The position numbers were made by a program, and so were the translations under genes. Positions 1-32,000 of a stretch of 32,000 bases of DNA are shown here, in pieces. Below the pieces are notes generated by a model. That model searched no databases, was not told the origin of the DNA, and saw only the letters and a program-made list of their open reading frames with translations. The DNA comes from Synechocystis sp. PCC 6803 substr. PCC-P (GTDB taxonomy: Bacteria; Cyanobacteriota; Cyanobacteriia; Cyanobacteriales; Microcystaceae): NCBI RefSeq assembly GCF_000284455.1, contig NC_017039.1:2130001-2162000 (forward strand). The letters run 5' to 3'. The first letter of the stretch is position 1; every line of letters starts with the position of its first letter.

Positions 1-65
1 GTTTTAATCAAGTATGCCAAGAAAATCGAGGGTTTTTGCTCGGTCAGTATGGGAACAGGAGCCAT
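1..65 (-). CDS. Possible 5' end of a minus-strand CDS running off the left edge (reads MAPVPILTEQKPSIFLAYLIK...)
   Basis: An ATG (complement of cat at 63-65) lies 18 nt downstream of the stop of the 84..284 gene. The frame stays open to base 1. Only about 21 codons are visible and there is no family signal. Confidence 0.25.
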   Translation of the reverse strand, partial: MAPVPILTEQKPSIFLAYLIK

Positions 66-83
66 AGCAACCAGCCGACAATG

Positions 84-284
84 TCAGGAAAGGCCCCCTA
101 ACTCAGAAGCAGATTGCTGGCGGTGTAGAATTTGCATAATCACCGCTTTAGCGTCCTCTAGGGCAAGGTTAGTATCCTGGTTTTTGTAGGCTATGCCGAG
201 TTGGTCGCACAGGTCGAAAACCGACTGCACAGTCAGATCGTACTCTGTGGCAATGGACTGAATCGACAGATCCGCAAACCCCAT
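84..284 (-). CDS. Small conserved hypothetical protein (66 aa, acidic, helical)
   Basis: Complete ORF in the track. Composition looks native. No domain that I can name with certainty. Confidence 0.55.
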   Translation of the reverse strand: MGFADLSIQSIATEYDLTVQSVFDLCDQLGIAYKNQDTNLALEDAKAVIMQILHRQQSASELGGLS

Positions 285-541
285 AAAATTTAATTGCTAT
301 GGTTTACCGAAAGATTGAGCGGTATAACTATCATGCCATTCTCGGTTCCCTTTGCCACAGCCTGCCGCCGGGGATCTAACCGAGATATGCTGTGCCCTAT
401 GCCATTGCTGGAAAAGATCCCGCCGCATTTGGGGGCTTTGGGCCGTTGGAAGCTCTGAATTTGGTTAAAATCGTCACCCCAGGGTAGGGATGTGTTGATT
501 AAGATATATTAAGCCCAACTTCCCATCACCCCTAATCAACC

Positions 542-1372
542 TTGTCCACTGCCTATCTGTTGGTTGCCCACGGTAGCCGTGATCCCCGTCCCCAGATCGC
601 CCTCGATCGCCTGACTTACCTAGTGGGTCAATTTTTACCCAGACCCCGCCCCCTGGAAAGCAAGAAAGGGTTAGCTAAGCGCAATGGGGCGGAAACTTGG
701 CGGGCGTATTATTCCGGAGGATTATTAACGGAGGTAAATCAGGGGAAGCAACTGGAACCGCCGGTGTTTAGTGCCAGCTTGGAGGCCCAGGCGTTACCTC
801 TCCATCAACAGTTGGTAAACTTAGCCGAAAACCTGATTCCCCAGGGGGTCAAACGGATTGTCATTCTGCCCCTGTTTCTGCTTATGGGAGTACATACCTG
901 TGAAGACTTGCCCCAGGCCATTGCCCAGGCCAAAGCGGAGTTGGGTAATAGCATCTCCATTCACTGTTTGCCCATTTTGGGGGTTTATCCCTGGCTACCA
1001 GCCTTACTAGAAAAGTCTTTCCTGCAGTACCAAAACCAACCCCAGGCGGAGAGAATCCTCTTGGCCCACGGTAGTAAACGGGCCGGTGGTAATTTGGCGA
1101 TCGCCACGGTGGCGGAAAAATTAGGGGCCAGGGCAGCCTACTGGAAAGGGGGCATTAGTTTGAACACCGTCCTGGGGGAAATTAAGACGCCGGGGGAAGT
1201 TGTGATTTTGCCTTACTTTCTATTTGCCGGAGGATTGACAGACCTGATCAGAAAAGAGCGGGAACAACTCCAATTGGTCCATGGCCAGCTCCGCCTGCAA
1301 TTGGGGGAACCCCTGGGGCCCCAACCGTTGCTGGCCCAGTTAATTGCCACGGAACTACAGCGTTTTAACTAG
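542..1372 (+). CDS. cbiX: CbiX/SirB-family sirohydrochlorin chelatase, long two-lobe form
   Basis: Two CbiX-type half-domains begin LLVAHGSRDP (N-terminal) and ILLAHGSKRAG (second half). The start is TTG, with no in-frame ATG nearby. Confidence 0.8.
   Translation: MSTAYLLVAHGSRDPRPQIALDRLTYLVGQFLPRPRPLESKKGLAKRNGAETWRAYYSGGLLTEVNQGKQLEPPVFSASLEAQALPLHQQLVNLAENLIPQGVKRIVILPLFLLMGVHTCEDLPQAIAQAKAELGNSISIHCLPILGVYPWLPALLEKSFLQYQNQPQAERILLAHGSKRAGGNLAIATVAEKLGARAAYWKGGISLNTVLGEIKTPGEVVILPYFLFAGGLTDLIRKEREQLQLVHGQLRLQLGEPLGPQPLLAQLIATELQRFN
1097..1104. repeat. HIP1 (GCGATCGC) highly iterated palindrome; first of at least 24 perfect copies I found by eye
   Basis: Perfect copies start at 1097, 2071, 2284, 4010, 7258, 8028, 9290, 9920, 10152, 11748, 12835, 13215, 13353, 13655, 14901, 18269, 19619, 21095, 21654, 22122, 22941, 23437, 26772 and 27837. 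This is a manual scan, so a few may be missed. Confidence 0.85.
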
Positions 1373-1375
1373 GTT

Positions 1376-1855
1376 TTAACTAGGGGGCAATAGCTCTTTT
1401 AAATCCATGGCCCAGTCCTGGGCTGTCAGGGCGATGCTCCTTCCTTCTCCTTGGTGGCACAGTTGAATTTGTAAATACTGACTTGGTAGTTGCGGTAATC
1501 TTTCCGGCCACTCGACCGCGGTAATACCCAAGGGAAAATCTTCCCCTTGCCAATATTGTTCCGGGTATAAATACTCGACTTCAAGGGTGTTAAGTCGATA
1601 CAAATCCAGATGGTAAAGGGGCATCTTACCTTCCCGATACTCATTAACAATGGTGAAAGTGGGACTGACAATTTCCCCCGTAATGCCCAACCCCCGGCCA
1701 AGGCCCTGGACTAAGCTAGTTTTCCCCGCTCCCAAATCCCCCTGCAACAAAATAATGGTGCCCAGCGGTAACTGTTGGGCCAATTGTTGTCCCCATTGAT
1801 CGGTAGCATTTAGGTCAGGGAGAAAAAATTCCATGGAGTTTTCATTCATCGGCAA
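1376..1855 (-). CDS. tsaE: tRNA threonylcarbamoyladenosine (t6A) biosynthesis ATPase TsaE (YjeE family)
   Basis: Walker A motif GDLGAGKTSLVQG, about 159 aa, and a conserved HLDLYRL segment typical of TsaE. Confidence 0.85.
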   Translation of the reverse strand: MPMNENSMEFFLPDLNATDQWGQQLAQQLPLGTIILLQGDLGAGKTSLVQGLGRGLGITGEIVSPTFTIVNEYREGKMPLYHLDLYRLNTLEVEYLYPEQYWQGEDFPLGITAVEWPERLPQLPSQYLQIQLCHQGEGRSIALTAQDWAMDLKELLPPS

Positions 1856-2028
1856 ATGGGAAACGTTTTAAGAATATTTGGACGAGTTTTATGGGGATGG
1901 GGCCGCCTTGGCAATGCTGACCCCTAGGCCTACCAAAATTTGTTAAGCTTTGTATCTAATTAGAGCCAATCTGTAACATTTTTTGACAGATCCAGTCCAG
2001 GCGTTCATCCTTTCCCTACTCCGCCATT

Positions 2029-4980
2029 ATGCCCAACCTAGAGCCCGCCGTTGTTGTCCCTACCTCCGAGGCGATCGCCGTTGACCTGACTAAGCTAGAG
2101 GAGAAGTTAGCTCCGGCGGATAGTTTTTTGGATCGTCACTTGGGCCCCGGAGAAACGGAACAGCGGCAAATGCTCCAGACACTGGGTTTTGATACTTTGG
2201 GGGATTTGATTGACCAAGCCGTGCCCCCGGCCATTCGCTTTCCCCGGTCTTTGCAACTACCAGCTTCCCAAAGTGAGTATGGGGCGATCGCCCAACTGAA
2301 ATCCATTGCCTCCAAAAATCAAGTTTTTCGCTCCTATATTGGCATGGGGTACTACGACACCATCACCCCGCCGGTTATCCAACGGAACATTTTAGAAAAC
2401 CCCGGTTGGTACACAGCCTATACCCCCTACCAAGCGGAAATTGCCCAGGGTCGGTTGGAAGCGCTGTTGAATTTTCAAACCATGGTGATGGATTTAACCG
2501 GGCTGGAAATTGCCAATGCTTCTTTGTTGGATGAAGGTACCGCCGCCGCTGAAGCCATGGCCCTGAGTTATGGGGTCAGCAAAAGTAAAGCCAATGCTTT
2601 TTTCGTTGCCCAGGACTGCCATCCCCAAACCATTGAGGTGATTAAAACCCGGGCCAATCCCCTCGGTATTGAAGTAATTGTCGGCGACCATCATACTTTT
2701 TCCTTTTCTACGTCCATTTTCGGCGCTTTACTGCAATACCCTGCCACCGATGGGGCTGTTTATGATTACCGTAGTTTCATTGACAAAGCCCATCAACACC
2801 AAGCCTTGGTTACCCTGGCCGCCGACCCCCTCAGTCTGACCCTGCTCACTCCCCCCGGTGAATTGGGGGCTGACATTGCGGTGGGCAGTACCCAGAGGTT
2901 TGGCATTCCCTTGGGTTACGGTGGGCCCCACGCCGCCTACTTTGCCACCAAGGCCGAATATCAGCGGAAAATGCCGGGACGCATTGTGGGGGTTTCCAAG
3001 GATGCCCATGGTAACCCCGCTCTCCGTTTAGCGCTGCAAACCAGGGAACAACATATCCGTCGGGACAAGGCCACTAGTAATATCTGTACTGCCCAGGTTC
3101 TCTTGGCAGTGATGGCTTCTATGTATGGGGTGTACCACGGTTCCACGGGGCTAAAAAATATTGCCCTGAGAATTCACCAGTTGACGGTCCTATTGGCGAT
3201 CGGCTTAAAGCGGTTAAATTACAGTCTCAATAATGATTACTTTTTCGATACCCTGCGGGTGGGGGTAGGGGAACAGAGTGCTCCAGCCATTTTGAAAGCG
3301 GCGGAAGGGCGGGGAATTAATCTGCGGCCCCTGGTCCCTGGGGAAGTGGGCATTAGCTTGGATGAAACGGTGACGGTGCAGGATCTGCTTGACCTGTGGC
3401 AAGTTTTTGCTGGTAAGGATAATTTACCCTTTACACCGGAGGAACTGTGGTCGGAAGTTAAAACGAGCTTTCCCGCCGATTTAACCCGTCAGAGTCTATA
3501 CCTACAGGATGCAGTTTTTAATCAGTACCATTCCGAAACCGAGTTACTGCGTTATTTGCATCAATTAGAAAGCAAAGATTTAGCCCTAAACACTTCCATG
3601 ATTCCGTTGGGTTCCTGCACGATGAAACTCAACGCCACAGCGGAAATGATGCCGGTTACTTGGCCTGAATTTGGCAAAATTCACCCCTTTGCCCCCGCTG
3701 GTCAAACGGAAGGTTATCAGATTTTATTTGCCCAATTGGAAGCCTGGTTGGGGGAAATCACCGGTTTTGATGCCATTTCTTTGCAACCTAATGCCGGTTC
3801 CCAAGGAGAATATGCGGGTTTGCAGGTGATCCGTCAGTATCACCTCAGTCGGGGTGAGGAACAACGCAATATTTGTTTAATCCCTGAATCGGCCCACGGC
3901 ACCAATCCAGCCAGTGCGGTGATGTGTGGCATGCAGGTGGTCCCGGTTAAGTGCGACGGGGAAGGCAACATCGATGTGGAAGATTTGACCAGTAAAGCAG
4001 AAAAGTACGGCGATCGCCTGGCGGCGTTAATGGTGACCTATCCTTCTACCCATGGGGTATTTGAAGCCACCATCGGAACTATTTGCGACATTGTGCATCG
4101 TTTTGGCGGCGAGGTTTACATGGATGGGGCCAATATGAATGCCCAGGTGGGACTGTGCCGTCCGGCTGATTTTGGGGCGGATGTGTGCCATCTCAATTTA
4201 CACAAGACTTTTTGCATTCCCCACGGCGGTGGCGGCCCCGGTATGGGCCCCATTGGGGTTAAATCCCATTTGCAGGCATTTTTACCCCGGACTAGTTTAA
4301 ATTCGACTGCTGAACTCCAAGCAGAAGACCAATCCATTGGCATGATTTCCGCTGCCCCTTACGGCAGTGCCAGTATCTTGGTTATTTCTTGGATGTACAT
4401 TGCCATGATGGGCCCCCAGGGTTTAACCAAGGCAACGGAGGTGGCCATTCTCAGTGCCAATTACATGGCAAAGCGGCTGGAAAATTATTACCCCATTTTA
4501 TTCAGGGGCAATAATGAGTTAGTGGCCCATGAATGCATTCTCGATCTGCGTCCCCTGAAGAAACAAGCGGCGATCGAGGTCGAAGATGTGGCCAAACGCC
4601 TCATGGATTTTGGTTTCCATGCCCCCACGGTGTCCTGGCCGGTGCTGGGTACCATGATGGTGGAGCCGACGGAGAGTGAATCCCTAGGGGAGTTAGACCG
4701 TTTTTGTGATGCCATGATTGCCATTTACCAAGAAGCTCAGGCGATCACCCATGGAGAAATTGATCCCGCTGATAACCCGTTGAAAAATGCTCCCCATACG
4801 GCCCAATCCCTCATCTGTGGCGAATGGAACCATCCCTACAGCCAGGAAGAAGCTGCTTACCCTGCTCCTTGGACTAAGCAGTTTAAATTTTGGCCCGCCG
4901 TTGGCCGCATTAATAATACCTACGGTGATCGCCATTTAGTTTGCTCCTGTGAAGGTATGGAGGCTTATAAGGAAGGATAG
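2029..4980 (+). CDS. gcvP: Glycine dehydrogenase (decarboxylating), glycine cleavage system P protein
   Basis: 983-aa single-chain P protein. Carries the hallmark [16 protein letters not shown] pyridoxal-phosphate lysine region and the [21 protein letters not shown] motif. Confidence 0.97.
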
Positions 4981-5085
4981 CCCAGGTAGCTTTATCCTAG
5001 AGAGATCGTCACTTGTGAAGGATTAATGAGGCGATCTCTAAAATGCTAGACTGAGAAACTGTAGTAAGAAATTCTGATTTTGAGT

Positions 5086-5565
5086 ATGACGAAGAAAGAG
5101 GCTCTTACCTTCGCTCAAGGCTTGGGGTGGACAAAGGCTGATGCGGAAAGGGCTTATCAAGCTTTAAATGTTAATTTCTCCGACCTTCAATCCACCCTCG
5201 ATTATTACAAACATGAGTACGGTATTGAGGATGTAACAGACCGAGATATAGCTGTTCTTTCACTCGTACTAGCAGATTTCGCAGGCGAGGTTTTGCTGGA
5301 TAGGCAAAGGAAACAAGCTGCACAACAAGGTGAAGTAACAAAAAAGAAAAATAAAATCAAAGAAATCGAACAGAGTCACGCCCAAGAAATTGCTGATTTT
5401 AAAAAAAGCTTCCACGAGCAACACAGTGCATTAATGGAGCTTTTGATAAAGGTTTATAGCACGGCGAAAAGATTCGGTCTAAAACCGGAACCGTGGATTG
5501 AAGCTATGATTGATGCTTATGAGGAGGCAAAAATTGGAACTGATAACTCGCAAACAGTTGCTTGA
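5086..5565 (+). CDS. Island ORF A: hypothetical helical protein with a Lys/Glu-rich central segment
   Basis: Open frame 5080-5565 (TTG at 5080, first ATG at 5086). AT-rich composition. I recognise no family. First gene of a three-ORF overlapping set. Confidence 0.55.
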   Translation: MTKKEALTFAQGLGWTKADAERAYQALNVNFSDLQSTLDYYKHEYGIEDVTDRDIAVLSLVLADFAGEVLLDRQRKQAAQQGEVTKKKNKIKEIEQSHAQEIADFKKSFHEQHSALMELLIKVYSTAKRFGLKPEPWIEAMIDAYEEAKIGTDNSQTVA

Positions 5566-5908
5566 ACTTGGATTGACAAGTTATCAAGCTCAGCGGATAA
5601 CTAAAGAACTTAAGCCGATTTCAAAAACAAAAAGAGGTAAAAATTACAATATTCAAGAGGTAATTTTATCGATTAATACCTTACTTGAAAATAAGAGGAT
5701 TCAGAAAAGAACAAGAACAAGTTTGAAAAAAGTAATAGATATATTGATCCCCACTCTTGACAATATCATACCTATTAGTTTTACTCAGGAAAACACATCT
5801 GAATTACAACAACTAGCACAGCAAGCATTAACTACAACCTTAGAAGTAAATCGTAAGCTAGCTAAGTTAGAAAGGCGTTCATTAGAAATTAAAGGACGAT
5901 ATGAATGA
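5534..5908 (+). CDS. Island ORF B: small putative winged-helix/excisionase-like HTH protein with a C-terminal coiled coil
   Basis: The frame is open from 5510. A TTG at 5534 lies 6 nt after a strong GAGGAGG (5521-5527); ATGs at 5513 and 5519 are alternative starts. The segment ITRKQLLELGLTSYQAQRITKELKPISKTKRGKNYNIQEV resembles the HTH_17/Xis-type helix-turn-helix plus wing pattern. That resemblance is inference only. Confidence 0.5.
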   Translation: MELITRKQLLELGLTSYQAQRITKELKPISKTKRGKNYNIQEVILSINTLLENKRIQKRTRTSLKKVIDILIPTLDNIIPISFTQENTSELQQLAQQALTTTLEVNRKLAKLERRSLEIKGRYE

Positions 5909-6266
5909 AGATTTAGATAATGACTTCCAAAAATTGTATGAAAAATACAAGCTAGCTCGCCGAAAATTTTGCCATGATCTAGAAAAGCTTCAGCGAAGGG
6001 AGGAAAATATAAGGGGTTATTATACTCCTCGAAATGTATTTAATCGTTGGCGAGACTCAATAGAAGGAAAAAAATGGAAACAAAATCAATATGAAAAACA
6101 GCAAGGAAAATGTGCTTGCTTTGGTTGTGCTTTTGTCGCTCAAAGCCCGGAATATCTTGAAATAGATCACATAAAACCTATTGCAACTCATCCCGAATTA
6201 TCTGTTAATATAAAAAACTTAAGATTGCTTTGCCCTCCCTGCAATAAAAGAAAAGGGGGGAGATAA
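5901..6266 (+). CDS. Island ORF C: small HNH endonuclease (121 aa)
   Basis: The motif set CACFGC ... EIDHIKP ... NLRLLCPPCNKRKG gives the His-Asn-His core flanked by two Cys pairs (zinc-ribbon HNH). The ATG overlaps the ORF B stop (ATGAATGA, 5901-5908). Confidence 0.8.
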   Translation: MNEDLDNDFQKLYEKYKLARRKFCHDLEKLQRREENIRGYYTPRNVFNRWRDSIEGKKWKQNQYEKQQGKCACFGCAFVAQSPEYLEIDHIKPIATHPELSVNIKNLRLLCPPCNKRKGGR

Positions 6267-6292
6267 ATTATTAAACTACTATTTTATTTTTT

Positions 6293-6448
6293 GTAAAACC
6301 TTTACATTACCTTGGAGGTGGAATGACTATTGAAGAGGTTTTGGATGATTTCCCTGATCTCACTCCAGAAGATATCCAGGCTTGTTTTGCCTTTGCTGCT
6401 GATCGTGATCGTCGCCTCATGGTTGTTCCTGATGAAATTGCTGTTTGA
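6293..6448 (+). pseudogene. N-terminally truncated DUF433-family (antitoxin-like) gene remnant
   Basis: The frame reads ..VKPLHYLGGGMTIEEVLDDFPDLTPEDIQACFAFAADRD.., matching the C-terminal half of DUF433 proteins (G-M-S/T-x-EEIL-x-D-[YF]P-x-L-T-x-EDI-x-A). The N-terminal half with the GTRI motif is absent. An in-frame stop at 6272-6274 caps the frame upstream. Confidence 0.5.
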
Positions 6449-6488
6449 TGAAAATTTCTCGCGCAATTCTGATTCAGTGTTGATCTGA
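6432..6488 (+). pseudogene. Truncated DUF5615-family (PIN-like toxin partner of DUF433) remnant, 18 codons
   Basis: Reads MKLLFDENFSRNSDSVLI*. MKLL-x-DEN-[FL] is the characteristic N-terminus of DUF5615 proteins, and the ORF overlaps the end of the DUF433 frame as in intact pairs. It terminates after 18 codons. Confidence 0.4.
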
Positions 6489-6549
6489 AATTAATTGTTG
6501 GAGCCGCAGCTAATTAGAAGCTAATCTGCACTCGAATGAAGATGAAAAC

Positions 6550-6969
6550 CTATCGTGAAAAATGCTGTTTCACCACATCCCAGGGGGAACAATCCCAATA
6601 ATCGATGTGGGAAATGATTAACCCAGCTTCATTTAGGGTTAATTCACTGCAGCCGCTGATGGCAATTCTCGGTTTCCAGGGCAGGGGAGAAGTCCAGTTC
6701 AAGGTCCAACGGGTGGTAATTTCCTGGTTCACCTGGGTAATCTCGTGGAGCTGTAGGTCGATCGCCTGAAACCAACGACCCAAGAATTGGATCATCTTTT
6801 CGTATCGAGCCAAACCCCGAAATTGGCTTAAAGGATCTTGAAAATAAACGTTTGGGTCATAGATGCTGAAGGTTTGGTGCCAGGGAAAATTGGCGTAGTC
6901 CTGTTGCAGAATGGTCAGAATGCGATCATTGGAGGTCATTTTGGGGCTTTCCATTGTCGGCGGTAACAT
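6550..6969 (-). CDS. NTF2-like/DUF2358-family protein conserved in cyanobacteria and plastid-bearing eukaryotes
   Basis: 139-aa ORF with native composition. The pattern IYDPNVYFQDPLSQFRGLARYEKMI ... ISHIDYWD fits what I recall of DUF2358. Confidence 0.65.
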   Translation of the reverse strand: MLPPTMESPKMTSNDRILTILQQDYANFPWHQTFSIYDPNVYFQDPLSQFRGLARYEKMIQFLGRWFQAIDLQLHEITQVNQEITTRWTLNWTSPLPWKPRIAISGCSELTLNEAGLIISHIDYWDCSPWDVVKQHFSR

Positions 6970-7019
6970 TGACTGGTTTAATTTTGTTAAGTTTATTTGA
7001 CATTTAGGAGGAAAAGGTT

Positions 7020-8222
7020 TTGTCTAAGCAATCGATCGCCAATTTGACGGAGGCAGACCTCGCAGGGAAACGGGTTTTTGTCCGGGTAGATTTTAATGTG
7101 CCCCTAGATAACGGCAGCATCACCGACGACACCAGGATTCGGGCAGCCTTACCCACCATCAAAGACCTGTTGAGCAAAGGCGCCAAAGTTATTTTGGGCA
7201 GTCATTTTGGCCGTCCCAAGGGCAAAGTAGTGGACAGCATGCGCCTCACCCCCGTTGGCGATCGCCTAGGGGAATTATTGGGCCAGCCGGTGGTCAAATG
7301 CGACGATTGCATTGGTGCTGAAGTTACAGCCAAAATTGCTAGCCTACCCAATGGTGGTGTGGCCCTGTTGGAAAATCTCCGCTTCCATGCCGGGGAAGAA
7401 GGTAACGATGCTGAATTTGCCAAAGCTTTAGCGGCCAACGCCGACCTCTACGTTAACGATGCCTTTGGTACTGCCCACCGGGCCCACGCTTCCACCGAAG
7501 GGGTCACCCATTTCCTCAGCCCCAACGTTGCTGGTTACCTAATCGAAAAGGAATTACAGTTCCTCCAAGGAGCCATCGAAGCCCCCAAACGTCCCCTAGT
7601 GGCGATCGTGGGAGGTTCCAAAGTGTCCAGTAAAATCGGTGTGATCGAAACCCTATTGGACAAGTGCGATAAGTTGATCATCGGCGGCGGCATGATTTTC
7701 ACCTTCTACAAAGCCCAAGGTTTAAACACCGGCAAATCCCTGGTGGAAGAAGACAAATTGGACTTGGCCAAATCCCTCATGGCTAAAGCCAAAGAAAAAG
7801 GCGTGGAATTTCTCCTGCCCACGGACGTAGTAGTGGCCGACAACTTTGCCCCCGATGCCAATGCCCAAACCGTTGGTGTCGATGCAATTCCCGATGGTTG
7901 GATGGGTCTAGACATTGGTCCCGACTCCGTCAAAACCTTCCAGGATGCCCTCGCTGGTTGTGGCACTGTCATCTGGAACGGCCCCATGGGGGTATTTGAA
8001 TTTGACAAATTTGCCGTTGGTACCGAGGCGATCGCCTGCAGCTTGGCTGAATTGACCGCCAGTGGCACTGTCACCATCATCGGTGGTGGAGATTCTGTCG
8101 CCGCAGTGGAAAAAGTGGGAGTGGCCGAAAAAATGAGCCATATTTCCACCGGTGGGGGCGCTAGCCTGGAATTGCTAGAAGGTAAAGTTCTGCCCGGCAT
8201 TGCCGCTTTAGATGACCGATAA
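7020..8222 (+). CDS. pgk: Phosphoglycerate kinase
   Basis: 400 aa, with RVDFNVPL, the [10 protein letters not shown]-terminal motifs and a GGGDS C-terminal motif. The TTG start is preceded by AGGAGG (7006-7011). Confidence 0.97.
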
Positions 8223-8490
8223 ATTCCCCTAGATGATACTGGAAAAAGATTTTTCTCGTCAGTTTGCAGACTGGACCACGGGATAACTTTTTTCACTAGA
8301 TGAATGGATTCTTTTCATCTTAGAACGCTGAAAAACTCCTCAGAAATTAACCGGGAAGATGGATGAAAATCTGTCCTCCCGTTTTTCATTATATCGCCCC
8401 GAGAAAAGTGCATCAATAACATTTTTGAATAATGGAGAGTGCTATAGCTAGGAATAGTTTATTATGCCAACTTTCCCCGAAAACTAACCT

Positions 8491-9420
8491 ATGCGACTAG
8501 AACAGTTACAGGCTTTTTTAAAAGTTGCAGAGCTAGGCAGTTTTCAACAGGCGGCATTACAATCGGAAGTCACCCAATCCACCATTAGTAGGCAAATTCA
8601 AGGTTTGGAATCTGCCCTCAAGTGCCAATTATTTCATCGGGGAGCCCAGGCTAAATTAACGGTGGCAGGGGAATTATTTCTGCGGCGGGCAAGGAAAATT
8701 TGTCAAGAATGGGATGTGGCTAGCGAAGAAATTAGTAGTCTTTTTCAAGGCAAACAAACGGAATTATGTGTGGCAGCAATTCACTCAGTTTGTGTCTCTT
8801 CCTTGCCTAGTTTATTGCCCAAATTTTGCCTGGGCCATCCCCAAATTCAACTACGGGTGACGGCCCTGGGGAGTGACCGGGCTTTGAAGGTTTTACAGGA
8901 TGGTTTGGTGGATGTGGCCATTATTATGAGCCATCGCAATTTAACTAATACCAAAGAGTTGGCTATTAAACCCCTCTATGAGGAGCAAATTTGTATTTTG
9001 ATGGCGAGCGATCATCCTCTGACAACAAAAAAATTTATCACCTGGGAAAATTTAGGCCCCTATCCCCAGGTTATTTTTAAAGATGGTTACCGGATGCGAC
9101 GACTGGTAGAAGATGAATTTAGTCGCCGGGAAATCCCCCTCAACGTTAGTTTAGAACTAAATATTCCTGAAGCCTTTTATGGGGTGGTACAGGGGAGCGA
9201 AATGATTGCCTTGATGCCCCAATCCTTGGTCACACCGGTGATTGATAATCCCAACTTTTCCGTGCGCTATTTATTTTGCCCAGAGTCCGGCGATCGCCAG
9301 GATTTTCGACGGCAAGTATCGGTGGTGACCACGGTGGATCGTTTGCAAATACCCCCCGTGGCCGAATTTTTCAATTTAGTAGTGGACCATTACCGCTGTG
9401 GAGCCTTGACAGTAAAATGA
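8491..9420 (+). CDS. ntcB: LysR-family transcriptional regulator, probably the nitrite-responsive nitrogen regulator NtcB
   Basis: N-terminal LysR HTH (LEQLQAFLKVAELGSFQQAALQSEVTQSTISRQIQGLE) plus a substrate-binding domain. The NtcB assignment rests on my recollection that ntcB follows pgk in Synechocystis PCC 6803. The family call is solid; the specific name is less so. Confidence 0.75.
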   Translation: MRLEQLQAFLKVAELGSFQQAALQSEVTQSTISRQIQGLESALKCQLFHRGAQAKLTVAGELFLRRARKICQEWDVASEEISSLFQGKQTELCVAAIHSVCVSSLPSLLPKFCLGHPQIQLRVTALGSDRALKVLQDGLVDVAIIMSHRNLTNTKELAIKPLYEEQICILMASDHPLTTKKFITWENLGPYPQVIFKDGYRMRRLVEDEFSRREIPLNVSLELNIPEAFYGVVQGSEMIALMPQSLVTPVIDNPNFSVRYLFCPESGDRQDFRRQVSVVTTVDRLQIPPVAEFFNLVVDHYRCGALTVK

Positions 9421-9439
9421 CGGGTTTAAAACCTAACCC

Positions 9440-12073
9440 CTAACCTAGTTCAGCCAACAAGGTTTGTTTCGCCGTGGCCAGGGCTTCTGGTAACTTACTG
9501 GCATCCCGTCCACCGGCCTGGGCCAGATTAGGACGACCGCCACCGCCACCGCCACAAATTTTGGCAATGGCACCAATGAATTGACCAGCTTTAAGCTGTT
9601 TGGTTTTAACCAATTGGGGACTAAAGGCCGCCACTAGACTGACTTTGCCCTCTTCTGGAATGGAAGCAAGCACCACTGCACTTTCTCCCAATTTTTGTTG
9701 TAACCGTTCCGCCGCAGTTTTGAGAGATTCCCCGTCCACAGTACCCAGATCCGCCACCAGAATTTTAAACTCACCCACAGTTTGAGCTTGGGTTAATAAC
9801 TGTTCCGATTTTTGTAGAGCTAACTCTTGCTTGAGGGCTTCCAACTGCTTTTGGCTGGCTTTTAATTCCTGTTGTAGTTGGTGGACCCGGTCTGGGATTT
9901 CCTCCGGTTTAGCTTTTAGGCGATCGCCGAGCTCTTTGACCACCGCTTCCCGCACATTGAGGTAATCCAACACCGACGGCCCTGCCACGGCTTCAATGCG
10001 CCTTACCCCGGCGGCAATGCCCGTTTCTGCGACGATTTTGAATAAACCGATTTCCGCCGTATTGGCCACATGGGTGCCGCCACACAGTTCCAAAGAAACT
10101 CCCGGAACGTCAATGACCCGCACTTCAGCCCCATATTTCTCCCCAAACATGGCGATCGCCCCTTTGGCCTTCGCATCGGCGATCGGCATTACTGCCACCT
10201 CAGTTTGATGGGCTTCGGCAATCCATTGATTGATCAAGTCCTCAATTTGTTGTAGCTCCTCCATGGTCACCGCCCGGGGAGAGTTGAAGTCGAACCGTAA
10301 ACGGTTGAAATCCACCAGGGAACCAGCTTGGGAAATGCCTTCGTCCACCACTCTTTTTAAAGCCGATTGCAGTAAATGGGTGGCGGTATGGTTGGCCTGG
10401 GCCCGACGGCGGCAAGCCCGGTCAATAGTAGCGGTAATAGTGGTGCCAATTTGCACTGTACCCCGTTCTACCCGACCAAAGTGGATAAAAATGCCCGACT
10501 CCCGCTTCACATCTTCAATGCGAATGAGCAAATTGTCGCCGTTGAGAAAACCTTTATCCCCAATTTGACCGCCGGATTCGCCGTAAAAGGGAGTTTGATC
10601 TAGTACGATTTGCACCGTTTGCCCTGCGACCGCTTGATCTACCAATTCCCCCCCAACTAATACCGCTTTGACTATTGCAGAACTTTGTAAATCGGTGTAG
10701 CCCAAAAATTCCGTCGGATGGATATGGTTAGCCAATTTATCCAGACTTTCCTGCACGGTTAAATCAATAGTTTCGTGGGCTGCTTTGGAACGTTCTTGTT
10801 GTTCCTGCATGGCTTTTTCAAACCCTTCTACGTCCACAGTAATGCCCTGTTCCTCGGCAATTTCTTGGGTCAATTCCAACGGAAAACCAAAGGTGTCATA
10901 TAAAGTAAACGCATCTGCGCCGGCAATTTCCGTCACTCCGTCGGCCATTAAATCCGCCAGTAACTTTTCTCCCCGTTCTAGGGTTTTTAAAAAAGCCGCT
11001 TCTTCCCGCTGTAACTCCTGCTCAATCAAGCTTTGCCGTTCTAAAACATTGGGATAAACTGGCTGGGCGAGTTGAACAGCAGTGGCTGCTACCTTAGTGG
11101 TAAATTCACCGTTAATGCCCAGTAAACGACCATGGCGCACCACTCGACGGATCAACCGCCGTAACACATAGCCCCGTCCTAAATTGGAAGCACTAATACC
11201 GTCAGCAATCATGTGGACAACGGAGCGGACATGATCCCCAATTACCTTCAGGGAAACTTTGGTTTTTTCATTGGCTTGGGCGTAATCAATACCTGCTATA
11301 TTCGCCGCTGTTTGAATAATGGGAAAAATTAAATCTGTTTCGTAGTTATTAGGCACTTTTTGTAAAATTTGGGCCATCCTTTCTAAGCCCATGCCAGTGT
11401 CAATATTTTTCTTCTCCAGGGGCGTTAAATTACCCGCATTATCCCGGTTGTACTGCATGAATACCAAGTTATAAAACTCGATAAAGCGGCTATCATCTTC
11501 CAAATCTAATTTTTCATCCCCTAATTCCGGGTGGAAATCGTAGTAAATTTCCGAGCAAGGGCCACAGGGACCAGTGGGGCCAGAAACCCAAAAGTTATCG
11601 TCCGCTCCCATGCGTTGAATGCGGTGGGCAGGAATACCAATTTCATCGCGCCAAATGGCAAAAGCTTCGTCATCTTCTTCAAACACACTGACCACTAACC
11701 GTTCCGCTGGCAGTTTAAATACTTGGGTCGATAATTCCCAGGCCCAGGCGATCGCCTGGGATTTGAAGTAATCCCCAAAGCTAAAGTTGCCCAACATTTC
11801 AAAGAAAGTATGGTGGCGGGCGGTGCGGCCGACGTTTTCAATGTCGTTGGTGCGGATGCATTTTTGGGAAGTGGTGGCCCGGGGAAATTCCGCCGACTTT
11901 TGTCCTAAAAAAATTGGCTTGAACGGCAACATCCCCGCAATGGTCAACAGTACGGTGGGGTCCTCCGGCACCAGGGACGCACTGGGCAAAATTTGATGCT
12001 GGCGATCGGCAAAGAAGTTTAAAAACTGTTGACGAATTTCGGGACCGCTGAGGACGGGCGGGGTAGTGGTCAT
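9440..12073 (-). CDS. alaS: Alanine--tRNA ligase
   Basis: 877 aa, with class II core motifs ([15 protein letters not shown]), the editing-domain HTATHLL and CGGTHV motifs, and a C-terminal [14 protein letters not shown] (DHHA1). Confidence 0.97.
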
Positions 12074-12253
12074 GTCTAGTTGAAGATTTTGCAGATGAAA
12101 ATTTCGGGCACTGTGGCTATTTTCCCATTTTAGGGGTTGGTTCCTGACCCTTTCTGACCGGAGGTTAAACCGGAGTTAAAACTAAGCCATGGGGAGTCCA
12201 AAATCTGCCCACTGCGGTGACATGATGGACAAAAAACTTCGGAGTTAGTGTGC

Positions 12254-12751
12254 CTAGGGCTGTTGACAATGGACATTGATGTTGGTGATCACCTGTTGCT
12301 CCTGCTGGCCAATGGTAGCTACCTGTTTTTGGGCAAGCTGGGCCGTCAAAATATCTTTACTTTCCAGGGCTTTGACCATGGTGCGGGTGGCCTCCGCATT
12401 GCCCTGGTAAATACTGACCAATTCCCCTTGATAGTTAGCTAGCACTGGATCTTCAAGGTTGAGTCGTTCTATTTTTGTGGCGGTGGCATCGAAGGCATCG
12501 GCCATGTTCAGCACTTCTTCCGTTGAGGTGGTATCTCGATATTTTGCCCCTTCCTCTGCCATTTGTTTGGTAATTAAAATTAGCTGTCGGCATTGATCCG
12601 CTTTGCTAGCCCCGCAACTAATTAAGCCCTGATTCAATGCCAGCATTAAAATAACGCCCCAACTAAGGCCCATTAATCGGCGGGGAAGAAAGCCAGTAAA
12701 TCTTACTGATGGGGACATTGGCATAGGGACAAAGTAGAGAAAAGATGGCAA
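12254..12751 (-). CDS. Hypothetical exported protein or lipoprotein
   Basis: A hydrophobic N-terminal segment is followed by the lipobox-like LISC|GAS. The rest is helical and Gln/Glu-rich. The start is uncertain because several in-frame Met codons lie at the N-terminus. Confidence 0.55.
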   Translation of the reverse strand: MPSFLYFVPMPMSPSVRFTGFLPRRLMGLSWGVILMLALNQGLISCGASKADQCRQLILITKQMAEEGAKYRDTTSTEEVLNMADAFDATATKIERLNLEDPVLANYQGELVSIYQGNAEATRTMVKALESKDILTAQLAQKQVATIGQQEQQVITNINVHCQQP

Positions 12752-12805
12752 CGGGGAACCATCATAGCAAAATCATTCGGTTCAATTAGGGAGTTAAAAT
12801 CCTGG

Positions 12806-13639
12806 CTAGAGGGGAGATAGATGGGGAAATAAGGCGATCGCCAAAGCAGTGAGGAGCAAACAAATAATGCCAGCTAAACCGGCTAAAGGTTGATTGGCCT
12901 TGCCCACCCAAATATTGCCATCGGTGTTGGGATAGGTAATTAAACCAGTGGCATCACAGGCCGCCAGGGCAAAAACCCACCCCCCGTGGAGTCCCCAAGC
13001 TAGGGCGAGATTACCGCCATCCACCAGACGGGCCCACAGCAATACCATGCCCAATAACCACAATCCTGGCAGTTGGTAAGCTGTTAAACGCCGTTCCCAT
13101 AGCAGATGAAGGATGGCAAAAATGGTGCTGACGATGGTGGCTGCCCCCCAGACTGGTAAATCCTGTTGCAGTTGATTTTGGAAAATACCCCGAAAAATTA
13201 ACTCTTCCACCAAGGCGATCGCCAGGGCCAGTATGAGAAAAAGCGGGGAAAGTTTGACTAAATCCCACCATTTTTCCCGATGCCATTGCAGTAGACCAAT
13301 TTGGCCCTGTATTGCCAAAGTTAAGCCTAAACCGAATACCGCCACCCCCACGGCGATCGCCAGGGAAAGTAATTGGTCGGAGATGACGCTTAAACCGTAA
13401 TCCCCCAAGGATTGTTGGTCTAACCAAGTCACCGCCCAGATGGGTAGGGGGGAAACCAAGTAAAGCGATAACACCAAGGGTAATTTTTGCTCCGGGGTAA
13501 CAGCCTGCCAGGGTTGCCAAGCTAGTTTACGACCCACCACCAGGGCAACGGGATACCACAGCACTAGCCAACTAAAAAGAAAAACAATAATTTTTAACAA
13601 TCCCGGCCATGGTTGCCAAAACTCCATCAAATTTTCCAT
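12806..13639 (-). CDS. CPBP-family (CAAX/Abi-type) intramembrane glutamic endopeptidase
   Basis: Polytopic membrane protein with the diagnostic EELIFRG motif and a downstream FAILH motif. Confidence 0.8.
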   Translation of the reverse strand: MENLMEFWQPWPGLLKIIVFLFSWLVLWYPVALVVGRKLAWQPWQAVTPEQKLPLVLSLYLVSPLPIWAVTWLDQQSLGDYGLSVISDQLLSLAIAVGVAVFGLGLTLAIQGQIGLLQWHREKWWDLVKLSPLFLILALAIALVEELIFRGIFQNQLQQDLPVWGAATIVSTIFAILHLLWERRLTAYQLPGLWLLGMVLLWARLVDGGNLALAWGLHGGWVFALAACDATGLITYPNTDGNIWVGKANQPLAGLAGIICLLLTALAIALFPHLSPL

Positions 13640-13736
13640 CGGCCCATCCCACTGGCGATCGCCAATTTTCGTTTAAACAAAAGCAAAATTTGCAAGGCCC
13701 AGCTTGACAGTACGTCCGCCGTCATCCCTAATTGAT

Positions 13737-13772
13737 AAAAAAAGGGAGAAACCTTTTTGTTTCAGGTCTCCC
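13737..13772 (-). terminator. Rho-independent terminator downstream of the cyAbrB gene
   Basis: The plus strand shows AAAAAAA (13737-13743), GGGAGA (13744-13749), a loop and TCTCCC (13767-13772), with extra cc/gg pairing inside. On the minus strand this reads as a hairpin followed by a T7 run, 55 nt after the stop. Confidence 0.55.
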
Positions 13773-13826
13773 CCCCGGCGAAAAAGCACTTAGTCCCCCT
13801 TGCATAGGGAACCGCAGTCGAGAAAT

Positions 13827-14213
13827 TTATACTTCCTCTTCGTCATCGCTATCGGTAATTTGCTTCAGATGAATATGCTTGTAACCGAGCTTGATCTCGA
13901 ACTCATCACCGGACTTAAGACCCATTTCTTGGGTGTAGGTGGATCCGATAACAATCTGTCCATTTTTGTGGACACTAACACGAAATGTCGGTTCACGACC
14001 CCGACCATCTTTGGTACCAGAGGGATCGAGGGGAACCCCTTTGGCCGCTAGCACTGCGTCATAGAAGTCGGTCAAATTTACGCGTACTTGTCCTTCCTTA
14101 GAAGTAGAGTAGTAACCACAGGCTTTTGCCGTTTCTCGACGGGGCAGATGGGATAGTTCTTTAACTTTATTGAGTAATGCTTTGCCGGTTAGTGCGGTGG
14201 AGGCGTTTGGCAT
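13827..14213 (-). CDS. Cyanobacterial AbrB-like transcriptional regulator (cyAbrB clade, C-terminal SpoVT/AbrB domain)
   Basis: The C-terminal segment GQIVIGSTYTQEMGLKSGDEFEIKLGYKHIHL is an AbrB swapped-hairpin motif. The N-terminal KALLNKVKELSHLPRRETAKACGYY is typical of cyAbrB proteins. By its position near alaS I believe this is the cyAbrB1 (sll0359-type) gene. I prefer the start at MPNAS (14213); the track ORF extends to 14297 through an implausible hydrophobic leader. Confidence 0.8.
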   Translation of the reverse strand: MPNASTALTGKALLNKVKELSHLPRRETAKACGYYSTSKEGQVRVNLTDFYDAVLAAKGVPLDPSGTKDGRGREPTFRVSVHKNGQIVIGSTYTQEMGLKSGDEFEIKLGYKHIHLKQITDSDDEEEV

Positions 14214-14627
14214 AGGATTATTTTTTCCGTTGAATGATGCTTGATTGCGGGGACTTGTTTTTTTCAAAAGTCTACATAAGATAAAATATAACATCAAACC
14301 TTAGCTGAAAAACTTTTTTTTTCAACTTTTTGATTATTTAGCCGAGGAATTTTTCCCTCTGAAAAAATCAAGCCTTGACCTCTGGCGAGTTTTGTCCTAA
14401 AGATTTTTGGCCGCCATGGAGCAATGATGAGTTAGGTTTGGGCAATACAAGCTAGCTACGGGTTCACCTTTCCGAAAACCAACGAATTTTTGCCCAGATT
14501 AGCGCCAAAATTAAGCGGAGCAGTGGGTCAAAATATATTTATCTCAGGGGGAATCATTGCTTTAAATCAATTCGCTATCCTATGCATGTCATGTGTTCAT
14601 TAACATTCCCCTGTTCCCCAAGATTTT

Positions 14628-15203
14628 ATGGTTCTCACCCAGTTCGCCTCCAGCCCAGCTCCTCCCCAGTCCTTTGCTGTTGCCCCCAACCGTCAACAAT
14701 TGCGACAAATGAATTGCTACCTGGACCAGCTTTTGTTGGCCTTGGTTGCCCTGACTGATGTGGACGAGGATACTTGGACGGCAATCCTAGAAAAAATTTC
14801 GTCATCTACGACAACAGGCCAATCTTTGACTAGGAAATACCCCATTCCTGCTGTTGCCCCCGGCCAGCTAGATGTGGAGGGAATTCGACTTTTGGCCATG
14901 GCGATCGCCTATTTAGGGGCCCATTACCAAGAACTACTGCGGCGATCGGTCAGTTTAGTTGAACAGACCAAGGAACAGGGTAAAAATCCTTTACAAACCG
15001 TACTTTTAAGCGAGTACGCCCGAAAATTTACCTCAGCTTGGCAAGCCTATGGAGAGAAACAAGGGGGAGAAGCCCATATTCCCTTAGCCCCCATTACCTC
15101 TGATCGCCTGCTTTCTTTGCTGACAGAATTATTTTTCTTTAGCAGTCAAGACGGCCCCCGCCGACTCTGGGGAGTATTGGCCACCATGGTGTCCCCCGCT
15201 TAG
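14628..15203 (+). CDS. Conserved hypothetical protein (191 aa)
   Basis: Long ORF with native composition that contains a HIP1 site. No recognisable domain. Confidence 0.55.
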   Translation: MVLTQFASSPAPPQSFAVAPNRQQLRQMNCYLDQLLLALVALTDVDEDTWTAILEKISSSTTTGQSLTRKYPIPAVAPGQLDVEGIRLLAMAIAYLGAHYQELLRRSVSLVEQTKEQGKNPLQTVLLSEYARKFTSAWQAYGEKQGGEAHIPLAPITSDRLLSLLTELFFFSSQDGPRRLWGVLATMVSPA

Positions 15204-15374
15204 ATAAACCCAAAAAATGCTGGCTTTGTTGCCCTGTCAACCAAAGTTCCCAATACGTCCTTCCCAATTCTGCTCAAATCGAGTTAACTGGGCAAATATC
15301 TATGGATTACTCCTTCCCATTTCTCATCAACAATTAACCAAATGACCCTGATGGAAGGAAGATCGACCCAGTGA

Positions 15375-15860
15375 ATGACTACAATAATGGTCAACCTGGC
15401 CCATTTACTAGGTAAACCTAATTTAACCGAGGAAATAATCTCCATGGCTCAAGATTCTCCATCTTCCCTCTCCCAAGAAGCCCTAACCATTGCCCATCTC
15501 CAGGGGGTGCAGGAGCGACGGCAGGAAGAGCGGATGTTGGCCTTTTGCCAAGTGTTCGATATGGAAGGGGAATTGGTGGGGGTATCCTTCGACTTAACTC
15601 GCAACGGTATCTGTGTGAGCGTTCCCAATGATTGGCCCCAGGACACGGATTTTACCGTCAAGCTCCGGCGCATGGACAATGAAGCTTTACCCACCATCAC
15701 CATCAAGCTCACTCCCATGTGGCGTCAATCCCGCAACGAAAGTTTTGACGAAATTGGCGGCAAAATTATTGAGGTGGACTGCCCCGAAGCTTTCTCTACT
15801 TTTTTGCAATATTGTCAACAGGCTGGCCCCAGTGGTTTAGTGGAGCGTCCAACGTCCTGA
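15375..15860 (+). CDS. PilZ-domain protein (putative c-di-GMP receptor)
   Basis: RRQEER (RRxxxR) is followed 19 residues later by DLTRNG (D-x-S/T-x-x-G). This is the bipartite PilZ c-di-GMP binding signature. Confidence 0.6.
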   Translation: MTTIMVNLAHLLGKPNLTEEIISMAQDSPSSLSQEALTIAHLQGVQERRQEERMLAFCQVFDMEGELVGVSFDLTRNGICVSVPNDWPQDTDFTVKLRRMDNEALPTITIKLTPMWRQSRNESFDEIGGKIIEVDCPEAFSTFLQYCQQAGPSGLVERPTS

Positions 15861-16079
15861 CCATTATTATTCCTCCCTTCTTCCTAACCTTGGGGCAGTT
15901 GGATGGGTTACCTTATCCTTGTTTTTGGTGGGGGTTGACCCTGCCATGGTGGGATTGCATTGACATTGGAGCCAGTACCGGGGTAGGGAAACAAATTTTT
16001 GTGCCCTGGCCCCAATACCCATAATTGTCAGAGTCTGATAGGATTTAGCAAAGTATTAAAATTTGTAAAGAAAATTAAA

Positions 16080-17060
16080 ATGCGAGTTTTGGTGGTAGGC
16101 GGCACAGGAACCCTCGGCAGGCAAATTGTTCGGCAGGCGATCGACCAAGGTCACACCGTTGTTTGTCTGGTTCGTAGCCTAAGAAAGGCAGCTTTTCTTA
16201 AAGAGTGGGGCGCCACCATCGTGGGGGGAAATATTTGTAAGCCGGAAACTCTGTCCCCAGCCCTGGAAAATATTGACGCAGTGATTGACGCTTCCACCGC
16301 CAGGGCCACCGACTCCCTCACCATTCGCCAGGTGGACTGGGAAGGCAAGCTTAATTTAATTCGAGCAGTGCAGAAAGCGGGTATCAAAAAGTTTGTCTTT
16401 TTCTCCATTTTGCGGGCGGCCGAATATCCCAAAGTGCCCCTGATGGACATCAAAAATTGTACCGAGAAATTTTTAGCCCAAACGAATTTGGACTACACCA
16501 TTCTGCAACTGGCGGGTTTCATGCAGGGGTTAATTGGTCAGTACGCTATTCCCATTTTGGATAATCAATCGGTTTGGCAAACCGGCGAGAATACCCCGAT
16601 CGCCTACATGAACACCCAAGACGTGGCTAAGTTTGCAGTGCGGGCGGTGGAATTGGACAGTGTGGCCCGTAAAACCTATCCAGTGGTGGGCAGTCGGGCT
16701 TGGGGGGCAACGGAAATTATTCAACTTTGTGAAAGAATGTCTGGCAATAATGCCCGTATTTCCCAGGTGCCCATGGCGGTGCTCAGATTTATGCGGAGCT
16801 TTACTCGCTTTTTCCAGTGGACCTATAACGCCTCCGATCGCCTAGCGTTTTCGGAAGTGCTGGCCAGTGGTAAAGCTTTAACGGCGGACATGGCTCCGGT
16901 GTACGAACAATTTGGCCTTGATCCGAAGGAAACCACCACCCTAGAATCCTACCTACAGGAATACTTTGGGCGCATCATCAAGAAGCTCAAAGAACTGGAC
17001 TATGAGGTTAACCCGACCCAAACCGAAGGCAAAAAGAAGAAAAATAATTTCTTTTTCTAG
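16080..17060 (+). CDS. ycf39: Ycf39-like atypical short-chain dehydrogenase/NmrA-family protein (photosystem II assembly factor family)
   Basis: Starts MRVLVVGGTGTLGRQIV (Rossmann GxxGxxG). About 326 aa with a Lys-rich tail. I prefer the ATG at 16080 over the track start at 15999, which adds a non-conserved-looking leader. Confidence 0.8.
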   Translation: MRVLVVGGTGTLGRQIVRQAIDQGHTVVCLVRSLRKAAFLKEWGATIVGGNICKPETLSPALENIDAVIDASTARATDSLTIRQVDWEGKLNLIRAVQKAGIKKFVFFSILRAAEYPKVPLMDIKNCTEKFLAQTNLDYTILQLAGFMQGLIGQYAIPILDNQSVWQTGENTPIAYMNTQDVAKFAVRAVELDSVARKTYPVVGSRAWGATEIIQLCERMSGNNARISQVPMAVLRFMRSFTRFFQWTYNASDRLAFSEVLASGKALTADMAPVYEQFGLDPKETTTLESYLQEYFGRIIKKLKELDYEVNPTQTEGKKKKNNFFF

Positions 17061-17159
17061 TTTGACTAGTTTGATTGACAATTTGATACTTTTAGATAAT
17101 CTCGTTTTCTATTCGATTTTTCCGCTCCCTGTTCCCTGACTCCCTAGGATCTCGCCCCT

Positions 17160-18077
17160 GTGCCAAAAGTCGGCATCATTTTCAACGACGATAAGCCCAC
17201 CGCCTGTAGCGTTGCCCAAGAATTGCAGGAGCAACTGCAACAGAGTGGGTTTACAGTGGCGATGGAAACCGGATCCGGTGGCCTGTTGGGCTATTCCCAG
17301 CCCGATCGCCCCATTTGCCATACCCGCATTGAACATCTGACTCCGCCCCATTTTGATGAGTCCATGCCCTTTGCCATTGTTCTGGGGGGAGACGGCACAG
17401 TACTATCAGCTTTTCGTCAGTTGGCCCCCCTCGGCATCCCCCTGTTGACCATTAACACAGGGCACATGGGTTTTTTAACGGAAATTTACCTCAACCAACT
17501 ACCCACGGCGATCGAGCAGTTAATCAACGGTGATTACCAAATTGAAAGCCGCTCCATGATGACAGTGCGGTTAATGCGGGAGGAAAACCTTTTATGGGAA
17601 GCGCTCTCCCTGAACGAAATGGTATTGCACCGGGAACCCCTCACCAGCATGTGCCATTTTGAAATTCAGGTAGGCTACCATGCTTCTGTGGACATTGCCG
17701 CCGATGGCATTATTGTTTCCACTCCTACGGGTTCCACGGCCTATTCCCTTAGCGCTGGAGGCCCAGTGGTTACCCCCGATGTACCAGTGTTTCAGTTAGC
17801 GCCCATTTGCCCCCATTCCCTGGCTTCCCGAGCGTTAGTATTTTCCGACCTAGAACCGGTGACCATTTTTCCCGCTACTCCCAACCGCATGGTGTTGGTG
17901 GTGGATGGCAATGGCGGTTGTTATGTGTTGCCAGAAGACCGGGTGCATTTATCAAAATCTCCCTATCCTGCCAAGTTTATTCGCCTGCAAACGCCAGAGT
18001 TTTTCCGGATTCTGCGGGAGAAATTGGGCTGGGGGCTGCCCCACATTGCTAAACCAACATCGGTGGAGTTGCCATGA
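17160..18077 (+). CDS. nadK: NAD+ kinase
   Basis: Carries the GGDGTVL motif, the NTGHMGFLT motif and the [16 protein letters not shown] motif. The start is GTG. Confidence 0.9.
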
Positions 18078-19228
18078 ATTTACCCTGCTATTCCCGCCGC
18101 CATTTTCTCCAGTCCGCCGCCGCTGTCGGCCTTGCCACGGGTCTAGGAGGCTGTTGGCCTGGCCAGGGCAGTAGCAAAGAAGTGCAGTTTTTGAACCGTT
18201 CCCTGCCGCCCCAGTTAATTAACCAATTTCAGCGGCAGTTTCCCCAAGCTAAGGAATTAAATTTCAAGGCGATCGCCAATCTGCAGAGTTTGTTCGACAA
18301 TTTACAAACCTGGCACAATGCCCAAAATGCAGATACTTCCAAGGGACTGTGGGGCAGTGGATCGAGGGCAAATCAGACCCCAAAAGCCCAGTTGGTCACC
18401 GGGGGAGATTTATGGTTGGAACGGGTAATCAAAGAAAAGCTCATTCAACCCTTTGTCCCCGACCAATTGAGCCAATGGTCTAGTCTGCCTCCACGGTGGC
18501 AATTGTTGGGGCAACGCAATGACCAAGGCTTACCGGATCAAAGCGGCAAAATTTGGGCTGTTCCCTACCGTTGGGGGCCCACCATGATTATTTATCGCCA
18601 ACAACCATTTGCTGATTTAGGTTGGCAACCGACCGATTGGTCTGACCTCTGGCGGCCAGAGTTAAAGCAACGCATTGCTCTGGTGGATGATCCCAGGGAG
18701 GCGATCGGTTTGACTCTGAAAAAGCTGGGTTATTCCTACAATGTCACCAACCCCAAAGCTGTTAATGCCCTACCTTCCGCTTTGCAAGAATTGGCGACCC
18801 AAGTGAAGTTTTACAACAGTAAATATTATCTCCAAGCTCTACTCAATAAAGATGTATGGTTAGCAGTGGGCTGGTCAAACCAAATTATTCCTCTGCTGAG
18901 AAATCAGTCAGAACTCAGGGCGGTTATTCCTAGTTCCGGTACATCCCTCTGGGCTGATCTCTGGACTATGCCCGCTGAGATGGAGGCGGCTGAAATTACC
19001 TATGAATGGTTAAATTTTTCCGCCCAGCCTTCCAGTCTAGAGCAGATGGCAACTTTCAGTAATGCCCTGGCGGTGCCCTATCAAAACCTGGAGGTTTCCG
19101 CCCTGAGCACTAACCCTTTATTGGCTTTTTCACCGGAGTTACTGGAGCGTTGTGAATTTCTCGCGCCCCTGGACATTGCCACCGTCAACCAATATAAGCA
19201 ACTCTGGCAAACCATGCGGAGTGCTTAG
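18074..19228 (+). CDS. potD: Periplasmic spermidine/putrescine-binding protein (PotD-type ABC substrate-binding protein)
   Basis: PotD/PotF-like body ([19 protein letters not shown]). The N-terminus [21 protein letters not shown] looks like a twin-arginine signal plus a lipobox Cys. The ATG overlaps the nadK stop (ATGA at 18074-18077). Confidence 0.8.
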
Positions 19229-19263
19229 ACGATGATCAATGATAGGTTAATGAATTCAAAATA

Positions 19264-19335
19264 AGCTGGTGACGGGATTTGAACCTGCGACCGACTGATT
19301 ACAAATCAGTTGCTCTACCACTGAGCTACACCAGC
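19264..19335 (-). tRNA. tRNA-Thr (anticodon UGU)
   Basis: The reverse complement reads GCTGGTG TA GCTC AGTGGTA GAGC A ACTGA TTTGTAA TCAGT CGGTC GCAGG TTCAAAT CCCGT CACCAGC T. This folds as a cloverleaf with TGT in the anticodon loop and a GTTCAAATC T-loop. One A-C mismatch lies in the T stem. No CCA is encoded. Confidence 0.9.
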
Positions 19336-19432
19336 ATCTCTGATACAGAATAGCAGAAGATTAACCCAGAGGGTCTGGCTAATTTTTGTCCCCGAAAAAC
19401 TTTTTTAACGATCCGTAAAACCTAGTAAAACC

Positions 19433-20017
19433 ATGCCTACTTTAATTGTCGCCACGGGTAACCCCGGTAAATTAGCCGAGATGCAAACTTACTTAGAGCC
19501 CCTTGGTTGTCAATTAACCCTTAAGCCAACGGAAATTGAGGTGGAGGAAACCGGCAGTACATTCTATGAAAATGCTTGCTTAAAAGCTTCCCAGGTAGCA
19601 AAGGCCGTGAATCAATGGGCGATCGCCGATGATTCTGGTTTGGCAGTGGATGCTTTGGATGGGGCACCGGGTTTATATTCCGCCCGTTATGGCAACACCG
19701 ACAGGGAAAGAATTGCCAAATTGCTCCAGGCTCTAGAAGGGGTAAGCCAAAGACAAGCTCAATTCATTTGCGTGGTGTCGATCGCCGCCCCCGATGGCAG
19801 TATTCAACTGAGTACTAAAGGCATCTGTTCAGGGGAAATTACCCATAGCCCAAGAGGCGATCAGGGTTTTGGCTATGACCCAATTTTTTGGCTCCCGGAG
19901 CACAAAAAAACCTTTGCAGAAATGACAAAGGTAGAAAAACAGAAAGTGAGCCACCGGGGAAAAGCGTTTAACAAACTCATCCACCAGTGGCCTGGGTTGA
20001 AATTTGACAGCTTTTGA
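19433..20017 (+). CDS. rdgB: Non-canonical purine NTP pyrophosphatase (RdgB/HAM1 family, dITP/XTP pyrophosphatase)
   Basis: Carries LIVATGNPGKLAEM, DDSGLAVDALDGAPGLYSARY, FGYDPIF and SHRGKA motifs. Confidence 0.9.
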   Translation: MPTLIVATGNPGKLAEMQTYLEPLGCQLTLKPTEIEVEETGSTFYENACLKASQVAKAVNQWAIADDSGLAVDALDGAPGLYSARYGNTDRERIAKLLQALEGVSQRQAQFICVVSIAAPDGSIQLSTKGICSGEITHSPRGDQGFGYDPIFWLPEHKKTFAEMTKVEKQKVSHRGKAFNKLIHQWPGLKFDSF

Positions 20018-20117
20018 TGGCAGTGACAGGAAAGTGTCTGGGGCCAAGAGAACAAAACCGAGACTTGTCTCAATCTGCCCAACATTAACGGCAACCGGAA
20101 AGCTAATCTCAAAAAGA

Positions 20118-20492
<375 letters not shown>

Positions 20493-20544
20493 TTATTTAT
20501 AAGGCTAGCCAGACACTTTTAACATGTTCTCCAAAAGTTTTTTT

Positions 20545-20558
20545 GTAAAAATCAGTAC
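20545..20558 (-). promoter_or_regulatory. Candidate NtcA binding site (GTA-N8-TAC) of the glnB promoter
   Basis: GTAaaaatcagTAC is a perfect match to the NtcA consensus. Its centre is about 95 nt upstream of the glnB ATG. On the glnB strand, a TAAAAG -10-like hexamer (complement of 20516-21) sits 23 nt downstream of the box edge, close to the usual class II NtcA spacing. Confidence 0.5.
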
Positions 20559-20758
20559 CGTTTGGCAGCGCCCATGGCCGGAGATGAGGCATTTTAGTGA
20601 CAATTGCAAGTACAAAATCCCTGCTCTTTCGTCCGAAGAATCCGTTACCCTAGAGGAGTGAACGGCACTATGTTTAACTGACAGGCTTGAATCTACCCTG
20701 GATTTGGTGAACCCTTGACCAGGGAGTCCTAGCCGGAATATCGAAAAACTTTTCCTCT

Positions 20759-21760
20759 ATGCTTAAGATGCTCAAGAATTTACCTCTACCCAAAAATATT
20801 ACCTGGCGATCGGTCTGGATGCGGGGCACTTCAGTGGTAATTATTTTTGTCCTGGCCTTTACCCTAGTTTTTACCCCCACCTTTGAAGCTGAAGCTCGCC
20901 GGAGTGGTGGCCGCATTGGTGGTGGCTCCTTCCGAGCCCCTAGTGCCCCCAGTCGTAGTTACAGCGGTCCTAGTGGTGGCTCCTATCGTTCCGGTGGAAC
21001 CTATGGTGGTGGTGGCTTTGGTTTTCCCTTCATCATTCCTTTTTTTGGCTTTGGTGGGGGATTCGGCGGCATCTTTGGCATTTTAGTGATGATTGCGATC
21101 GCCAACGTAGTTATCAATGCCATCCGTAATGGTGGTGGCAGCAGTGGTGAAGGGGGCGGTGGCCTGGCGGCCAGCAGCGATCCCCAAGTGGGCATTGCCC
21201 AAATTCAGGTGGGGTTACTGGCCAGTGCCAAGGAATTGAAAAAAGAACTGGATGAATTGGCCCTGTCTGCTGATACTGGCACTGCCAATGGTCGTTCCCT
21301 AGTGCTCCAGGAAGCTACTTTAGCTCTGCTCCGCCATCCTGAATATTGGGTTTATGGATCTAGTCAGAGTGACAAGGTGCGCTTGAGTGCTGCTGAGGCT
21401 GCCTTTAATCAATTAGCTCTCACCGAACGGAGTAAGTTTACCGACGAAACCCTGAGCAACTTTAACAATCAGCTACGTCAAGGGGGAAGGGCAACCGCCA
21501 TTGGTGGAGATAGTCCCGATGCAGTTCCCGATGGTGCGGGAGAATATATTCTGGTGACCATTATTGCCGCAGCCTTGGGCAATTTGAACTTGCCGGCAGT
21601 GAATGATTCCAGTCAGTTAAAACAATCCTTGCAAACTTTGGGCGGTATTAGTAGCGATCGCCTGTTGGCCATTGAGGTGCTCTGGACGCCCCAAGAAGAA
21701 GGGGATACCCTCACCAGCAACGACATTATCAGCGAATATCCAGAACTCAGGCTGGTGTAG
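20759..21760 (+). CDS. Membrane protein with a Gly-rich N-terminal region and a DUF1517-like C-terminal domain
   Basis: An N-terminal TM segment is followed by an RSGGRIGGGSFR...GGGFGFPFI Gly-rich repeat, a second TM segment and a roughly 200-aa soluble domain. The family name is from memory. Confidence 0.65.
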   Translation: MLKMLKNLPLPKNITWRSVWMRGTSVVIIFVLAFTLVFTPTFEAEARRSGGRIGGGSFRAPSAPSRSYSGPSGGSYRSGGTYGGGGFGFPFIIPFFGFGGGFGGIFGILVMIAIANVVINAIRNGGGSSGEGGGGLAASSDPQVGIAQIQVGLLASAKELKKELDELALSADTGTANGRSLVLQEATLALLRHPEYWVYGSSQSDKVRLSAAEAAFNQLALTERSKFTDETLSNFNNQLRQGGRATAIGGDSPDAVPDGAGEYILVTIIAAALGNLNLPAVNDSSQLKQSLQTLGGISSDRLLAIEVLWTPQEEGDTLTSNDIISEYPELRLV

Positions 21761-22031
21761 TGGTGGGAGCGATTCCTTGCCCATAGCCAAAAAATACATA
21801 TTTGAGTGAGCCTGGGGAACTTTGCCTGGGCTTTCTTTTTTGGGCAAAATTTATCCAGAATATGCCGGGGAAAACTTTTTGCCTCTGGGGGAATGGGTCT
21901 AATGCCATAATTTTCGGGGCAAGGGAGCAAGGGCAATTTCCAACAGGCGCCCGGCAAAAAAGGTAATAATCAGAGCAGTTACCCCGCCGTCCATGGCTTG
22001 GTGGCCATAGTTTTCCCCGTAGCTTGTAACC

Positions 22032-22325
22032 ATGATTCCCTTTGCTTCCCAAACCTCCTCCCTCGTCAGTCACCCCGAACTTTCTGCCCTAGAACTGGCC
22101 CAGGCCCTAGCGGAAAGATTGGCGATCGCCCCCCAGGATTGGCATCGTTTAAAGGGTAATCGTCAAGCCCAGGCCGGACAAGAATTGGCAGCGGCATTGG
22201 TGTATCTACTCAAAGATAATCCCCAGGAAGCCTTAACCCATGTGCAACAGGCAGAAGGTTGGTTAGACCGCAGTTTGAGTGCGCCTCCCTGTCCGACCCA
22301 CGGCAATCGGTCTCAAAAAGCCTAG
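22032..22325 (+). CDS. Hypothetical protein (97 aa)
   Basis: ORF with native composition and an internal HIP1 site. No domain recognised. Confidence 0.45.
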   Translation: MIPFASQTSSLVSHPELSALELAQALAERLAIAPQDWHRLKGNRQAQAGQELAAALVYLLKDNPQEALTHVQQAEGWLDRSLSAPPCPTHGNRSQKA

Positions 22326-22342
22326 GTTTTTCCAGAATAATT

Positions 22343-22999
22343 TTAGTGCTGCAAAATTGCTAGGGCGTCCAACTGAGCCCTTAACTGGGCAACTTTGGCC
22401 ACATCCTTATCCGCCGGGCCCTGTTCCACGCCACTGGAAAGGTCAATGCCGTCAGGCTGGAGTAAATTTAAGGCTTCTTGAACATTGCTAGGAGTTAATC
22501 CCCCCGCCAACCACCAGGGCAGGGGCGGCCGAAACTGCTGTAGCTTTTGCCAGGGTAGGGTTTGCCCAGTACCTCCCAATTGTTCTGGATGGTAAGCGTC
22601 GAGCAGGAGGACATCCACGGCATTGTAATAGGCTTCAGCCCGTTCTAAATCTGCCGATCGCCGGAGTCGGAGAGCTTTGATCAATCGGTGTTGGGGAAAT
22701 GCTTGTTTAACCTGGCGGCAAAAGTCGGGGCTTTCATCGCCGTGGAGTTGGATACCGTTCAGACTAGTTTGGGCTAAAAATTCCCCCAGTTTAGGGAGGG
22801 AAACATTGGCAAATACTCCGATCGCCGATCGCTTGTTATGGGCAGTTAAGCTTTGCAAAACCAGTTCAATTTCCCTGGAGCTGACGTAACGGGAAGAAGC
22901 TTCCACACAAATAAATCCCAGGGTGGTGAATCCCAAAGCGGCGATCGCCTGGGCTTGGGCAGGATGGCGTAAACCGCAAATTTTTACCTCCATGGCCAT
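22343..22999 (-). CDS. trpF: N-(5'-phosphoribosyl)anthranilate isomerase
   Basis: Starts with VKICGL, and carries GIQLHGDESP and LAGGLTPSNV motifs typical of TrpF. Confidence 0.9.
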   Translation of the reverse strand: MAMEVKICGLRHPAQAQAIAALGFTTLGFICVEASSRYVSSREIELVLQSLTAHNKRSAIGVFANVSLPKLGEFLAQTSLNGIQLHGDESPDFCRQVKQAFPQHRLIKALRLRRSADLERAEAYYNAVDVLLLDAYHPEQLGGTGQTLPWQKLQQFRPPLPWWLAGGLTPSNVQEALNLLQPDGIDLSSGVEQGPADKDVAKVAQLRAQLDALAILQH

Positions 23000-23064
23000 A
23001 GGGCAAATTTCCTGGGGATTTTAGGTTGAATAGTGAATAAACAGATGGAAATGTTCTAAATTTT

Positions 23065-23093
23065 AGGAAAATTGTTGAAATAGGCTCAACAAT
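23065..23093 (-). terminator. Possible intrinsic terminator after the DMT transporter gene
   Basis: A perfect 8-bp inverted repeat, ATTGTTGA (23071-78) and TCAACAAT (23086-93), has a 7-nt loop. On the minus strand it is followed by TTTT. The stem is AT-rich and therefore weak. Confidence 0.4.
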
Positions 23094-23099
23094 CGCAAA

Positions 23100-24092
23100 T
23101 TAATCGTTAATTACGGGTTTACGAACCAAACTCCAAATGTCTCGCAGTTGTATCTTTAACTGCTCCCGCTGGTTGATTAAATAAATACTCACCAACGTAA
23201 AAGCAACCCCTAACCACTGCAGAGAGCTAAGTTGTTCCTCCAAAATCAAGTTACTAAAGCTGAGGGCAAAAATGGGCGTTAAAAAAGTCAGGGAACTCAA
23301 GCTAGTCAAATTGCCCTTAGATGCAAGGTAGAAAAAAATGCCGTAGGCAATGGCACTGCCAAACACTGTTGCATAGGCGAGATTGCCCCAACCCCAGAGG
23401 TCAATGTTCTGCCAAGGTTCAGAATCTTGCACCAAGGCGATCGCCAACAGGGGCAAACCACCAATGATCATATGCCACCCCGTAGCTACCACCGGGTCCA
23501 CCCGACGACTAACAAAGGGAATCAGCACTGTGCCCACCGCCATGGAGAGGGACGCCAACAACATCCACAGTTCCCCGCTACTACCGAGGGCGGAACCACT
23601 CCAATTAATGCTTAAACCCTGGAGATGCCAAAGCTGATAAAACCATTCATCCGGCAGCCCAATTAGGCTAATGCCTCCCACCCCTAGTAAGAGTCCCAGC
23701 CAGCCAATGCCGCCAATTACTTCTTTAAATAACCAACTGGAAAGTAATGCCACGGCGATCGGTTGGGAATCAATAATCACTGAGCCCAAGCCTGCCCCTG
23801 TGCGCTCCAACCCCTGGGCTAAAAATCCTTGAAAAAGAGTACCGTCCACCAGGGCAAATAAAATAATCCAGCCCCAGCCCTGCCAATTCTGGGGTTGGGG
23901 ACGTTTCTGTCCCATGGCCCAGAGCAAGACTAAGATTCCGGCTGGTATGAGGCGCACCGTTGCCACAAAAAAAGGCGTGGTATCTGCCAGAACCCCCTTC
24001 ATGGCCACCATGGCCGTTCCCCAAAGGAAAAAAGGCGCAATTAGGGTTAACCCAGAACGGATGTTGGTATTTGTTTTTGATTCAATTTGCAT
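23100..24092 (-). CDS. DMT-superfamily transporter with two EamA domains
   Basis: About 10 predicted TM helices in a duplicated EamA-like arrangement, 330 aa. Confidence 0.85.
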   Translation of the reverse strand: MQIESKTNTNIRSGLTLIAPFFLWGTAMVAMKGVLADTTPFFVATVRLIPAGILVLLWAMGQKRPQPQNWQGWGWIILFALVDGTLFQGFLAQGLERTGAGLGSVIIDSQPIAVALLSSWLFKEVIGGIGWLGLLLGVGGISLIGLPDEWFYQLWHLQGLSINWSGSALGSSGELWMLLASLSMAVGTVLIPFVSRRVDPVVATGWHMIIGGLPLLAIALVQDSEPWQNIDLWGWGNLAYATVFGSAIAYGIFFYLASKGNLTSLSSLTFLTPIFALSFSNLILEEQLSSLQWLGVAFTLVSIYLINQREQLKIQLRDIWSLVRKPVIND

Positions 24093-24284
24093 TGGCGGGG
24101 GGGTAATGGAGCAGGTATGGCCATCCTCCCATTGTATGTATAGTTTTGTTACAAAGCTATGGCCAAGGCAATAGTTGATATCACCATGGCAATATTTGCC
24201 AAATTTAGGGTCAATGGTAACATAGAACTATTACGCAACTGGCGCCTTTCATTACTTTCTTGAAACTCTCGAATAATTTATAGC

Positions 24285-24307
24285 AAAAAGGGGCAGACCT
24301 ATGCCCC
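24285..24307 (-). terminator. Rho-independent terminator after the ABA4-like gene
   Basis: GGGGCA (24290-95), a gaccta loop and TGCCCC (24302-07). On the minus strand this GC-rich hairpin is followed by TTTTT (complement of 24285-89), 17 nt after the stop. Confidence 0.6.
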
Positions 24308-24323
24308 GATGTATTATATGCGA

Positions 24324-24788
24324 TTAACCAATCTCCGTTTGGGGCGTTTCCATTGTCGAGTCATTCCCCTTGCCCCATTGTTTAGTAATGGCCGCCGTGA
24401 GCAGATGGGACAACAGACCAATGGGCCCAGCGAATAAACATAAAATGAGGGAATGTACCGTCCAAACCCCAGTTTCTCGCCCCTGCCAATAAATCCAGCG
24501 ACCCACAAACAAATCCATCACCAGATAGTGGACCCAACCCACAGCCATAATTTTTTCGTCAGCAAAAGCTTGGGCAATAACGGACAACTCCGGACTGGCC
24601 AACGCCGCCGCCGATTCGGACCCCAAGGAACCGATAAATAAAAATAGATAAACCGCAGCTAAAATGGCGATGGGGAGCAGGGACTTCATCACTTTTTCCG
24701 TCCATTGCCACCGTGGCAGTAGAATCATCAAGCCCCAAAACGGCAACACAAACACATTGCTGAGATTAAAAAGTAGTTCAGTAGCCAT
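24324..24788 (-). CDS. ABA4-like/DUF4281-family membrane protein
   Basis: Four-TM small membrane protein. The opening MATELLFNLSNVFVLPFWGLMILLP matches the family's N-terminal pattern as I recall it. I prefer the ATG at 24788; the track ORF extends to 24827. Confidence 0.65.
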   Translation of the reverse strand: MATELLFNLSNVFVLPFWGLMILLPRWQWTEKVMKSLLPIAILAAVYLFLFIGSLGSESAAALASPELSVIAQAFADEKIMAVGWVHYLVMDLFVGRWIYWQGRETGVWTVHSLILCLFAGPIGLLSHLLTAAITKQWGKGNDSTMETPQTEIG

Positions 24789-24941
24789 TTTCAATAACAG
24801 TTGCTTACCAACAACTCGACAGAACAATTTAGAGTATAAAAGAATTTACAGAATCATGCCGAGTAGGCAGTCCCTTAAAGTAACAGGTAAGTGTTTATTA
24901 AGTTCTGTCGCTAAGGAAAAATTCAACCATTTGAGTAAGCT

Positions 24942-25217
24942 ATGCTACAAGATATTGTTGCTGTTAACCCTCTCAAAAACTACAAGCTTTATTTACGCTT
25001 TGAAGATAATCAAGATGGAATAGTTGATATTCAAAAACAAATTGAATTTACAGGTGTATTTGAGCCACTTAAAGACCTTGAATATTTTGCTCAAGTCAAA
25101 ATCAATCCGGAACTTGGAACTATTCAATGACCCAATGGAGCCGATTTAGACCCCGATGTGCTGTATGAAGTAATTACCCGATCGCCGTCTCCAAGCCCCC
25201 TAAATCTTGAAGTTTAA
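24942..25217 (+). pseudogene. DUF2442-family gene interrupted by an in-frame TGA (62 codons, stop, then 28 further in-frame codons)
   Basis: Reads ...KINPELGTIQ*PNGADLDPDVLYEVI.... The family consensus at this point is G-x-I/L-x-W-P-N-G-x-D-L-D-P-x-x-LY, so the TGA at 25128-25130 occupies the position of the conserved Trp (TGG). Confidence 0.55.
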
Positions 25218-25268
25218 GGAAGGGGAAAAAGACTTTTAACTAAACCTAAACCAGCTTATGATTAAGCC

Positions 25269-26297
25269 ATGGAAAAGCTTACCATCACTCGACCCGACGA
25301 CTGGCACCTGCATCTACGGGATGGAGCGGCCCTGAAAGCAGTTCTACCCCACACTGTCCGTCAATTTGCTAGGGCGATCGTCATGCCCAATTTGAAGCCT
25401 CCGGTGCGTTCCGTGGCTGATGCCGCCGCCTATCGGGAAAGGATTCTCGCCGCCATACCTGCGGGAGGCCAGTTTGAACCGCTGATGACCCTTTATCTAA
25501 CGGATAATACTAATCCCGAAGAAATTATTGCGGCCAAAGCATCCCAGTTTGTTAAAGCAGTAAAATACTATCCCGCTGGAGCCACCACCAATTCTGACTT
25601 TGGCGTCACGGATATCCATCGATGTGATGCAGTGTTGGCAGCCATGGAACAGGTGGACTTGCCCCTATTACTCCACGGCGAAGTAACGGACAGTAATATT
25701 GATATTTTCGACCGAGAAAAAGTATTCATTGAAAAATATTTAATTCCTCTCAGGGAAAAATTTCCCCGGCTGCGGGTAGTGCTGGAACATATTACTACTT
25801 CAGATGCAGTGCAATTTGTTTTATCTGCTAATAATATTGCAGCCACTATTACGCCCCAACATTTACTATTTAGTCGCAACGCTTTATTCAAAGGTGGCAT
25901 TTGTCCCCACTTTTATTGCCTGCCAATTCTGAAGCGGGAAGAACATCGTTTATCATTGCTACACGCGGCCACATCTGGTAATCCTAAATTTTTTCTCGGC
26001 ACTGATAGTGCTCCCCACGCTCGCAATAGTAAAGAGAGTTTATGTGGCTGTGCTGGTTGCTATTCTGCCCTCCATGCTATGGAGCTATATGCCGAAGCTT
26101 TTGAAAGTGTTAATTCCCTGGATAAGCTAGAAGCCTTTGCTAGCTTTTATGGCCCAGATTTTTACCAATTGCCCCGTAATACAGCACAAATTACGTTGAT
26201 GAAAAACCCTTGGCGTATTCCTGCTGAATTACCTTTCCCTGAATCTGGATTGGTGCCTCTGCGGGCCGGCGAGGAAATAACTTGGCAAATGGTGTGA
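25269..26297 (+). CDS. pyrC: Dihydroorotase (class II, E. coli type)
   Basis: [12 protein letters not shown] metal-binding motif, VMPNL, and GTDSAPH near the C-terminus. 342 aa. Confidence 0.95.
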
Positions 26298-26369
26298 TCC
26301 AAACGGGTAAAGTGGAGTGAAAATTATTAATAGTAATTACATGAATTTGCTTTTTATTGAGTCACAATC

Positions 26370-27182
26370 ATGACATACTTTGCCAGCGACTTTCAAGACT
26401 TAGATAACTCTGGAAACATTGAAAACTTTATCCGTTGTCTGGAATTGCAACAGTCACTGGACTTGTATAAATATTACAAACAAAAAACGTTTGAGAAAAT
26501 GCAGTTAAAGCCCGGTGATTCAGTGCTGGAAGTGGGATGTGGCACTGGCAATGATGCCCTTTTATTGGCTAATTATGTAGGGGAAACGGGTAAAGTTACA
26601 GCGGTGGATCGTAGTCAATTTATGCTTGACCAGGCAAGAGAGCGGGCAAAAAATTCCACCACTAAGTTTGAATTTGTTTTAGCTGATGCAGAGCAATTAC
26701 CTTTTCCCGGTGCTAATTTCACTGCGGCTAGGGTTGACCGCACTCTGCAACACATTGCCCAGCCCCAAAAGGCGATCGCCGAAATGGCCAGGGTTGTACA
26801 ATCTAATGGTTGGGTAGTGGCCTTTGAGCCGGACTGGGAAACGTTGGTCATCGATTCTGACCAGCGGGGCGTAACCCGTGCAATTACCAATTTTTGGTGT
26901 GATAACTTTCCTTCTGGCTGGGTGGGTCGCTATCTGTTTAAATACTTCCGGCAGGCGGGGCTAACTGATATTGCCGTTGACCCCATTACCATTTGCCTGA
27001 CTGAGTTTGAATTAGCTGATAAAATTTTGGACCTATCTCGGACGGTGGAAAAAATTAGCGAACAGGGAACAATCAGCCAAAATGATCTTACCCTTTGGTT
27101 CAAGGCGATTGACCAAAATGATCAAGCGGGAGAATTTTTCTGCGCTTTTACGGCATTTTTAGTTAGGGGCAGAAAGCCTTAG
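26370..27182 (+). CDS. Class I SAM-dependent methyltransferase (UbiE/COQ5-like)
   Basis: Motif I VLEVGCGTGND, then an acidic residue at the end of beta-2 (VTAVD) and DAEQLPF. Confidence 0.85.
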   Translation: MTYFASDFQDLDNSGNIENFIRCLELQQSLDLYKYYKQKTFEKMQLKPGDSVLEVGCGTGNDALLLANYVGETGKVTAVDRSQFMLDQARERAKNSTTKFEFVLADAEQLPFPGANFTAARVDRTLQHIAQPQKAIAEMARVVQSNGWVVAFEPDWETLVIDSDQRGVTRAITNFWCDNFPSGWVGRYLFKYFRQAGLTDIAVDPITICLTEFELADKILDLSRTVEKISEQGTISQNDLTLWFKAIDQNDQAGEFFCAFTAFLVRGRKP

Positions 27183-27446
27183 TTAGTTATTAGTATTAAA
27201 AATTAAAACTCCTGTATTTACCCGATTATTTGGCGGTGATGATTAACCATTAAGTAATATTACTAAGAATGATCATTTTCCCAACTGCTATGACTTGAAA
27301 ATTAGTGGTTTTCACTGTTGTTTCGCTATAATGACGGAGAGCAAAGAGGAAATCGGCGGAATAGTAACGTAATATCTCAGTATTGAGCAGTCAAGCCAAA
27401 TAAAAGCCATTGGTTTTGCCTATCTTCCCAGCAATTAATCGAACTT

Positions 27447-30400
27447 ATGACTATCAATTTGGCCGATCGCCTGTCTGCGCTCACCACAGATTCAGCAGGA
27501 ACGACCCATGTTGTGTGGGTGGAAAATACCAGTCTTTGGCACGCTGTCTATGATCCGAACTCCGCCATGTGGGTTAATGCCCAGGTGATCGCCAATGTGG
27601 GTAATCAATCCCTCACTAGTCTAAATTTAATCGCCAATGACAAGTTAATTCAGCCCCCTGGTAATAACAGTAACGCCGCTCCGGCCCCTGGTTTAGTGGT
27701 GGTTTATCAACAGGGCAGTGGCAATGACAGTGATATTTTTTACACCGCCGCTCGTTACAACTCCGGGGGCAGGACGGAATGGTTAAGCACTCCCCAGGCC
27801 CTAACTTCAGACCAAGTGGGAGATTTGGCCCCCAGGGCGATCGCCGAAGAAAATGGCACAGTGCTTGTAGTAGGGCAAAAAGTTGATGCAGAGCAAGCTA
27901 AAAACCAAGCCATCCGAGAGGATACAGATCTCTATTATCAAAGTTTTACAGTCAACCAAAATCAATTTAGCAGTAATCAAAATTCCCCTGCTAGCGGCAA
28001 TATTATCCAGGGAAATTCCTACAATTATTTAGGTCGTAATCGCAATGCCCCTGCCGCCAGTTATGAAGTTCTTAGTGCAGGGGAAGCAAGCTTTCTTGGC
28101 AACAAACCTACCTATCAAGGATTAGGATTAAATTGGAACGCATCCAATGAATTTAATATTAATGCCCTTTCACTTATTCTTGCTAAAAAATTAGGACAAG
28201 AACCAGAGAAAGTTTTAAAAAGCATGTTCGGCCCTCTAATTTTATCTATCTCTTTGCAGGGTTCATCGGGCAATAATCCCGAATGGAGTTTGTTTGGGGG
28301 CGGTGAATCAACCAAAGGGAGGTTACTACTGAATTCCCTGGCTACCGTAGGGAGAAAACAAAGACGGAATGTTGGCAATAGCGAGGATAGTAATCGTTTT
28401 GATAAATGGAGAAGTCAGGGAAGAGGTGCACTTTCTCCGGATTCTCAAGAAGGGTTTGATTTATCCTTTACGTTGTCTTCTCTGTATAGCTATGGCAACA
28501 GTAATGGTAATTCTGACGGTAAATTTCCCCTTTATTTGGAAACTGGAGGAGCATTAGCTAGTTTAGCGGGGTCTATTCCTTTATTTGGTTTTGATGATAT
28601 CTTAAATCGTGGTCTAAATTTTAACTTCGGCTTATTTTTTAATGCCGGTGTAGCTCTGCAATGGCAGGTTGCCCCAAAAGATCCCGGTAATTATTTTCCC
28701 CTATTAGCTCCATACCTTGATTTAAGCGGTAACACAGACCGTTTATTTATTACCGATGGTTTTTACAATGCTTTACCGACCTATTCTGAAGTAACAGCAG
28801 CTCTAGCTTTACTGTCTAATCTGGAAGCGGCCTTTGCTTCCATTGATCAAAATAGTTCTGTAGAGCTGGAATCTTTACTGGTGGGAATTCCTGTTACATT
28901 AGGCTTTGAAGGAACCCTTGAAATTCCCTTTATTTTTAAGCTATTTGGTTCCATTGGCTTCTTTGCTGATGGTACTTTTACTATCAAAGGAGATACTCCC
29001 TCTTCCATTACCATTGGTGCTCCTTTCAATCTTACTGTCAGTCTGCTTGGTCTTATTGGTGCTAGGATTGCAGGATTTCCCACTTGGACGCAAACATTTG
29101 CTGCTTCTTCATCTCAAAATAACCAAACTGGGCTGGAAGCGAATAATACTGCTAGTGTTGATGGCTTTTTGCTCACCATTAATCTTGCTCAATTCCTGGA
29201 GCCTAATCTTAGTCTTAATCCCACAGACTTTACTGTCACCGTTACCAACGCCAATGGTCAAATTTCCACTATTCCTGTGTTTGGAGTGGTGGTTCAAACT
29301 GATAGCCAAAGTAACAACAGTGAAGTTATTTTACGACTAGAGCAGGAAATCCCCTACACCACCGTAAATGGCCAGCCTTTTTCCAATATTATTGTTAAGT
29401 ACAGTGGCAATCAATTAGGTAACTTTACCAGTAGTCCCGTTGCCCTTCAATCTCCCGACACTCTAATTTATACCTATAATCCCACCAGTGGTACAGGAAA
29501 TGACTACACCCAAAATAATCAACAGATTACTATTGCTTTTAACGGTCCACTAGACCCGGATATTCTGCCTACTGAGAATCAATTACTCAATTGGTTTGCG
29601 GTCACCAACAGCAGTAATCAAGCCATTGCTATCACTGATGTAGCGGTCAATCAAAGCAGAATTGTTTTAACCCTTGCTTCCAATACCGCCATTAACCCTG
29701 GTGAAATCTATACTGTCCAGTACAATCCTGATGCCAATAGTGACCAACAACTTAAAGCTGCCAATCAGAAAACTATCACAGCTTTTACCGTTAGTAATGG
29801 CACTGCTCCCACTGCCTGGGGGTTGATTAATCGTACCTTTGCCGGTGTTATCAATGTCCAAACCCAACCGGTACTGAGTAATTTAACCAGTGACTTTGCC
29901 CAGGACACTTCCCCCGCCTTAGCCCTCACCAGTCAGGGGGACATCTTATTAGCTTGGAGTAGTGACACCCCTCCCATTACTCCCATTTCCGTTTTAGCAG
30001 AAGGCGATTATCTTTACCTTGTCTTTGCCGATAATCTCAAAAATGACTCGGCTAATCCCCCCAGTAACTCCCAATTTACGATTAAAACTAGCGATGGGAA
30101 TACCACTACTCCCACCAACGTTTCCCTAGCCCAAAATACCATTACCCTAACCCTGACTAATTCTGTTAATGCTAGCCAAATTGTTGAAGTTAGTTATAGC
30201 TTAAGCGGGACTAATCTCACTTCTAATCTGTATCTGGCTGATGCCACAAATACAAGCTTTTGGGTTCCTGATTTCACCAACTCTGTTCAATCCGCTGGCA
30301 GTACTAGTACTGCTCCCACCAGTTTGTTAGGGTCGGTAATTTCTAACCTGATCACCATTCCCTTCAATCAGACCCTAAACGTCAATCAAATTCCCAATGG

Positions 30401-32000
30401 CGGTCAATTTCAAGTCACCGTTAATGGCAATAGCACCAGTCCCATTACCGTCACCAGCGTCACCGTTGCTGATACTTCTATCACCCTGGTTTTAAATCAG
30501 ATTATTGGCCAGGGTCAATTGGTCACCATTACCTATACCCCTAACTCCAATGGTGAAAATAACTTAGTTAGCAATACTGGCACTCCCCAAACCGTTGCAT
30601 CCTTCAGCACCAACAACTTTTTAACCACCGCTTCTAGCACAGGTACGGTTATTAAAACGGCATTTTCTCCCTTTGGGGACAGTGGTATTTCCTCCATCAC
30701 CACTATTCCTGGCACTACCGGTATTAATTCGGATGTTGTGGCCACGCTTTACCAAAATCCCAGCACCAAAGCATTGCAAAACGTTGTAGCTTGGGTTAAC
30801 GTCGATACTTCCGCCCTCTCTCTTAAGACCATTCCCGGGCAAAACTACGGCCCCAATGAAGCGGCCTTGATAACCACTGCCGCTCAGCAATCGGACATCT
30901 ACTATGCGGTGCTTGGCCCCGATAATCAATGGGGTTTAGCCGCTCCGATTTTCTCCAGCCAACCAGGACAGGACCAAAAAGTAACATTGGGAGTTGGCCC
31001 TGGGGGCAATTTACTGGCGGCTTGGTTGAATACCCAACTGGATAGCGATGGTGATCCCAATACCACTATTCAGTTAGCGACTTTTAATGGTACTACGTGG
31101 ACTAATCCAACAATCCTAGGCGGAGCAAATGCCGGCATCAATCCCAATAGTTTCAGTGAATTAAGTATTAGTTCCATTAATGGACAACCAGCGATTTTCT
31201 GGACGGAAAGCCGGCCCCCTTCCTACAGCAACTTGGTATCAGAGCAGAATCCTTTGGTTTATCTACGGCTAGGGGAATTGAGCGGCACAACGGTTATTAA
31301 CCAAGGGCAATTATCCGTGGCAGGAAATGGCACCTACAGCACGGCTGGTTATACTCTGGGCCAGGTGGGGGCGCTGGAAAATACTAACACCAATACAGGG
31401 GACTTTAACCCCGCCGTGTTATTCAATGGTGGCGGGATAACAATCAATTCGCCAGTACCTGTTTCCGTGCAAGGTTTTTCGGTGGAATTTTGGTTCAAAT
31501 TACCAACGTCTGACGGAGTAGTGGGTTTGGCTAATTTGGCCGGGGTATTTGATCTGAGTTTGAATGAAGATAGCTTAACTTTTACCTTGAATAATGGGAG
31601 TAACCCCCAGATTAGCGGCACTGTTACCACTGGTAATTGGCATTATGTGGTGGGAACTTATGATCCTGTTAAACAAATTCTTGACCTTTACCTCGATGGT
31701 CAATTGGTAAATACTCTAGAAAATATTGCTTTTGCCAATTTGCCCCAGTCGGGAACGCTAACTTTAGCGGGTAGTGGTGGGTCTGTTTATTTGGATGAAT
31801 TTGCTTTTTATAATTCGATTCTTTCCTATGTTGATAATGGTTCTAGCCCTAGTTCAAGTAATAATAATTTTCTCAATTTAACGGGTTCCCAACTAATTAA
31901 CGGAATTTGGGGGGTTAACGAAGTCGGTTCCCACTATCAAGCTCGCTTTTTTGAGCCAGTGACAGCGGGACCAGAAACTAACTACAGCGTTTGGGACAGC
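27447..32000 (+). CDS. 5' part (1518 codons) of a giant repeat-containing surface/extracellular protein with Ig-like repeat modules and a LamG/concanavalin-like domain; continues beyond the window
   Basis: I translated this frame by eye from the ATG at 27447 (in-frame TGA at 27384-86 upstream) to base 32000 and met no stop. It is absent from the ORF track because no stop lies in the window. It contains recurring F-x-V-T-x-N-G...I-T-V-x-x-V-x-V...I-x-L-x-L...V-x-Y modules (29595-29729, 30075-30200, 30408-30542). It also has a LamG-like block, GFSVEFWFKL...GNWHYVVGTYD...LYLDGQLV...VYLDEFAFYN (about 31380-31830). I recall a very large ORF following the methyltransferase gene in Synechocystis PCC 6803. 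Confidence 0.9.
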   Translation, partial: MTINLADRLSALTTDSAGTTHVVWVENTSLWHAVYDPNSAMWVNAQVIANVGNQSLTSLNLIANDKLIQPPGNNSNAAPAPGLVVVYQQGSGNDSDIFYTAARYNSGGRTEWLSTPQALTSDQVGDLAPRAIAEENGTVLVVGQKVDAEQAKNQAIREDTDLYYQSFTVNQNQFSSNQNSPASGNIIQGNSYNYLGRNRNAPAASYEVLSAGEASFLGNKPTYQGLGLNWNASNEFNINALSLILAKKLGQEPEKVLKSMFGPLILSISLQGSSGNNPEWSLFGGGESTKGRLLLNSLATVGRKQRRNVGNSEDSNRFDKWRSQGRGALSPDSQEGFDLSFTLSSLYSYGNSNGNSDGKFPLYLETGGALASLAGSIPLFGFDDILNRGLNFNFGLFFNAGVALQWQVAPKDPGNYFPLLAPYLDLSGNTDRLFITDGFYNALPTYSEVTAALALLSNLEAAFASIDQNSSVELESLLVGIPVTLGFEGTLEIPFIFKLFGSIGFFADGTFTIKGDTPSSITIGAPFNLTVSLLGLIGARIAGFPTWTQTFAASSSQNNQTGLEANNTASVDGFLLTINLAQFLEPNLSLNPTDFTVTVTNANGQISTIPVFGVVVQTDSQSNNSEVILRLEQEIPYTTVNGQPFSNIIVKYSGNQLGNFTSSPVALQSPDTLIYTYNPTSGTGNDYTQNNQQITIAFNGPLDPDILPTENQLLNWFAVTNSSNQAIAITDVAVNQSRIVLTLASNTAINPGEIYTVQYNPDANSDQQLKAANQKTITAFTVSNGTAPTAWGLINRTFAGVINVQTQPVLSNLTSDFAQDTSPALALTSQGDILLAWSSDTPPITPISVLAEGDYLYLVFADNLKNDSANPPSNSQFTIKTSDGNTTTPTNVSLAQNTITLTLTNSVNASQIVEVSYSLSGTNLTSNLYLADATNTSFWVPDFTNSVQSAGSTSTAPTSLLGSVISNLITIPFNQTLNVNQIPNGGQFQVTVNGNSTSPITVTSVTVADTSITLVLNQIIGQGQLVTITYTPNSNGENNLVSNTGTPQTVASFSTNNFLTTASSTGTVIKTAFSPFGDSGISSITTIPGTTGINSDVVATLYQNPSTKALQNVVAWVNVDTSALSLKTIPGQNYGPNEAALITTAAQQSDIYYAVLGPDNQWGLAAPIFSSQPGQDQKVTLGVGPGGNLLAAWLNTQLDSDGDPNTTIQLATFNGTTWTNPTILGGANAGINPNSFSELSISSINGQPAIFWTESRPPSYSNLVSEQNPLVYLRLGELSGTTVINQGQLSVAGNGTYSTAGYTLGQVGALENTNTNTGDFNPAVLFNGGGITINSPVPVSVQGFSVEFWFKLPTSDGVVGLANLAGVFDLSLNEDSLTFTLNNGSNPQISGTVTTGNWHYVVGTYDPVKQILDLYLDGQLVNTLENIAFANLPQSGTLTLAGSGGSVYLDEFAFYNSILSYVDNGSSPSSSNNNFLNLTGSQLINGIWGVNEVGSHYQARFFEPVTAGPETNYSVWDS

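Follow-up and report, generated by a model that had tools for sequence, protein, structure and literature searches.

Tripartite type II toxin-antitoxin (TA) operons, such as omega-epsilon-zeta and paaR-paaA-parE, consist of a regulator, an antitoxin and a toxin. Free-standing HNH homing endonucleases, among them the T4 Mob proteins and I-HmuI, are single proteins equipped with their own DNA-binding modules. These systems, together with Septu, the retron-associated HNH proteins, PDC-M01 and the phage packaging nucleases of the HK97 gp74 type, serve here as points of comparison for a cassette of three genes, A (slr0294), B (slr0392) and C (slr0393), in Synechocystis sp. PCC 6803 substr. PCC-P. 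The window, that is, the whole stretch of DNA that was analysed, comprises 32,000 nucleotides (contig NC_017039.1, positions 2,130,001 to 2,162,000), and all coordinates given below are counted from its first letter. A preliminary description of this DNA could name no system into which the cassette fits, and this assessment has stood: A and B are unmatched in Pfam, NCBIfam, PHROG and PADLOC, with PADLOC seeing a generic HNH domain only. The cassette is best explained as a family not previously described and so far found only in cyanobacteria. With middling confidence, it is considered a self-contained, horizontally spreading three-gene nuclease module, for which a role in genetic conflict (TA-like addiction and/or anti-phage activity) would be most likely. 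Present catalogues cover cyanobacterial defence and addiction systems poorly, and since no other cyanobacterial model strain is as widely used as this naturally transformable one, predictions about the cassette are directly testable.

In its architecture alone, the cassette would be compatible with a type II TA system: small coupled genes, a putative DNA-binding protein in the middle, a nuclease at the end and a promoter hairpin. As in tripartite TA operons, the enzymatic effector is encoded last in a small, translationally coupled operon, and a bare cassette has moved into variable regions near other TA genes; as in many antitoxins, the model of B joins an N-terminal DNA-binding domain to a C-terminal helix that may bind a partner. 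Unlike in tripartite TA operons, no component is homologous to a TA family (Pfam, NCBIfam, PADLOC), the effector is a zinc-ribbon HNH nuclease, and the helix of the putative antitoxin is paralogous to the one at the N-terminus of the putative toxin itself.

All three genes lie on the same strand and overlap, forming a single co-transcribed operon with translational coupling. The open reading frames allow alternative starts for A (5080 or 5086, ending at 5565) and for B (5510 or 5534, ending at 5908), with C extending from 5901 to 6266. Homologues favour the ATG at 5086 for A, as well as the TTG at 5534 for B, since they begin with MELITRKQL, in agreement with the RefSeq model of 124 residues; the overlap of A and B thus amounts to 32 nt. 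B and C overlap by 8 nt (ATGAATGA at 5901-5908). The coordinates, the GAGGAGG 6 nt before the TTG, ATGAATGA and the TAAAAT were all recovered as first described. The features of the locus are as follows:

4977-6303, no strand assigned: inserted AT-rich segment of 1327 nt, delimited by blastn and MAFFT against an empty-site relative (L046)
5001-5039, plus strand: hairpin or inverted repeat, AGAGATCG-N23-CGATCTCT, abutting the -10-like box (RNAfold, -14.3 kcal/mol)
5030-6268, plus strand: core cassette in common with L006, an independent copy in a Synechocystis-like genome; the only part of the window that blastn aligns with L006 (at 7204-8434)
5039-5044, plus strand: candidate -10 box TAAAAT, conserved with L006 upstream of the start of A
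5086-5565, plus strand: gene A, slr0294, 159 residues, all-helical in the AF2 model
5521-5527, plus strand: Shine-Dalgarno sequence GAGGAGG for B, within the end of A
5534-5908, plus strand: gene B, slr0392, 124 residues, with a predicted winged helix-turn-helix at residues 1-76 followed by a long C-terminal helix
5795-5905, plus strand: tail helix of B, residues 88-124, paralogous to the head of C (hhalign)
5901-6266, plus strand: gene C, slr0393, 121 residues, with an N-terminal helix and a zinc-ribbon HNH (H-N-N) nuclease domain
5916-6026, plus strand: head helix of C, residues 6-42, paralogous to the tail of B (hhalign)
6111-6254, plus strand: HNH catalytic core with the CxxC...CxxC zinc ligands, residues 71-118 (Pfam match to residues 76-119)

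The AT-rich insertion lies between gcvP and a decayed DUF433-DUF5615 TA pair. A close relative (L046) has the same site intact and without the cassette; its flanks are 87-94% identical to those in the window, identity breaks off at 4976/4977 and resumes at about 6304-6306 (blastn, MAFFT), and both TA genes are whole (DUF433, 78 residues; DUF5615, 109 residues). In PCC 6803, the insertion has taken the place of 148 nt of this ancestral site, from the stop codon of gcvP across the spacer and into DUF433, which has lost about 31 codons at its start; the Pfam match to DUF433 at 6323-6448 is to the C-terminal half (E 3.4e-8), which bears out the earlier suspicion of a broken TA locus. From these alignments, the cassette is best explained as having arrived in the PCC 6803 lineage between gcvP and the DUF433/DUF5615 pair; the empty and the filled site illustrate how such cassettes land in, and help to erode, TA loci. 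The interval from gcvP to the DUF2358 gene, singled out beforehand for comparison with relatives, is empty in L046 and rearranged in PCC 6714 and S. salina.

The deviant composition first reported for this island was also found: its G+C content of 36.2% is the lowest of any 1.32-kb window in the 32 kb, the others having a mean of 47.9% (sd 3.0, minimum 40.2), and GC3 drops to 24% in B and C from 55-58% in gcvP, pgk and DUF2358. The description as 'HIP1-free' held as an observation, for the island contains neither HIP1 (GCGATCGC) nor CGATCG, and was rejected as a signature: with 24 HIP1 sites (0.75 per kb) and 48 CGATCG in the 32 kb, a 1.3-kb piece would lack them by chance with a probability of about 0.37 (HIP1) and 0.14 (CGATCG), so that their absence is not significant and adds nothing to the drop in G+C. 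Terminal inverted or direct repeats and a target-site duplication were not found in the window copy, whose ends are unique; a flanking 42-nt repeat occurs in L006 only. Rfam returned no RNA family in 4500-7000 (E up to 1).

The product of gene C was described from the outset as a zinc-ribbon HNH nuclease, and it belongs to the HNH superfamily (PF01844, E 1.3e-9, exceeding the gathering score). The residues of HNH catalysis and zinc binding are all kept; D89, H90, N106, N115, C71, C76 and C114 are invariant in 20 homologues. Among defence proteins, the best PADLOC matches are Septu PtuB (E 3.8e-8) and PDC-M01B (E 2.8e-6), and NCBIfam returns a weak match to the retron-associated HNH (TIGR02646). 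In contrast to these proteins, however, only the HNH core of ≈ 60 residues is covered by the matches to profiles of 200-280 residues, and the cassette comes without a PtuA-type ATPase, a reverse transcriptase or a PDC-M01A relative, A and B remaining unmatched. Between gcvP and sll0364 there is no ATPase reading frame, so that the locus is not a Septu system. Likewise, the NCBIfam IscB profile scores 20.9 bits against a cut-off of 175, through the HNH core only, and without any Rfam match the cassette does not qualify as an RNA-guided HNH system.

For gene B, an excisionase/MerR-type winged helix-turn-helix had been proposed, and the AF2 model agrees: residues 1-76 are confidently modelled as an excisionase/MerR-like winged helix, presumably the DNA-binding domain, with a block-mean pLDDT of 86-94 over residues 1-70 and the order b-H-H-b-b-H-H. 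Locally, Foldseek aligns the model best with an excisionase from a phage (54 columns, rmsd 1.4 A, prob 1.0, E 0.13), the MerR-type matches (CbpM, CarH, MtaN) are not significant, and no match reaches E ≤ 0.001. As modelled, B thus resembles excisionase and MerR-type proteins (HTH_17, MerR, DUF3173) in the fold of residues 1-76, a winged helix followed by a long helix. It differs from them in that the HTH_17 and MerR Pfam profiles are unmatched, DUF3173 is matched by 5 of 46 members, each time below its cut-off, an integrase partner is missing and the tail helix is common to the nuclease; the resemblance is limited to the fold, and B is no recombination directionality factor by membership. Profile searches of PDB sequences with A and B gave noise only (Cas9 bridge helix, PDE9, E about 0.01).

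The tail of B leads to an unusual trait of the family. Over ≈ 40 residues, the C-terminal end of B is homologous to the N-terminal end of C, and this is the case in both subtypes of the cassette, whose B families are otherwise unrelated (a family homology of B1 and B2 was rejected, prob 0.2%). In a set of 19 type-1 and 13 type-2 aligned cassettes, hhalign of B1 against C1 gave a probability of 93.8% with E 1.6e-7 for type 1, and E 3.7e-5 was obtained for type 2, while P was at least 0.009 in all controls (cross-type pairs, A against B or C, reversed sequences). In register, tail and head score +0.60 per column, as compared with -0.10 to -1.06 when shifted by 1-7 columns either way. Cognate B/C pairs score 1.07 and non-cognate pairs 0.58, a difference reached in 0 of 50,000 clade-level permutations. 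Gene conversion as the source of this likeness was rejected because third codon positions are near random, as in L027, where the two helices are 59% identical in amino acids while their third codon positions agree at just 32%. The two helices, at the end of B and at the start of C, are paralogues that co-evolve within each cassette under selection at the protein level. That selection has kept the pair in two unrelated B families hints at a mechanism of control or targeting undescribed for HNH systems; if the twin helix tethers the nuclease, the cassette would constitute a naturally modular (split) site-directed nuclease.

Gene A had been described as encoding a helical protein, and the AF2 model is indeed all-helical, albeit poor (pLDDT 64). 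It shows an N-terminal three-helix module resembling UBA and RuvA domain III (GWTKADAERA), a basic motif (FAGE..L.DRQRKQAAQ...TKKK; invariant residues taken from the homologue alignment), a long coiled coil and a C-terminal helix; Foldseek matches of the model to UBA and RuvA domain III domains are not significant (none with E ≤ 0.001). An exhaustive search of 1.84e9 representative proteins recovered only 76 relatives of A, and none was present in 50,697 phage genomes (INPHARED) or 2.9 million IMG/VR contigs.

It can be rationalized from these parts how a conflict module might work. B and C would associate via their twin helices, either as a pseudo-symmetric coiled coil or by alternating on one docking site, which could be the coiled coil of A, and through this association B would tether or restrain the nuclease. 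A, as the conserved core partner with its UBA-like head, basic motif and coiled coil, may act as scaffold, regulator or sensor, and C would be the effector nuclease, which B and/or A would hold back until it is triggered. A more specific version, 'helix mimicry', is tentative and somewhat doubtful. It would make the cassette a new, cyanobacteria-specific class of three-component nuclease, in which the copy of the C helix carried by B blocks the C-C dimer or competes for the coiled coil of A, and in which A, as the sensor, releases or recruits the nuclease upon phage infection or loss of the cassette. A B-C heterodimer in place of the C-C dimer would keep the HNH domain inactive.

Whether the three genes travel together had been put forward as a check, and they do so at about 40 loci, all of them cyanobacterial and in varied contexts. 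The order A-B-C was found in PCC 6714, PCC 7338 and metagenomic relatives of Synechocystis, in 31 of the 34 genome loci detected with the A profile, and additionally in L001, L002, L006, L049, L050 and L058; among the other three loci, two have A without complete B and C, and in one the contig ends inside A. The window copy shows the traits that define the family, namely an A protein with GWTxxDAxRA and RQRxQAAQ, a small B, an HNH protein and the likeness of the B tail to the C head. In more than 30 stand-alone copies, none of the three reading frames is disrupted and the catalytic residues are retained. None of the outcomes set in advance as speaking against the idea was seen: the genes co-travel, A and B have no confident match to terminase, structural or other families, the L046 site is empty and the genes are transcribed. 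Decayed copies consist of A alone in L015 and L020, and of the B tail and C without A in a remnant (L018); decay is hence not one-sided as for a classic toxin, which counts against a conflict module.

DNA homology between genomes is limited to 1.2-1.8 kb and stops at the cassette ends; the core alignment with L006 has 70% identity, with unrelated flanks (blastn). Within the genus Synechocystis there are three different insertion loci, and the cassette proteins are just 53-68% identical, while gcvP falls into one 90%-identity cluster. Insertions lie between gcvP and DUF433 (PCC 6803), upstream of DLH (PCC 6714 and PCC 7338), downstream of speA (L006) and elsewhere. The 114 flanking proteins of 33 loci comprise 186 Pfam families, none in more than four, and no constant partner gene was found among them; a ParA/ParB pair upstream of the cassette in Pseudanabaena is syntenic in that genus only. 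Besides the window copy, those of L002 (BrnTA) and L006 (DUF4258/DUF2283, PemK) are adjoined by other TA genes, with no overall enrichment of TA genes among the neighbours. This lack of enrichment, the poor model of A, the non-significant Foldseek matches of A and B and the restriction of the PADLOC matches to the generic HNH domain weigh against the conflict reading.

Such a distribution also bears on the view that the cassette is a selfish homing element, in effect a split homing endonuclease, in which B, perhaps with A, would read a DNA site and recruit C via the twin helices, and in which cassette-free genome copies, once cut, would be repaired from a cassette-bearing copy. The polyploidy and natural competence of cyanobacteria would permit this, and the absence of a target-site duplication as well as the 148-nt replacement is compatible with double-strand-break repair. 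Like free-standing HNH homing endonucleases, the cassette is small, autonomous, AT-rich, patchy and free of a recombinase, and it sits at intergenic or gene-end positions; C lacks a separate DNA-binding domain of its own, which B provides, and the middle gene is swapped between the subtypes with A and C retained, as for a specificity module. In contrast to the described enzymes, nuclease and DNA-binding domain reside in separate proteins, linked at most by the twin helices, a third gene is conserved and there is no conserved homing site. A recurrent site was not seen, the insertion loci differing in every lineage examined, and near-identical copies at different sites of one genome were not encountered (the pair in Chroococcus shares 81% identity, and the 'copies' in Mastigocoleus turned out to be 20-kb contigs of identical sequence). 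Furthermore, gene A and its strong conservation would be left unexplained. For these reasons homing is regarded as unlikely.

Along these lines, the preliminary description had listed defence or addiction, homing and a phage remnant as candidate roles; all three stand, with only the specific HK97-like packaging version of the last weakened, because no copy is adjoined by a terminase or portal gene and A has no relative in the phage collections. The broader idea is a phage or satellite module for DNA processing in an early operon or for cos/packaging help of the HK97 gp74 type, with a small-terminase-like B, in which case the stand-alone chromosomal copies, including that of PCC 6803, would be remnants or domesticated pieces. 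As modelled, the pairing resembles the HK97 gp74 type, with a stand-alone C of about 120 residues and zinc ligands beside a small winged-helix, oligomerising DNA-binding protein, and the nearest solved structure to C is a 130-residue stand-alone HNH endonuclease (5h0m, E 2.6e-5), which we take to be of Geobacillus phage origin. B resembles an excisionase and, weakly, a small terminase in BFVD, the small-terminase matches being poor (TM 0.2-0.34, rmsd > 20 A). Both in Crocosphaera watsonii (L050-L057) and on the megaplasmid of Gloeothece PCC 7822 (L058), the gene immediately before the trio encodes an Xre/HTH_3 regulator and is transcribed divergently from a gene of the BRO family, with a Mu_F-like minor capsid gene nearby; this phage-like regulatory setting fits a phage function too and counts against the conflict reading. 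On the other hand, the elements of Crocosphaera and Gloeothece have nothing conserved in common apart from the BRO gene and the trio, PHROGs are empty for A and B, and the order A-B-HNH together with an A protein lacking relatives in the phage collections sets the cassette apart from a gp74-type packaging module, to which it does not belong. Terminase, portal and integrase genes are absent around the cassette within the window and not regular elsewhere: no terminase or portal family is among the 25 most frequent Pfam families of the 114 flanking proteins (33 loci), and an integrase family occurs in only two of the 114. The many intact stand-alone copies argue for a function independent of the remaining phage. 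A phage module is given the same low weight as homing.

Transcription of the three genes, an expectation of the preliminary description, is documented by RNA-seq, with wild-type RPKM values of 44.9 (A), 33.3 (B) and 17.7 (C), which rise to 147, 128 and 36, that is, 3.3-, 3.8- and 2.0-fold, in a lexA-disrupted mutant (PMC4759255 supplement). In the literature, slr0294 and slr0392 are unmentioned in paper text, and slr0393 appears only in a LexA RNA-seq table. The induction of A, B and C, together with the weak, non-significant likeness of A to RuvA domain III, could be read as a sign of a host housekeeping or stress function, for example a DNA repair or processing complex of the LexA regulon, rather than of a conflict or selfish role. 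Such a function is very improbable, however: close relatives lack the cassette at this site, sister species have it at different loci, its composition is foreign and its rarity is marked (76 clusters among 1.84e9 proteins). Moreover, gcvP upstream is also raised, 1.6-fold, in the mutant (PMC4759255 supplement), such that read-through or indirect effects may underlie the induction. A scan for consensus promoters and terminators called nothing on the plus strand, including the TAAAAT (strict two-hexamer search) and the hairpin. The TAAAAT lies in a motif shared with L006, '...cgatc(g/t)cTAAAATgcta...', and the hairpin next to it is possibly an operator or insulator; in a conflict module it would be a plausible operator for autoregulation. 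At the equivalent position, L006 carries a hairpin with HIP1 arms.

The AT-rich segment between gcvP and the DUF2358 gene (sll0364) of Synechocystis sp. PCC 6803 is foreign DNA, a self-contained HNH cassette of three co-transcribed genes. Its preliminary description as a compositional island carrying three coupled genes holds and the finding is real; all sequence details listed there were found in the window. The G+C content of the segment is 36.2%, against a mean of 47.9% (sd 3.0) in other 1.32-kb windows, and GC3 is 24% for the second and third genes vs 55–58% in neighbouring housekeeping genes. The absence of HIP1 and CGATCG, offered as a further mark of the island, is correct, but it lies within chance expectation (P ≈ 0.37 and ≈ 0.14, respectively). 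The second-lowest G+C of the window, ≈ 40–41% over 1.3 kb, occurs at about 27900–28600. The starts of the first two genes are fixed by homologues:

5086–5565, + strand: slr0294 (A), 159 aa, ATG start at 5086
5534–5908, + strand: slr0392 (B), 124 aa, TTG start at 5534 with GAGGAGG 6 nt before it
5901–6266, + strand: slr0393 (C), HNH protein of 121 aa

The overlap is 32 nt between A and B; that between B and C reads ATGAATGA.

The segment is an insertion, foreign to PCC 6803. In L046, a metagenomic contig from a closely related Synechocystis with flanks 87–94% identical to the window, the gene order is gcvP, DUF433 (78 aa), DUF5615 (109 aa), DUF2358 and pgk, and the cassette is absent. Alignment places the left junction at 4976/4977, within the last codons of gcvP, and the right junction at ≈ 6304–6306, within DUF433, such that 148 nt of L046 are replaced by 1327 nt in PCC 6803; neither a target-site duplication nor terminal repeats of the segment were found in the window. 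At this left junction (4975–4980), the gcvP protein of PCC 6803 ends in ...KEG with 983 residues, compared with 984 residues and ...KEGL in L046 and PCC 6714, and the stop codon now used is supplied by the inserted DNA. What is left of the toxin–antitoxin pair is the following:

6306–6466 (compare L046 6476–7025): DUF433/DUF5615 remnant, keeping 41 codons from the end of DUF433 and ≈ 19 from the start of DUF5615

A deletion of 249 nt, bounded by short GAAAATTT(C/A)TC repeats, took away most of the DUF5615 toxin gene; this event is separate from the cassette insertion, which cut off the 5′ end of the antitoxin gene.

Searching 185,579 species genomes with a profile of A identified 34 loci, all of them cyanobacterial and ranging from Pseudanabaena to Nostocales; in 31 of these, a B-sized ORF and then an HNH ORF come after A in the same orientation. 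Two of the other three hold decayed copies (A alone in L015, A with the C-terminal 31 residues of C in L020), and the contig of the third (L043) ends within A. A further decayed copy, lacking A and consisting of a C preceded by the C-terminal 29 residues of a B (L018 13166–13532), lies ≈ 2 kb downstream of a complete cassette on a Chroococcopsis plasmid contig; its C is 46% identical to that of the first copy. DNA homology between genomes ends at the cassette, as seen for window 5030–6268 against L006 (a Synechocystis-like contig with its own copy), for Phormidium tanganyikae and Phormidesmis priestleyi (1.38 kb at 80% identity), and for two pleurocapsalean genomes (1.42 kb). In PCC 6714 and PCC 7338 the trio occupies another locus, directly upstream of a dienelactone hydrolase gene, a site that is without cassette in PCC 6803, and in a third Synechocystis-like lineage it lies downstream of speA amid other toxin–antitoxin genes. 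The cassette proteins are just 53–68% identical between these lineages despite gcvP proteins that fall into one 90%-identity cluster, which points to independent acquisitions of the trio. In L006, a 42-nt direct repeat (90% identical; 7169–7210 and 8450–8491), each copy of which forms a hairpin with GCGATCGC arms, brackets the cassette; an equivalent is absent from the window and nine other loci, and the repeat could be a duplicated terminator, an attachment-like site, or chance.

In a lexA-disrupted mutant (PMC4759255 supplement), the RPKM values of slr0294, slr0392 and slr0393, which are 44.9, 33.3 and 17.7 in the wild type, rise 3.3-, 3.8- and 2.0-fold to 147, 128 and 36. Transcription of all three genes, the 5′-to-3′ gradient and the common regulation are as expected for one operon. 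Because gcvP rises 1.6-fold in the same mutant (PMC4759255 supplement), some read-through or an indirect effect is possible; by eye, no obvious LexA-box-like sequence was found in 4977–5085, and the rise of the trio may be indirect. That the cassette serves the host as a repair function of the LexA regulon is very unlikely.

Across 20 homologues, C keeps its catalytic D-H, N, N and its zinc cysteines without exception, and its closest solved relative is 5h0m, a 130-aa stand-alone HNH endonuclease. The predicted model of B shows, over residues 1–70 (block-mean pLDDT 86–94), a strand, two helices, a beta-hairpin wing and two helices, followed by a long C-terminal helix. Locally, the structure of B comes closest to a phage excisionase (rmsd 1.4 Å over 54 columns), and its PDB matches are led by MerR-type proteins, with no E-value significant in either case; the top PDB fold match, equally non-significant, is the MerR-like CbpM, which partners the J-protein CbpA. 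A is predicted to be all-helical, though the model is poor. It begins with a three-helix module carrying the invariant motif GWT..DA.RA, whose likeness to UBA/RuvA-domain-III is not significant, and continues with an invariant basic motif, FAG..L..RQ..QA.Q....T, and a long coiled coil.

The cassettes comprise two types. A (first 80 residues, prob 99.8%) and C (prob 98.3%) are homologous across them; the two B families are unrelated (prob 0.2%). In type 1 the tail of B, and in type 2 its central helix, is homologous to the N-terminal helix of the C of the same type (hhalign E 1.6e-7 and 3.7e-5), with P ≥ 0.009 for every control, whether cross-type pairs, comparisons of A with B or C, or reversed sequences. 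Heptad periodicity is ruled out as the source, since BLOSUM62 scores average +0.60 per column in the hhalign register, against −0.10 to −1.06 at each shift between −7 and +7. Recent duplication or gene conversion is likewise ruled out by L027, in which the two segments share 59% of amino acids vs 32% of third codon positions, with the same codon in just 6 of 20 identical residues; the likeness is thus kept by selection at the protein level. Furthermore, pairs from the same cassette score 1.07 per column vs 0.58 for pairs from different cassettes (clade-level permutation, 0/50,000). The twin helix of B and C is therefore selected and co-evolving. B and C would meet via these helices, or alternate on one site, possibly on A, and the DNA-binding protein B would thereby tether or restrain the nuclease C, with A as a conserved scaffold or regulator. 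The twin helix provides a concrete, testable mechanistic hook in a genetically tractable model organism. A split homing nuclease would account for the exchange of B as a change of specificity, but lacks a recurrent target site and is rather unlikely.

A and B matched no Pfam, NCBIfam, PHROG or PADLOC model, and no literature discussion of slr0294, slr0392 or slr0393 was found. In an exhaustive HMMER search of 1.84 billion representative proteins, the A profile gave 76 matches, all small proteins. The trio is a new family restricted to cyanobacteria; the cassette is outside every named system tested here and is best filed as new among small nuclease-based mobile or conflict modules. Flanking genes showed no common theme across the cassette loci. 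A small Xre-type regulator, divergent from a BRO-family gene, lies immediately before the trio both in Crocosphaera watsonii and on the Gloeothece PCC 7822 megaplasmid, with a Mu_F-like capsid gene and DnaJ-domain genes nearby; conservation between the two elements is limited to the BRO gene and the trio. A module of phage function agrees with this context, but not with the lack of relatives of A in 50,697 phage genomes and IMG/VR, and is doubtful; among 72,556 plasmids, the Gloeothece megaplasmid alone holds a relative.

The favoured role, with about an even chance of being right, is that of a conflict module serving addiction or defence, as suggested by the toxin–antitoxin-like operon layout, the antitoxin-like build of B, the spread as a bare cassette, the toxin–antitoxin neighbours in several loci, and the intact reading frames of more than 30 stand-alone copies. 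Directly before the cassette of four Pseudanabaena genomes lie two genes, the first encoding a ParA-type ATPase of 465–479 aa with an HSDR_N-like N-terminus, the second a protein of ≈ 271–324 aa with a ParB N-terminal domain:

L032 7713–9961, same strand as the cassette: ParA-type/ParB pair
L034 7573–9920, same strand: ParA-type/ParB pair
L039 7617–9895, same strand: ParA-type/ParB pair
L041 6421–8798, same strand: ParA-type/ParB pair

These loci are syntenic, so a functional link and shared ancestry cannot be told apart. The marine cyanobacterial cassette of L002 is adjoined on the opposite strand by an unrelated HNH gene (175 aa, HNH_5) and an Alr0857-family gene (6519–7501), and on its other side by a BrnT/BrnA pair; these surroundings are a small cluster of conflict-type genes. 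Rpn/PD-(D/E)XK transposase-like genes or fragments, judged by eye, adjoin three cassettes (L016 3013–3933, L017 6573–6950, L021 11263–12219), and homology between the two Chroococcus copies runs ≈ 450 nt upstream into this gene; such genes are very common in cyanobacteria, and their position may thus be coincidence. One relative of A, P0246 (281 aa), carries a DnaJ (J) domain fused at its C-terminus, and both Crocosphaera (L050 7021–7665) and Gloeothece (L058 10213–10620) have separate DnaJ-domain genes located a few genes downstream from the trio.
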